64,000 nucleotides of DNA. It comes from Chlamydiota bacterium. GTDB taxonomy: Bacteria > Chlamydiota > Chlamydiia > Chlamydiales > JAAKFR01. Shown piece after piece: positions 1 to 64,000 of the stretch. The DNA is taken from NCBI GenBank assembly GCA_021772465.1, contig JAJFLX010000012.1, forward strand, positions 65,404 to 129,403, given 5' to 3'. The notes beneath the pieces were generated by a model. It saw only the letters and a list, made by a program, of their open reading frames with translations. It was not told the origin of the DNA and made no database searches. The translations under genes and the position numbers were made by a program. Every line of letters starts with the position of its first letter. Positions within the stretch are counted from its first letter, which is position 1.

Positions 1-129
1 GCTGGGATCGTTCCGAATGCCGCTGCCATCCCCACCTCACGTGCAAGGCCTGTAAGACGGCTGATCAAAGTTCCTGAAAAGAAATGGCGAGCGGAAGAGG
101 CTATCGTTTTCGAAGAGTCTTGATTCGTC

Positions 130-1023
130 ATGCATGGATGGGTTAGAATCCCTTTTATGCCACGAAAAACCCCTGCAAATCAACTGCTAATTGGAGCCCA
201 CACCTCAGCGGCTGGAGGGGCGCATAATGCAATCGCTGAAGCGGCCTCAATTGGAGCGACAACCTTTCAATTTTTCACGGCAAATCAGAAGCAGTGGAAG
301 GGAAAACCTCTGACCGAGGAGGGGATTGAGCGCTTTAAAAGAGCGCTGGGAGAATCAGGAATGGAGCAGATCATGAGCCATGCAGGCTATTTGATCAACC
401 TCGGCTCCCCCAATGAGGAAGTGAGAGAAAAAAGCCTCAAAGGCTTTTACGATGAAGTTGAGAGGTGTTGTGATTTAGGGCTCTCCTTCCTCAACTTCCA
501 CCCTGGCGCTGCGCTCAAAGAATCTCGCGCCGCTTGCCTCGATAAAATCGTCGAAGGGATGCTTTCTGTAGAAAATCTACTCGTCGACGATGAGCTCCAT
601 CTTCTTTTAGAGACAACAGCGGGTCAAGGGTCGACAATTGGCTACACCTTCGAAGAGCTCGCCTATTTGATCGACAAAACCAAAAATCGTCTGCCCGTAG
701 GTGTTTGCATCGACACCTGCCACATTTTTGCCGCAGGGTATGATATCCGCACGCCCGAAGGGTGGAATAAGACACTCAAGTCCTTCGATGAACTCATCGG
801 CCTCGACTACCTTTTTGCTTTCCATTTGAATGACTCGATGAAAGAGCTAGGCTCAAAGCGTGATCGTCATGCACCCCTCGGCGAAGGAGAGATTGGAATG
901 GAATGTTTCAAATTTTTAATGGAGTCTCCTCTTACTCGAGAAATCCCCAAATACCTCGAAACCCCGGGGGGGTGCCCCCTTTGGGATAAAGAGATCTGGA
1001 TGCTCAGGGAGTTTGCACAGTAA
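130..1023 (+). CDS. nfo: Endonuclease IV (AP endonuclease, TIM-barrel)
   Basis: 297-aa ORF with [37 protein letters not shown] and FHLNDS motifs typical of Nfo. The internal ATG at 157 is an alternative start. Confidence 0.9.
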
Positions 1024-2399
1024 TGCGCAAGAAAATTAAAGAGATCCGAAGCAACGAGCAACTGGTGGGTGAGGCGGTTACCCTCAAAGGGTGGGTGCGC
1101 ACGGTGCGTCACCAAAAAGCCTTCTCTTTCATCGAAGTGAATGATGGCTCCACCCTCTCAAATATGCAAGTGATTGCCGATCTATCTCTTCGCCCACAAG
1201 AGATCACAACAGGTGCCTCTATAGCAGTGGCAGGGGTCGTGAGCAAGAGCCCTGGCGCTAAACAGAGCGTCGAAATCCAAGCGAAAGAGATTGAAGTGAT
1301 CGGCGCTTGTGACCCTGAAACTTACCCCCTCCAAAAAAAGAGGCACTCGTTTGAGTTTTTGCGCACACAAGCTCATTTGCGTCCACGTACGAACACCTTA
1401 GGAGCTATTGCAAGGGTGCGCAACACACTCGCCTTTGCCTCACACGAGTTTTTTCAAACGCGCGGCTTTTTGCACCTCCATACTCCCATCATTACCCTCT
1501 CTGATTGCGAGGGAGCAGGCCAACTCTTCCAAGTCTCTACACTAGACCCTGCAAATAGAGCGTCAGATAAGCGGGGCCTTGTCGACTACTCCGAAGATTT
1601 TTTTGGAAAAGAGGCCTATCTCACAGTCTCAGGACAACTCAATGCCGAAAGCTACGCCTGCGCCCTCTCTGATGTCTACACCTTCGGTCCCACTTTTCGT
1701 GCAGAAAATTCGCACACCTCGCGCCACCTCGCCGAGTTTTGGATGATCGAACCAGAGATGGCTTTCGCAGATATTTTCGATGACATGGACCTTGCTGAGA
1801 GCTATCTCAAAACAATCTTTGAGAGCGTTTTGAAGAGCTGCAGCGAGGATCTTGAACTCTTCGACCGCTTCGTCTGCAAGGGGGTAATCGAAAGGCTTCA
1901 GGCCATCGTTGAAAAACCTTTTTTACGGCTTACCTACACCGAAGCTGTGGAGCAGCTTCAAAAAAGTGGAAAGATTTTTGAGTTCCCTCTCGCATGGGGA
2001 TGCGACTTGCAATCAGAGCATGAAAGATACCTCACTGAAGAGCTTCATAATCAGCCTGTTATAGTTTATGACTACCCGGCTAAAATCAAGTCTTTTTACA
2101 TGAGAGCCAACGACGATGGAAAAACGGTAGCTGCCATGGACGTTCTTGTTCCAGGAGTGGGAGAGATTATCGGAGGGAGCCAACGAGAGGAGCGCCTCGA
2201 TATTCTTGAAGCTAAGATGGACGCATGGGATCTCGACAAGCAGCACTACTGGTGGTATTTAGAGCTACGCAAGTTTGGCTCAGTCCCTCATGCGGGATTT
2301 GGAGCCGGATTTGAAAGACTCGTCCAATTCGTGACGGGTATGGAAAATATTCGAGACATCTCTGCCTTCCCCCGCTACCCGGGCCATGCGGACTTCTAG
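1023..2399 (+). CDS. asnS: Asparaginyl-tRNA synthetase
   Basis: 458 aa with an OB-fold N-domain plus class IIb core. [21 protein letters not shown] and GFGAGFERL motifs. TAATG stop/start overlap with nfo. Confidence 0.93.
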
Positions 2400-3380
2400 C
2401 GACTTCAACTTAAAGATTTCAAGCTGACGCCTCACACCGCTTGCTATAGTCTCCCCTTCCAAGCGGGCGAGCTCTGCTGCTTTCGAGCGTCGACGCCTAT
2501 CTATCACCCGGTTGAGTTGATCGACATTGAGAAGGGTAATATTCGATTGCTTTCCAAGCTCAGGATCGACGTTGCGAGGGACACTCAAATCGATGACTAC
2601 TCGCTTCTCTTTTGTAAGCGCTTTTCCACGTATAAGAAAATGAGGACACTGCGTCCCGACGATAGTCAGATCGAAGGCGTGCCACCTCTCGAGCAACTCC
2701 CAAGGAAGCAGGTCTACACTCTCTTGCTCTGCAAAGATTTGCGCTCTTTTAGCTGTGCGATTACAAAAAGTGATCTGCTCAAACCCTTTCTGTCTAAATC
2801 GATGAAAAATATTGTGATTGATCTCTGAAATGCCGACAAAGAGAATGCGCCACTCTTTCAGATCTCCTAGGTGATGCGTCGAAGCTTGCACAATTGTCTC
2901 TTCAAGAGTTGGAAAACTATACCCCTCACCCATCTCTGAGCGGACAGTTTTTCCAATCTTTAGACATTTTTGAAAAAGAAAATGGATCTCAGGAGAGAGG
3001 CGTCTATAGTGCATCGCCATTTCATATGCACGTTTCACTTGCCCTTGAATCTCGGTCTCTCCCACAAGGGCACTGTCCATCCCCGCGGTAACTCGCGCCA
3101 AATGAAAAAAACAGTCTCCCGCAAAGTAGGAGTAAATGCGGTGTTCAAATTCTTCGTCGATTTCACAGCGCAAAATCGCGAAGAGCTCAGTGTGTGTTTT
3201 TGGCAAATCAGAGGAGCTGTAATAGAGCTCTGTTCGGTTGCAAGTGGTGAGAAGTGCATAGGAGAATTGAGTATGAAGCGAATTGTCCGCTCCAAATCGG
3301 CGGTTGCAAGCGATCGCTAGCTTCTCACGAAGGGCAAGATCTGCTGACTTATGATTGATTCCTAGAACACCGATCTGCAT
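2280..3380 (-). CDS. hemA: Glutamyl-tRNA reductase
   Basis: 366 aa. N-terminus [22 protein letters not shown] and the TCNRTELY catalytic-Cys motif. The last 40 codons lie antisense inside the asnS 3' end. Confidence 0.88.
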
Positions 3381-3451
3381 AGAATCAACTTATATACCCA
3401 AAGATTTGCTTTATGGACTAGATTTTTCTCGATCCGTATCATCTCTTCCAT

Positions 3452-5266
3452 ATGGCAAAGAAAAAAAGTTACGACGAAAACGCAATTCAAACAGTTGATG
3501 CTCTGACGCATATTAGAATGCGTTCAGGGATGTATATAGGGCGCTTAGGAGATGGAAGCCACATTGACGATGGCATTTATATTCTCCTCAAAGAGGTGAT
3601 CGATAACAGCATTGATGAATTTATCATGCACCAGGGTAATCAGATCGTCATCACATTTGATCTTGAAACCCAGATGATCGCTGTGCGCGATTACGGTAGA
3701 GGGATTCCCCTTGGGAAGGTGATCGACTGCGTGAGTCAAATCAATACAGGCGCTAAATATAACGACGATGTCTTCCAGTTCTCTGTCGGACTCAATGGAG
3801 TGGGGCTCAAAGCAGTCAATGCTCTCTCCAGTCATTTTACCGTTCGCAGCTTCCGCGAGGGGAAACGATTCGAAGCGACTTTTTCTAGAGGAAAACTCGA
3901 ATCGAAAAAAACGACCCAAACTCGAGAAAAAAATGGGACCTACATTGAGTTCACTCCCGACAGTGAAATTTTTAAAAAATACCACTACCGAGAGGAGTTT
4001 ATCCGAAAAAGGCTCTGGCATTACGCCTACCTCAATACCGGTCTCACCCTCTTTTTCAATGGGGAAGCGATCCAATCTGAGCACGGCCTGCTCGATCTGC
4101 TCAATAGCGAAGTGACTGAGGGGCGCCTTTACGACCCCCTCCATTACCGCTCTGAAAAGCTTGAATTTGCTTTTCTCCACACCCAAAACTACGGTGAGAT
4201 TCACTACTCTTTTGTCAATGGACAGTATACTGCAGATGGGGGAACTCACCTCTCTGGTTTCCGTGAGGGGGTGCTCAAGGGAGTGAATGAGTACGCTAAA
4301 AAAAACTATCAAGGCGTCGATGTGCGCGAAGGGATTGTGGGGTGCGCCCTTGTAAAGGTCAAAGACCCCATATTCGAATCGCAAACGAAAAACAAACTTA
4401 GCAACACCGATATCCGCGGCTCGATCGTTCAAGAAGTGAAAGAGGCTGTCTCTGATCTTCTCCATAAAAATCCCGAAATCGCTTCAAAACTCATCGAACG
4501 TATCGGCTTTAATGAGAAGCTGCGCAAAGAGCTCGCAGCTGTAAAAAAAGAGGCTAAAGAGAAACAGAAAAAAATCTCTTTCAAAATCCCGAAGCTGCGC
4601 GACTGTAAATTCCACTACAACAAAAAGTCTCTCTATAGCGATGAGACGATGATTTTTCTCACAGAGGGAGAGTCGGCGACTGCCTCGATTGTCGCTTCAA
4701 GAGACCCCTTGAGACAAGCGATCTACTCCTTGCGGGGCAAACCTATGAATGTGCACGGGATGAAGCTCGACCAGCTCTACAAAAACGAAGAGCTCTTCAA
4801 CTTGATGAGCGCACTCAATATAGAAGAGGACCTCGCAGGATTGCGTTATAACAAAGTTATTCTTGCAACGGATGCAGATGTCGATGGCATGCATATCCGC
4901 AACCTGCTTGTTACCTTCTTTTTGACCTACTTTGAAGGACTTGTCGTCAATGGCCATCTCTACATTCTCGAAACCCCACTCTTTAAAGTGAGAGACAAAA
5001 CAACTACCTACTACTGTTACTCAGAAGAGGAGAAAAAAGAGGCTATTGAAAAGCTTCAGAAAAACTACGAGGTGACACGCTTTAAAGGATTAGGGGAGAT
5101 CTCACCGTCCGAATTCAAGCAGTTTATCGGAAAAGATATGCGTCTGCGCCATGTTGAGATCAACGCTCTTTCCGATATCCGGCCAACGCTCAATTTCTTT
5201 ATGGGCAAAAACACCCCGGAGCGACGAAACTACATCATGCAAAACCTGATTCCCGTGGAACTCTAG
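3452..5266 (+). CDS. parE: Type IIA topoisomerase subunit B, short form (topoisomerase IV ParE / chlamydial GyrB_2 type)
   Basis: 604 aa with a GHKL ATPase N-domain and Toprim motifs (LTEGESA, DADVDGMHI). It is shorter than canonical GyrB. The A-subunit gene starts 2 nt after its stop. Confidence 0.85.
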   Translation: MAKKKSYDENAIQTVDALTHIRMRSGMYIGRLGDGSHIDDGIYILLKEVIDNSIDEFIMHQGNQIVITFDLETQMIAVRDYGRGIPLGKVIDCVSQINTGAKYNDDVFQFSVGLNGVGLKAVNALSSHFTVRSFREGKRFEATFSRGKLESKKTTQTREKNGTYIEFTPDSEIFKKYHYREEFIRKRLWHYAYLNTGLTLFFNGEAIQSEHGLLDLLNSEVTEGRLYDPLHYRSEKLEFAFLHTQNYGEIHYSFVNGQYTADGGTHLSGFREGVLKGVNEYAKKNYQGVDVREGIVGCALVKVKDPIFESQTKNKLSNTDIRGSIVQEVKEAVSDLLHKNPEIASKLIERIGFNEKLRKELAAVKKEAKEKQKKISFKIPKLRDCKFHYNKKSLYSDETMIFLTEGESATASIVASRDPLRQAIYSLRGKPMNVHGMKLDQLYKNEELFNLMSALNIEEDLAGLRYNKVILATDADVDGMHIRNLLVTFFLTYFEGLVVNGHLYILETPLFKVRDKTTTYYCYSEEEKKEAIEKLQKNYEVTRFKGLGEISPSEFKQFIGKDMRLRHVEINALSDIRPTLNFFMGKNTPERRNYIMQNLIPVEL

Positions 5267-5268
5267 AT

Positions 5269-7173
5269 ATGGATGATTTTAAACAGCTCTACAAAGAGAA
5301 CTACCTCAACTACGCCTCTTATGTGATTCTCGACCGCGCTATCCCTGATGTGATTGACGGTCTAAAACCTGTCCAGCGTCGGATTTTGTGGACCCTCTTC
5401 CGGATGGATGATGGAAAAATGCACAAAGTTGCCAATGTAGCTGGGCAAACTATGGCCCTCCACCCTCATGGTGATGCGCCGATTGTCGACGCTCTTGTCT
5501 CACTGGCAAATAAGGGCTACTTACTCGAGATGCAGGGAAATTTTGGAAATCCTTCTACTGGAGATCCAGCCTCAGCTGCTCGCTACATCGAAACTAGGCT
5601 GGGTTCACTTGCAAAAGAGACCCTTTTCAACCCAGCCCTAACCCCTTTTCTTCCCTCTTATGATGGACGCGCCCAAGAGCCCGTCTATCTGCCTGCAAAA
5701 ATCCCCCTTCTTTTGTTGCAAGGCGCCGAGGGGATCGCGGTGGGCATGGCGACTAAAATCCTTCCTCACAACTTTTCTGAGCTGATCGAGGCCGAAATCG
5801 CTCTGCTCAACGGAAAGCACCTCGAGTTTGTCCCCGATTTTCCCTCTGGGGGCATCATGGACGCTGCAGATTACGACGATGGGAAAGGGAAAGTACGTCT
5901 CCGGGCTAAAATCGAAGTGGTCGATGATAAAACACTTGTCATCAAAGAGATTTGCTATGGAACGACCACAGAGTCTCTCATCCGCTCCATTGATGAAGCT
6001 GCCAAAAAGGGGAAAATTAAGATCGAATCGATCAGCGATTACACAGCTGAGAGAGTTGAGATCGAGATCAAGCTTCCAAGAGGACAGTATGCAAAAGATC
6101 TCCTCGAGCCTCTCTACGCTTTCACCGATGCCGAAGTCTCTATCAGCACTCAGATGCTCAGCATCAACCAGAAACTCCCTTGGGAGGGGAGTGTTTCACA
6201 AATTTTGCAGTTGCATCTTGAAAAGCTTCAGGGGTACTTAAAAACTGAACTCGAGATTGAAAGAGACCGTCTTCTTGAAAAGATTTTCGAAAAAACTCTC
6301 GAGCAGATTTTTATTGAAAATCGGCTTTACAAACAAATCGAAGAGATCAGCCACTACGAAAAGATTCATGGAACTATCGAGAAGAGCTTACTTCCCTTTC
6401 ACAAGCAGCTCGCTCGTATTCCCTCAAAAGAAGACCGTGAGCGCCTTTTAGCTATTCCCATCCGCCGCATTTCCCGTTTCGATATTCAAAAAAACGAAGA
6501 TGAGGTCGTAGTTTTAGAGAAAAAATTGCTCGAGACAGAGAGACATCTGAAAAATATCAAAAAATTCACTTCCAATTACCTTCAGGGGCTTTTGAAAAAA
6601 TACGGGGCGCTATTTCCTCGGAAAACTCAGATCAAAACTCTTGAGACGCTGGACAAAAAAGCCATCCTCGAGCGGAAAGTAGTTGTGGGGTATGATGCCT
6701 CTTCAGGGTTTATTGGTACTAAAGTGAGCTCTGAGCATCAAATAGAGTGTTCCAATCTCGACAAGTTGCTCATGCTCTTTGAAGATGGGACCTACCAAGT
6801 GATCAACATACCTGAAAAGCAGTTTATCCACACAAGCGATGCAGCAGCGGTATGGGTGGGCCCTGCAGACAAAACGACGCTTTTCAGAGTGCTCTACAGA
6901 GACAAAAAGACTCAGTACCCTCATGTGAAACGGTTTATTGTGAAACAGTTTATCCTTGATAAAGAATACCGATTTTTAGATGCTGACCACAAATTGGAGC
7001 TGCTCACGACAAAGCCTGATGTTGTCGTCCAACTCAGCTTCAAGCCCAAAGCGCGTCAAAAGCTTACAAAACTCGAGTGTGAGCTCGATGAGGTGCTCAT
7101 AAAAGGGGTTAGCGCCCGGGGCGTGAGAGTCACGAATAAAGAGTTAAAGTCGGTTAAAATCTTTAGGAGCTAG
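5269..7173 (+). CDS. parC: Type IIA topoisomerase subunit A, short form (ParC / GyrA_2 type)
   Basis: 634 aa. DGLKPVQRR, HPHGD and the catalytic Tyr context AARYIETRL. Paired with the upstream B subunit. Confidence 0.85.
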   Translation: MDDFKQLYKENYLNYASYVILDRAIPDVIDGLKPVQRRILWTLFRMDDGKMHKVANVAGQTMALHPHGDAPIVDALVSLANKGYLLEMQGNFGNPSTGDPASAARYIETRLGSLAKETLFNPALTPFLPSYDGRAQEPVYLPAKIPLLLLQGAEGIAVGMATKILPHNFSELIEAEIALLNGKHLEFVPDFPSGGIMDAADYDDGKGKVRLRAKIEVVDDKTLVIKEICYGTTTESLIRSIDEAAKKGKIKIESISDYTAERVEIEIKLPRGQYAKDLLEPLYAFTDAEVSISTQMLSINQKLPWEGSVSQILQLHLEKLQGYLKTELEIERDRLLEKIFEKTLEQIFIENRLYKQIEEISHYEKIHGTIEKSLLPFHKQLARIPSKEDRERLLAIPIRRISRFDIQKNEDEVVVLEKKLLETERHLKNIKKFTSNYLQGLLKKYGALFPRKTQIKTLETLDKKAILERKVVVGYDASSGFIGTKVSSEHQIECSNLDKLLMLFEDGTYQVINIPEKQFIHTSDAAAVWVGPADKTTLFRVLYRDKKTQYPHVKRFIVKQFILDKEYRFLDADHKLELLTTKPDVVVQLSFKPKARQKLTKLECELDEVLIKGVSARGVRVTNKELKSVKIFRS

Positions 7174-7174
7174 C

Positions 7175-7447
7175 ATGAGTGAGAGCAGTGGAATAGGTGG
7201 AACTCCTCTGAAACCTACGGAGACAAGTGAATCGGGCGGCCCTACTGGGGAGCCTAGTAGCGCCTCTGTAGAATCGGCTCTCAAGACCCCTGTTAGAACG
7301 CTTGGAGAGCTCAAAAAAATGTTGATTGAAAAGCTTGGGCACAAAAAAGGGTTAGAGATGTACAACCGCTTCCTCACAGGGATCGGGCAGGTTATGTACT
7401 CTCAAATGCAAACGACCAAAGCGCACCCTCCCCCATCGGACAAGTGA
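7175..7447 (+). CDS. Hypothetical small protein (Ser/Gly/Pro/Thr-rich N-terminus)
   Basis: 90-aa ORF. AGGAG at 7165-7169 lies 5 nt before the ATG, and the gene starts directly after the parC stop. I recognise no family. Confidence 0.45.
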   Translation: MSESSGIGGTPLKPTETSESGGPTGEPSSASVESALKTPVRTLGELKKMLIEKLGHKKGLEMYNRFLTGIGQVMYSQMQTTKAHPPPSDK

Positions 7448-7449
7448 GC

Positions 7450-7689
7450 ATGATTCAGCTTTTCCTCGCCGTACCCTACTCTACTCAAAAAGCGAGCTAC
7501 CTCACCCGAGGTGACGTTTATCTCACCCCTCTCATGTTTAAAGGTAAAAACTATCTCGGTAAACCCCTAGAGGGCACCCCCACCCTCTCAGATCTCGAAA
7601 ATCTTGAAGCGAATCTTTTGAGTTTACTCCACAAGCTGGATCCCAACGCCCATTTTCCGCTGCCCCGCCTGCTCACTCTCCATGGATGA
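7450..7689 (+). CDS. Hypothetical small protein
   Basis: ATG at 7450, 3 nt after the previous stop (the ORF track lists a GTG at 7444). Its end overlaps the rluD start by 8 nt, so operon placement supports it. No recognisable motif. Confidence 0.4.
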   Translation: MIQLFLAVPYSTQKASYLTRGDVYLTPLMFKGKNYLGKPLEGTPTLSDLENLEANLLSLLHKLDPNAHFPLPRLLTLHG

Positions 7690-8590
7690 AACCCTTATCA
7701 TTTCAGAACTTGAGGCGGGAATGCGCCTCGACAAATGGCTCGCTAGCCACTACCAGGACTACTCACGGCAGTACTTTCAGTATCTGATTGAGAAAAAATT
7801 GGTGCTCGTAAACGGCTTGATTGCCAAAAAGGCTTATCGCCTTGAGATTGGCGATGAGATTGAAATCGAATTTGCCCTCACCCCTGAAATCACACTCGAG
7901 CCTGAAAACATTCCCCTTGATATTCTCTATGAAGATGACGCCTTGCTTGCGATCAATAAACCTGTTGATATGGTCGTTCATCCTGCGGCGGGAAATTGGA
8001 GTGGCACTTTTGTTCACGCTCTACTCTACCATTGCAACCATCTTCCCAAGGGGGAGACGCTCCGCCCTGGCATCGTCCACCGACTTGACAAACAGACAAC
8101 GGGTGTGTTGCTCGCGGCTAAGACAGAGAGAGCTCAATCAAAGCTCGTCGAATCATTTGCAGCGAGGCGGATTGAAAAAACCTACCTCGCCGTTTGTGTA
8201 GGCAACCCTAAAGAGCGCGTGATCGAAGGAAATATTGGACGCCACCCTGTTCATCGAAAGAAAATGGCTGTAATCAAAGAGGGGGGAAAGCCTGCGCGCA
8301 CTTTATGCAAAATTCTCCGTTTTTCCTCACCTTTGAGCCTTGTAGAGCTTGGGGCTGAAACGGGGAGAACCCACCAGCTTCGAGTCCATCTTCAATCGAT
8401 TGGCACCCCCATTTTGGGGGATCCGGTTTACGGGACCCCTTCGCTTAACAAAAAATATGGAGTGGAAAGACAGCTGCTTCACGCGCATCGACTGGTATTC
8501 GATCACCCTATCACAGGTGCTCACCTTGTGATCGAAGCTCCTCTGCCTGAAGACATGACATCGATTATAGAAAAATTCCTCAAGCCCTAA
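7682..8590 (+). CDS. rluD: RluA/RluD-family 23S rRNA pseudouridine synthase
   Basis: 302 aa with an S4-like N-domain (RLDKWLA) and the catalytic motif HRLDKQTTGVLLAAKT. Confidence 0.88.
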   Translation: MDETLIISELEAGMRLDKWLASHYQDYSRQYFQYLIEKKLVLVNGLIAKKAYRLEIGDEIEIEFALTPEITLEPENIPLDILYEDDALLAINKPVDMVVHPAAGNWSGTFVHALLYHCNHLPKGETLRPGIVHRLDKQTTGVLLAAKTERAQSKLVESFAARRIEKTYLAVCVGNPKERVIEGNIGRHPVHRKKMAVIKEGGKPARTLCKILRFSSPLSLVELGAETGRTHQLRVHLQSIGTPILGDPVYGTPSLNKKYGVERQLLHAHRLVFDHPITGAHLVIEAPLPEDMTSIIEKFLKP

Positions 8591-8646
8591 TCGCGACCCC
8601 CCTTCTCGATGTTGAGGTAAATGGATCGATGCTTCAAGATAGATGC

Positions 8647-9087
8647 ATGCGACTTCTCATCCAAAGAGTAAAACAGGCCCAGGTAACCGTAGGCGAGAAA
8701 GTGTGCGGAAAAATTGGCCCAGGCCTTCTTCTCTTTTTAGGGATTCACAAACAAGACTCTCCACAAGAAATTGAGTGGCTCGTCAACAAAGTGGTCGGCC
8801 TACGAGTTTTTAAAGACGAAACAGGCAAGATGAACCGCACTATCGAGGAAGTAGGAGGTCAAATCCTCGTCGTCAGCCAATTCACCCTCTATGGGAGTTG
8901 CACTCAAGGGAAGCGCCCAGAGTTTACCGAAGCGGCACTGCCCGAGCCCGCGTTCCTCCTCTATGAAGAGTTCATCAATGAGCTTACAGCCCGATTAGAT
9001 ACCCCTATCCAGTCGGGAATTTTTGGAGCTACGATGGAAGTTGCGCTCATCAATGACGGCCCAGTCACATTCTTTCTAGAAAGATAG
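8647..9087 (+). CDS. dtd: D-aminoacyl-tRNA deacylase
   Basis: MRLLIQRV start. SQFTLYG and GKRPEF motifs typical of Dtd. The ORF track start at 8629 adds 6 non-conserved codons. Confidence 0.88.
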   Translation: MRLLIQRVKQAQVTVGEKVCGKIGPGLLLFLGIHKQDSPQEIEWLVNKVVGLRVFKDETGKMNRTIEEVGGQILVVSQFTLYGSCTQGKRPEFTEAALPEPAFLLYEEFINELTARLDTPIQSGIFGATMEVALINDGPVTFFLER

Positions 9088-9148
9088 ACTGTATAATATA
9101 ATTTTTAGTACTATCGAGAAAGTGCACCGGAAGTAGAGGACCACGACT

Positions 9149-9406
9149 ATGAAAGAATTTGTAGCTTATATCGTTAAGAATCTGGTTGATAATCCTGATA
9201 AAGTAGAAATCAAGGAAGTGGGCGGTACCCACACCATCATTCTCGAGCTCTCTGTAGAAAAATCAGATATTGGAAAAATCATTGGAAAACGGGGTAAGAC
9301 GATCAATGCGATTCGCACCCTTTTGATGTCAGTTGCCAGCCGCAATGGTCTCCGAGTGAATCTCGAGATTATTGAAGAAGAAGAAGAAGAAGAAGAGAAG
9401 AAGTAA
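9149..9406 (+). CDS. KH-domain RNA-binding protein (UPF0109/YlqC-like) with poly-Glu tail
   Basis: 85 aa. The IGKIIGKRGKTINAIR GXXG KH motif. C-terminal EEEEEEEEKK. Confidence 0.8.
   Translation: MKEFVAYIVKNLVDNPDKVEIKEVGGTHTIILELSVEKSDIGKIIGKRGKTINAIRTLLMSVASRNGLRVNLEIIEEEEEEEEKK
9374..9403 (+). repeat. Trinucleotide repeat (GAA)7-GAG-(AAG)2 encoding the poly-Glu/Lys tail
   Basis: Read directly: gaa x7, gag, aag aag, then taa. Confidence 0.9.
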
Positions 9407-9411
9407 AGGAT

Positions 9412-9484
9412 CGGACCGAGCAGGATTCGAACCTGCGACCACCCGCTTAGAAGGCGGGTGCTCTATCCGCTGAGCTATCGGTCC
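9412..9484 (-). tRNA. tRNA-Arg (anticodon UCU)
   Basis: Reverse complement reads GGACCGA-TA-GCTC-AGCGGATA-GAGC-A-CCCGC-CTTCTAA-GCGGG-TGGTC-GCAGG-TTCGAAT-CCTGC-TCGGTCC-G. Acceptor, D, anticodon and T stems pair perfectly. No encoded CCA. Confidence 0.93.
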
Positions 9485-9494
9485 CACGGCGGCT

Positions 9495-9523
9495 ATAGTA
9501 GCCCTTTTTTTTCTAAACAACAA
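9495..9523 (-). promoter_or_regulatory. Candidate sigma-70/66-type promoter for tRNA-Arg
   Basis: Minus strand reads TTGTTG, 17 nt, TACTAT. The -10 ends about 10 nt upstream of the mature tRNA 5' end. Confidence 0.3.
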
Positions 9524-9526
9524 GAG

Positions 9527-9556
9527 TTGAATTTTACCCCTATTGCGGTCTATAAT
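9527..9556 (+). promoter_or_regulatory. Candidate promoter for folK (TTGAAT-18 nt-TATAAT)
   Basis: The consensus -10 ends 8 nt before the folK ATG at 9565, and there is no Shine-Dalgarno. This implies a leaderless or near-leaderless transcript. Confidence 0.3.
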
Positions 9557-9564
9557 CTCCCTCA

Positions 9565-10059
9565 ATGATAGATTGTTATCTGGGGATTGGAGGGAATTTT
9601 GAGTCGACCCCCTCTCTTATTCGCCAAGTGATCGAATCCCTCGAGAAGATGAGAGAAATCTCTCAGCTCCAAGCCTCCAAGCTCTACCGAACCACCCCTG
9701 TGAGCGAGATCTTTCAACCCGACTACTGGAATGCAGTGTGCCGCTTTCACTGCACCATGAAACTTCACGCGCTGTGGGAAGTGCTACAACAGATGGAAAA
9801 AAAACTGGGAAAGATACCTAAAATGAAAAATGCCCCCCGAGCGATCGATCTCGACTTGCTCTTTTATGGCTCCCTTGTCTTTTCTGATGAGCACCTCACA
9901 ATCCCTCATCCGAGGTGGCAAGAGCGTCTCTTTGTACTCGCCCCACTCACCGATCTTACCGAACGCATCGATCTCGACCCTCCTATCGATCTCATCACAT
10001 TGATGGATCAATTTTCCAATCCTCACAAAGAGAAGGTAGTCGCTTTATGCAGCCTCTAA
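9565..10059 (+). CDS. folK: 2-amino-4-hydroxy-6-hydroxymethyldihydropteridine pyrophosphokinase (HPPK)
   Basis: 164 aa. YLGIGGN, LYRTTPV, PRAIDLDLLFYG and IPHPRWQERLFVLAPL motifs. Confidence 0.85.
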   Translation: MIDCYLGIGGNFESTPSLIRQVIESLEKMREISQLQASKLYRTTPVSEIFQPDYWNAVCRFHCTMKLHALWEVLQQMEKKLGKIPKMKNAPRAIDLDLLFYGSLVFSDEHLTIPHPRWQERLFVLAPLTDLTERIDLDPPIDLITLMDQFSNPHKEKVVALCSL

Positions 10060-38400: not shown

Positions 38401-38467
38401 GAATTGGTTTCCAACCCTTGTCGATATTCTCCCCTTGATCTTACAAGATCAAGAGCTCTTGTTTTAG
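35402..38467 (+). CDS. Large NAD-specific glutamate dehydrogenase (about 115 kDa, GDH2-like class)
   Basis: 1021 aa. HIRFRDLSRGGLR, KNKDIPEGGAKCVIF, YLGPDENM, KEYGVTSLGV, GGTDGDVAGN, PCGGRP, IIEGANLYLT and KDSSANKGGVICSS motifs. Confidence 0.75.
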   Translation: MDESKLPPDEIKRATSHEAKEFERFFTWLEKSMPRIFFKEVKKEYLPMIVHSLMSLPEQDYFAEIHLKDAAIVICSDSAQADVKILERYPMYGIKNYTTYISRELTPFPDCSDNIRIATLFFTQAIEKEESIIDPELHSQLKSHLHARHPKWSEEACDQLIDSMDTRFLHKMPLEREVIALEMFERAKWRDHCQYEVQYEEDWKQSGAPSMHVVLAWKNVPKHNFLYRLARIVYQHGLVMRRVNAAYIKPYTTESIFMLSFGLHGQRGEAAWEAADIPDFLQEVVTLKYFGSLDPLDVTFLETKLLRGNLVNFLRSMSNFIQQLLVQVDPNLYTLANIHEGLCRHPELTVKLCEAFEMKFHPHHSDLASFERARDEFLILVALLDTGHEYHDRRRKNILIQGMNFITYTLKTNFYRNNKTTHAFRLDPAYLDHAPFDRKQKFPELPYGIFFIKGMHFFGFHIRFRDLSRGGLRTVFPEKKERMLAEWNTIFQECYNLAYTQHKKNKDIPEGGAKCVIFLKPYERLISEADILTREMAFAGMTQEEIEKKRTLFREEQKKEYLYQTQRSFIEGFLTLINCDESGNLLAKQIVDYWKRPEYIYLGPDENMHDPMIEWIAARSKALHYRPGGAFISGKPAIGINHKEYGVTSLGVNVFLDEILRYLGIDPTHEPFTVKMTGGTDGDVAGNQILNLLHHYPKTAKLLALTDVSGTIYDPHGLDLNVLASMFHAGQSIRFYPAERLNEGGFLLDRESRREPSPYVQQTLCWRNRDKEIVADWISGNEMNTLYRHNVHQVDADVFIPCGGRPRTLRDTNYKDFLDETGKPTARAIIEGANLYLTPWARSYLEDLGVLIVKDSSANKGGVICSSFEILSGLILTDSEFLEQKKVLIQEIIERLKKCALDEAKLLLRVHQEEERPLTEISEDISKRINYFTDQLVEHLETVELSNQPKDPLIQCFLHYCPESLRIHSPEQLLKKVPTNHIKAIIASHIAARLVYTRGLNWFPTLVDILPLILQDQELLF

Positions 38468-38484
38468 CGCGGGATGGGATATAG

Positions 38485-38925
38485 TCACTTTACTGGCAAA
38501 AGCTCGCCCTCGATGAACGTGCGAAGCCCCTCTCCACTCACGTAATTCGCACGAACTGAATAGCTTTTATCAGGGTGAAGCTCATACACTTCATACCCTT
38601 CAAAATCCATTTCAGGAGCGTGAAACTCCCAAGCAAGCACCTGAGCATCTAGCACTCCTTTTCCAGGAACTGTGCCAACAATATTGTTTTTCAGCTCGAT
38701 ACCGAAGCTAGAAGGGGTGAGAGAAGTGAGCACAAACTGATTTTTGTTGCTCTCATTGAACCCTTCGATCTTCACCTCTTGAATCGCGTAGATTCTCTCT
38801 TCCTCTTGAGAATGAATATGCCACTTAGTTTGATACTTGAAACGGTCATCAGCCATGCTAAACGAGATCTCTCCCTCTCCTCTCCATAAACCTGGTTTGA
38901 GGATAAAGGCGTGTATTTCACTCAA
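38485..38925 (-). CDS. Hypothetical protein (beta-rich)
   Basis: 146-aa ORF with a 4-nt overlap with the rodA stop, so operonic. No recognised motif. Confidence 0.5.
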   Translation of the reverse strand: MSEIHAFILKPGLWRGEGEISFSMADDRFKYQTKWHIHSQEEERIYAIQEVKIEGFNESNKNQFVLTSLTPSSFGIELKNNIVGTVPGKGVLDAQVLAWEFHAPEMDFEGYEVYELHPDKSYSVRANYVSGEGLRTFIEGELLPVK

Positions 38926-40061
38926 AACATGAATCTCCTGCTATAGATACTTTGCAAAATCCCAAGAGCAGCCATGGTTACAAAAACTGAAGAGCCCCCA
39001 TACGAGACGAGGATCAAAGGGACACCTGTGACAGGCAAAAGCCCACACATCATCCCAATGTTGACGAGGATATGCATCGCAATGTAGATCGTCACCCCCG
39101 CGCTAAGCATCCGACCGAAGTGATCTTTTGCAACGAGTGTCACCTGAAAGCCAAAATAGATGAGGGCATAGAAAATCGCAAGCAGCGCCAAGAGCCCGAT
39201 GAGACCGAACTCTTCACCAAAAGCTGGAAAGACAGAATCTGTGTAACCATAAGGAAGCCAACCTCTTCCAGTGAATTCACTTGCACGCCACCCACTTCCA
39301 GAGAGCCCTCCAACCCCAATGGCAGTAAGCGCAGCCCACTGGTGATGGTTGCTAGGATTGAGCCTCTCATACTGGTACTCTTTTACGAACCGGGTGGCCA
39401 TAGGACGAAGCTCTTCGTGAGAGAGTAGGCCACTAAAAATCAATAGGACAACTAAAAGAAAGGCGATACCGCAGGCTCCAAGAAACCGAACAAGATGAGG
39501 CTGCACTCCACCAAGATAGAACATCCCCAAAGTGACAGGACAAAGCACAAGCGCGGTCCCTAAATCGGGTTGTTTGAGGATCATCAAGAAAGGAATCCCT
39601 ACAATGGTCAGTGCACTAAACGCTGTCCTCCAAGAACTTGCAGTCGAACGGCTCCTTTCTAAAAACCAGCTGAGGGTAATCACCACGATGAGCTTGGCAT
39701 ACTCAGAGGGTTGGAAGCTCACGCCGATTAAAGGAATTTTATACCACCTGTGCACATTTTGTATGGAGGGGACAAAAAAAAGCCCGAGGAGGGCAAACAC
39801 CATCCCCAAATAGAGAAACCAAGCCCACTCACGCAATTTGTTGTAATCAAACCCGGCAAAAAAGAGATAAACCCCCCAACCTAGTGCAAAACGCTGGATC
39901 TGCTTAAGTACTTTTGGGGTAAGAAATCCTGATGTATACCCATGATAGCCAATAGGATCTGTTGCAGAGATTACTAATAAACTGATGGCCATCAGGGCGA
40001 GAATTAACGGTATCATCCGCCAATCTATTCGAAATATCGTCCGATGACTCCACATTATCAA
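38922..40061 (-). CDS. rodA: SEDS-family peptidoglycan glycosyltransferase (RodA/FtsW)
   Basis: 379 aa, about 10 TM segments, with QPSEYAKL and TGVPLILVSYGGSS motifs. Adjacency to birA matches the chlamydial rodA locus as I recall it. Confidence 0.85.
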   Translation of the reverse strand: MIMWSHRTIFRIDWRMIPLILALMAISLLVISATDPIGYHGYTSGFLTPKVLKQIQRFALGWGVYLFFAGFDYNKLREWAWFLYLGMVFALLGLFFVPSIQNVHRWYKIPLIGVSFQPSEYAKLIVVITLSWFLERSRSTASSWRTAFSALTIVGIPFLMILKQPDLGTALVLCPVTLGMFYLGGVQPHLVRFLGACGIAFLLVVLLIFSGLLSHEELRPMATRFVKEYQYERLNPSNHHQWAALTAIGVGGLSGSGWRASEFTGRGWLPYGYTDSVFPAFGEEFGLIGLLALLAIFYALIYFGFQVTLVAKDHFGRMLSAGVTIYIAMHILVNIGMMCGLLPVTGVPLILVSYGGSSVFVTMAALGILQSIYSRRFMF

Positions 40062-40116
40062 TATCTTATGAAATTTTTAATAGATCCTAACCCCCCCGGC
40101 ATATTATAATATTGTC

Positions 40117-40644
40117 ATGGTAATTATCTACCACCATTTTTCAACGCTTCCCTCAACAAATCAATGGTCTATGGACCACCTAGAAAGTTTTTCTAAAGAG
40201 GCTCTTACTGTAGTCACAGCTGAAGAGCAGACGTCTGGACGGGGGACTAAAGGACGATCTTGGCTCTCTCCGAAGGGGGAAAACCTCTACATGAGCCTCT
40301 GCTTTTTTGCTGAAAAAGATGTAGAGCTCCACACCCTGACACGTCATCTGGCCGAATCGACGGCTCAGTTTATTAAAGGCATGGGTCTTGAGGCTCATAT
40401 CAAATGGCCTAATGACCTCATGATTGGGGGTAAAAAGGTGGCTGGAATTCTCACTGAAACGCGCCCACTCGATCCTTTGCTCGGGATAGTCATTGGGCTC
40501 GGCCTCAATGTCAATATGTCGAGTTCAGCGCTCGCCGATGTCGATCAGCCTGCTACTTCTCTTCGGGAAGAGAGTGGTAGGATGTATGACATAGATTCGA
40601 TCTCAAAAAACCTAATCCGTAGTTTTGAAGAAGCGCTTTTGTAG
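40117..40644 (+). CDS. birA: Biotin-[acetyl-CoA-carboxylase] ligase, short form
   Basis: 175 aa. QTSGRGTKGRSWLSPKGENLYMS and KWPNDLMIGGKKVAGILTE motifs. There is no room for a C-terminal domain. Confidence 0.8.
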   Translation: MVIIYHHFSTLPSTNQWSMDHLESFSKEALTVVTAEEQTSGRGTKGRSWLSPKGENLYMSLCFFAEKDVELHTLTRHLAESTAQFIKGMGLEAHIKWPNDLMIGGKKVAGILTETRPLDPLLGIVIGLGLNVNMSSSALADVDQPATSLREESGRMYDIDSISKNLIRSFEEALL

Positions 40645-40664
40645 AGTTGAACAAGTTGGAGAAA

Positions 40665-41417
40665 TTAGAAGGTGAGCTGTTCCATATTGGGGACAACAAC
40701 CAATTCAGAGTAGACTTTTGCGCGTAGAATCTGTTGAATGGTCGACAATGTCGTGCCAATTGCCGAGAAACAAGAGGTGCATGCCCCTTGGTAGCCAATT
40801 GTGAGCTCAAACCCTTTCAAACCCTGCACCTCAATCCCTCCGGCATCGAGTTCTACGTAGGGGCGAATCTCCTCATCTAGAACTTTTTCAATGAGAGCGA
40901 TTTTTTTCTCCTCAGAGAGATCGACCCACCCAGGGTAGCCTCCTCCCTCTTGATCCAGAGAGATCGGAGTGACATAGTGCTCAGCGAGGGGAATATCAAG
41001 ACACTTTTCAGCAGCATCGTCTACAGCACCGATGACAAGGTTGAGATGGGCAACTGTTTCACGTGGAAAAGCCGGTTTGTCTCCCTTATCGCGTAATTTT
41101 TTGTCGATCAACTCCGCTGTGATCCGGCGCGCCTGGTCGTAATTTTTTCCAATGAGCAGCTCACAAAGGGTATCTGCCGCCCCGATGAGCGCTGATTGTC
41201 CAAAGACTTGAAACTTTGCATCGACGATGATGCCATCGGCTGGATCGACAAGCCAGTAGAGAGCCACCGCGTTTCCATCGACTACAAACCCCTCTCGTCC
41301 GACCACGTAGCGCATCTGTCGCCCTTCGGCATCCTCTTGCGAAAAGAAACCTGCTGACCGAGGGTTATTGATCACCTTTTTTAGCTTTGAGCTGTAGAGT
41401 CTCCACGTTGAGCTCAT
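40665..41417 (-). CDS. NifU-related protein (degenerate IscU-like N-domain + NifU C-domain)
   Basis: 250 aa. The IscU-like region lacks the three cluster-ligand Cys. The C-terminal domain retains CxxC (GACTSCFS). Confidence 0.75.
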   Translation of the reverse strand: MSSTWRLYSSKLKKVINNPRSAGFFSQEDAEGRQMRYVVGREGFVVDGNAVALYWLVDPADGIIVDAKFQVFGQSALIGAADTLCELLIGKNYDQARRITAELIDKKLRDKGDKPAFPRETVAHLNLVIGAVDDAAEKCLDIPLAEHYVTPISLDQEGGGYPGWVDLSEEKKIALIEKVLDEEIRPYVELDAGGIEVQGLKGFELTIGYQGACTSCFSAIGTTLSTIQQILRAKVYSELVVVPNMEQLTF

Positions 41418-42421
41418 GAGACTTCTCCCATTAAGTGGGTAGAGTAGGCACGCAATCTCTGAGCTCGACTTGCCACTTTTTTTGCCAGATTCTCCCCGTC
41501 CGAGTCTGGCCCAAATTTGAAACTCAGCGCCGTGTGGCAGGTGGGCTCATCGATTTTACATGCTTGAAGTGCGTGGAGGATGTGCTGCTGCTTCCCCCCG
41601 CCGAGGTTCGCTTCGATCCCTTCCCCCGCGAGCAAAAAGGCGAGAGCATCGCTTGTAGCTCCTTCAAAACAGTGAGCTGTCAGATGAGGAACACGGGCTT
41701 GATCTCCAAAAAGGGGAACACCTAACAACGCATCAAAAGCGTCGCGCTGACGAGTCGTCTCCATGCAAAAATAGTCGATCTCTTGCAGCGTTTTATCTGC
41801 CGCTTGACCAAACTTTTCGACAAGAGGGGGATAGAGCGCACCTGCGCGAAGCGCTTCCCTCTCTTCTCCTCCTAGTAGGAGTGGGCTAAGCTCTCTCCCT
41901 TCTCGCACGTAGAGCGCACCTACTCCAGGAGGAGCCCCAATCGCTTCCCCATCAAAAGTGAGAAGGTCAGCCCCGCTCGAGGCGAACGAGTAGTAGCCCC
42001 GGCCCAATACATGACTCGCATCTACATGGAAGAGAACACCTCTTTGACGACAGATAGTAGCTATTTCTTGCACAGGCTGAATGACCCCTGTAAGACCACA
42101 AGCCCAGGAAAGCGATACCATTGCCGTGCGTGGAGTCAATGTCTCAGCAACAGAATCAGCGGTGATCACGCCGCCTTGATTTGCAGGTGCCAGTTCAAAA
42201 AGCGCGCCCATCTCTTGCAAGCGTCCCATGGCGCGAATACTCGGCGCCTCATCGAGAGCCCCTGCTACAAAATGATTCTTCCCGGTCTTTCGGGTGATAT
42301 CGACATAAGCTGCAAAAACTGCGTGATTGATCGCCTCAGCGCCCGATGAGGTGATCACCACAGAGTCGCTTTGGGTAGCTTCCACAAGGGAGCGGAGTGA
42401 CTGGAGGGTCTCATCCATCAT
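41414..42421 (-). CDS. NifS/IscS-related class V aminotransferase-fold protein (apparently non-catalytic)
   Basis: 335 aa. TSSGAEAINHA, HVDASH and GVGALYVR align to IscS. The PLP-Lys motif (SGHK) reads DGEA and the catalytic Cys loop (SSGSAC) reads LGGGKQ. About 55 N-terminal residues are absent. Confidence 0.7.
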   Translation of the reverse strand: MMDETLQSLRSLVEATQSDSVVITSSGAEAINHAVFAAYVDITRKTGKNHFVAGALDEAPSIRAMGRLQEMGALFELAPANQGGVITADSVAETLTPRTAMVSLSWACGLTGVIQPVQEIATICRQRGVLFHVDASHVLGRGYYSFASSGADLLTFDGEAIGAPPGVGALYVREGRELSPLLLGGEEREALRAGALYPPLVEKFGQAADKTLQEIDYFCMETTRQRDAFDALLGVPLFGDQARVPHLTAHCFEGATSDALAFLLAGEGIEANLGGGKQQHILHALQACKIDEPTCHTALSFKFGPDSDGENLAKKVASRAQRLRAYSTHLMGEVS

Positions 42422-43104
42422 CGATCTACCTGTTTGAACTGCCCACCTAGGTATTCATAGAAGAGGGGAACACCCGTTGGAATTTCGAGTTTAAGGACTT
42501 GCTCTTCGCTCAAGTTATCTAGCTCCATTACAATCGAGCGCAGCGAGTTTCCATGGGCTGCGATCAAAACATTTTTTCCCTCTTTGAGCTTGGGGACGAT
42601 TTCTCGATCAAAATAGGGTAGGGTGCGCTCTGCTGTCATCTTCAAACTCTCTCCACCTGGAGGGGCGCTTGCATAACTTCGTCTCCAAACTTGTACCTGC
42701 TCATCCCCGTAAATTTCTCGCATCTTTTGCTTGTTTCTCCCCTGAAGCTCTCCATACATTCTCTCGTTGAGCTCCCAAGCGCGAATAACAGGGAGTAGCT
42801 CGGCTTCGCTCTCGGCGTCATAGCACCTCGACTCCACCTCAATTTTTCCTTCACCCTCGTGTTGAATCGCAGGGATACGCCCTGACGCATGCTTTGTCAT
42901 AGCCAGCATTGCAGTCATAATCCCCCGGATTAAAGTGGAGGTATAAATAATATCTATAGCAATATCTTGAATTGCCTCACCCGCTTTCAATGCCTCCTCA
43001 ATTCCTTGAGCGCTCAAAGGGATATCAATCCACCCTGTGAAAAGATTTTTTTTATTCCACTCAGATTGGCCGTGCCGGAGCAAAATAAGTTGGCTCATGA
43101 GCAT
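42418..43104 (-). CDS. gpmA: 2,3-bisphosphoglycerate-dependent phosphoglycerate mutase
   Basis: 228 aa. LILLRHGQSEWNKKNLFTGW and AAHGNSLR motifs. Confidence 0.92.
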   Translation of the reverse strand: MLMSQLILLRHGQSEWNKKNLFTGWIDIPLSAQGIEEALKAGEAIQDIAIDIIYTSTLIRGIMTAMLAMTKHASGRIPAIQHEGEGKIEVESRCYDAESEAELLPVIRAWELNERMYGELQGRNKQKMREIYGDEQVQVWRRSYASAPPGGESLKMTAERTLPYFDREIVPKLKEGKNVLIAAHGNSLRSIVMELDNLSEEQVLKLEIPTGVPLFYEYLGGQFKQVDR

Positions 43105-43151
43105 TTCTCCCTTGAGTACAAGATTCTACAGAGTATACAATAAAGGGCCTT

Positions 43152-43844
43152 ATGAAGAAACGACTGAGTAAAACTCTAGCGGCAGCGGGCGTCGCTTCAA
43201 GACGAGCGTGTGAATCTTTGATTTTTGATGGCCTCGTCCAAGTCAACGGCCAGACCGTGCGCATCCCTCAAACTCTCGTTGACCTGGAGCACGACACGGT
43301 GCGTGTCAATGGAGAGCAGGTAGGAAAAGAGGAGGCGAAGGTCTATTTCCTCTTCCATAAGCCCGCCGGCTATCTCTGCACTAGTGACCCCGTTCCACGC
43401 TCTGTTCTCAATTTTTTTTCACACCTTCCTCACCGCCTTTTTACCGTGGGGCGTCTTGACAAAGAGACCTCTGGACTCCTACTTGTCACAAATGACGGCA
43501 CCTTTGCCCACCATGTGATCCACCCCTCATTTGGGGTCAAAAAACATTACATTGCAAAAACAGGGCAAGAGATCACACCTGAACACCTTAAAAAGCTCTC
43601 TTTGGGGATAGAAATAGAGGGGAGCCGCGTAATACCCTTCGCGGTCAAAAAAGTGAGGCGAGGCACTGTTAAAATCGTTGTCAAAGATGGAAAAAAACAC
43701 GAAGTGCGCCTTCTTCTTGAGGCTGCAGGGCTTACCGTACGTGAACTCGTCCGCTTTCAAGTCGGCTCTCTCTCTTTGGACAACCTAGCTGCTGGCTCCT
43801 ACCGCGTTCTTTCGAAAGAAGAAATCTCCTCATTTGAAAAATAA
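43152..43844 (+). CDS. rluB: RsuA/RluB-family pseudouridine synthase
   Basis: 230 aa. S4 domain (RLSKTLAAAGVASRR) and catalytic GRLDKETSGLLLVTNDG. Confidence 0.88.
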   Translation: MKKRLSKTLAAAGVASRRACESLIFDGLVQVNGQTVRIPQTLVDLEHDTVRVNGEQVGKEEAKVYFLFHKPAGYLCTSDPVPRSVLNFFSHLPHRLFTVGRLDKETSGLLLVTNDGTFAHHVIHPSFGVKKHYIAKTGQEITPEHLKKLSLGIEIEGSRVIPFAVKKVRRGTVKIVVKDGKKHEVRLLLEAAGLTVRELVRFQVGSLSLDNLAAGSYRVLSKEEISSFEK

Positions 43845-43901
43845 TTTTACATTCACTACATTCCGGTTCATGCATTGCATCATGAAAAAAGGAGTCATGT
43901 A

Positions 43902-44312
43902 ATGAAAAAATCCGATCTCGCTAAACTCGCCCTATTTGGCATCAGCGCGGGGCTCGTAGCCGGTGGCTGCCAACAAAAAGCGAACAAAAATGAAAGCCAC
44001 GATGCCAAGAAAAATGGCAACAATGCTGAGCAATCGGCGCAAGATATGGAAAGCTTTAAAGCCTCTCTCTCTCCAGAAGCTAAAAAACAATTTGACGAGC
44101 TCGATGCCAAGCACAAAATGATGGCTGTTGAGATGGCAAATCAAGAGTGCAAAGGGAAAAATAAGTGCTCTGGTATCGGGGGATGTGCGACGAAAGACAA
44201 CTCCTGCGCGGGCAAAAACAGCTGCAAAGGGAAGGGTGGACCTCCAGTAGACAGCCCAGAGAAGGCCGTAGAAGTGCAGTACAAAGCGCAAATGAATGGT
44301 GATAAGAAGTAA
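43902..44312 (+). CDS. Secreted Cys-rich peptide precursor (bufferin-like RiPP precursor candidate)
   Basis: AAGGAG lies 7 nt upstream of the ATG at 43902. Signal sequence MKKSDLAKLALFGISAGLVAGGC, Lys/Glu/Asn-rich linker, then ECKGKNKCSGIGGCATKDNSCAGKNSCKGKGG. It sits immediately upstream of the DUF692 gene. Confidence 0.7.
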   Translation: MKKSDLAKLALFGISAGLVAGGCQQKANKNESHDAKKNGNNAEQSAQDMESFKASLSPEAKKQFDELDAKHKMMAVEMANQECKGKNKCSGIGGCATKDNSCAGKNSCKGKGGPPVDSPEKAVEVQYKAQMNGDKK

Positions 44313-44354
44313 TTCTTGCTCTTTCGCGCGAAAAGTGAATAAGGTGTGTGTCAT

Positions 44355-45194
44355 ATGACACACGCCTTTGACATCACCAACCTTGGAATCGGCATTGGAC
44401 TGAGACCTGTTCACTATGATGAGATCTACTCTCTTGAGCCTGACATTGATTGGTTCGAGATCATCAGTGAAAACTACATGGTCGAGGGGGGCAAACCTCT
44501 CGAGCACCTCGATAAAATCCTCGAACGCTACCCTGTTGTGCAACACGGCGTCAACCTCGCGATAGGAAGCCCCACCCCTCTTGATTGGGACTACCTGCGG
44601 CGCCTCAAGAGGCTCGTGGCTCGCACGAAAACCCCATGGCTCTCTGATCATTTGAGCTGGGGACGCCTTCCTGGCGCTCACTTCCACGACCTGCTCCCCC
44701 TTCCCTACACGCAGGAAGTCATTGATTATGTCGCCGAAAGAGCGCGTATTGTCCAAGACTTTTTAGAGATCCCCTTTGCACTTGAAAATCTTTCTTCTTA
44801 TGTCGCCTACACAGACGATTCTATGCCCGAGTGGGAGTTCTACTCTCAAGTAGTTGAGAAGGGGGGAATTTTTATGATGCTCGATGTGAATAATATCTAC
44901 GTCTCGAGCCGCAATCATGGCTTTGATCCCATGACGTACATCAACTCCATACCCTTGAGCCGCGTCATTCAAATTCATTTAGCTGGGCACTCTGACCATG
45001 GGGACTATGTACTCGATACGCATGATCACCCTGTACGCGATGAGGTGTGGGCGCTCTATAGCGAGGTGTGGTCTCGAGCCCCTGTCTCGACCCTTTTAGA
45101 GTGGGATGACAATTTTGTGAGTTTTGAAGAGACCTGGGCCGAGGCGCTTAGGGCTAAGGCCTTCCAAAAGGAGCTTCATGAGTCGACTCTTTGA
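44355..45194 (+). CDS. DUF692 / MbnB-like multinuclear non-heme iron oxidase (MNIO)
   Basis: GIGLRPVHY, DWFEIISENY, HGVNL, SDHLSW, ALENLSSY, MLDVNNIYV, HLAGH, LDTHDH and LLEWD, the conserved TIM-barrel metal-ligand pattern of DUF692. AAGGTG lies 8 nt upstream of the ATG at 44355. Confidence 0.88.
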   Translation: MTHAFDITNLGIGIGLRPVHYDEIYSLEPDIDWFEIISENYMVEGGKPLEHLDKILERYPVVQHGVNLAIGSPTPLDWDYLRRLKRLVARTKTPWLSDHLSWGRLPGAHFHDLLPLPYTQEVIDYVAERARIVQDFLEIPFALENLSSYVAYTDDSMPEWEFYSQVVEKGGIFMMLDVNNIYVSSRNHGFDPMTYINSIPLSRVIQIHLAGHSDHGDYVLDTHDHPVRDEVWALYSEVWSRAPVSTLLEWDDNFVSFEETWAEALRAKAFQKELHESTL

Positions 45195-45927
45195 GACGCA
45201 AGTTTGGTTTGGATCTATCATTCGGCAGCCGCTTCAGACTGACCACTCGCTTCCAGAGTCCGTTTGTAGTGAGGCAGCTCACTTCATAGCGCCAAGTCCC
45301 ACACTCACTCCTCATAAACGGCTGGAAATCTACCACCAGCAGTACTGGTGGCGACTTCTCGACTGTTTGCAAAACAATTTTCCTTTTCTTACCAAGCTCC
45401 TTGGGGCTGATACGTTCAATCAAAAAATTGGAATCCCCTACCTCTCAGCCCACCCTCCCTCTGATTGGGCACTTTGCAAACTGGGGCAATCGCTCCCTTT
45501 GTGGTTAGCAAAGCAAAAAGAGCCCAGACGGCTGGTCGATGCTGCGCGCATCGATGCCGCCTCAGAACACGCTTTTTGGTGTGAGCAGAAACCCACGGCT
45601 GATTTTTCAGCCAAAAAACTCCACCTTCAACCCTTTGTTCATCTTTTCGAGTTGGAAGAGGATCTCTTTGAATATCGTGACCAACTGCTCCTAGGCAAAG
45701 AGATAAAAGTCGACTCTACCCCTTGCTACCGGGCGCTCTATCGAAACCGTGAAAGCCAGGTTCGGTGGAAACCTCTCACCCGAGTTGAGTACTCTCTTTT
45801 GCGGGCTTTTGAGTTAGGATCGAGTATTGAAGAGGCGTGCAGCTCTCTTCGACCGAGCAAAAAACTTGAAGAGTTGATTGTCATCTGGTTTCGTGAGTGG
45901 ACCTACCTGGGATGGTTTACCTCATGA
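45178..45927 (+). CDS. DUF2063-type partner protein of the MNIO enzyme
   Basis: 249 aa from the ATG at 45178, overlapping the DUF692 stop by 17 nt. Size, position and N-terminal pattern (LFETQVWFGSIIRQP...LEIYHQQYWWRL) fit DUF2063. Confidence 0.7.
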   Translation: MSRLFETQVWFGSIIRQPLQTDHSLPESVCSEAAHFIAPSPTLTPHKRLEIYHQQYWWRLLDCLQNNFPFLTKLLGADTFNQKIGIPYLSAHPPSDWALCKLGQSLPLWLAKQKEPRRLVDAARIDAASEHAFWCEQKPTADFSAKKLHLQPFVHLFELEEDLFEYRDQLLLGKEIKVDSTPCYRALYRNRESQVRWKPLTRVEYSLLRAFELGSSIEEACSSLRPSKKLEELIVIWFREWTYLGWFTS

Positions 45928-46178
45928 TACTCACACTTTTTCTCTCTTCTTTATTTGTTGGGGCAGCTTTAGGAGTCTTGCAGCGGATTCGCAAAAAAAG
46001 AAGAGTGCAGCGCGCAAGGGAAGTTCCTTTGCTCGAGGCGAGAGAGCGTATTGACCTACTTGAAAAACAGCTAGGTGAAACTAAAGAGCTTGCTCTTCGC
46101 GCCTTTTATGAAGAAGAGCTTCAGGTAGCCAAAAATCAACTCGCCCGCGCCCACCACCAGAAGAGATCAGCCTCCTAA
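45924..46178 (+). CDS. Small single-pass membrane protein with coiled-coil tail
   Basis: ATGA start/stop overlap with the DUF2063 gene. MILTLFLSSLFVGAALGVL TM segment followed by a basic stretch and a helical tail. Its last ~19 codons are duplicated at 49358-49420. Confidence 0.55.
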   Translation: MILTLFLSSLFVGAALGVLQRIRKKRRVQRAREVPLLEARERIDLLEKQLGETKELALRAFYEEELQVAKNQLARAHHQKRSAS

Positions 46179-46220
46179 TTAGGGTCAGAGAAATGAAGAA
46201 AAATGTGCTTGTAGGGATGG
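46121..46220 (+). repeat. Left copy of ~100-bp imperfect direct repeat bracketing the ankyrin/IS islet
   Basis: ttcaggtagccaaaaatcaactcgcccgcgcccaccaccagaagagatcagcctcctaa...cttgtagggatgg aligns with 49358-49465, mostly identical with a few small indels. Confidence 0.8.
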
Positions 46221-46303
46221 AAGTAGACTGCTGTTTTCATCTCGATATCATGCGCATGACAATCACTCCCGGAATATAAATTCGGCGAAAGAGGCTTGGG
46301 CTC

Positions 46304-47047
46304 TCAGTGAAGCATTGATATACCCTTACCAGTCATTAGTGTAGCGAATAGCTCAGCTACATCTCTCTCTTTATTTCTCTCGTCAGCCCTCAAAAGCAAG
46401 CCATGAATTTGACGCAGTGTTTTACTCTTAGCTCCCTCAACCTTTTGAATGACCGTTCTACCGTATCTGTCAGTAATTTGAGGATTCGCCCCCCACTCCA
46501 AAAGAGCCCTGACAACCGCGGCATATCCAAGTGTAGTTGCCCTCTGAAGAGCAGTATCGCCATTTTGACGCAAAGCATTGGGGTTGGCCCCTGCAGTTAA
46601 AAGAATCCTGGCAACTGAGGCATGTCCCTTTAGAGCTGCCACTATAAGAGCAGTATCGCCACCCTCATCCACAGCATTGGGGTCGGCCCCCCACTCCAAA
46701 AGAGCCCTGACAACCGCGGCATATCCAAGTGTAGTTGCCCTCTGAAGAGCAGTATCGCCACCCTCATCCACAGCATTGGGGTCGGCCCCTCCCTCTAAGA
46801 GAGCCCTGACATCCTCAGCATGACCACGGGTAACCGCCCAGAACAAAACTCCAGAAAGATCTCTATTCACCGGCTCTCTACCGGCCCCTCCCTCTTGCTG
46901 CACCTCAGGAGCTCCAGCGAGTACTCTAAGAGCAACCTCCGCTGTAGCAGCAGCGCCTTCATTTTCAGCATCGGGATTAGCCCCCTCTGCGACTCTATCA
47001 AATGTTTTCGATGGAATAGAACCTGATGAACCGGGAGCAGGAGTCAT
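46304..47047 (-). CDS. Ankyrin-repeat protein (paralog 1)
   Basis: 247 aa with about 5 ANK repeats (GDTALQRATTLGYAAVVRALLEWGADPNAVDE etc.). Its N- and C-termini are shared with the neighbouring paralog. Confidence 0.85.
   Translation of the reverse strand: MTPAPGSSGSIPSKTFDRVAEGANPDAENEGAAATAEVALRVLAGAPEVQQEGGAGREPVNRDLSGVLFWAVTRGHAEDVRALLEGGADPNAVDEGGDTALQRATTLGYAAVVRALLEWGADPNAVDEGGDTALIVAALKGHASVARILLTAGANPNALRQNGDTALQRATTLGYAAVVRALLEWGANPQITDRYGRTVIQKVEGAKSKTLRQIHGLLLRADERNKERDVAELFATLMTGKGISMLH
46488..46790 (-). repeat. Intragenic near-perfect repeats of ankyrin modules
   Basis: A 75-bp perfect repeat at 46488-46562 and 46686-46760 (198-bp offset). A further ~44-bp repeat at about 46647-46690 and 46746-46789 (99-bp offset). 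Confidence 0.85.
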
Positions 47048-47241
47048 AAAAGCACCTTTTTAATAAATTTAAACATCATTCTACAAAATATATTGTTTTT
47101 TTAGAAACTATAACAATTCTTGTTATGTAAAATCAGATGACAAAGAAGACCAAAGCGATTGATCAGAGATGCGACTCTATGTGCCTTCCCGTTTAACGCC
47201 GTATACCTTGCTTCCTTATCGACGAAAGAGGCTTCGGCTCT

Positions 47242-47853
47242 CTAGTGAAGCATTGATTTGCCCATGCCAGGCACTAATGCAGCAAATAGCTCAGCTACAT
47301 CTTTCTCTTTTTTTGCCTCCTCAAGAGTCCTTACAACTGAGGCATGTTCCGTCCGAACTGCCGCCATAAGAGCAGTTCTGCCAAACTCATCCACAGCATT
47401 GAGGTCAGCCCGACCCTCTAAGAGAGTCCTGACCACTGAGTTATATCCAAATTCAGTTGCAAGCATAAGAGCAGTATCGCCATCCTTATCCACAGCGTTG
47501 GGATCTGCTCCACGCTCCAAAAGAGCCTTGACAACTGAAGCATGTCCCTTTAGAGCTGCCACTATAAGAGCAGGATCACCATCCTCATCCACAGCATTAG
47601 GGTCGACCCCCTCATCTAAGAATTCCCTGACACTCCGAGCTGAGCCTCGGTCAATCGCCCAGAAAAAAGGTCCAGAAAGATCTCTATCTATCGACTCTCG
47701 ATTGACTCCTCTCGCTTGCGGCATAGCGAGTACTCTAAGAGCAACCTCAGCTGTAGCAGCAGCGCCTTCATCTACAGTATTGGGATCCACTCTTGAAGCA
47801 GAATCGCATACTTTCGATGGACTATAACCTGATAAACCAGGAGCGTGAGTCAC
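47242..47853 (-). CDS. Ankyrin-repeat protein (paralog 2)
   Basis: 203 aa. N-terminus MTHAPGLSGYSPSK...EGAAATAEVALRVLA and C-terminus KEKDVAELFAALVPGMGKSMLH parallel paralog 1. The 3' flanks are also homologous (46283 vs 47220 onward). Confidence 0.85.
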   Translation of the reverse strand: MTHAPGLSGYSPSKVCDSASRVDPNTVDEGAAATAEVALRVLAMPQARGVNRESIDRDLSGPFFWAIDRGSARSVREFLDEGVDPNAVDEDGDPALIVAALKGHASVVKALLERGADPNAVDKDGDTALMLATEFGYNSVVRTLLEGRADLNAVDEFGRTALMAAVRTEHASVVRTLEEAKKEKDVAELFAALVPGMGKSMLH

Positions 47854-47859
47854 AACAAT

Positions 47860-47980
47860 ACCTTTTTTTATTAAATTTAATAACTATTATATATAATATA
47901 GTGTTTTTACACAATTATAAAATTTATTAATATAAAATAAATTGTTTAATTAATTAAAGTTTATGTAAAAAATAAAAAAA
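47860..47980. other. Extremely AT-rich tract
   Basis: ttttttattaaatttaataactattatatataatatagtg...ttaattaattaaagtttatgtaaaaaataaaaaaa. It stands out against the surrounding sequence and lies between ankyrin paralog 2 and the IS relics. Confidence 0.8.
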
Positions 47981-47981
47981 C

Positions 47982-48140
47982 CTAGCCGAAGACGTCCTGG
48001 TATTCGACTCAACAGACTTCAAAGGGAAAGGAGGGTGGGAAGCGCATCAACACGGGGCCGGCAAGAAAAGAGCTTGGAGAAAATACATTTAGTTATCTGT
48101 CGACAAAGTCATGATATTTTTTTACCAGCGCAAGGTTTTA
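47982..48140 (+). mobile_element. IS5-family transposase relic (short internal fragment)
   Basis: Translates as LAEDVLVFDSTDFKGKGGWEAHQHGAGKKRAWRKYI*LSVD. This resembles the DSTG...GEWK.RKHG..KRR.WRKLH..VD block around the first catalytic Asp of IS5-type DDE transposases. It is stop-interrupted and truncated at both ends. Confidence 0.6.
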
Positions 48141-48366
48141 TCCTAGCTTTACAAAAATCCTAAATCTTCGGGACTAGGGAGTTCAAGAACCTGTTTCAAC
48201 CACTCATAACATGCTATGCCAAAGTCTTCTATGTCTATCTAGCATTCAGAACCACAGACAACCACTAGAATCGAAATGATGAGGATGTTACCACGTTGGT
48301 GCAGTTCTTTACGCTCTAGCCTTGGGTCGGGCATCTCTGCAAATAAGCCGATAAACTGAATTTGAC
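48141..48366 (-). mobile_element. ISAs1-family transposase N-terminal relic
   Basis: Reverse strand translates as LFAEMPDPRLERKELHQRGNILIISILVVVCGSEC*IDIEDFGIACYEWLKQVLELPSPEDLGF. This matches the ISAs1/H-repeat N-domain pattern (F..L.DPR...K.H.L.DIL.I...AV.CGA..W..IE.FG....WL...L.L). It carries an in-frame stop and lacks the DDE domain. Confidence 0.65.
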
Positions 48367-48464
48367 ATCCACAATCACCTCGATTTAAGGCGACGAGCAC
48401 CTACTGTCGGGGTCCTATCAATCAATTGGAAATTGTAATGCGTTTTCCCTGATGTAAAAGGTCT

Positions 48465-49295
48465 CTAATTGATTGTCTTGGTCAATTCAGCAAGAGCTGA
48501 CCATTTCGTTTCAAACTCTTGCTCGCTAATTTGTGGCGAGGGGTAAAGATTCGCACCAAGGTAATGAATTCCATCATACTGAATAAGTGGATTATATTTA
48601 TTCAGGGACTCTTCTACATTTTTTAAATTATCTTCACGATCGTCTATGAATATCACACGCTTGGGGTGCAAGCCGGCGATTTGCAAGAAGCGAATCAATA
48701 CATCCCCTTTTGGACAGACTGGTCCATTGGCAAACAAAATGCCCTGCTTATATGAAGAATAATTACCTCGATAAGAGGGGAGGTCACAAAAGGTTTGATT
48801 TTCTTGCATTGGAGCCGACGAGGTAAAGTCAATTCCAAGCTTACATAGGCGATTAATTTTCCACGCTTCCAGACTTGCAATATTTTTTAATGGACCCGTG
48901 AGGTTAGAAGTTAAAGCAATGGTGGGTACGCTGTTTTCAATTAATCTGCTGAGAAGGGTAGGAGTATAGGTGTCGACTAGAATCGAATCTGAGTTGAGCA
49001 GCATCAAAGTTAAGAAAAGATTTTTTTTCTCCTGAGGAATGGATTGGGAAATCCGTTTTGCCACATTTCGAAAATGCACCATATTGGCCATTTGAAATGC
49101 TGGATCGCTTGGTTGTATCAAGACCATATCAATGTCAAAAATTATTAAGGTGTCACAATCTGCGTTCGCAAAATAACGTGTAACTTCTTCCATCGTATTT
49201 ACCTTATTGATTGTAGCGTAGCCGCTTGCAAAAGAACACAATATGACAATCGAAAAATAAAGCAACACTTTTGAAGTAAATTTTCTGTCACGCAT
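48465..49295 (-). CDS. Secreted HAD-superfamily-like protein (DUF2608-like)
   Basis: Probable start MRDRKFTSKVLLYFSIVILCSFASG (signal/TM). HAD motif I-like LIIFDIDMVL and motif IV-like VIFIDDREDN. It is visibly AT-richer than backbone genes. My recollection of this family as Legionella/Coxiella-type is tentative. Confidence 0.6.
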   Translation of the reverse strand: MRDRKFTSKVLLYFSIVILCSFASGYATINKVNTMEEVTRYFANADCDTLIIFDIDMVLIQPSDPAFQMANMVHFRNVAKRISQSIPQEKKNLFLTLMLLNSDSILVDTYTPTLLSRLIENSVPTIALTSNLTGPLKNIASLEAWKINRLCKLGIDFTSSAPMQENQTFCDLPSYRGNYSSYKQGILFANGPVCPKGDVLIRFLQIAGLHPKRVIFIDDREDNLKNVEESLNKYNPLIQYDGIHYLGANLYPSPQISEQEFETKWSALAELTKTIN

Positions 49296-49357
49296 TTCAA
49301 TCCTTTTTAAAGGCTGTGGGAGAGCCTGCGCCGAGCATAGCTGGAGCTGCAATGTTT

Positions 49358-49465
49358 TTCAAATAGCCAAAAATCAGCTCGCCCGCGCCCACTACCAGAA
49401 AAAATCAGCCCCTTAAGTCAGGGTCTTAAGAGAGAAACGAAGAAAATTCTGTCTTGTAGGAATGG
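49358..49465 (+). repeat. Right copy of the direct repeat bracketing the islet
   Basis: tttcaaatagccaaaaatcagctcgcccgcgcccactaccagaaaaaatcagccccttaa...cttgtaggaatgg. It keeps the reading frame QIAKNQLARAHYQKKSAP*, against QVAKNQLARAHHQKRSAS* in the intact gene. Confidence 0.8.
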
Positions 49466-49482
49466 GCACAATAAGATATAAT
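49454..49482 (+). promoter_or_regulatory. Candidate promoter TTGTAG-17 nt-TATAAT for the 49521 gene
   Basis: Read directly. The -10 lies about 38 nt upstream of the ATG at 49521. Confidence 0.3.
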
Positions 49483-49520
49483 AAAAATAAGTGAAATACT
49501 GAAGATTTAAGGCTTTAAGA

Positions 49521-49817
49521 ATGAACTGGGGTAATGTTCTCCCAATCTTGTCGATTCTCGTCCTTATCCTCGTAGGGCTATGGGCGATTATGCGCAATAT
49601 TAAAGAAGAAATTCGCTCTGTAAAAATAGATCTGGATCATAAAATAGACAGATTAGATCACAAAATTGATGTGACTAAAGCAGAACTAAAAGAAGACATC
49701 AAAGTCGTGCGGGCAGATATACGCTCTCTTCAAGAAATGCTTTGGGTAAGCATTGTTGGCCAGAAACCAGAATTTTACAAGCAACCCAAAGATCAACAAC
49801 AAAACGAAAAAATTTAG
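49521..49817 (+). CDS. Small single-pass membrane protein with coiled-coil region
   Basis: 98 aa. TM segment VLPILSILVLILVGLWAI followed by repetitive KIDLDHKIDRLDHKIDV heptad-like sequence. Confidence 0.5.
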   Translation: MNWGNVLPILSILVLILVGLWAIMRNIKEEIRSVKIDLDHKIDRLDHKIDVTKAELKEDIKVVRADIRSLQEMLWVSIVGQKPEFYKQPKDQQQNEKI

Positions 49818-49839
49818 GTCGCTAGTCGCTAGACCCCAA

Positions 49840-50844
49840 TTAGAGATACTCTTCTTTTGTAGCTCGCTGCAGCAGAAATTTCACCGCATCGTGGGGGCTC
49901 AGTTTCTCGTAGACAACACGGTAGACCGCCTCAGTAATAGGAAGCTCTAACCCCTCTTTTCCAGCTATTTGCATCGCAGAAAGACACGTATAAGTACCCT
50001 CCACAACCATGCCGATCTTCTCTTTGGCCTTTTCAGGCTCTAACCCTTCAGCAATCATTTGACCAAAACGGTAGTTGCGACTCATCGTTGAAAGGCAAGT
50101 CACACAAAGATCGCCCATTCCAGCTAATCCATTGAGAGTATCTGGATTACACCCCTTCGTAATGGCAAGCTTCCTTATCTCGTGCAAGCCCCGAGTCATA
50201 AGAGCTGCCTTGGCATTATCCCCAAACCCAAGCCCATCTGATACACCACAAGCAATAGCAATGATGTTTTTTAAAGCGCCCCCTAGCTCAACGCCGTTGA
50301 TGTCTGAGTTAGGGTAAACGCGAAATGTCGGTGTGGAGAACGTTTCGTGGATGAGAGCCATCACTTTTGCATCATAGGCGCTGCATACAACAGAGCTCGG
50401 CAGCCCCCCCAGCACCTCTTGAGCAATAGAAGGGCCACTGAGACACCCGATCTGTTTTTTGTGTTTTTCACCGAGCACTTCAATCGCAACATCAGTGAGA
50501 AGCAGACCGGTATTTTGCTCAATCCCTTTTGAGGTCAAAACAATAGGACAACTTGGGACTCCGCGCTCTTTGATATGCTGAAAAACTTGACGGATGCCAG
50601 CAGAGGTCACCCCTTCTACTATAAGATCTTTACCCTGGATAACCTTTGAGAGATCTGTTGAAAATGAGAGCGAAGGAGGTGCAGGAAAACCCTTCAGAGT
50701 AGGGTGCTCACGCTTCTCATTCATGTGATCGACCGCCCGCTCATCGATGCTCCAACATTCTACTGTATACCCCTTTGAAGCGAGCAAAGAGGCAAGCGTA
50801 TAACCCCAAGCGCCCGCTCCTAAATAGCCTATTTTTTTAACCAT
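49840..50844 (-). CDS. gpsA: NAD(P)H-dependent glycerol-3-phosphate dehydrogenase
   Basis: MVKKIGYLGAGAWG Rossmann start (ATG 50844), with GALKNIIAIA and GLAGMGDL motifs. The ORF track start at 50859 would overlap the upstream gene. Confidence 0.9.
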   Translation of the reverse strand: MVKKIGYLGAGAWGYTLASLLASKGYTVECWSIDERAVDHMNEKREHPTLKGFPAPPSLSFSTDLSKVIQGKDLIVEGVTSAGIRQVFQHIKERGVPSCPIVLTSKGIEQNTGLLLTDVAIEVLGEKHKKQIGCLSGPSIAQEVLGGLPSSVVCSAYDAKVMALIHETFSTPTFRVYPNSDINGVELGGALKNIIAIACGVSDGLGFGDNAKAALMTRGLHEIRKLAITKGCNPDTLNGLAGMGDLCVTCLSTMSRNYRFGQMIAEGLEPEKAKEKIGMVVEGTYTCLSAMQIAGKEGLELPITEAVYRVVYEKLSPHDAVKFLLQRATKEEYL

Positions 50845-52150
50845 CAATATATTCCTCAATTGGAAACGGTTTATCTTTCCATCTCATTTTTAAATTCTCA
50901 TTAGGATAGTAGAAAGCGGGAGCGAGCTCAAAAAGTGCCCCTTCAGGCACCGGCTTGCCACTCACCTCGTTATAGAGCTTTCTCTCATGCGCTGTTATCG
51001 CCTCTTGCACCTTTTCCATGCTATCTTCCCCCTCAGAATTTTTCAAGGGGGCAAAAGTCGCTTCCCTGGGACTAAGAAGAGCTTTGCAGCGCGATGCGAT
51101 TGGAAGCACATCAAACAAAAATTCTTCAAATTTCCACGCGTTGGGCTCTACAGGGAGCGGCTCATGAGCTCTTTTCGCACTCTTTTTTGCTTTGTGTAAG
51201 GGAAACTGCATCTCGCTGGCACGTTTGATAAAGTCGAGTGAAAAGCTATAAAGCCCTAAATTTCCCCATACCTCAGCAGGGAGAGAGCCCTCTAACTCAG
51301 AATACTCGATGATAGCTGGGCGCTTTTCAATCTCAACCAAAAGACCTACCTTCTCTTTTTCGTGGGTCGGTTTAGCCACTCTAAGAGCGACATCAAGCCC
51401 ATGGTGAAGATGAAAACTCATGAGCTCAAAATCGAAGGGGAGTGCGAGAGGGTTATCGATTGGCAGCACATTGACTACTTCCACCCCTTCTTGTTTCCAC
51501 GTCTCCCAAATACCCGCCTCCATGAGCCCTTTGAAGACCCCCCCATTTCCGTTTGGGCCCCAGGCAATGCGCGCGTCGCTTTCGAGAAAAAGATGTCCAG
51601 AAGTGTCGAGAAGTGGCCACATCTCTTGGGCAAAAAAGGAGACTTGCGAAGGTTCAAGACCAAAAAACTGGTGTTTGGCGAAGTAGCTTTGGATCTCATC
51701 GTGCGTCAAAGGGGAGGTCATGATCGCAAGAGGTAGAGGGGCCTTAACTAAAAGAGAGGCGGCGTGAGCTTTTTCAGCTACCAGTTGAAAAAGAGACTTC
51801 TTTTTCACCCTCGATATTGGAAAACAGCCTTTAGGCCCCTTAAACCGGAGCCGTGACCCCTGTCCCCCCGCAAGAATAACTGCAGCACCACATACCTTGC
51901 GAGAGGGAGCAGAGGTTGCAATACCAGAAAAAGAGCTACAAGGGGGTAGAGGCTTTGCTTGAGCAGAGGTGAGCTCAGCTTGTTGCCTTTTAAGGAAAAT
52001 CGGATCGAGATGGGTGATCTCTCTGAGCAGCTCTCTCTTTTGTGAAGAGGAGAGCTTCTCCCAGCCCGCGACGAGGTGATTTTCACCCACCTCATCTAGC
52101 CTTTGAAAGGCTGCCTCTCTACTTAGGAGGGGTGGAAATGGCGACTTCAT
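50837..52150 (-). CDS. UDP-sugar / UDP-N-acetylglucosamine pyrophosphorylase (UDPGP family, eukaryote-type)
   Basis: 437 aa. LAGGQGSRLRFKGPKGCFPIS nucleotide-binding loop and the PNGNGG motif. Confidence 0.8.
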   Translation of the reverse strand: MKSPFPPLLSREAAFQRLDEVGENHLVAGWEKLSSSQKRELLREITHLDPIFLKRQQAELTSAQAKPLPPCSSFSGIATSAPSRKVCGAAVILAGGQGSRLRFKGPKGCFPISRVKKKSLFQLVAEKAHAASLLVKAPLPLAIMTSPLTHDEIQSYFAKHQFFGLEPSQVSFFAQEMWPLLDTSGHLFLESDARIAWGPNGNGGVFKGLMEAGIWETWKQEGVEVVNVLPIDNPLALPFDFELMSFHLHHGLDVALRVAKPTHEKEKVGLLVEIEKRPAIIEYSELEGSLPAEVWGNLGLYSFSLDFIKRASEMQFPLHKAKKSAKRAHEPLPVEPNAWKFEEFLFDVLPIASRCKALLSPREATFAPLKNSEGEDSMEKVQEAITAHERKLYNEVSGKPVPEGALFELAPAFYYPNENLKMRWKDKPFPIEEYIDG

Positions 52151-52532
52151 CTTGAGATTGCTCTAATTGAACGCGCCATTGGGCATAATTCTTTTCCTTA
52201 ATCTTTTCGATCACTTTTCTCTCTATAACCAACTGTTTCAGTCGCTCTCCCACTTCGTCAACCTGTTTTGATTGAACAAGTCGCGCCTCTTTTGCCTCGA
52301 CAAGCGAGGCGTTGAGGTGGTCCAAAAGGGAGCTATAGCTCTCAGAATCGCCCTTTTCTCGTCTCAGACGGATCTCATTTAGGAGTGAGTCCACTTGGTG
52401 CTCTAGAGTGCGCTCTTTCTCTTCTAATTTAGCTAATTTCTGTTGCACGTAAGCCAGCTCTCGTTGCATACGGCTCTCACGCACTCTGCGCACTTTGAGT
52501 AGAGTCTCGAGCCTGAAAAAAAACTTCTTCAT
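52119..52532 (-). CDS. FliJ/SctO-like export chaperone (stalk) protein
   Basis: 137 aa, all coiled coil (FRLETLLKVRRVRESRMQRELAYVQQKL). Lies immediately downstream of the ATPase gene with a 4-nt overlap. Confidence 0.6.
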   Translation of the reverse strand: MKKFFFRLETLLKVRRVRESRMQRELAYVQQKLAKLEEKERTLEHQVDSLLNEIRLRREKGDSESYSSLLDHLNASLVEAKEARLVQSKQVDEVGERLKQLVIERKVIEKIKEKNYAQWRVQLEQSQDEVAISTPPK

Positions 52533-53833
52533 ACCATCCTTTCTAACATCTCTAATACCGCACTGAACGAGACTTTGTCAAATGCAGACTGCTGCAAAAA
52601 AGTCTGGATCCTCGCGTTCTTTTCGATCGCCTCGTCGACTTTTGGGTCTGAGCCTCGATCGTAGGCGCCCAAACGAATCAACTCTTCAGCGTCACGATAA
52701 GCATGAAGCAATTGACGAATTTTTGCTCCCTTTTTTTGCTGCCACTCTGCTGTCACATGATTCATCACACGGGAGAGTGAGCGGAGCAGATCTATCGGTG
52801 GAAAGTGAGCTGCCGCGGCGAGATCAGACGATAACTGGAGGTGGCCGTCGAGTAGAGAGCGCATCTGATCTGGAATCGGATCGTGGAGCTCATCTTCTTC
52901 GCAAAGGATAGTGTAAATTCCCGTAATCGACCCTTTTTGACTCGTCCCCACCCTCTCAATGAGTCTCGGGAGCGAGGCGAAAACAGAGGGCGTATACCCT
53001 CGGGTTGTTGGGGGCTCTCCGACTGCCAAACCAATCTCGCGAAGTGCCATTGCGTACCTCGAAACAGAATCCATTACGAGCAGTACATCTTTCCCCAGAT
53101 CGCGAAAATATTCGGCAATAGCTGTCGCGACATTCGCCCCTTTGCTTCTAAGTAAAGCCGCTTGATCAGACGTCGCTACGACAACTACTGACTTTGCAAG
53201 CCCTTCAGCGCCAAGCTCTCTTTCGATAAACTCGCGGACTTCACGCCCTCTCTCTCCAATCAGGGCAATCACATTGATATCAGCACTTCCCATCCTAGCG
53301 ATCATCCCCATCAGGGTCGATTTTCCAACCCCTGGAGCAGAAACAATCCCAATCCGCTGACCCTTGCCGAGCGTACAGAGTCCATCGATGGCCTTGATGC
53401 CAGTTGGCATCGGCTGGTTGATGGGCCTACGACTCAAGGGAGGAGGAGGGGGAGCAATCACGGGGTAGAGCTGCTCTGAAAAAAGATCTCCCTTCCCATC
53501 GATGGGGTGGCCAAGCGCATCGAGCACCCTTCCACAAAGTGCTTCAGAAACGGCAACTCGATGAACCTCACCGGTGGGGTAGACTTCAGCTCCAGGACCA
53601 ATATGCAACACCTCACCTAGTGACATCAGTAACACTTTGTGCTCTTTAAAGCCGACAACCTCGCAAGGGATCATCCGTCTATCTTTTCCATAGACGTAGC
53701 AGAATTCACCTACAAAGACATCAGGACCTATCGACTCGATGAGAAGGCCTATCACCTGAACGACACGTCCACTGACTCTCGGCTCGTGCTTTTGCTTGAC
53801 TAGGTCTATCTCTTTTGCGAGCAACTTTGTCAT
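52529..53833 (-). CDS. fliI: Flagellar/type III secretion export ATPase (FliI/SctN family)
   Basis: 434 aa. Walker A SAPGVGKST, Walker B VLLVMDSVSRYA, and F1-beta-like fold motifs. Confidence 0.88.
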   Translation of the reverse strand: MTKLLAKEIDLVKQKHEPRVSGRVVQVIGLLIESIGPDVFVGEFCYVYGKDRRMIPCEVVGFKEHKVLLMSLGEVLHIGPGAEVYPTGEVHRVAVSEALCGRVLDALGHPIDGKGDLFSEQLYPVIAPPPPPLSRRPINQPMPTGIKAIDGLCTLGKGQRIGIVSAPGVGKSTLMGMIARMGSADINVIALIGERGREVREFIERELGAEGLAKSVVVVATSDQAALLRSKGANVATAIAEYFRDLGKDVLLVMDSVSRYAMALREIGLAVGEPPTTRGYTPSVFASLPRLIERVGTSQKGSITGIYTILCEEDELHDPIPDQMRSLLDGHLQLSSDLAAAAHFPPIDLLRSLSRVMNHVTAEWQQKKGAKIRQLLHAYRDAEELIRLGAYDRGSDPKVDEAIEKNARIQTFLQQSAFDKVSFSAVLEMLERMV

Positions 53834-54408
53834 TGTCTTTGAAGCACTTTAGCTTGAAGCTCAGAGAGTTCACGGGAAATATCGTAGTTGATCAGTCCCC
53901 CTTGAGATTCAACCCGGCAATCTCCTCTGCGCATCAAGGGGTCTTGGATAAACTGCACCTCATCGAGCTCAAGACTTTCCAGCATAGCATAATCCTCTGG
54001 TGAGACGACCACTTCAAGTGGTTGTTGCTTCATGCGAGCAGTAGCCACGCTAATGAGCATTCCGATCAGCTGAGCAAAGACATGAGGCTGCGACAGCTCT
54101 CTTCGGATAATTCGTTCACACACTCCCATCGAAAATTCGACAATTTCGGGTCTTAGCTGATCGATCAAGCGAGACTTGTGCTCGAGCACTCTCTCTGCCA
54201 TGCGTTGCAGGAGATCCACAAAAGTGCTCGACTCTTGTTGCCCTTTTAACAACCCGATCTTTTCTCCCTTTTCAACCCCTTTTTGAAAGGCCTTGCGGCA
54301 CTCCTCTTCAACTAAATCATGGAAGCTCTCATCTCGTGATGAAAGCACTTCGCGCTTTGCATTGAGAAGCACTGTTTCTAATACTGTTTCACCACGAATG
54401 ATGCTCAT
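53830..54408 (-). CDS. FliH/SctL-like ATPase regulator
   Basis: 192 aa. C-terminal pattern GDCRVESQGGLINYDISRELSEL typical of FliH/SctL. Has 4-nt overlaps on both sides. Confidence 0.6.
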   Translation of the reverse strand: MSIIRGETVLETVLLNAKREVLSSRDESFHDLVEEECRKAFQKGVEKGEKIGLLKGQQESSTFVDLLQRMAERVLEHKSRLIDQLRPEIVEFSMGVCERIIRRELSQPHVFAQLIGMLISVATARMKQQPLEVVVSPEDYAMLESLELDEVQFIQDPLMRRGDCRVESQGGLINYDISRELSELQAKVLQRQ

Positions 54409-55433
54409 GACTCAGCTTCGAGTGCCAAGAGCACCGCCTCTTGCACATCAGCAGAAAAAAACATCATGAGCTCCTCAGCTCTCGAGGGCTCGAGGTAGCC
54501 GAGCATCTTGGCAATCCGCTTCGGATCTTCCCCTTGCATCGAAGCAGCCAAATGTTGCAAGTTGATCCGAGTCATCATTTGAAAAAAGCCCTCTTCCTCT
54601 GCGCGCCCCCTGTACCTTCTGAAAAGAGCGTAGATCCCCCCAAATATGAGCAAGAGAATGCCTGCAAATAGAGCTAACTGCCCATAATTTCTCGAAGCGA
54701 TGGAAGTGGGGTGATGAGAGAAGGGGATCAAATGGATGCGAGCGGCTCCCATTAGATTGAGTTGGGTCTCAATTGGCTCAATTGTATCCATTCGAAGCGC
54801 ATCGATCACAACAAAAGCCCCTTCACTCTCCATATGGATATAAAAATGACCTGAACCGACTAGCTGAGTGAGCAACCCACGCAGCCCCCTCTCTACCTCT
54901 GAAGCTTTCCGGTCGATCGCTTCTCCCATAGCTTTATAGAGCTGTCCTGTTGTGTCAGAAACGGCGATACGATCCACTTCTAGACCGTGGATGGCTCCCG
55001 CTACATGGAGAACCACTGCACTGATTTGTGTGGGCGATAAAATCGAATCCTCTTGAAGAGTCAAGATAACTGAGGCCTTAGGGCCATGCAAATCGCCTTT
55101 GAAAGGGGTCGGTTGAAGAAGATCTAAGATCACACGAGCGCTTTTAATAAATTCAAAATCGGCCAGATCACGCTCAAGCTGCCCCTTTAAAGCGCGCATC
55201 TCGAGAACCTGGAGCTCCTTTTCCCCCTTAATCCAAGTATTGCTATCGAACAGCTCAAATCCCTTGGCTTGAGGAGAGCAGACCTCTTGGACCGCTTCAG
55301 CTACACCCCTTTTTTTCCATGCCCGAAAACTTCCTAAGCCTATTGAGAAGAGCAACACCCCTCCAACTGCAAATACGAGGAGTTTTCGATTCTGAAAAAA
55401 ATCCTGAAGCTGCGAGAGCCCTTTTTTATCCAT
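54405..55433 (-). CDS. fliF: FliF/SctJ-family inner-membrane ring protein (short FliF-like)
   Basis: 342 aa with N- and C-proximal TM segments flanking a periplasmic ring-building region. The C-terminal cytoplasmic tail is FliG-binding-like (RIAKMLGYLEPSRAEELMMFF). Position matches the chlamydial fliF-like gene. Confidence 0.65.
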   Translation of the reverse strand: MDKKGLSQLQDFFQNRKLLVFAVGGVLLFSIGLGSFRAWKKRGVAEAVQEVCSPQAKGFELFDSNTWIKGEKELQVLEMRALKGQLERDLADFEFIKSARVILDLLQPTPFKGDLHGPKASVILTLQEDSILSPTQISAVVLHVAGAIHGLEVDRIAVSDTTGQLYKAMGEAIDRKASEVERGLRGLLTQLVGSGHFYIHMESEGAFVVIDALRMDTIEPIETQLNLMGAARIHLIPFSHHPTSIASRNYGQLALFAGILLLIFGGIYALFRRYRGRAEEEGFFQMMTRINLQHLAASMQGEDPKRIAKMLGYLEPSRAEELMMFFSADVQEAVLLALEAES

Positions 55434-55532
55434 AGTTTCTATTTAGCAAAGAAGGGCAAATATGACAATGAACCAAATGTCTTTTAAAATTATTTAGGCT
55501 GTGTTAAAGATATTGTTTTTATTGAAGATCAA

Positions 55533-56609
55533 ATGAATCGACGAATCGTCTACCCCTACAACGAGATTTTACCTAAAAGAGCGGCTCATGACGCTTTTAT
55601 CTTTCAGGAGTGCGCTGCTCTTCATGCGGCGGGCCTTTCCACAACACTGATTTGCGGGCGCGGCACTTGGGCCGCTCCAAAGCTTTTCGCCCACTACGGC
55701 ACCCCCTCTTTTCCGGTACATCAACTCCCCATTATACGAAAAAATAACCCCTGGAGGATCAGCTGGAATTTACCCTTTTTTATGGCAACGCAGAGCTATC
55801 TCAAAAAAAAGCGTCCCGATTGGGTCTTTCTAAGCGTTGCCAAACAGGGGGCCTACCACCTCAAACGAAAAATTTCTGGTATCCGCTATCTCTACGAGGT
55901 GCATGAACTTGCTCACTACCCAAATGACTCTTCTCAAAGTTCTGATCGTGAATTTTTAAGCCGAGCAGATCTCATCACAGTAACAACAGAGCCGCTCAAA
56001 GAGATCCTTCTAGCTCCCCCCTACTCCCTCACAAATCGCATAGAAGTGATCCCTCTAGCCGTAGACAAGTCCCCCTTGCCGCCCCCTGCTTCAAATCGGC
56101 GACTTCAAATCGCCTATGTAGGTCAGCTTTACAAAGATCAAGGGGTCGATTTACTGGTGAAAGCGCTCTCTCATTTAGAGGGGGTAGACCTTCGAATCAT
56201 TGGGGGGAGAGCGAGCGAGATCGAGGCGTTTAAGAGCCCTCCCCACGTTACGTTTACCGGTTTTGTGCCTCCTTCGGAGCTCTCCCATCACCTCAAGGGC
56301 GTTGATGTTTTTGTGGCACCCTTTTTCGATGTGGGAAGAATGCCTTATGTCGCTCACACCAAACTTCTCGACTACGCCTCATGGGTAAGGCCCGTTGTAG
56401 CTCCCGATATCCCTCTCTTGCACGAACACTTTGAAGAGGGGGTAGATGCCCTCTTTTTTACTCCAAAAGACCCTAGCTCTTTGGCGCAAACTATCAAAAA
56501 GCTACAAGACCCCGAACTCAGAGCAACGCTTCAAACAGGCATTCAAAAACACGCCCATCGCTACAGTTGGAAAAAAAGAGCTCTTCGCTATGAATCGATC
56601 CTCTATTAG
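55533..56609 (+). CDS. Glycosyltransferase (GT-B fold, GT4-like)
   Basis: 358 aa. C-terminal half has GT4-like features (IAYVGQLYKDQGVDLLVKA, FVAPF...AHTKLLDYASW). The family call is approximate. Confidence 0.65.
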   Translation: MNRRIVYPYNEILPKRAAHDAFIFQECAALHAAGLSTTLICGRGTWAAPKLFAHYGTPSFPVHQLPIIRKNNPWRISWNLPFFMATQSYLKKKRPDWVFLSVAKQGAYHLKRKISGIRYLYEVHELAHYPNDSSQSSDREFLSRADLITVTTEPLKEILLAPPYSLTNRIEVIPLAVDKSPLPPPASNRRLQIAYVGQLYKDQGVDLLVKALSHLEGVDLRIIGGRASEIEAFKSPPHVTFTGFVPPSELSHHLKGVDVFVAPFFDVGRMPYVAHTKLLDYASWVRPVVAPDIPLLHEHFEEGVDALFFTPKDPSSLAQTIKKLQDPELRATLQTGIQKHAHRYSWKKRALRYESILY

Positions 56610-56664
56610 GCCTCCCTTGGCGAGAGTGCAGCAATAATTTCACGGGTGTGTTATCTCTTGTCAC

Positions 56665-57714
56665 ATGAACAAAAAACGCCTCTTTTACGCCTCTTTAGCC
56701 CTTCTTTTAATCGCCTTTTTCTCTTTTCCCTATTTTCAAGCCAATGCAGGTCCAAGACCCCTTTTTCCAGGTTTGCCAACAGAGTTTGTCTATCCAACTG
56801 ACAAAATCGCTTCCGCGCATTCGACGCAGCTCATTTCAGAGGCGAGATTAGAGGCGTGGAATGAGGCTCTCGAACACTACTTTCAAAAACACCAGGTCGG
56901 CTTTGCAGCCCGGCTTCGGTTTTACACTTACCTTTTTTCAGCTCAACAAGATGCCGCCTACCTCTCCTACAATGTCCATCGCTGTTTTTTTGGGAGTTTA
57001 GACCCTTTGAACGCCAGAGTCGTTCACGCATTTTTTCCGGGCTTTCAAGGGGCCCCAATTGGCGTCAGTGATGCCTATTCTGAGCTTTTGGCAACCACTG
57101 TCTGGAAGCCTTACGAGGCGCGCTTAGCGCAAGAGAAAAGCCCCATTTTAGACTGGGAGCCGTGGATCACCCCTCTTCCTCATACGCCTCCACCCAAAGA
57201 GACTTCAGAAGGGCAGATGAAAGAGCTAGAGGCGATCCGAGGTGAGCTTACTGAGAAGCAGAAAGAATCGGCTCGATTTTGGGCTAAAAGGGAGTTTTGG
57301 GTCGATTGCATTCAGCAATACATGCGCGAGACTGGCACCTCTTTTGCCAAGCAATTGCTCGTTCGCTCAACCTTGATGAGGGTGAGATACGACACTTTGA
57401 TTGCCATAACCCGGGATAAAGTCGAGTACGACATGCCAAGGCCTGGCAAAGTGAATCCCCAGATGACGCTTTTGATCGAAGAGCCCGATTCGCCTAGCTA
57501 TCCTTCGGGCCACGCAGCGTTTGGAAGCGCGGCAAGCGATGTACTCTGCTTCTTTTTTCCAAACGAGTGCACTCGCTGGTGTGAGCTTGGATATGAGGTG
57601 GGAGCGTCGCGTCTATGGGCGGGCGTGCATTTTCCACAGGATGTGAACGCGGGTCGAGAGCTGGGCAATCAAGTTGCCGAACAATTCATCACACAACTTT
57701 CAAGCAAACTATAG
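56665..57714 (+). CDS. PAP2-superfamily protein (acid phosphatase / vanadium haloperoxidase-related), secreted
   Basis: 349 aa with a signal peptide. PSYPSGHAAFGSAA and SRLWAGVHFPQDVNAGRELG are PAP2 motifs. Confidence 0.75.
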   Translation: MNKKRLFYASLALLLIAFFSFPYFQANAGPRPLFPGLPTEFVYPTDKIASAHSTQLISEARLEAWNEALEHYFQKHQVGFAARLRFYTYLFSAQQDAAYLSYNVHRCFFGSLDPLNARVVHAFFPGFQGAPIGVSDAYSELLATTVWKPYEARLAQEKSPILDWEPWITPLPHTPPPKETSEGQMKELEAIRGELTEKQKESARFWAKREFWVDCIQQYMRETGTSFAKQLLVRSTLMRVRYDTLIAITRDKVEYDMPRPGKVNPQMTLLIEEPDSPSYPSGHAAFGSAASDVLCFFFPNECTRWCELGYEVGASRLWAGVHFPQDVNAGRELGNQVAEQFITQLSSKL

Positions 57715-57732
57715 GTTAGAGATACTGCATCT

Positions 57733-58659
57733 CTAAAGAGTGATGCGATCGCCCTGCTTGGGGAAAATGAAGCTGCAGTCTAGATCAGACGATGCTTGAA
57801 GCTCATGCGCGATCTTTTCGTGTGCATCGACCCCTTTTTTGAGCCCGAGCTTTCGGTGAGTAATCACCACTTTTAACCCCTCAAGGTTATCTTCTGTAAA
57901 GCTTGCGAGGTGATGGAGCTCTCGCAAGGTGAGTTTTGTATCGAGATGGCCATAAATGGCTTGATCGGCCTCCTCTCTTGGAAAAGAGCTCTCGAGCAAT
58001 ATGCCCCGCAACTTCCCTGAGCGGTGCAGCGGTGCTACGCGAGACCAGATACGCTCGATGTGCTTCTCAATTTCAAGAGAATCCGAAGAGGTATCTCCAA
58101 AGTAGAGAACGTATTCCCCTCTATTTTCTAGCAAGAAAGCGGTCGAGGGATACCCCCGGGGGTGGCTGAGCAAAAAGGCTTCAACAGTGAAAGAGGTTTC
58201 GGCCAAAGGGCAAGGTTGATGAAGGGGAAGGCGATGGTAGTGGTACTTGGCGAGTTGAGGCTCGATCCCTTCATCTCCATAATTGGGCCAGATGCGCCCA
58301 TTGAAGATATGATCGCGCAAGTTGTCGATTGTGGGATCGATGCCAGCAATCGTTTTAGGGGTATCAATCTGAGAGTTGATCACAAGCCCAGCGATATGAT
58401 CGAGGTGGGCATGGGAGATGAGGTAAGCCTTTAGATGGTGCCGCATGAGCTCAATCGGAGGCTTGTATTTCGAATCAAAAATCGGAAAAGAATCGAGATG
58501 ATGAGAAGCCTCTGCCATTTCAAGGCCTGAGAGAAGCGACCCTGCATCGAGAGCGACGCAAGCTAGATCATTTCGTCTCGATAGAAGGTAGCCCGACAAA
58601 TTTCTATCAAACGGCCCCCCGCTACATCCGAGCACAATCAGCTCGAACGCATCGTTCAT
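57733..58659 (-). CDS. Class II 3',5'-cyclic-nucleotide phosphodiesterase (metallo-beta-lactamase fold)
   Basis: 308 aa. LGCSGGP N-terminus and the signature [12 protein letters not shown]. Length and layout resemble yeast PDE1 / Vibrio CpdP-type enzymes. Confidence 0.75.
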
Positions 58660-60425
58660 TGATTAAGCCTCTTTTCAAGAGCATCGAGCTCTCGACAAAT
58701 CCCCTCTGGGAGGCGAGCGCCAAACTGCTCAAAATAGACACGAATTTCAGCCACCTCTTTGAGCCACTCCTTTTTGTCGATTTGAAAAAGCGCCTCAAGA
58801 TTCAAAGAGAGTCCACTGATATCGAGCTGCTTGGGGAGATAACCTATCGCGCTCTCTTCAGCCTCTGCCCTCTCTTCGCACCGCTCAAAAATCCATTTAA
58901 GCACCCGAATGTTATCCCCAAAACCGGGCCACAGGTACTTGCCCTCTGGGGATTTTTGGAACCAGTTGACCGCAAAAATTTTGGGAAGTTTTGGGGCGTA
59001 TTGTGGCATCGAGAGCCAATGGCCAAAGTAATCACCCATATTGTAGCCACAGAAAGGGAGCATCGCGAACGGGTCGTGCCTCAGCTTTCCAACAGCTCCT
59101 GTCGCTGCTGCTGTAGTTTGTGAGGAGATGGTCGCTCCAAGAAACGTGCCATGGTTCCAATCAAAGGCTTCATAAACGAGGGGAATAACCGAGTCTCTTC
59201 TCCCTCCAAATAGGATCGCTGAAATAGGGACCCCCTCGGGATCTTCCCAGGCAGGATCGATCACAGGGCACTGATGAGCTGGAGCGGTAAAGCGAGAGTT
59301 AGGGTGCGCAGCGGGCTTACCACTAGCTGGATCCCACGGATTGCCCTGCCAATCGATCAGATTATCAGGGGGAGTCTCGGTAAGACCCTCCCACCACACA
59401 TCTCCATTTTCGGTAAGAGCAACATTGGTAAAAATAGAATTCTCATTGCATGTACGTAGAGCATTGGGATTGGATTTGAGAGAGGTACCGGGAGCTACGC
59501 CAAAAAAACCTGCTTCAGGATTAATTGCATAGAGCTGACCATCAAGCCTGGGCTTCATCCAAGCAATGTCGTCTCCAACGCACTCCACTTTCCATCCCGG
59601 AAGTTTGGACTCGAGCATGGCCAGGTTTGTTTTTCCACATGCGCTTGGAAAGGCCGCAGCAAAATACTTTTTCTTCCCCTCAGGATTGGTGATCCCAACG
59701 ATGAGCATGTGCTCAGCGAGCCAACCCTCATCCCGTCCCATAACAGAGGCTATTCGCAGAGCAAAACACTTTTTCCCAAGCAGCGCATTTCCGCCATAGC
59801 CACTTCCAAAAGACCAAATGCTTCGCTTTTCTGGAAAGTGGACAACAAGCGTCTCTTCGGGGTTGCAAGGCCAAGCAACATCATGATCTCCCACATGAAG
59901 AGGGACTCCCACACTATGAATTGAGGGAATAAACCCCCCTTCCTCCCCGAGAAGATCGAGAATCTCGAGCCCCATTCGAGTCATGATGCGCATGTTACAT
60001 ACGACATAAGGAGAATCTGTGAGCTCCACTCCAATATGAGCAATTTCAGACCCAAGAGGCCCCATGCTGAAGGGAATAACATAGAGAGTGCGCCCATGCA
60101 TGCACCCTTCGAAAAGAGAGCGCAGCTTCGTCTCCATCTCTTGTGGAGGCATCCAATTATTCGTAGGGCCGGCATCGATCTCATTTTCTGAGCAAATAAA
60201 GGTGCGCTTTTCCATCCGTGCAACATCACGTGGATCAGAAGCGGCGTAGTAGCTGTTCGGGCGTTGAGCTAGCTTGGTAAAAACGCCTCTCTCCACCATC
60301 TGCGCACAAAGTGTATCGTACTCCTCTTGAGAGCCATCACAAATATGAACGCCCGCTGGCTTTGTGAGCTCTATCATTTCATGTATCCACGCTTCAAGCT
60401 TTTGATTTTGGAGCGCTTCTAGCAT
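58656..60425 (-). CDS. pckG: Phosphoenolpyruvate carboxykinase (GTP)
   Basis: 589 aa. FPSACGKTN kinase-1a loop and GDDIAWM motif. Confidence 0.92.
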
Positions 60426-61519
60426 TAAAACATCGCCTTTCTCTTCTTAAACTTATCGAGATGCTCTAACGCTTTGCCCGTTCCAATGCAGACAGCCAGC
60501 AGAGGGTGAGGAGCGATAATGACAGGTAAACCTGTCTCTTTTGTCAACGCTTTGTCAAGCCCCTTGATAAGCGCCCCTCCACCTGCGAGAACCATGCCCC
60601 TTTCAACGAGGTCGGCAGAGAGCTCTGGAGGACATTTTTCAAGAGTAAGTCTCACACACTCGACGATCTGTAGAAGCGGCTCACCAAGACAATCGCGAAT
60701 TTCAACCGAATTAATCCTCTTAGTAATCGGAAGTCCTGCCACCTGGTCGCGCCCTCGAACTTCCATCTCCAGTTCGCGGTCTCCAAGAGGAAAGGCCGAG
60801 CCAATCGTGATTTTGATCTCTTCTGCTGTGCGAGGACCGATCATCAAATTGTAAGTGCGTCTCATGTAGTTGATGATGCACTCATCAAACTCATCGCCTG
60901 CGATGCGCAAAGACCTAGACTCGACAATCCCCCCAAGTGAGATGATCGCTATCTCGGTCGTTCCGCCACCGATATCGATGATCATGCTAGCTGCAGGCTC
61001 ATGAACGGGCAGGTCGACTCCAATAGCGGCGGCCATGGGCTCTTCAATCAAAATCACCTCCTGCGCCCCTGCATGGAGTGCAGAATCCTCTACAGCTCGC
61101 TTCTCTACCCCCGTGATCCCGGAGGGAACAGCAATGAGGATCTTGGGGCGAAAGAGGGTGCGCGTCGGCGTGACACGCTTGATAAGCGCTTTGAGCATCC
61201 CTTCCGCAATCTCAAAATCGGCGATAACCCCATCTTTCATCGGACGCACGGCGTGGATTTTTCGAGGGGTTTTACCGAGCATAGCCTTTGCCTTGTGCCC
61301 GACTGCCAACACCTCATTGGTTTGGGAGTCGACAGCGACCACTGAGGGTTCGCTCAGAACAATCCCCTTGCCACGTACGTAGACTAAGGTATTTGCCGTT
61401 CCAAGATCGATCCCAATATCACTTGAGAAAAAATTGAACAGTTTATCAAATCGATTAAAAGCCTTGCTTCGAATGGTTTCGAGAAGGGCTTTGTAGCCTG
61501 GGTGGCTCCGTTTTTGCAT
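60425..61519 (-). CDS. mreB: Rod shape-determining protein MreB
   Basis: 364 aa. [25 protein letters not shown] and actin-fold motifs. Confidence 0.93.
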
Positions 61520-61523
61520 GACA

Positions 61524-64000
61524 CTACGTTTGTAAGAGTTCTAGTACCTCTTCCCAAGTCAACTTGGAAATGGCCTCATCATCGGAGCTCATCACTTTTT
61601 TGACGAGCCCCTTCTTTCTGTTTTGCAGATTTAAAATCTTTTCTTCAATGGTATTTAAGGTGACCATCTTATACGAAGAGACCGATTTTTTCTGCCCTAG
61701 GCGATAGACCCTATCAGTTGCTTGATTCTCAACTGCCGGGTTCCACCACATATCATAGTGCACTACTGTATCTGCTCCGACTAAATTGAGTCCAGAACCT
61801 CCTGCCTTTAAGGAGACAAGAAAAATAGGAATCTGGGGACTTTCGTTAAATTCTTTAACAATTGAAAGTCGATTTTTGCTCGAACCATCGAGGTAAGAGA
61901 AGGTGATCCCTCGTCCTTCAAGATCTTCTTTCAAGATGGTCAACATCTTGGTGTATTGACTGAAGATAACAGTTTTGTGCTTCCCTTCGATGAGCGATGG
62001 GAGGAGTTCCATGAGCATATCGTACTTGGCAGAATCTCCGGGCTCTGGTTTCTCTTTGGCAAAAATTGCGGGATGACAGCAGATCTGCTTTAAGCGAGTA
62101 AGCGTTGCAAGTACATGAATCTGAATTTTTTCAAAGCCCTCTTTCTTGACAAGCTGGGAGAGTTCTTTTTTAGCTGAAGCTGCATAAGAGTTGTAAAGCT
62201 CTCGTTGCACATCGGTTAGATGGCAGTGGTAGAGAATATTCGACACAGGAGGCAGGTCTTGCAAAACATCCTCTTTCATGCGGCGAAGCATGAAAGGTGC
62301 CACCTTTTTTCGTAGCAACTCGATATTGCTCGACTTGTCTTCGGTATGCCCACAGTTGCGAATGTACTTCTCTAAAAATCGATCAAAAGAACTTAGAAGA
62401 CCGGGCATCAAGAAATCAAAGAGACTCCAAAGCTCTTCAAGAGAGTTTTCTATAGGCGTTCCTGTCAAGACAAGGCGGTGAGCCGCTTGGAGCATCTTGA
62501 CGGATTTGGCGTTCCTCGTCCCACGATTTTTGATGTGTTGCGCTTCATCGAGGACGACATAATCGAATCGAATCTCTTTGTAGCACTCGACATCCTTCTG
62601 CATCAAATTGTAAGAGGTAACCACAACATCGTAGTCTTTGATTTTTTTTAGCAGTTTTTTCCGTTGCGTCGGCACCCCATCGATTACGAGAATGTTGAGC
62701 TCGGGATTGAACTTATGAAACTCTTCCTGCCAGTTATAAACAAGCGAGGTAGGACAAACGATAAGCGACTGTGAATCGGGTTTCTCTAGCTTGCTCTGAG
62801 TGATCCCAATGATGGCTTGCAGCGTCTTTCCAAGCCCCATATCATCGGCTAAAATGCCCCCGAGGTGCATCGTTCGCAGTCGCTCAAGCCAGTGAACCCC
62901 TTCGAGTTGGTAGTTGCGCAAGCTCGCCTGAATTACTGAGGGTATGGGTTGAGGGGAAAAAGAGGTCTCGCCGAGCATCTGCTTGCGCAATTGCATCAGC
63001 TTCCGGCTCATGGAGAATTTAACTGGGAGCGATTTGAATTGAGAGGCCTGAATCGTGGTCAAGCTCCAAAGGGGCCGCTCCTGGACGTAGGTGTCCACTC
63101 TATCGAGACCAATTTCATCGAAGATTTGCACAAGGGGGGCGAGTTTCTCGAGATCGAGCACCAAAATCCTCGGTAATTTCGACTTTTTTCTCCCCTCGGC
63201 TCCTGAAGTATTCAACTCAACAAATCGTTTTTTTGAGGCGATGCAATCCCAAAGCAGATCTACTTTCGTTCCACTTAGATATCCATCAACTTTTAATTCA
63301 ACAAGATAGCTGTCCACTGATTCACTTTCACGGAAATGAAGTTCGAAAGAGGTCTCATCGTAGATAAATTGCTCAGAGAGATTTTCAGGACATTCAAACT
63401 CAACACGATCTTGATAAGCTGGTATCACCTCAGTCATAAACTCGACGATTTTTTTCTCGCTTTTCACACGAAAAAGCCCCTCTTTCTCGTCAAAGAAAAA
63501 GTCATCGAAAAGAGCCTCAAGCATCCGTTTCTCTTCGACCAGATTTCGAGCTAAAACTCCCTCTTGGCTCACAAACTCTGCAACCTCATCATAGGTCGTC
63601 TTACTAAGAGCTGCAGGAACTTCAAACTTTCCATAGACAAAGTAAAACTCTGCCTCGAGCTCCCCATTCAGGTAGTGAATCACACATCGCCCTTTGATCT
63701 CAGCGACAAAGGGAAGAGTCGTGAACTGTCCGATCAGGTTTGGGTTGGTTACCTCAGCATAGTTTCGAAGCACCGGGAGAGCATTTTCGATAAACGTTCC
63801 AAAAAGAGGCTTGGGAATCGTCAGTTCTTGAAACTTTTCTAAGGAGTGGAGATGGACCCGTTTAATCTGAGGGTGAAAGCGGAAATAGGTGTTTTGGAAG
63901 AGGAGCCCCGGCTTTGCTGCATCGAAAAGAGCTACTTCACTCATGCTAACAAGCTCATCATCGACTTGTATCGAGGGGTTGATCATAAGAGTGGGAGCGG
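61524..64000 (-). CDS. SNF2/SWI2-family helicase (probably 5'-partial)
   Basis: LRNYQLEGVHWL, ILADDMGLGKT, DEAQHIKN and WWNPAVENQATDRVYRLGQ motifs. An ATG exists at 63986, but the frame stays open to the window edge. Confidence 0.88.
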   Translation of the reverse strand, partial: APTLMINPSIQVDDELVSMSEVALFDAAKPGLLFQNTYFRFHPQIKRVHLHSLEKFQELTIPKPLFGTFIENALPVLRNYAEVTNPNLIGQFTTLPFVAEIKGRCVIHYLNGELEAEFYFVYGKFEVPAALSKTTYDEVAEFVSQEGVLARNLVEEKRMLEALFDDFFFDEKEGLFRVKSEKKIVEFMTEVIPAYQDRVEFECPENLSEQFIYDETSFELHFRESESVDSYLVELKVDGYLSGTKVDLLWDCIASKKRFVELNTSGAEGRKKSKLPRILVLDLEKLAPLVQIFDEIGLDRVDTYVQERPLWSLTTIQASQFKSLPVKFSMSRKLMQLRKQMLGETSFSPQPIPSVIQASLRNYQLEGVHWLERLRTMHLGGILADDMGLGKTLQAIIGITQSKLEKPDSQSLIVCPTSLVYNWQEEFHKFNPELNILVIDGVPTQRKKLLKKIKDYDVVVTSYNLMQKDVECYKEIRFDYVVLDEAQHIKNRGTRNAKSVKMLQAAHRLVLTGTPIENSLEELWSLFDFLMPGLLSSFDRFLEKYIRNCGHTEDKSSNIELLRKKVAPFMLRRMKEDVLQDLPPVSNILYHCHLTDVQRELYNSYAASAKKELSQLVKKEGFEKIQIHVLATLTRLKQICCHPAIFAKEKPEPGDSAKYDMLMELLPSLIEGKHKTVIFSQYTKMLTILKEDLEGRGITFSYLDGSSKNRLSIVKEFNESPQIPIFLVSLKAGGSGLNLVGADTVVHYDMWWNPAVENQATDRVYRLGQKKSVSSYKMVTLNTIEEKILNLQNRKKGLVKKVMSSDDEAISKLTWEEVLELLQT

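Follow-up and report, generated by a model that had tools for sequence, protein, structure and literature searches.

A Buf2-type bufferin gene cluster with a predicted lipoprotein precursor in an environmental chlamydia

Genes and features of the buf locus

The window analysed here is a stretch of 64,000 nucleotides from a Chlamydiota bacterium (contig JAJFLX010000012.1, positions 65,404 to 129,403 of the forward strand). The buf cluster occupies window positions 43902-46178 and consists of bufA, bufB, bufC and a small membrane ORF (gene 4), all four co-directional and located where an earlier note on this DNA had placed them. That note had proposed a bufferin-type MNIO RiPP cluster (precursor, DUF692 and DUF2063 proteins) in a chlamydial genome, a proposal that the family matches described below support. 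The features of the locus are as follows.

43834..43862, plus strand: sigma-70-type promoter-like site, TTGAAA-17-TACATT followed by CCGG (consensus scan)
43902..44312, plus strand: bufA, 136-aa precursor with a lipoprotein signal and a Buf2-like core within a helical scaffold (ORF and BufA2 profile)
43902..43970, plus strand: putative signal peptide ending in the lipobox L-V-A-G-G-C23 (inspection and conservation in alignment A1)
44019..44147, plus strand: predicted scaffold helices 1-2, residues ~40-82, DMESFKASLSPEAKKQFDELDAKHKMMAVEMANQE, with an LTXXQ-like motif and a His/Met-rich helix (AF2)
44148..44240, plus strand: Buf2-type Cys core, C83-x5-C89-x5-C95-x6-C102-x5-C108-KGKGG-P (NCBIfam BufA2)
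44241..44312, plus strand: predicted scaffold helix 3 (PVDSPEKAVEVQYKAQMNGDKK) and stop codon (AF2 helix 119-133)
44341..44368, plus strand: 12-bp hairpin AAGGUGUGUGUC-AUAU-GACACACGCCUU (-25.7 kcal/mol, z = -4.6)
44355..45194, plus strand: bufB, MNIO (DUF692) maturase, 279 aa (Pfam and NCBIfam)
45178..45927, plus strand: bufC, DUF2063/HvfC_N partner, 249 aa (Pfam PF09836)
45924..46178, plus strand: gene 4, 84-aa single-pass membrane and coiled-coil ORF (no family match)
46120..46220, plus strand: left direct repeat, ~100-nt (family D6), covering the last 59 nt of gene 4
49358..49465, plus strand: right direct repeat, ~86% identical, at the islet end (repeat comparison)

The lipobox, the missing sixth Cys and the helical scaffold are features that the earlier note had not mentioned.

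BufB matched the full Pfam profile MbnB_TglH_ChrH (PF05114) at 1.3e-102 and 343 bits. Like the Buf2 enzyme, it lies above the curated bufferin-maturase cut-off, with 321.3 bits against 310 for NCBIfam MNIO_BufB (NF050167, the 'MNIO family bufferin maturase' equivalog; profile positions 1-261 of 262), and it fell far under the cut-offs of the HvfB, ApyH, ChrH and MbnB models. Residues H64, H99, E144, D177/N180, H208, D221, H223 and E249 are at least 99% conserved (n = 67 BufB sequences) and align with the HxxN, SDH, EN, DxxN, HxAG, DTH and ExD motifs of MbnB, TglH and 3BWW. From the MbnB structures we take these residues to be iron ligands. The model match and the conserved ligand-equivalent residues bear out the earlier description of a DUF692/MbnB-type enzyme with the full set of metal-ligand motifs. 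BufB is also the most conserved gene product of the neighbourhood, with a mean pairwise identity of 80% versus 54-69% for GpmA, RluB, NifU and NifS.

The DUF2063-type partner, said to overlap bufB by 17 nt, was found as described: BufC matched DUF2063/HvfC_N (PF09836) with 52.9 bits (cut-off 27.2), and the overlap is present. Its C-terminus resembles the RRE-like domain NGO1945_C/HvfC_C (PF22106), detected weakly at 18.1 bits against a cut-off of 27, and a sequence search of the PDB returned no relatives of BufC. Translational coupling had been claimed for all four genes, but only bufB, bufC and gene 4 overlap; bufA and bufB, separated by a 42 nt gap, are not coupled. A strong hairpin at 44341-44368 buries the AAGG and AUG of bufB. 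The bufA-bufB gap of the relatives also has a hairpin, with an identical 5' arm and a U-tract after it.

Upstream of bufA, the promoter-like site overlaps the rluB stop codon, and the layout TTGnnn-~17-TAGTATCC(C/G)G, a predicted site, recurs upstream of bufA in most related loci. It is the sole motif that these loci share there, with no conserved operator among them, and no copper-responsive regulator was found upstream of bufA. The ATGCATTGCAT palindrome of the window was considered as an operator and rejected, as it is not conserved in the relatives. Inspection of the cluster's flanking genes in this window revealed none for copper handling.

Gene 4 does begin with an ATGA that overlaps the stop codon of bufC, as the earlier note had observed; the database call (P0041) places the start 12 nt earlier, at 45912, giving 88 aa. 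Its membership of the buf system is doubtful. It matched no family in Pfam (E <= 1) or NCBIfam, and a search of 5.8 billion proteins returned only the protein itself. Weakly similar ORFs occupy the same position in three related loci (L015, L017 and L022), and an HMM built from them reached gene 4 with E 7e-5 and LemA proteins with E 0.03-3, above the inclusion threshold. Gene 4 as a truncated LemA was rejected: it has no PF04011 match, and BLASTP alignments were weak or absent (26 residues, E = 0.002 in a single comparison with the L002 LemA; no alignment with the L004 LemA). In the relatives, the genes that follow bufC are LemA and Peptidase_M48, and the genome of the window has lost both. 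The earlier view that gene 4 replaces a usual DoxX-type fourth gene did not hold: DoxX is a Buf1 gene that is normally missing from Buf2 clusters, and that of Caulobacter is without it (PMC11626156).

The order bufA-bufB-bufC is repeated in 14 other chlamydial loci, and in one further locus, L021, bufB-bufC lie 3 kb off on the opposite strand; the arrangement is far beyond chance. Of the related loci whose core has 5 or 6 Cys and whose flanks are long enough, all (15/15) encode both BufB and BufC, adjacent to the precursor gene in 14/15 and distant in L021. The implied rarity of the system was not borne out: more than 120 protein clusters are 73-85% identical to the window BufB, and the few with a named source are chlamydial, Candidatus Protochlamydia naegleriophila among them. 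The earlier note knew of no described chlamydial system of this type, and a search of the literature for DUF692 or bufferin together with Chlamydiae found nothing relevant.

The BufA precursor and its helical scaffold

The strong SD (AGGAG, 8 nt 5' of the ATG), the signal sequence and the Cys block previously reported for bufA are all present, the block ECKGKNKCSGIGGCATKDNSCAGKNSCKGKGG exactly as quoted. The database also calls this gene, with an identical protein (P0001). Homologues comprise 35 proteins at 50-68% identity (alignment A1), of which the three with a source name come from Chlamydiales bacterium; none of the loci from the genome collection is more than 64% identical to the window BufA. 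The N-terminus, MKKSDLAKLALFGISAGLVAGGC, appears by inspection to be a Sec-type signal of the lipoprotein type (SPII), with an MKK/KK n-region, a hydrophobic core and C23 followed by QQ, and AGL.xGGCQQ is conserved across A1.

Profile-HMM searches, which had been suggested as a check on the proposal, were passed by BufB and BufC; BufA gave a match specific to BufA2 but under the threshold. Residues 74-112, that is 39 of the 136 residues of BufA, aligned with positions 22-62 of the 79 in BufA2 (NF050166) at E = 6e-9, with 36 bits against a curated cut-off of 60. BufA2 was the sole model matched by the core, which aligns column by column with canonical Buf2 modules. None of the four window proteins matched DUF2282 or DoxX in Pfam, and the cluster does not qualify as a Buf1-type BGC. 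It is a Buf2-type bufferin cluster, an already-known kind. Like buf2ABC of Caulobacter vibrioides (CCNA_02999-03001; PMC11626156, PMC12452194), it has the order precursor, MNIO and DUF2063 without DoxX, a Sec-type signal on the precursor, and a C-x5-C-x5-C-x6-C-x5-C core with K/G/N-rich spacers.

In the Caulobacter Buf2 protein, CysI and CysVI form a disulfide and the four central Cys carry a -4 Da modification (PMC11626156). The four Cys converted to thiooxazoles in Buf2 are invariant in the chlamydial core (C89, C95, C102 and C108 in A1), and C83 is at least 90% conserved. Unlike the six or twelve Cys of Buf2 precursors, the window core has five, with Pro at the CysVI position, and the chlamydial 5-Cys clade is without the sixth Cys, the disulfide partner of CysI, which belongs to the pattern that defines the family. 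In 35/35 full-length chlamydial homologues and in loci L008-L023, P, A, S, N, V or E takes its place; CysVI is retained only in L024 and L089. The window core has kept the four Cys modified in Caulobacter and lost the CysVI disulfide partner.

A second difference from Buf2 is that the core is inserted between the helices of a lineage-specific scaffold of ~80 residues, and the precursor therefore falls under the BufA2 cut-off. The AF2 model of BufA (38 sequences) has a mean pLDDT of 53, with helices predicted at 41-55 and 58-80 (pLDDT 63-86) and low confidence in the core region (40-50). Helices 1-2 contain invariant L, F, L, D, H, M and M residues, and in helix 3 NKAVE.QY.NQ is conserved across 5-Cys, 2-Cys and core-less members of the scaffold family. 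The scaffold profile retrieved 54 cluster representatives, core-less lipoproteins among them, and the scaffold is found with a 2-Cys insert or without any insert. A PDB sequence search with this profile returned no relative. Only one core-less locus has usable flanks (L093, at the gpsA locus), and on it rests the link between absence of the core and absence of the maturases: neither BufB nor BufC is encoded within 6 kb. The contigs of three further loci (L091, L092 and L094) were too short to reveal their surroundings, and a single-protein metagenome scan with P0195 added no further core-less loci.

The scaffold proteins resemble the LTXXQ/Metal_resist proteins Spy, CpxP and ZraP (PF07813, PF13801) in having L-[ST]-P-[ED]-x-[QK] at a helix start and in a predicted periplasmic helical hairpin. 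Unlike those of true members, the Pfam matches of the chlamydial proteins to Metal_resist, LTXXQ and DUF305 are weak and sub-threshold (PF07813 in 10/38 members, best E = 0.012; PF13801 in 6/38, best E = 0.0042), a lead and not a membership. One protein retrieved by the scaffold profile, P0204, passes both PF07813 and PF13801, which makes the link a transitive one. BufA is an undescribed variant of the precursor, with a lipobox and a chlamydia-specific three-helix scaffold that encloses a Buf2 core.

A bolder reading, which we regard as possible but rather doubtful, is that BufA is an undescribed domain chimera. The Buf2 thiooxazole core would have been inserted as a loop into a three-helix LTXXQ-like lipoprotein that exists independently across the chlamydiae, where other forms of it have 2-Cys inserts, no insert, or tandem repeats of scaffold and core, and the maturase genes would be gained or lost with the core. 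If so, a bufferin anchored in the membrane and displayed on a scaffold would serve environmental chlamydiae as a conserved defence, in the envelope, against copper from the host or amoeba, and in most relatives it would be co-transcribed with a LemA-M48 protease module. The scaffold, and not a leader peptide or a disulfide, would then provide fold stability and perhaps recognition by BufC.

Proposed mechanism and alternative roles

The locus is likely to be a Buf2-type bufferin (captophorin) cluster that is native to an environmental chlamydia, is inherited vertically and works as follows. The bufA gene would be transcribed from its own promoter, and the hairpin over the bufB start would limit expression of the enzymes relative to the precursor. 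In the cytoplasm, the iron enzyme BufB and its DUF2063 partner BufC would oxidise C89, C95, C102 and C108 to 5-thiooxazoles; the modified BufA would then leave the cytoplasm through Sec, and the lipoprotein pathway would lipidate it at C23 and cleave it. Anchored in the envelope, BufA would bind copper through its thiooxazoles and protect the bacterium from the copper of the amoebal or host vacuole, and the scaffold would stand in structurally for the lost CysI-CysVI disulfide. The observations behind this scheme are family assignments, conservation, synteny, co-divergence and the joint presence of core and maturase genes; for the chemistry, copper specificity and lipidation, and for what hairpin and scaffold do, we reason by homology to Caulobacter Buf1 and Buf2. 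Most probably, an iron enzyme converts the BufA cysteines into copper-binding rings. Points that speak against the scheme are the sub-threshold BufA2 match of BufA, its missing sixth Cys, the low-confidence AF2 model of its core, the lack of a copper-responsive regulator or conserved operator upstream and of copper-handling genes in the flanks, and the single core-less locus behind the link between core and maturases.

Several known systems share parts of this scheme. Lipoprotein-type bufferins have already been predicted, making up 16% of Buf2 precursors (PMC12452194), and a subset of bufferins is predicted to use a lipidation route, as are lipo-oxazolins (PMC13056109). As in the lipidated, DybA/chryseobasin-like MNIO RiPPs (PMC13056109), modification by the MNIO in the cytoplasm, export, and Lgt/LspA/Lnt lipidation at the lipobox Cys are predicted here; the macrocycle and hydantoin chemistry of the DybH/ChrH systems and their precursor are unrelated, and BufB scored only 67 bits on the ChrH model (cut-off 600). 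With oxazolin/HvfABC and fontiphorin, the 'captophorins' whose revised chemistry is the 5-thiooxazole (PMC13097082, PMC11252979), the cluster has in common an MNIO and DUF2063/RRE pair, predicted here to act on a secreted Cys-rich copper-binding protein. Unlike the precursor of those systems with its EGKCG motif, the chlamydial precursor has Buf2 spacing, and BufB and BufC scored 240 and 26 bits on the HvfB and HvfC models (cut-offs 360 and 142). Other differences set the chlamydial cluster apart from that of Caulobacter: the predicted signal is a lipoprotein signal, the relatives append LemA and M48 peptidase, there is no SigF/NrsF-type regulator near the cluster, and the host is an obligate intracellular bacterium.

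The same enzymology could serve a job other than copper-detoxifying buffering. The thiooxazole lipoprotein might be a chalkophore or metallochaperone that acquires or delivers Cu or a different soft metal, or it might be a factor in envelope stress or redox responses that is linked with the LTXXQ-like scaffold and LemA-M48. The occurrence of the scaffold alone, without core or maturase genes, points to an independent scaffold function, and the reach of the scaffold profile to a bona fide LTXXQ/Metal_resist protein (P0204) is consistent with such a role. So are the translational coupling of bufC in the relatives to LemA and Peptidase_M48, which are envelope-associated, and a membrane anchoring unlike the soluble Caulobacter bufferins. 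However, all characterised members of this MNIO branch, Buf1, Buf2, oxazolin and fontiphorin, are tied to copper detoxification (PMC11626156; PMC13097082), and the chlamydial proteins themselves reach the LTXXQ models only below threshold. The genome of the window, moreover, kept bufABC without LemA-M48, which is therefore a dispensable module. On balance, a role other than copper buffering seems unlikely.

Chlamydiae make structural use of Cys-rich lipoproteins, and BufA could be an unmodified small envelope lipoprotein of this kind (OmcA-like, with disulfide cross-linking), the MNIO pair being inactive or acting elsewhere. The scaffold family is indeed a conserved chlamydial lipoprotein that can occur without maturase genes, but the Cys spacing and the surrounding G/K/N residues of BufA fit the BufA2 model and nothing else, the core is found only where bufBC are present, bufB is intact with all ligand-equivalent residues and under strong constraint, and the lost Cys is the disulfide-forming one; we regard this explanation as very improbable.

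Inheritance and significance

The earlier note had proposed that the cluster was acquired horizontally at a break in the chlamydial backbone. The islet with IS scars that it described does adjoin the cluster downstream: it is 3.2-kb long and contains two ankyrin genes, an IS remnant and DUF2608, with ~100-nt direct repeats at both ends. This islet, with its IS remnant, low GC and direct repeats, would suit a recent horizontal island, and the nearest non-chlamydial BufB proteins (55-58% identity; Verrucomicrobiota, Planctomycetota and Terriglobia) leave some probability for an ancient transfer, either into the PVC group or between its members. Against recent arrival, the arrangement nifU-nifS-gpmA | rluB – buf – … gpsA is found in the same place in at least 13 of the fetched chlamydial MAG loci, and the GC of the buf cluster is flank-like (0.46-0.51), whereas a drop to 0.38-0.42 is confined to 47.6-49.7 kb. 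BufB and BufC diverge in step with the housekeeping genes beside them (r = 0.77 and 0.86), as tightly as these genes do among themselves, and the chlamydial sequences form one clade in the BufB tree. The left repeat begins within gene 4, and the islet therefore arrived later than the buf operon. The foreign part that interrupts the backbone is the 3.2-kb islet and not the buf genes; that the latter are a recent island is highly improbable. The buf cluster is inherited and position-conserved in many environmental chlamydial genomes.

Nothing established is overturned by the chlamydial bufferin variant, and the NCBI model would already name the enzyme correctly, but not the precursor. For RiPP enzymology, the variant separates the four Cys predicted to be modified from the CysI-CysVI disulfide and embeds the core in a helical scaffold, for which the 2-Cys-insert and core-less proteins are natural controls; it therefore offers a natural experiment on how BufBC recognises its substrate. 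The bufferins, a very large copper-binding RiPP class that was defined only recently, have been characterised in free-living Proteobacteria. Here, the bufferin system belongs to the core features of an entire clade of obligate intracellular bacteria and is passed on vertically, and the cluster offers a concrete gene set for testing. Because the system is inherited clade-wide and its maturase is more conserved than neighbouring housekeeping enzymes, these results suggest that environmental chlamydiae are under lasting selection by the copper, or by another soft metal, of the host vacuole.

The buf genes and their maturase pair

All four open reading frames (ORFs) of the bufferin-like MNIO operon claimed in the earlier note were present when the sequence was read. 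They are listed with the signals found around them.

43834-43862, predicted promoter-like site, resembling TTGnnn-~17-TAGTATCC(C/G)G, a motif that most relatives have 5' of bufA
43902-44312, plus strand, bufA, Cys-rich precursor of 136 aa, AGGAG 8 nt 5' of the ATG
44341-44368, 12-bp hairpin in the bufA-bufB spacer (-25.7 kcal/mol, z = -4.6), enclosing the AAGG and AUG of bufB
44355-45194, plus strand, bufB, MNIO (DUF692) enzyme
45178-45927, plus strand, bufC, DUF2063 partner, overlapping bufB by 17 nt
45924-46178, plus strand, gene 4, small membrane ORF, overlapping the bufC stop codon

The profile searches agreed with the proposed identity of both maturase proteins. BufB was matched over its full length by Pfam MbnB_TglH_ChrH (1.3e-102) and exceeded the curated NCBIfam equivalog cut-off for 'MNIO family bufferin maturase' (321.3 bits versus 310); its scores against the NCBIfam HvfB, ApyH, ChrH and MbnB models were far under their cut-offs. 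BufC matched DUF2063/HvfC_N with 52.9 bits (cut-off 27.2). BufB can be aligned with the solved DUF692 proteins 3BWW, TglH and MbnB, and the positions that fall under their known ligand motifs (H64, H99, E144, D177/N180, H208, D221, H223 and E249) were at least 99% conserved in 67 BufB sequences.

Translational coupling, which had been proposed for the four genes, holds for bufB-bufC and bufC-gene 4, which overlap, but not for bufA and bufB, which are 42 nt apart. In most relatives the bufA-bufB spacer includes a hairpin that shares its 5' arm (AAGGUGU...) with that of the window, and a U-tract behind it gives the arrangement the look of an intrinsic terminator. The window lacks this U-tract, and its hairpin covers the start of bufB instead. 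Among the fetched related loci, L008-L014 and L020 have the common arm AAGGUGUnUAU...AUAnACACCUU and the U-tract, L023 and L024 have a strong hairpin and U-tract with stems unrelated to the shared arm, and L015, L017, L018 and L022 have no spacer. Either a hairpin over the start or a terminator-like hairpin would presumably cut the expression of the enzyme relative to that of the precursor. Lower expression of the enzyme is common in RiPP operons.

Gene 4 had no family match in Pfam or NCBIfam, and among 5.8 billion proteins the only homologue retrieved was gene 4 itself. Its identification as LemA was rejected after comparison with the LemA proteins of the relatives and a profile search. Small ORFs of the same build (TM helix, basic stretch, ERIEKLEK coiled coil) occupy its position in L015, L017 and L022; they are clearly interrelated and weakly related to gene 4 (E about 1e-4). 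A function of gene 4 as an accessory of the system is doubtful. A second small ORF of this build, one TM helix and then a coiled coil (49521-49817, plus strand, 98 aa, MNWGNVLPILSILVLILVGLW...), is placed between the right repeat of the downstream islet and the end of gpsA.

The precursor, its cysteine core and its scaffold

The window BufA is identical to a gene already called in the database (P0001), and 35 homologues with 50-68% identity were found, three of them with a source name, in all cases Chlamydiales bacterium. The only NCBIfam model that matched was BufA2, which describes precursors of the 6- or 12-Cys Buf2 class; the match covered residues 74-112 with 36 bits, under the threshold of 60. 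The alignment of the homologues (A1) can be divided into four parts. The lipoprotein signal is conserved as AGLxxGGC-QQ, and the helical segment behind it reads DMQAFYxSLSPEAQKKFxxLDAQHKMMAVEMANQ. The core, C-x5-C-x5-C-x6-C-x5-C, runs into KGxGG-[A/P], and the fourth part is a conserved helix, NKAVEVQYKNQ. Many BufA relatives (e.g., P0014, P0019, P0022, P0023 and P0030) also have a Q/N/G/S-rich low-complexity C-terminal tail with an aromatic end (...PPRY, ...QPNY, ...PPRF); the window BufA has no such tail.

While the canonical Buf2 modules of Acidobacteriota, Planctomycetota and Verrucomicrobiota terminate in KGKGG-C, the clade of the window precursor has A or P at the last position, and therefore CysVI was lost in this clade. 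In Buf2 of Caulobacter, a -4 Da thiooxazole modification is found on the four central cysteines; CysI and CysVI stay unmodified and are probably linked by a disulfide (PMC11626156). Exactly these four, C89, C95, C102 and C108 of BufA, are invariant in A1, and CysI (C83) is ~90% conserved. Predicted lipoprotein-type precursors account for 16% of Buf2 (PMC12452194), and lipidated MNIO products have already been described (PMC13056109).

We consider it likely that the genes specify a functional Buf2-type system. BufBC would form thiooxazoles on the four central cysteines of BufA, the modified protein would undergo Sec export and lipidation, and the final product would be an envelope-anchored copper binder. 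Homology is the basis for the proposed chemistry, metal specificity and lipidation, and likewise for the roles given to hairpin and scaffold. The main rival explanation leaves the enzymology unchanged, and with it the modification of the central cysteines, and assigns the product another physiological role, as a metallochaperone or in metal acquisition or envelope stress; this seems rather unlikely, and the copper-binding bufferin is the preferred reading.

The AlphaFold2 model of BufA, of low overall confidence (pLDDT 53), includes helices at residues 41-55, 58-80 and 119-133. A profile of the N-terminal helices matched 54 proteins among 1.84 billion cluster representatives, and their sequences share the architecture lipobox-helix-helix-[insert]-helix with a variable insert. 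Some have the 5-Cys core in this place, others two cysteines (CxxxxC or Cx5C) or tandem repeats, and some small chlamydial lipoproteins have no Cys insert (e.g., P0170, P0173, P0185, P0195 and P0210). Scaffold and 5-Cys core are duplicated as a whole unit in L016 (2023-2742), L020 (10001-10765) and P0162 (239-256 aa), and in L094 (490-1393) a 5-Cys gene stands in tandem with a 2-Cys paralogue 3' of rluB. Matches of the scaffold to Metal_resist, LTXXQ and DUF305 were all sub-threshold. Its profile distantly matched one bona fide LTXXQ/Metal_resist protein, P0204, and a sequence search of the PDB identified no relatives of the scaffold.

Fifteen related loci have a 5- or 6-Cys core and are flanked by enough sequence, and every one of them encodes BufB and BufC, adjacent to the precursor in 14 and, in L021, 3 kb off on the opposite strand. 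The core-less P0195 (L093, 6001-6309) adjoins gpsA, UDPGP and a T3SS ATPase gene, and neither BufB nor BufC was found within 6 kb. The comparison with this single core-less locus suggests that the Cys core is inserted into an independent lipoprotein and travels with the maturase genes. No other in-silico evidence for the core as the possible substrate of BufBC is as strong as this link, which is drawn from one core-less locus. Beside it, the possibility that BufA is an unmodified structural lipoprotein, as its core-less relatives might be taken to indicate, is very slight.

Inheritance of the cluster and the downstream islet

Conservation and genomic context were established in this analysis, as were the family assignments. 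A scan of GTDB species representatives identified a full-length precursor in 17 chlamydial MAGs. At least 13 fetched loci share the order nifU-nifS-gpmA (minus strand), rluB, a variable hypothetical gene, bufA-bufB-bufC, and then gpsA and UDPGP (minus strand). The variable gene encodes 483-828 aa (L002 6416-7909, L004 6491-7942, L006 5431-7917), with no significant Pfam family. In about ten such loci LemA and Peptidase_M48 genes are located directly 3' of bufC, overlapping or abutting it, and therefore the buf operon of the relatives seems to continue into genes for an envelope protease module. The LemA and then M48 arrangement was seen in L002 (10201-11783), L004, L006, L008-L014 and L019. 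The MNIO landscape paper makes no mention of this linkage.

The window BufB shares 70-85% identity with those of these loci. Over 11 loci, mean pairwise identity was highest in this neighbourhood for BufB, 80% versus 54-69% for GpmA, RluB, NifU and NifS. BufB (r = 0.77) and BufC (r = 0.86) diverge in step with the housekeeping neighbours, as tightly as these do among themselves (0.77-0.83). In a neighbour-joining tree the chlamydial BufB proteins form a single clade, with single-module Buf2 maturases of Verrucomicrobiota, Phycisphaerae and Terriglobia as its sister group (55-58% identity). In GC content (0.46-0.51) the buf genes match their flanks. Together, synteny, identity, co-divergence, the single clade and the GC match argue that the cluster is old and vertically inherited in this clade.

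Over 120 protein clusters show 73-85% identity to BufB; the few source names are all chlamydial and include Candidatus Protochlamydia naegleriophila. The MNIO-DUF2063 pair of this species is at a different locus, L088 (LN879502.1, 2606660-2623532). There and in L089, three or four genes (three in Candidatus Protochlamydia naegleriophila) for secreted small (G)CxxxxC proteins with long N/Y/S/T-rich tails precede the pair, and rhodanese and Cu-oxidase_4 genes follow it. In L089 there is also a Buf2-like precursor with six Cys, whose N-domain is helical.

The peculiarity of the window is loss. The variable gene 5' of bufA is absent, leaving 57 nt between rluB and bufA, and neither LemA nor M48 is present in the entire window. 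The IS-scarred islet described in the earlier note was found 3' of the operon. It spans 3.2 kb and includes a DUF2608 gene and the following features.

46120-46220 and 49358-49465, direct repeats of ~100 nt bracketing the islet, ~86% identical
46304-47047 and 47242-47853, minus strand, tandem pair of paralogous genes for ankyrin-repeat proteins, 99-nt periodicity within the genes
48239-48400, minus strand, ISAs1-type transposase remnant, a 53-aa ORF matching the N-terminal DDE_Tnp_1_assoc domain of such transposases (26.3 bits, under the cut-off of 32.3)

The islet is partly low in GC (0.38-0.42 at 47.6-49.7 kb, with the IS remnant inside). The flanks of both ankyrin genes are also duplicated (repeat families D1, D2, D4, D5, D7 and D8). 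The sole Rfam or ARAGORN match in the 64-kb window is a tRNA-Arg(TCT) at 9412-9484 (minus strand). The direct repeats seem to have been left by an integration or a duplication. Gene 4 ends within the left one, which contains its last 59 nt, and residues 42-83 of gene 4 were matched a second time by tblastn at 49291-49410. Since the left repeat starts within gene 4, the islet arrived after the operon. Horizontal acquisition of the cluster itself as a recent island, proposed from the broken backbone beside this islet, is thus highly improbable, given the shared slot in at least 13 loci, the co-divergence, the flank-like GC and the single BufB clade.

Relation to known bufferins

Bufferins, or captophorins, are a known kind of system, and the existing models would name the enzyme correctly. 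What appears to be new to the searchable literature is that environmental Chlamydiales have a conserved syntenic buf cluster, that its 5-Cys core has no disulfide partner, that the precursor has a helical lipoprotein scaffold which also occurs core-less or with a 2-Cys insert, and that LemA-M48 is linked to the cluster in the relatives.

Follow-up and report, generated by a model that had tools for sequence, protein, structure and literature searches.

What is a small cysteine-rich protein doing at the head of a chlamydial operon that also encodes an MNIO maturase and a DUF2063 partner protein, and if it is their substrate, what kind of bufferin does it represent? The product of this gene, here called bufA, is a divergent relative of "bufferin 2", a group of peptides that bind copper, and is probably lipid-anchored. 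We favor, with a probability of roughly 75%, the reading in which it is the substrate of the proteins encoded by the 2 following genes, bufB and bufC, and represents a divergent Buf2-type bufferin within a small lipoprotein. The observations behind this reading are the gene order, the family assignments, the conservation patterns and the predicted helices. Among its caveats are that the match to the BufA2 model scored 36 bits, short of the cut-off of 60, and that one of the 6 family-defining cysteines is absent.

The window, by which we mean the whole 64,000-nucleotide stretch of DNA that was analyzed, contains bufA at positions 43902 to 44312 on the forward strand, on which all of the features described below are also located. 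The open reading frame proposed in the earlier note is real: it encodes 136 amino acids plus a stop codon, and a Shine-Dalgarno-like AGGAG (43890 to 43894) is located 7 nucleotides before the ATG codon. A promoter scan identified one sigma-70-like site upstream of the gene (43834 to 43862), with 3 sites in total as compared to 2.2 in shuffled sequences; this count was judged to be no higher than in the shuffles, and the site was therefore dropped as evidence. Cysteines are present at residues 23, 83, 89, 95, 102, and 108 of the translation, and no second gene of the core type was found in the 6 reading frames of the window.

The bufA gene is the first in the bufA-bufB-bufC operon of this chlamydia, an environmental and uncultured one. 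The bufB gene (44355 to 45194) encodes an MNIO (DUF692) maturase of 279 amino acids, which matched the Pfam family MbnB_TglH_ChrH (PF05114) with 343 bits and passed the equivalog cut-off for MNIO_BufB in NCBIfam (NF050167) over its full length, with 321.3 bits against 310. The bufC gene (45178 to 45927, taking the ATG at 45178 as the start, which gives a 17-nucleotide overlap with the end of bufB) encodes a DUF2063 partner protein of 249 amino acids. Partners of this kind (PME-type 1; BufC, HvfC-like) combine a DUF2063 domain at the N-terminus with an RRE-like domain at the C-terminus. The match of the bufC product to DUF2063 (PF09836) was above the cut-off (52.8 versus 27.2 bits), the match to NGO1945_C was weak (17.9 versus 27), and that to HvfC in NCBIfam was below the cut-off (25.7 versus 142); its N-terminus MSRLFETQVWFG corresponds to MSQRVEIQKWFG in locus L005. 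The order of the 3 genes was retained in all 11 orthologous chlamydial loci for which downstream sequence was available, and the BufB proteins were 72% to 85% identical in the orthologous loci. No DoxX gene or metal-related gene was present in the immediate neighborhood of the operon, which counts against the favored reading. In loci L005 and L007, bufC is followed by genes for LemA and an M48 peptidase, which the window lacks; since they are not conserved, the genes downstream of bufC were rejected as a part of the system.

It was also noted that the intergenic region between bufA and bufB contains an RNA hairpin, AAGGUGUGUGUC-AUAU-GACACACGCCUU (44341 to 44368), with the start codon of bufB at the boundary between the loop and the stem. 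The 68-nucleotide stretch that includes the hairpin (44313 to 44380) has a folding energy of -25.7 kcal/mol (z = -5.05), and none of 200 shuffled sequences was as stable. Loci L002 to L007 contain a homologous hairpin, with a T-run after it, directly upstream of the bufB start codon, and L008 contains a mismatched copy. The conserved hairpin or terminator fits with a high expression of the precursor and a low expression of the enzymes.

The Buf2-type cysteine core, CKGKNKCSGIGGCATKDNSCAGKNSCKGKGG, covers amino acids 83 to 113 (44148 to 44240). The translation bore out the earlier description of 5 core cysteines with the spacing C-x5-C-x5-C-x6-C-x5-C, 4 of which precede (K/S/A)-G, the exception being C95, which is followed by A-T. 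The core could be aligned column by column with the six-Cys unit of Buf2 proteins that contain 6 and 12 cysteines (P0038 and P0037), and contains Cys-I to Cys-V, with Pro114 at the position of Cys-VI. Positions 22 to 62 of the 79 positions in the BufA2 HMM (NCBIfam NF050166) aligned to amino acids 74 to 112 with an E-value of 6e-9, and all 38 homologs matched the same HMM. Judging from the sequences, the motif pattern of the core is beyond chance, because C89, C95, C102, and C108 were invariant across 126 relatives and because of the E-value of the HMM match. Cys-I was kept in 34 of the 35 orthologs and Cys-VI in none of them, its place being taken by Pro, Ala, or Ser. The five-Cys state is thus conserved and no one-off, and the proposal that the gene encodes an atypical bufferin-type precursor stands. 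By analogy with Buf2, Cys-VI is the presumed disulfide partner of Cys-I, and its loss would leave Cys-I (C83) without an intramolecular partner.

Membership in the other bufferin classes found no support in the sequence. Buf1 proteins are defined by the DUF2282 Pfam domain with 4 conserved cysteines, for which there was no match at E ≤ 1, and the EGKCG motif of the Buf_EGKCG proteins, or oxazolins, was absent from the translation. It is improbable that the protein is simply an ordinary member of Buf2, in which the missing sixth cysteine and the extra helices fall within the variation already described. Published Buf2 proteins span 51 to 367 amino acids and about 16% of them have predicted lipoprotein signals (PMC12452194), ranges that cover the protein studied here; its core is clearly Buf2-like, and six-Cys forms with the same scaffold are encoded beside MNIO genes in Neochlamydia. 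However, the published Buf2 proteins contain 6 cysteines in 90% of the cases and 12 in the remainder (PMC12452194), with no five-Cys class, and the protein failed the BufA2 cut-off in NCBIfam. The outcome that the earlier note had named as its refutation did not occur, since the protein corresponds to no family described so far in cysteine count and length. Furthermore, Protochlamydia, Waddlia, and Parachlamydia are recorded in the published Table S2 with one DUF692 protein, one DUF2063 protein, and zero Buf2 proteins.

Chlamydiae are known for cysteine-rich envelope proteins that are cross-linked by disulfides (see also PMC4217174). The protein might be thought of as an unmodified, structural envelope lipoprotein that forms intermolecular disulfides as in the chlamydial outer-membrane complex, with its proximity to bufBC being incidental. 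The odd number of cysteines counted in the mature protein, 5, would agree with such a role, as would the retention of Cys-I in 71 of the 78 core units from which Cys-VI, its presumed partner, is gone. We nevertheless consider this explanation highly improbable, given that the gene order with bufBC is strict (11 of 11 loci) and that the core is homologous to Buf2. The only Pfam matches at E ≤ 1 were weak ones to DUF305, G0-G1_switch_2, and DUF6809, with none to the chlamydial cysteine-rich outer membrane protein families, and an OmcA-like identity was rejected on this basis.

The signal peptide comprises amino acids 1 to 22 and is followed by the lipobox cysteine, Cys23 (43902 to 43970). The N-terminus reads MKKSDLAKLALFGISAGLVAGG followed by C, and it has the features of a Sec-type signal, with K2 and K3 preceding a hydrophobic stretch and then the lipobox. 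The segment GISAGLVAGGC fits a PROSITE PS51257-type pattern, in which the lipobox cysteine is located at position 15 to 35 and a Lys or Arg is present near the N-terminus; here, the cysteine is at position 23 and K2 and K3 are within the first 7 residues. A looser test from which the {DERK}(6) term was omitted was passed by 34 of the 35 orthologs. The lipobox reported previously is therefore retained, but not its description as weak, since the pattern is satisfied; the Ala at position -3 is less canonical than the Val of the family consensus. Anchoring through Cys23 by signal peptidase II-type processing is predicted, and is plausible from the sequence because the lipobox cysteine is conserved. 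A lipoprotein signal on a bufferin is not new, having already been predicted for Buf2 proteins and for the bufferins in PMC13056109. Lipidation of an MNIO product has been demonstrated experimentally for DybA and is a prediction for the bufferins (PMC13056109; PMC12452194).

The region between Cys23 and the core had been described as a charged linker of about 75 amino acids, but the gap from Cys23 to Cys83 is 59 residues and consists of 2 parts rather than a single spacer. The first part is a variable, low-complexity tether rich in Lys, Asn, Ala, and Gln (amino acids 24 to 45; 43971 to 44036), with a mean top-residue frequency of only 0.39, an entropy of 2.49 bits (alignment A2), and pLDDT values below 50 in the AlphaFold2 models. 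The second part is a conserved helical hairpin (amino acids 46 to 82; 44037 to 44147), for which the mean top-residue frequency was 0.79 as compared to 0.80 in the core. AlphaFold2 placed helices in and near the hairpin at residues 40 to 54, 58 to 66, and 69 to 79, with pLDDT values of 83 to 89. The invariant residues F64, L67, D68, H71, M74, A75, and M78 (the HKMMAVEM motif) fall inside an arc of 120 degrees on a helical wheel. The earlier note had correctly placed a segment without cysteines (PPVDSPEKAVEVQYKAQMNGDKK) after the core, but this segment is more than a tail, since it contains a conserved third helix at amino acids 119 to 133 (KAVEVQYKAQM), followed by a short variable end (44241 to 44309). 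The third helix has a pLDDT of about 83, with A122, Q126, and Q130 invariant, and is kept in relatives without core cysteines. The mean pLDDT was 52 with 35 sequences and 61.7 with 126 sequences, and the cysteine core, which is flanked by confident helices, was below 50 in both runs.

The earlier note had suggested that the linker could be the recognition element for the DUF2063 protein, which is not favored here. The long segment from the end of the signal peptide to the start of the core would then serve mainly as a leader-like element that docks on the DUF2063/RRE partner and enables BufB to modify the core, a role that we regard as unlikely. It would suit the conservation of amino acids 46 to 82, which matches that of the core, and their confident helices, and the site to which RiPP partners attach is usually not in the core but elsewhere in the precursor (PMC12452194). 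However, no encoded protease removes the segment, which would remain in the mature lipoprotein, and both this segment and the third helix are kept in relatives that lack all core cysteines. Amino acids 46 to 82 are also retained in stand-alone paralogs located far from bufBC. Moreover, the signal peptide and the core are equally conserved, each with a mean top-residue frequency of 0.80, A10 and G13 of the signal peptide being conserved in at least 90% of 126 sequences, and the sole published hint, which concerns Buf1, is that the signal peptide is part of the recognition sequence (PMC12452194).

A further explanation, possible although we lean against it, is that the helical scaffold is itself a periplasmic metal-binding module with a Cu(I) site at His71, Met74, and Met78, perhaps with Asp68, and that the thiooxazole loop is an addition to it. 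Such a module is compatible with the protein being a Buf2-type lipoprotein substrate. The 4 residues are invariant in the 35 orthologs and are all on one face of a helix, and a sister clade has Gly, Leu, and Leu at the His and Met positions, which indicates that the His/Met set was gained specifically in the clade of the window. The relatives P0083, P0089, and P0094, which lack the core cysteines, largely keep the motif His together with one or more of its Met residues, whereas little of the motif is left in P0117 and P0142. M74 and M78 also replace Leu at positions that seem to face the core of the bundle, and may be purely structural. Weak Pfam matches were observed among the 35 orthologs to Metal_resist (10 of 35), LTXXQ (6 of 35), and DUF305 (2 of 35), but all of these were below the cut-offs, with every Metal_resist and LTXXQ match at E ≥ 0.004 and the DUF305 match of the bufA product at 17.3 bits versus 27. 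A comparison in hhalign with Escherichia coli Spy gave a probability of 4% and a match over a 16-residue motif alone (LSPEAKKQF versus LTPEQKKQF). Homology to CpxP/Spy/ZraP (LTXXQ, Metal_resist) or to DUF305 was rejected on these grounds, and the similarity is, as far as the alignments indicate, a resemblance at the level of motifs. When the better of the AlphaFold2 models was compared with the PDB in Foldseek, nothing was found below E = 6, and a search of the PDB sequences with the family profile gave no matches at E ≤ 10.

All named relatives of the protein are from Chlamydiota. A total of 36 full-length homologs were identified; the 2 of these with a source name, as well as all 12 genome loci, are from Chlamydiales/Chlamydiia MAGs. 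A profile search yielded 735 cluster representatives, in which the cores contain 6, 5, 2, or zero cysteines, and the helical part persists in those without any core cysteine. Close relatives without the cysteines are also encoded directly upstream of an intact bufB, followed by bufC in locus L017 (the contig of L019 stops inside bufB), which means that adjacency alone is no proof of a substrate relationship. The bufA gene belongs to a large chlamydial family that appears to have been missed by the published surveys of bufferins.

If the product of bufA is a Buf2-type substrate within a lipoprotein, its maturation may be envisaged as follows. The 136-amino acid precursor would be synthesized in the cytoplasm, where the MNIO protein BufB and its DUF2063 partner BufC would oxidize cysteines of the core to 5-thiooxazoles. 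In Caulobacter vibrioides Buf2, shifts of -4 Da were observed on the 4 central cysteines, while Cys-I and Cys-VI carry no modification and probably form a disulfide (PMC11626156), and 5-thiooxazoles are broadly what MNIOs produce when they act with PME-type 1 (DUF2063) partners (PMC13097082). By analogy, the modified residues would be C89, C95, C102, and C108. The modified product would be exported by the Sec pathway through the conserved signal peptide, Cys23 would receive a diacylglycerol, and signal peptidase II would then remove the signal peptide. A flexible tether of about 22 amino acids would anchor the mature protein, which is about 114 amino acids long, in the periplasm as a small helical bundle formed by the hairpin and the C-terminal helix, with the modified cysteine loop between helices 2 and 3; the persistence of the helices in relatives with a deleted cysteine core supports such a scaffold. 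It would serve to buffer copper in the periplasm. What we infer in this scheme is which cysteines are modified, that the protein is lipidated and functions with copper, and what C83 and the His/Met face do.

No other group of MNIO-modified RiPPs is as large as the bufferins, whose part in the defense against copper was recognized only recently. We tentatively suggest, as a possibility that we would not put on a par with the substrate assignment, that environmental chlamydiae carry a large, undescribed family of bufferins embedded in proteins, in which an exported helical scaffold, lipid-anchored in the clade of the window, contains an inserted Buf2 loop. The window clade would have lost Cys-VI and gained the His/Met face. 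The series of cores with 6, 5, 2, and zero cysteines and the intact bufB behind Cys-less genes, with bufC where the contig extends that far, would then imply an independent function for the scaffold and a maturase that modifies scattered paralogs in trans. The metal site would differ in composition, combining thiooxazoles with the free thiol of Cys83 and/or with His/Met, or these changes could alternatively offer a handle for intermolecular disulfides. The five-Cys form would also be a natural experiment on the need for the Cys-I/Cys-VI disulfide and on the role of Cys-I without a partner, and the scaffolded architecture bears on the question of whether MNIO substrates are folded proteins or peptides. 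The family appears to escape the HMMs and cut-offs now in use, and genome-mining censuses therefore record chlamydial MNIO/DUF2063 pairs without a precursor.

Legionella pneumophila lives in amoebae, which poison ingested bacteria with copper. The bufferin class would extend to the obligate intracellular Chlamydiota, in environmental lineages only, with Chlamydia trachomatis and Chlamydia pneumoniae recorded as zero for all components in Table S2. The ecological fit would be a parallel to L. pneumophila, which has up to 5 Buf1-type clusters (PMC12452194).

Among the known systems, the protein resembles BufA2 of C. vibrioides (NF050166) in having a Sec-type signal peptide in place of a leader, a repeated C-x-G-x-N-x-C-K-G-x-G-G core with the same spacing from Cys-I to Cys-V, and genes for an MNIO and a DUF2063 partner after the precursor gene, in the order bufA-bufB-bufC; neither operon contains a doxX gene. 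It differs from Buf2 in having 5 cysteines rather than 6, with Pro, Ala, or Ser for Cys-VI, a core that has a conserved helical hairpin before it and a third helix after it, an invariant Asp/His/Met/Met set on one helix face, a score below the family cut-off, and a host in the phylum Chlamydiota. Buf1 (DUF2282) and Buf_EGKCG/oxazolins are likewise exported by Sec, serve as MNIO/DUF2063 substrates in thiooxazole chemistry, and have a function related to copper, but the protein has neither DUF2282 nor EGKCG and its cysteine layout is different. With DybA and the bufferins for which lipidation is predicted, it shares a signal peptidase II-type signal, a conserved lipobox cysteine, and its status as a putative MNIO substrate, modified in the cytoplasm and then passed to the lipoprotein pathway (PMC12452194; PMC13056109). 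However, DybA is a RiPP-lipoprotein with a ChrH-type macrocycle/hydantoin product and not a thiooxazole bufferin, and its lipidation has been demonstrated, whereas that of the bufferins, including the protein described here, is predicted. The six-Cys scaffolded paralogs of other chlamydiae, for example the tandem precursors of Neochlamydia sp. S13 (AP017977.1), share the signal peptide motif MKKxDLKKLALLG and the hairpin-core-helix architecture, and the gene immediately after them encodes an MNIO with 75% identity to BufB of the window. In contrast, they are encoded by 2 tandem genes, contain 6 cysteines, have a signal peptidase I-type signal without a lipobox, and carry Gly, Ala, and Leu in place of the His/Met face.

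The bufA gene at positions 43902 to 44312 on the forward strand is a genuine open reading frame for 136 amino acids, with the ATG located 7 nucleotides past an AGGAG motif. The encoded protein starts with MKKSDLAKLALFGISAGLVAGG, followed by Cys23, and its GISAGLVAGGC segment matches the PROSITE PS51257-type lipoprotein pattern, which requires a Cys at positions 15 to 35 and a Lys or Arg among the first seven residues. Five core Cys are located at residues 83, 89, 95, 102, and 108 (spacing x5, x5, x6, and x5), four of which are in a (K/S/A)-G context. The lipobox-like signal and the five-Cys core had been described in an earlier note, which was largely confirmed, but the linker between Cys23 and Cys83 measures 59 residues rather than the claimed 75 or so.

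The only NCBIfam match of note was to BufA2 (NF050166), with an E-value of 6e-9 and a score of 36 bits, which is below the 60-bit cut-off; the alignment covered residues 74 to 112 of the protein and positions 22 to 62 of the 79 in the profile. The model was matched by all 38 homologs. Two classical Buf2 (bufferin 2) proteins retrieved in the homolog search aligned column for column with the core, namely P0037, a 12-Cys protein with one member of its 90%-identity cluster named Thermoanaerobaculia bacterium, and P0038, which contains one six-Cys core unit. The unit ends with GGC in these two proteins but with GGP, GGA, or GGS in the chlamydial proteins, and the window protein therefore has the first five Cys of the Buf2 unit (Cys-I to Cys-V) but not the sixth, Cys-VI. 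The same was true for 34 of 35 aligned orthologs, while the remaining one lacked both Cys-I and Cys-VI. The proposal of a new precursor subclass was supported in part: the five-Cys core without Cys-VI and the sub-threshold BufA2 score speak for it, whereas the core itself is Buf2-like.

The bufB gene (44355 to 45194), located 42 nucleotides downstream of the bufA frame, was identified with both Pfam and NCBIfam as an MNIO (DUF692) gene, scoring 343 bits against MbnB_TglH_ChrH and 321.3 bits against MNIO_BufB, for which the curated cut-off is 310. It is followed by the DUF2063 gene bufC, which extends from its most likely start, the ATG at 45178, to 45927 (Pfam, 52.8 bits versus 27.2). This arrangement matches the bufA-bufB-bufC order that is reported to be strictly conserved among bufferins (PMC12452194), and a doxX gene is absent, as it is from the Caulobacter vibrioides buf2 operon (PMC11626156). 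Upstream of bufA is a gene for an RsuA-like pseudouridine synthase, with gpmA and nifS/nifU-like genes on the opposite strand. The end of bufC is overlapped by a forward-strand ORF for 93 amino acids (45897 to 46178), whose product has an N-terminal hydrophobic stretch and then a charged region rich in Lys, Arg, and Glu; beyond this ORF are two paralogous ankyrin-repeat ORFs on the reverse strand (46304 to 47047 and 47242 to 47853). Unlike in the window, the position after bufC is occupied by genes for LemA and an M48 peptidase in the orthologous loci L005 and L007. Between the rsuA-like gene and bufA, these two loci also contained a poorly conserved ORF for about 480 to 500 amino acids whose N-terminal region is hydrophobic (4491 to 5942 in L005, 4416 to 5909 in L007); a gap of similar size was observed in seven other loci, while both the gap and the ORF were missing in the window and in locus L002.

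A word-indexed search identified 36 full-length homologs with 50% to 68% identity, and all those with names were from Chlamydiales MAGs. A scan of the GTDB representative genomes yielded 12 loci, every one from Chlamydiales or Chlamydiia MAGs. Wherever downstream sequence was available (11 loci), the order bufA-bufB-bufC was retained, with identities of 72% to 85% for bufB and 40% to 50% for bufC. The nifU-nifS-gpmA/rsuA-like synteny was retained in all 10 of these loci that have upstream sequence, a count that omits L006, which begins too near bufA. In an alignment of 35 orthologs, Cys89, Cys95, Cys102, and Cys108 were invariant, as were L56, F64, L67, D68, H71, M74, and M78 in the helical region and A122, Q126, and Q130 in the C-terminal region, while Cys83 and the lipobox Cys23 were at least 90% conserved. 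The mean frequency of the top residue in this alignment was 0.39 for the tether (residues 24 to 45), 0.79 for the helical region (46 to 82), 0.80 for the core (83 to 113), and 0.79 for the C-terminal region (114 to 133).

The signal peptide (residues 1 to 22) was unusually conserved in the same alignment, at 0.80 level with the core. Its residues A10 and G13 were at least 90% conserved across an alignment of 126 sequences with a mean column identity of 24%. This high conservation agrees with the proposal in the literature that the maturase complex recognizes bufferin signal peptides, for which preliminary data place the signal peptide within the BufB-BufC recognition sequence (PMC12452194). 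The idea in the earlier note that the linker is the recognition element for the DUF2063 partner is disfavoured.

AlphaFold2 with the 126-sequence alignment (mean pLDDT 61.7, pTM 0.48) predicted confident helices at residues 40 to 54, 58 to 66, 69 to 79, and 119 to 133, with block pLDDT values of 83 to 89, and a Cys core below 50; the same picture with lower confidence was obtained with 35 sequences. In these models the linker and the tail are predicted to form a scaffold around the core. The invariant F64, L67, D68, H71, M74, A75, and M78 share one helix face, where they span an arc of no more than 120 degrees. The His/Met motif was matched by all 35 window orthologs, but by only 4 of 105 relatives of the representative P0099 and 15 of 150 family representatives, and the sister clade has Gly/Ala/Leu/Leu at these positions.

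A hairpin with a 12-bp stem, AAGGTGTGTGTC/ATAT/GACACACGCCTT, is located between bufA and bufB at 44341 to 44368, and the 68-nucleotide stretch that contains it (44313 to 44380) folds with z = -5.05. The bufB start codon (44355 to 44357) is inside the hairpin in the window, while L002 to L007 have a homologous hairpin, then a run of six to nine T, and then the bufB ATG. L008 has a mismatched copy, and no such hairpin was found in L009 and L011 to L013, where bufA and bufB abut or overlap. Judged by sequence, the hairpin and T-run in L002 to L007 resemble a terminator or attenuator, and the conservation would fit expression of the maturase at an attenuated level relative to the precursor.

A profile search against 1.84 billion cluster representatives yielded 735 matches at E ≤ 1e-3 and 241 at E ≤ 1e-10, and most of the best 150 of the 735 cover the entire profile. 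Among the core units in these 150, 71 contained Cys-I without Cys-VI, 55 contained both, 7 neither, and 2 only Cys-VI. Five-Cys cores are therefore common in the scaffolded family, and the retention of Cys-I in 71 of the 78 units without Cys-VI speaks for a function of Cys-I besides disulfide formation. In long members of 200 to 435 amino acids (P0087, P0113, P0164, P0170, P0172, P0184, and others), the hairpin-core-helix unit is C-terminal and preceded by long low-complexity regions rich in Q/N/S/G, many dotted with extra Cys in G-C-G/A-type motifs. Named relatives of P0099 were from Neochlamydia sp. S13, Parachlamydiaceae, Waddliaceae, and Chlamydiales MAGs. Two paralog contexts were examined: Neochlamydia S13 contains two tandem six-Cys scaffolded precursors followed by an MNIO gene (75% identical to the window BufB) and an HvfC-like gene, and another paralog stands alone, adjoining nucleotide-transporter genes. 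Duplicated units were also observed, as two adjacent bufA-like matches in L010 (2023 to 2721) and as two complete units within the single polypeptide P0048 (256 amino acids).

The 2025 census contains no mention of chlamydiae in its main text (PMC12452194). In its Table S2, the entries for Protochlamydia amoebophila, Waddlia chondrophila, and Parachlamydia acanthamoebae are 1 for DUF692, 1 for DUF2063, and zero for Buf1, Buf2, and Buf_EGKCG (PMC12452194). The table also gives 0/0 for C. vibrioides CB15 (PMC12452194), although this species encodes BufA1 and BufA2 (PMC11626156), which we attribute to unannotated precursor ORFs in that assembly; a zero in the table is therefore suggestive but no proof.

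No four-Cys Buf2 core pattern was present in 20 of the best 150 of the 735 representatives, some of which have zero core Cys and others two (C-x5-C). Nearly all of the 20 have the lipobox of the window clade, many the HK..M-type helix 2 motif, and most the NKAVE.QY-type third helix. When aligned with the family, the loop was cleanly lost in frame in P0083, P0094, P0169, P0117, P0142, and P0148, and a C-x5-C remnant was found between the same helices in P0063, P0067, P0192, P0108, and P0059. The family thus displays a series of six, five, two, and zero core Cys. The gene for the Cys-less P0083 is directly upstream of intact-looking MNIO and DUF2063 genes (L017, 1703 to 3713), and that for P0169 is upstream of a bufB whose product is 73% identical to the window BufB (L019, 4001 to 5097). 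Both proteins are close relatives of the window protein, with the lipobox Cys as the sole remaining Cys. From these comparisons, the scaffold would evidently be useful even without the core, and adjacency to bufBC alone is no guarantee that a gene encodes the cis-substrate.

We propose that cytoplasmic BufBC would convert the four central Cys to 5-thiooxazoles, and that the product would leave via Sec, be lipidated at Cys23, and have its signal peptide cut by signal peptidase II. The helical domain with the modified loop would then be tethered in the periplasm and could buffer copper, with Cys83 as a putative free thiol ligand or intermolecular disulfide handle, while the Asp/His/Met/Met face may provide extra ligands or have a structural role. 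More notable than the single window gene is what emerges at the family level: an expansion across chlamydiae, a majority of five-Cys cores, a core-erosion series, and genes for Cys-less relatives that precede intact bufB (and bufC in L017).

The window gene is a variant of the known Buf2-type bufferins. Buf2 precursors range from 51 to 367 amino acids, with six Cys in 90% and 12 in the remainder, and lipoprotein signals are predicted for about 16% of them (PMC12452194). Lipidation of an MNIO product has been shown by experiment for DybA, and some bufferins are predicted to be lipidated too (PMC13056109). The -4 Da shifts of C. vibrioides Buf2 are carried by its four central Cys; the outer two, Cys-I and Cys-VI, are unmodified and probably form a disulfide bond (PMC11626156). 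Compared with this protein, the window clade has lost the presumed disulfide partner Cys-VI but retained Cys-I.

Follow-up and report, generated by a model that had tools for sequence, protein, structure and literature searches.

A 3.2-kb block of accessory genes in the DNA analyzed here (the window: 64,000 nucleotides of contig JAJFLX010000012.1 from a Chlamydiota bacterium) is flanked by diverged direct repeats of ~105 nt each, 46120-46223 and 49358-49468. As in the e14/icd arrangement of Escherichia coli, one copy is contiguous with an intact gene, the other a 3′ fragment orphaned from any gene body. The islet is an ordinary scar of old gene acquisition, of the same kind as systems already known. 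Our preferred, tentative account is that of an old integration event in which the end of the target was brought in or copied, as with e14 at icd. The features of the locus are as follows.

45924-46178, plus strand: small transmembrane (TM)/coiled-coil ORF, 84 aa when counted from this ATG and 88 aa as called (P0001)
46120-46223, plus strand: left repeat copy, the final 59 nt of the small TM ORF, then ~45 nt past its stop codon
46304-47047, minus strand: ankyrin-repeat gene 1, 247 aa (Ank, E = 3e-26; GC3 0.39)
47242-47853, minus strand: ankyrin-repeat gene 2, 203 aa, paralogous to gene 1 and in tandem with it (~72% nucleotide identity)
47860-47980, no strand: extreme AT tract, the upstream/promoter region of ankyrin gene 2, duplicated in part at 47057-47100
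~48060-48420, minus strand: N-terminal relic of an ISAs1-type transposase (DDE_Tnp_1_assoc, PF13808, E = 8e-6)
48465-49295, minus strand: DUF2608 gene, 276 aa, with a signal-peptide-like N terminus and a weak HAD motif
49358-49468, plus strand: right repeat copy, an orphan 3′ fragment with frame and stop codon kept and no gene body
49444-49817, plus strand: TM/coiled-coil gene of 98 aa, promoter included (TTGTAG, 17 nt, TATAAT)

The repeat is a discrete unit that spans a gene junction

The initial annotation, made by eye, described direct repeats of ~100 bp with a few small indels and proposed comparing the window with itself. Self-BLAST recovered the pair as 49358-49465 against 46120-46220 (81.5% identity over 108 columns, E = 1.5e-18). 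The ungapped core (46120-46178 against 49358-49416) is 86% identical over 59 nt, and a MAFFT alignment places two indels, of 6 nt and 1 nt, in the noncoding part. Homology begins abruptly within the small TM ORF and ends ~45 nt beyond its stop codon. In local alignments against shuffles, the flanks of the two copies (62 nt upstream and 80 nt downstream) had no above-chance similarity, so the repeat is a discrete ~105-nt unit; nor was similarity found between the sequence from 46224 and that from 49469 onward. With L118 as the outgroup, the left copy can be extended ~2 to 3 nt more, to ~46223. A tandem duplication of the wider region, which the annotation had named as a competing origin, was rejected, as there is no similarity past the ~105-nt unit on either side and self-BLAST showed nothing else.

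Reading frames confirmed that the gene at 45924-46178 ends in the left copy and that the right copy shares its frame and stop but lacks a body. The frame of the right copy is closed upstream by an in-frame stop at 49276 and has no start codon. The left copy runs into the body of the small TM ORF, while the right copy runs directly into the promoter of the 98-aa gene. At its distal end, the left copy has ~25 nt that are themselves a copy of the start of that promoter region (−35 box TTGTAG). With L118 as the outgroup, each copy keeps ancestral states lost in the other, and both have derived changes of their own. This division of ancestral states, taken with the promoter-derived distal ~25 nt, indicates that both copies probably descend from one junction between the small TM ORF and the 98-aa gene; because those ~25 nt lie in the promoter region, the repeat would be a duplication of that junction, that is, of a target.

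At the 5′ edge the identical block is just 4 nt (TTCA), with no convincing core, and there are no inverted repeats at the islet edges. Searches for a structured RNA gave no Rfam match at an E value of ≤1 and fold z-scores of −0.9 to +2.6 relative to shuffles. The coding part of the repeat has 4 synonymous and 5 nonsynonymous changes (P = 0.12 to 0.37), numbers at which the test has no power.

Two parts of the locus recur in an independent Logan assembly of SRR15505517. One contig (L104) is 100% identical to 45419-46517, across the left junction, and another (L123) reproduces 47544-49361. The genome may be metagenome assembled, and only the first 4 nt of the right copy lie within L123. Even so, chance similarity or an assembly artifact is an extremely improbable source of the repeat: the E value argues against chance, an assembler would neither collapse nor create copies that are 19% diverged, and the second assembly contains both the left junction and the stretch leading to the right copy.

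The islet holds accessory genes and no trace of a recombinase

Pfam searches of all islet ORFs (46224-49357) identified only Ank, DUF2608, and the ISAs1 N-terminal relic. The two ankyrin genes and the AT tract noted at the outset are present, and the gene first called HAD-like is the DUF2608 gene. Two transposase relics had been counted; they are two pieces of a single one, which has stop codons, an internal deletion, and no DDE domain. The duplicated ankyrin unit takes in the 3′ flank and the AT-rich upstream region. The DUF2608 family is widespread in Chlamydiae, and the context of its ortholog differs in every relative examined. In agreement with the original observation that no integrase remains, tblastn with three chlamydial tyrosine integrases, together with Pfam, found no trace of an integrase, excisionase, or other recombinase within 46 to 49.5 kb.

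The repeats lie inside a larger variable interval

The islet had been described as an accessory insertion amid conserved chlamydial backbone. Its genes are indeed accessory, but its flanks are not backbone. Four relatives share the gene order DUF2063-LemA-M48 peptidase-(x)-gpsA. The LemA and M48 genes are absent from the window, and the small TM ORF, whose start overlaps the DUF2063 stop codon, sits where the relatives have LemA. Its product has no similarity to LemA, and a search of 5.8 billion protein clusters returned only itself. On the other side, the 98-aa gene and its promoter are kept as a unit (81% nucleotide identity) in GCA_020440555.1, in an unrelated context, and homology of this conserved unit begins inside the right repeat.

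The suggested GC profile showed low GC3 across the small TM ORF, the islet, and the 98-aa gene, against a backbone value of 0.51 ± 0.03. GC3 is 0.35 to 0.39 in the insert genes, and the flanking genes are equally atypical, at 0.42 for the small TM ORF (z = −3.1) and 0.37 for the 98-aa gene. The segment 45924-49839, which includes both flanking genes, is entirely nonsyntenic, and all five of its genes fall between 0.35 and 0.42. Since GC3 is as low in the small TM and 98-aa genes as in the islet, the backbone does not begin at the repeats, which lie inside a 3.9-kb variable interval. Each protein of the window is a singleton at 90% identity, and the nearest genomes in the collections searched are ~79% identical in the gpsA protein.

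A second repeat pair surrounds an integrase-YhcG element at smc

The annotation had seen the same pattern at smc, at 22.0 to 23.7 kb. That locus bears it out on fuller evidence and holds, beyond what had been seen, the relic of an integrase.

22005-22191, minus strand: displaced smc 3′ end, 89% identical to the real end
22185-22258, minus strand: 74-nt piece preceding the displaced end, 100% identical to 23607-23680
22287-23469, minus strand: YhcG/DUF1016 PD-(D/E)XK nuclease gene with one frameshift, plus integrase relic
23544-23738, minus strand: functional 3′ end of smc, the gene-proximal copy of the repeat pair

In self-BLAST, 23549-23735 matched 22005-22191 at 88.8%. The displaced end and the 74-nt piece are joined at a 7-nt CTCGATG, and the latter is out of register. 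The tyrosine integrase relic comprises the last ~40 codons (~120 nt, 23349-23469) and lies directly upstream of YhcG. In five related contigs, a tyrosine integrase is found immediately upstream of, and overlapping, the same YhcG gene. Judged by this gene order, the smc insert is a decayed integrase-YhcG integrative element.

Between the two smc ends there are 12 synonymous and 6 nonsynonymous changes (pN/pS 0.15). Such differences are poorly explained by a copy made in place and then decaying as a pseudogene (P of about 0.01 to 0.04, transition bias included), and their pattern fits an imported, once-functional gene end. Elements of this family normally carry the 3′ half of tRNA-Met at their integrase-proximal end; tRNA-Met occurs in L112, L115, and L117, and L111 shows the 3′ half borne by the element. 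For this reason the smc case is not a textbook att event, and no tRNA lies near 22 to 23.7 kb in the window. Synonymous divergence is equal in the two repeat pairs of the window (0.31 and 0.32), a match that is only suggestive of a single mechanism acting at both smc and the small TM locus.

Origin of the islet

On our preferred account, 46224-49357 would be old horizontally acquired DNA consisting of the ankyrin pair, the IS relic, and the DUF2608 gene. The insertion point would be the junction of the small TM ORF and the 98-aa gene, both accessory and presumably once adjacent. The repeat would be the duplicated target, made up of 59 nt of the ORF and the ~45-nt spacer up to the −35 box of the 98-aa gene. 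By the most likely route, an element bearing its own copy of the target, presumably as a circular intermediate, would have integrated by means of a site-specific recombinase or a single homologous (Campbell-type) crossover. The gene would thereby retain an end, and the displaced one would come to lie beyond the insert, the arrangement seen for e14 in icd. A recombinase, presumed to have been present at the islet, and most of the element would have been deleted later.

Integration is favored by the sharp repeat edges, by the presence in the insert of an ISAs1 relic and of a DUF2608 gene that shifts context between genomes, and by the precedent at smc in the same window. It is disfavored by the missing recombinase trace, by a target that is an orphan with atypical GC3, and by the want of a core beyond TTCA. 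The footprint had originally been likened to attL/attR. The geometry of a duplicated target stands, with a sharp 5′ edge in the ORF and a 3′ edge in the promoter of the next gene, but neither a recombinase trace nor a conserved target gene accompanies it. Because the small TM ORF is an orphan of atypical GC3, it is a poor candidate for a dedicated att target and is unlikely to have been one.

The absence of a recombinase trace would be expected if the target had been duplicated in place, with a template switch or a microhomology-mediated illegitimate event copying foreign or ectopic DNA into the small-TM/98-aa junction and resuming ~105 nt upstream. The copies would have been identical at birth and are now ~19% diverged. 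Derived changes in both copies are what drift from one ancestor predicts, the heavily decayed IS relic fits an old event, and the region is prone to local duplication, as seen in the ankyrin tandem unit and in the out-of-register smc piece at CTCGATG. We nevertheless regard this course as rather unlikely, though deserving weight, since the repeat edges have no microhomology longer than 4 nt, and since the ankyrin paralogs (28% divergent) would have to predate the repeat (19%) if everything arose in place. At smc, moreover, the synonymous excess speaks against it and the insert is a known integrative element. The tandem ankyrin pair, with the frame and stop codon retained in the right copy, could also suggest that a second, complete small TM paralog once existed and that the right copy is all that is left of it. 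That paralog would have come from a segmental duplication, its body would have been deleted or overwritten when the DUF2608 gene and the IS arrived, and the repeats would not mark an insertion. This is improbable. Upstream of the right copy, the best local alignment with the small TM gene body scores 7 against a shuffle mean of 6.6, leaving no residue of a body, and the sequences beyond the two copies (46224 and 49469 onward) are dissimilar. Simple decay of a paralog does not explain the piece of the 98-aa promoter held by the left copy, while duplication of the junction does.

The shared low GC3 of all five interval genes and the LemA-M48 pair in relatives, missing here, would suit yet another history, in which 45924-49839, with both repeats, arrived or was put together as one mosaic replacement of ancestral LemA-M48, so that the repeat was inherited from the donor. 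It too seems improbable, by a hair less so than a paralog remnant: the 98-aa module and DUF2608 occur apart, in unrelated contexts elsewhere, which points to piecemeal assembly, and such a replacement merely shifts the insertion to the donor genome and leaves the repeat unexplained. A broader proposal would cover both loci. The lineage may repeatedly import accessory DNA that brings along a xenologous version of a recipient gene's 3′ end and recombines through that short homology (Campbell-type or at a secondary site), so that the resident gene becomes a hybrid and its old end is displaced. We consider this generalization unlikely, short of improbable.

Comparison with known systems

The closest parallel to our preferred reading, integration with a carried or copied target end, is e14 (and phage 21), which sits in the 3′ end of E. 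coli icd and leaves icdC behind. PMC13626634 describes this architecture with reference to Hill et al. 1989 and gives the differences between the icd and icdC ends as mostly synonymous or conservative. The e14 element likewise lies between an intact gene, into whose 3′ end it reaches, and an orphan C-terminal fragment on the far side. The geometry is matched by the 46/49-kb pair, and the mostly synonymous or conservative differences are matched by the smc pair. Unlike the 46- to 49.5-kb islet, which has no recombinase, e14 keeps its integrase and excises. In addition, icd is a conserved core gene, whereas the small TM ORF is an orphan in an already variable interval, and the islet repeat continues beyond the stop codon as far as the promoter of the following gene.

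Islands that target tRNA genes place an integrase beside the tRNA and the displaced tRNA 3′ fragment distally, as in the chlamydial integrase-YhcG elements at tRNA-Met (L112, L115, and L117). Direct repeats of the 3′ end of a gene around the insert are common to these islands and the loci described here. The smc islet has the same YhcG gene (74% nucleotide and 80 to 87% amino acid identity), preceded as in those elements by an integrase, here a relic, yet it lies at smc without a tRNA, while the 46- to 49.5-kb islet has no gene or sequence in common with these elements.

In Campbell-type crossover and homology-facilitated illegitimate recombination, homology to the recipient is likewise made or used, and either would account for a xenologous gene end and a 7-nt microhomology joint at smc. 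These are mechanisms rather than element families. At the islet the homology amounts to only ~105 nt, at 81% identity today, and the 46/49-kb sequence cannot separate them from site-specific integration. The ISAs1-type relic inside the islet recalls an IS insertion or a composite transposon. Target duplications of ISAs1 are ~8 to 10 bp. Here the duplication is ~105 nt, the single IS copy is truncated and internal, away from the edges, and no inverted repeats mark those edges, and this origin was rejected.

Implications

Current understanding is not overturned by either locus. If repeated import through short homology has occurred, the scars at smc and the small TM ORF (synonymous divergence of ~0.31) would record exchange with one donor lineage, and integrase-YhcG elements would be able to use the smc end instead of tRNA-Met. 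The smc locus indicates that a widespread, very well conserved chlamydial integrase-YhcG element can reach the 3′ end of an essential gene, and its displaced, apparently once-functional end offers a handle for studying DNA exchange among chlamydial lineages. If integration with a carried or copied target end is the right reading of the islet, the DUF2063-gpsA interval would be a hot spot for turnover of small effector-type genes and would provide one more example of environmental chlamydiae turning over ankyrin and DUF2608 genes.

Direct repeats delimit the islet at 46 to 49.5 kb

The initial annotation had placed direct repeats of about 100 bp around this islet, and self-BLAST of the window showed that the repeat is real: 49358-49465 aligned with 46120-46220 at 81.5% identity over 108 columns (E=1.5e-18). 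A repeat finder returned an ungapped core of 59 nt (46120-46178 and 49358-49416; 86% identity), outside which the copies aligned in MAFFT with two indels, of 6 nt and 1 nt. The left copy forms the 3′ end of a small transmembrane (TM) ORF, 45924-46178, and reads ...LQVAKNQLARAHHQKRSAS up to the stop codon. In the same frame the right copy reads ...FQIAKNQLARAHYQKKSAP up to its stop codon; it lacks a start codon, and another stop lies in frame at 49276. Similarity between the flanks of the two copies (62 nt upstream and 80 nt downstream) was no greater than that of shuffled sequence, so the repeat is a discrete unit with a sharp 5′ edge within the ORF; the identical block at that edge is only 4 nt.

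No further copy was found in the window by self-BLAST or in 125 fetched loci, and derivation from an IS, a MITE, or another multicopy element was rejected on this basis. A structured RNA or terminator was likewise rejected, since the repeat had no Rfam match at E<=1 and folded no better than shuffles; a hairpin with a T-run occurs in the right copy only, on the minus strand. The left junction was reproduced with 100% identity by a separate Logan assembly of SRR15505517 (contig L104, 45419-46517), and 47544-49361 was likewise identical in that assembly (contig L123). L123 ends at 49361, 4 nt inside the right repeat, and the 98-aa TM/coiled-coil gene that follows the repeat is missing from the Logan assembly. 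Low coverage is the likely cause, with strain heterogeneity at the junction as the alternative.

The following features lie between the repeats.

46304-47047, minus strand: ankyrin gene 1 (Pfam)
47242-47853, minus strand: ankyrin gene 2 (Pfam)
47860-47980: AT tract, upstream region of ankyrin gene 2
~48060-48420, minus strand: single ISAs1-type transposase N-terminal relic, FAEMPDPRLERKELH...IDIEDFG
48465-49295, minus strand: DUF2608 gene with weak HAD-motif similarity

These contents agree with the two ankyrin genes, AT tract, and HAD-like gene described initially. Of the two transposase relics also described, transposase remains are present, but they belong to one relic, which has decayed through stop codons and a deletion inside it and lacks the DDE domain. 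The ankyrin genes are tandem paralogs (~72% identity) whose duplicated unit takes in the 3′ flank and the AT-rich promoter (46282-47133 versus 47219-47938); their proteins have a common N-terminal nonankyrin region and C-terminal tail. A plasmid or phage origin of the islet was rejected, as 45900-49850 had no plasmid or phage DNA match. In three relatives, DUF2608 orthologs have unrelated flanks and homology ends at the gene ends, and the idea that DUF2608 arrived from its native locus together with the right repeat was therefore rejected.

The repeat extends into the promoter of the 98-aa gene

The 98-aa gene belongs to a small family. Its best relative (80% amino acid identity; locus L118, GCA_020440555.1) lies between kpsF-like and rsmB genes, a context unrelated to that in the window. 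Positions 49444-49810 are 81% identical in nucleotides to L118 7856-8233, making gene and promoter a module of ~370 nt, and this homology begins within the right repeat. More distant homologs adjoin type III secretion Effector_1 genes (L119). In a three-way alignment with L118, the final ~25 nt of the repeat (GAAAATGTGTCTTGTAGGAATGGAA) form the start of the conserved promoter region of the 98-aa gene (TTGTAG, 17 nt, TATAAT at 49476). The −35 and −10 boxes lie on either side of the duplication breakpoint. L118-like states were kept in the left copy and lost in the right at TGTG and GGAA; the reverse was true of the T of GTCTTG and of GGAATGG. Since each copy shares states with L118, both probably derive from one ancestor in which the end of the small TM ORF ran into the 98-aa gene promoter. 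The repeat has the geometry of a target duplication, and this ancestral junction comes closest, in the sequences compared, to the empty site that the initial annotation had proposed to look for.

The repeats lie inside a nonsyntenic interval

Relatives were retrieved via gpsA from a genome contig collection and via DUF692 from metagenome contigs. The closest found had 75 to 81% protein identity; all window proteins tested were singletons at 90% identity, and exact-protein look-ups matched only fragments from the same sample. None of the closest relatives offered an empty site: between DUF2063 and gpsA they hold other genes (LemA, M48 peptidase, and AAA ATPase or OsmC-like). The order in L002, L081, L083, and L084 is Cys-rich precursor-DUF692-DUF2063-LemA-M48 peptidase, followed in L002 and L083 by one more gene and then gpsA. 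Neither LemA nor M48 peptidase was found in the window, where their place is taken by 45924-49839 (small TM ORF, islet, right repeat, and 98-aa gene). The small TM protein matched only itself among 5.8 billion clusters. It was rejected as a LemA remnant (hhalign probability, 0.6%) and as a paralog of the 98-aa gene (no BLASTP alignment).

GC3 was 0.42, 0.39, 0.35, 0.39, and 0.37 for the five genes of the interval versus 0.51 ± 0.03 for 30 backbone genes. The islet genes (0.35 to 0.39) were low, and so were the repeat-flanking genes (0.42 and 0.37). The flanks had been taken for conserved chlamydial backbone, and this does not hold for 45924-49839. The nonsyntenic stretch, the orphan ORF, and the low GC3 instead place the repeats inside a 3.9-kb variable interval and not at a foreign/backbone boundary.

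Upstream, 43875-45927 is a bufferin-type RiPP operon (Cys-rich precursor, MNIO maturase, and DUF2063/HvfC-like partner). The BufA2-like precursor scored E=6e-9, below the cutoff, and the BufB MNIO maturase 321 bits (cutoff, 310). The operon is kept in chlamydial relatives, where LemA and M48 peptidase come after it. In L015, a distant relative (gpsA 53% identical), 13705-16739, ~3 kb downstream of gpsA, holds a DUF2608-epimerase fragment fusion, a toxin-antitoxin-like pair, and an IS transposase. These contents suggest that the region downstream of gpsA is a recurrent hot spot.

A decayed integrative element lies at the smc 3′ end

A parallel had been drawn with smc at 22 to 23.7 kb, and there too a gene end is duplicated around an insert.

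22005-22191: copy B, displaced smc end, 89% identical to the functional end
22185-22258: piece C, 74 nt, 100% identical to 23607-23680
23549-23735: functional smc end (real gene end)

The junction of piece C with copy B is out of register and falls on CTCGATG, a 7-nt sequence present twice in the smc end. The smc-end copies enclose a YhcG/DUF1016 PD-(D/E)XK nuclease gene that has a single frameshift. Its homologs across Chlamydiae are 75 to 87% identical in protein, so that YhcG is better conserved than gpsA is when the window is compared with the nearest relative. In every fetched context (L111-L117 and L124), YhcG is directly 3′ of, and overlaps, a 356-aa tyrosine integrase. Three of these contexts come right after tRNA-Met, and an identical element occurs in two different contexts (L111 and L112) with the tRNA-Met 3′ half carried along. 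Integrative elements of this integrase-YhcG type are widespread among Chlamydiae and mostly follow tRNA-Met; L115 3008-3776 has three tRNA-Met fragment repeats and an intact tRNA-Met upstream of the integrase, an array resembling what repeated integrations would leave behind.

At the smc locus tRNA-Met is absent. Immediately upstream of YhcG we found what the initial annotation had not reported, the last ~40 codons of the tyrosine integrase (23349-23469; ...YSHIDVQV...FSDQISEQILK...), and this relic beside YhcG identifies the smc islet as an integrative element that has decayed.

Comparison of the real smc end with copy B gave 12 synonymous and 6 nonsynonymous changes (pS, 0.31; pN, 0.04; pN/pS, 0.15). 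Neutral drift of both copies is unlikely (P about 1e-4 to 2e-3), and origin of B in place as a pseudogene copy is moderately unlikely (P about 0.01 to 0.04, transition bias allowed). The pattern fits working smc genes from different lineages, i.e., an imported end. The icd/icdC pair at e14 has the same mostly synonymous pattern (PMC13626634). Picking the native copy by GC at differing third positions was abandoned (8/11 versus 3/11, counted by eye; not significant). For the small-TM repeat pair, 4 synonymous versus 5 nonsynonymous changes, all nine transitions, were too few for test power.

Origin of the islet

Tentatively, we favor integration of a circular element: carrying its own copy of the target, it would have integrated at the small-TM/98-aa junction through a site-specific or single homologous crossover, and its recombinase would have been lost later. 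This reading is favored by the repeat geometry, the accessory, IS-scarred content, the documented smc parallel, and the fact that the two repeat pairs have diverged equally at synonymous sites (0.31 and 0.32). No trace of an integrase or other recombinase was found within 46 to 49.5 kb, as the initial annotation had stated, and the islet shares no sequence with the integrase-YhcG elements. In-place duplication with capture of DNA would have needed no recombinase; we hold it unlikely, though the foremost of the other explanations. Inheritance of the repeat inside a mosaic replacement segment is improbable, and next in order comes the right copy as a decayed paralog of the small TM gene, against which stand the continuation of the repeat into the 98-aa gene promoter and the junction duplication geometry. 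That the repeat is an artefact is barely credible.

Among known architectures, the nearest are e14 or phage 21 integrated in icd, together with tRNA-targeting islands. The repeat geometry of att-type integrative elements is present here, but a recombinase and a conserved target gene are absent, and the 46/49-kb locus should be said to work like an att-type scar and not be assigned to the att family. In this environmental chlamydial genome, the stretch at 46 to 49.5 kb is an accessory islet that lies in a hot spot and has become degraded, and its kind is already known; of the two loci, the smc/integrase-YhcG scar is the more informative.
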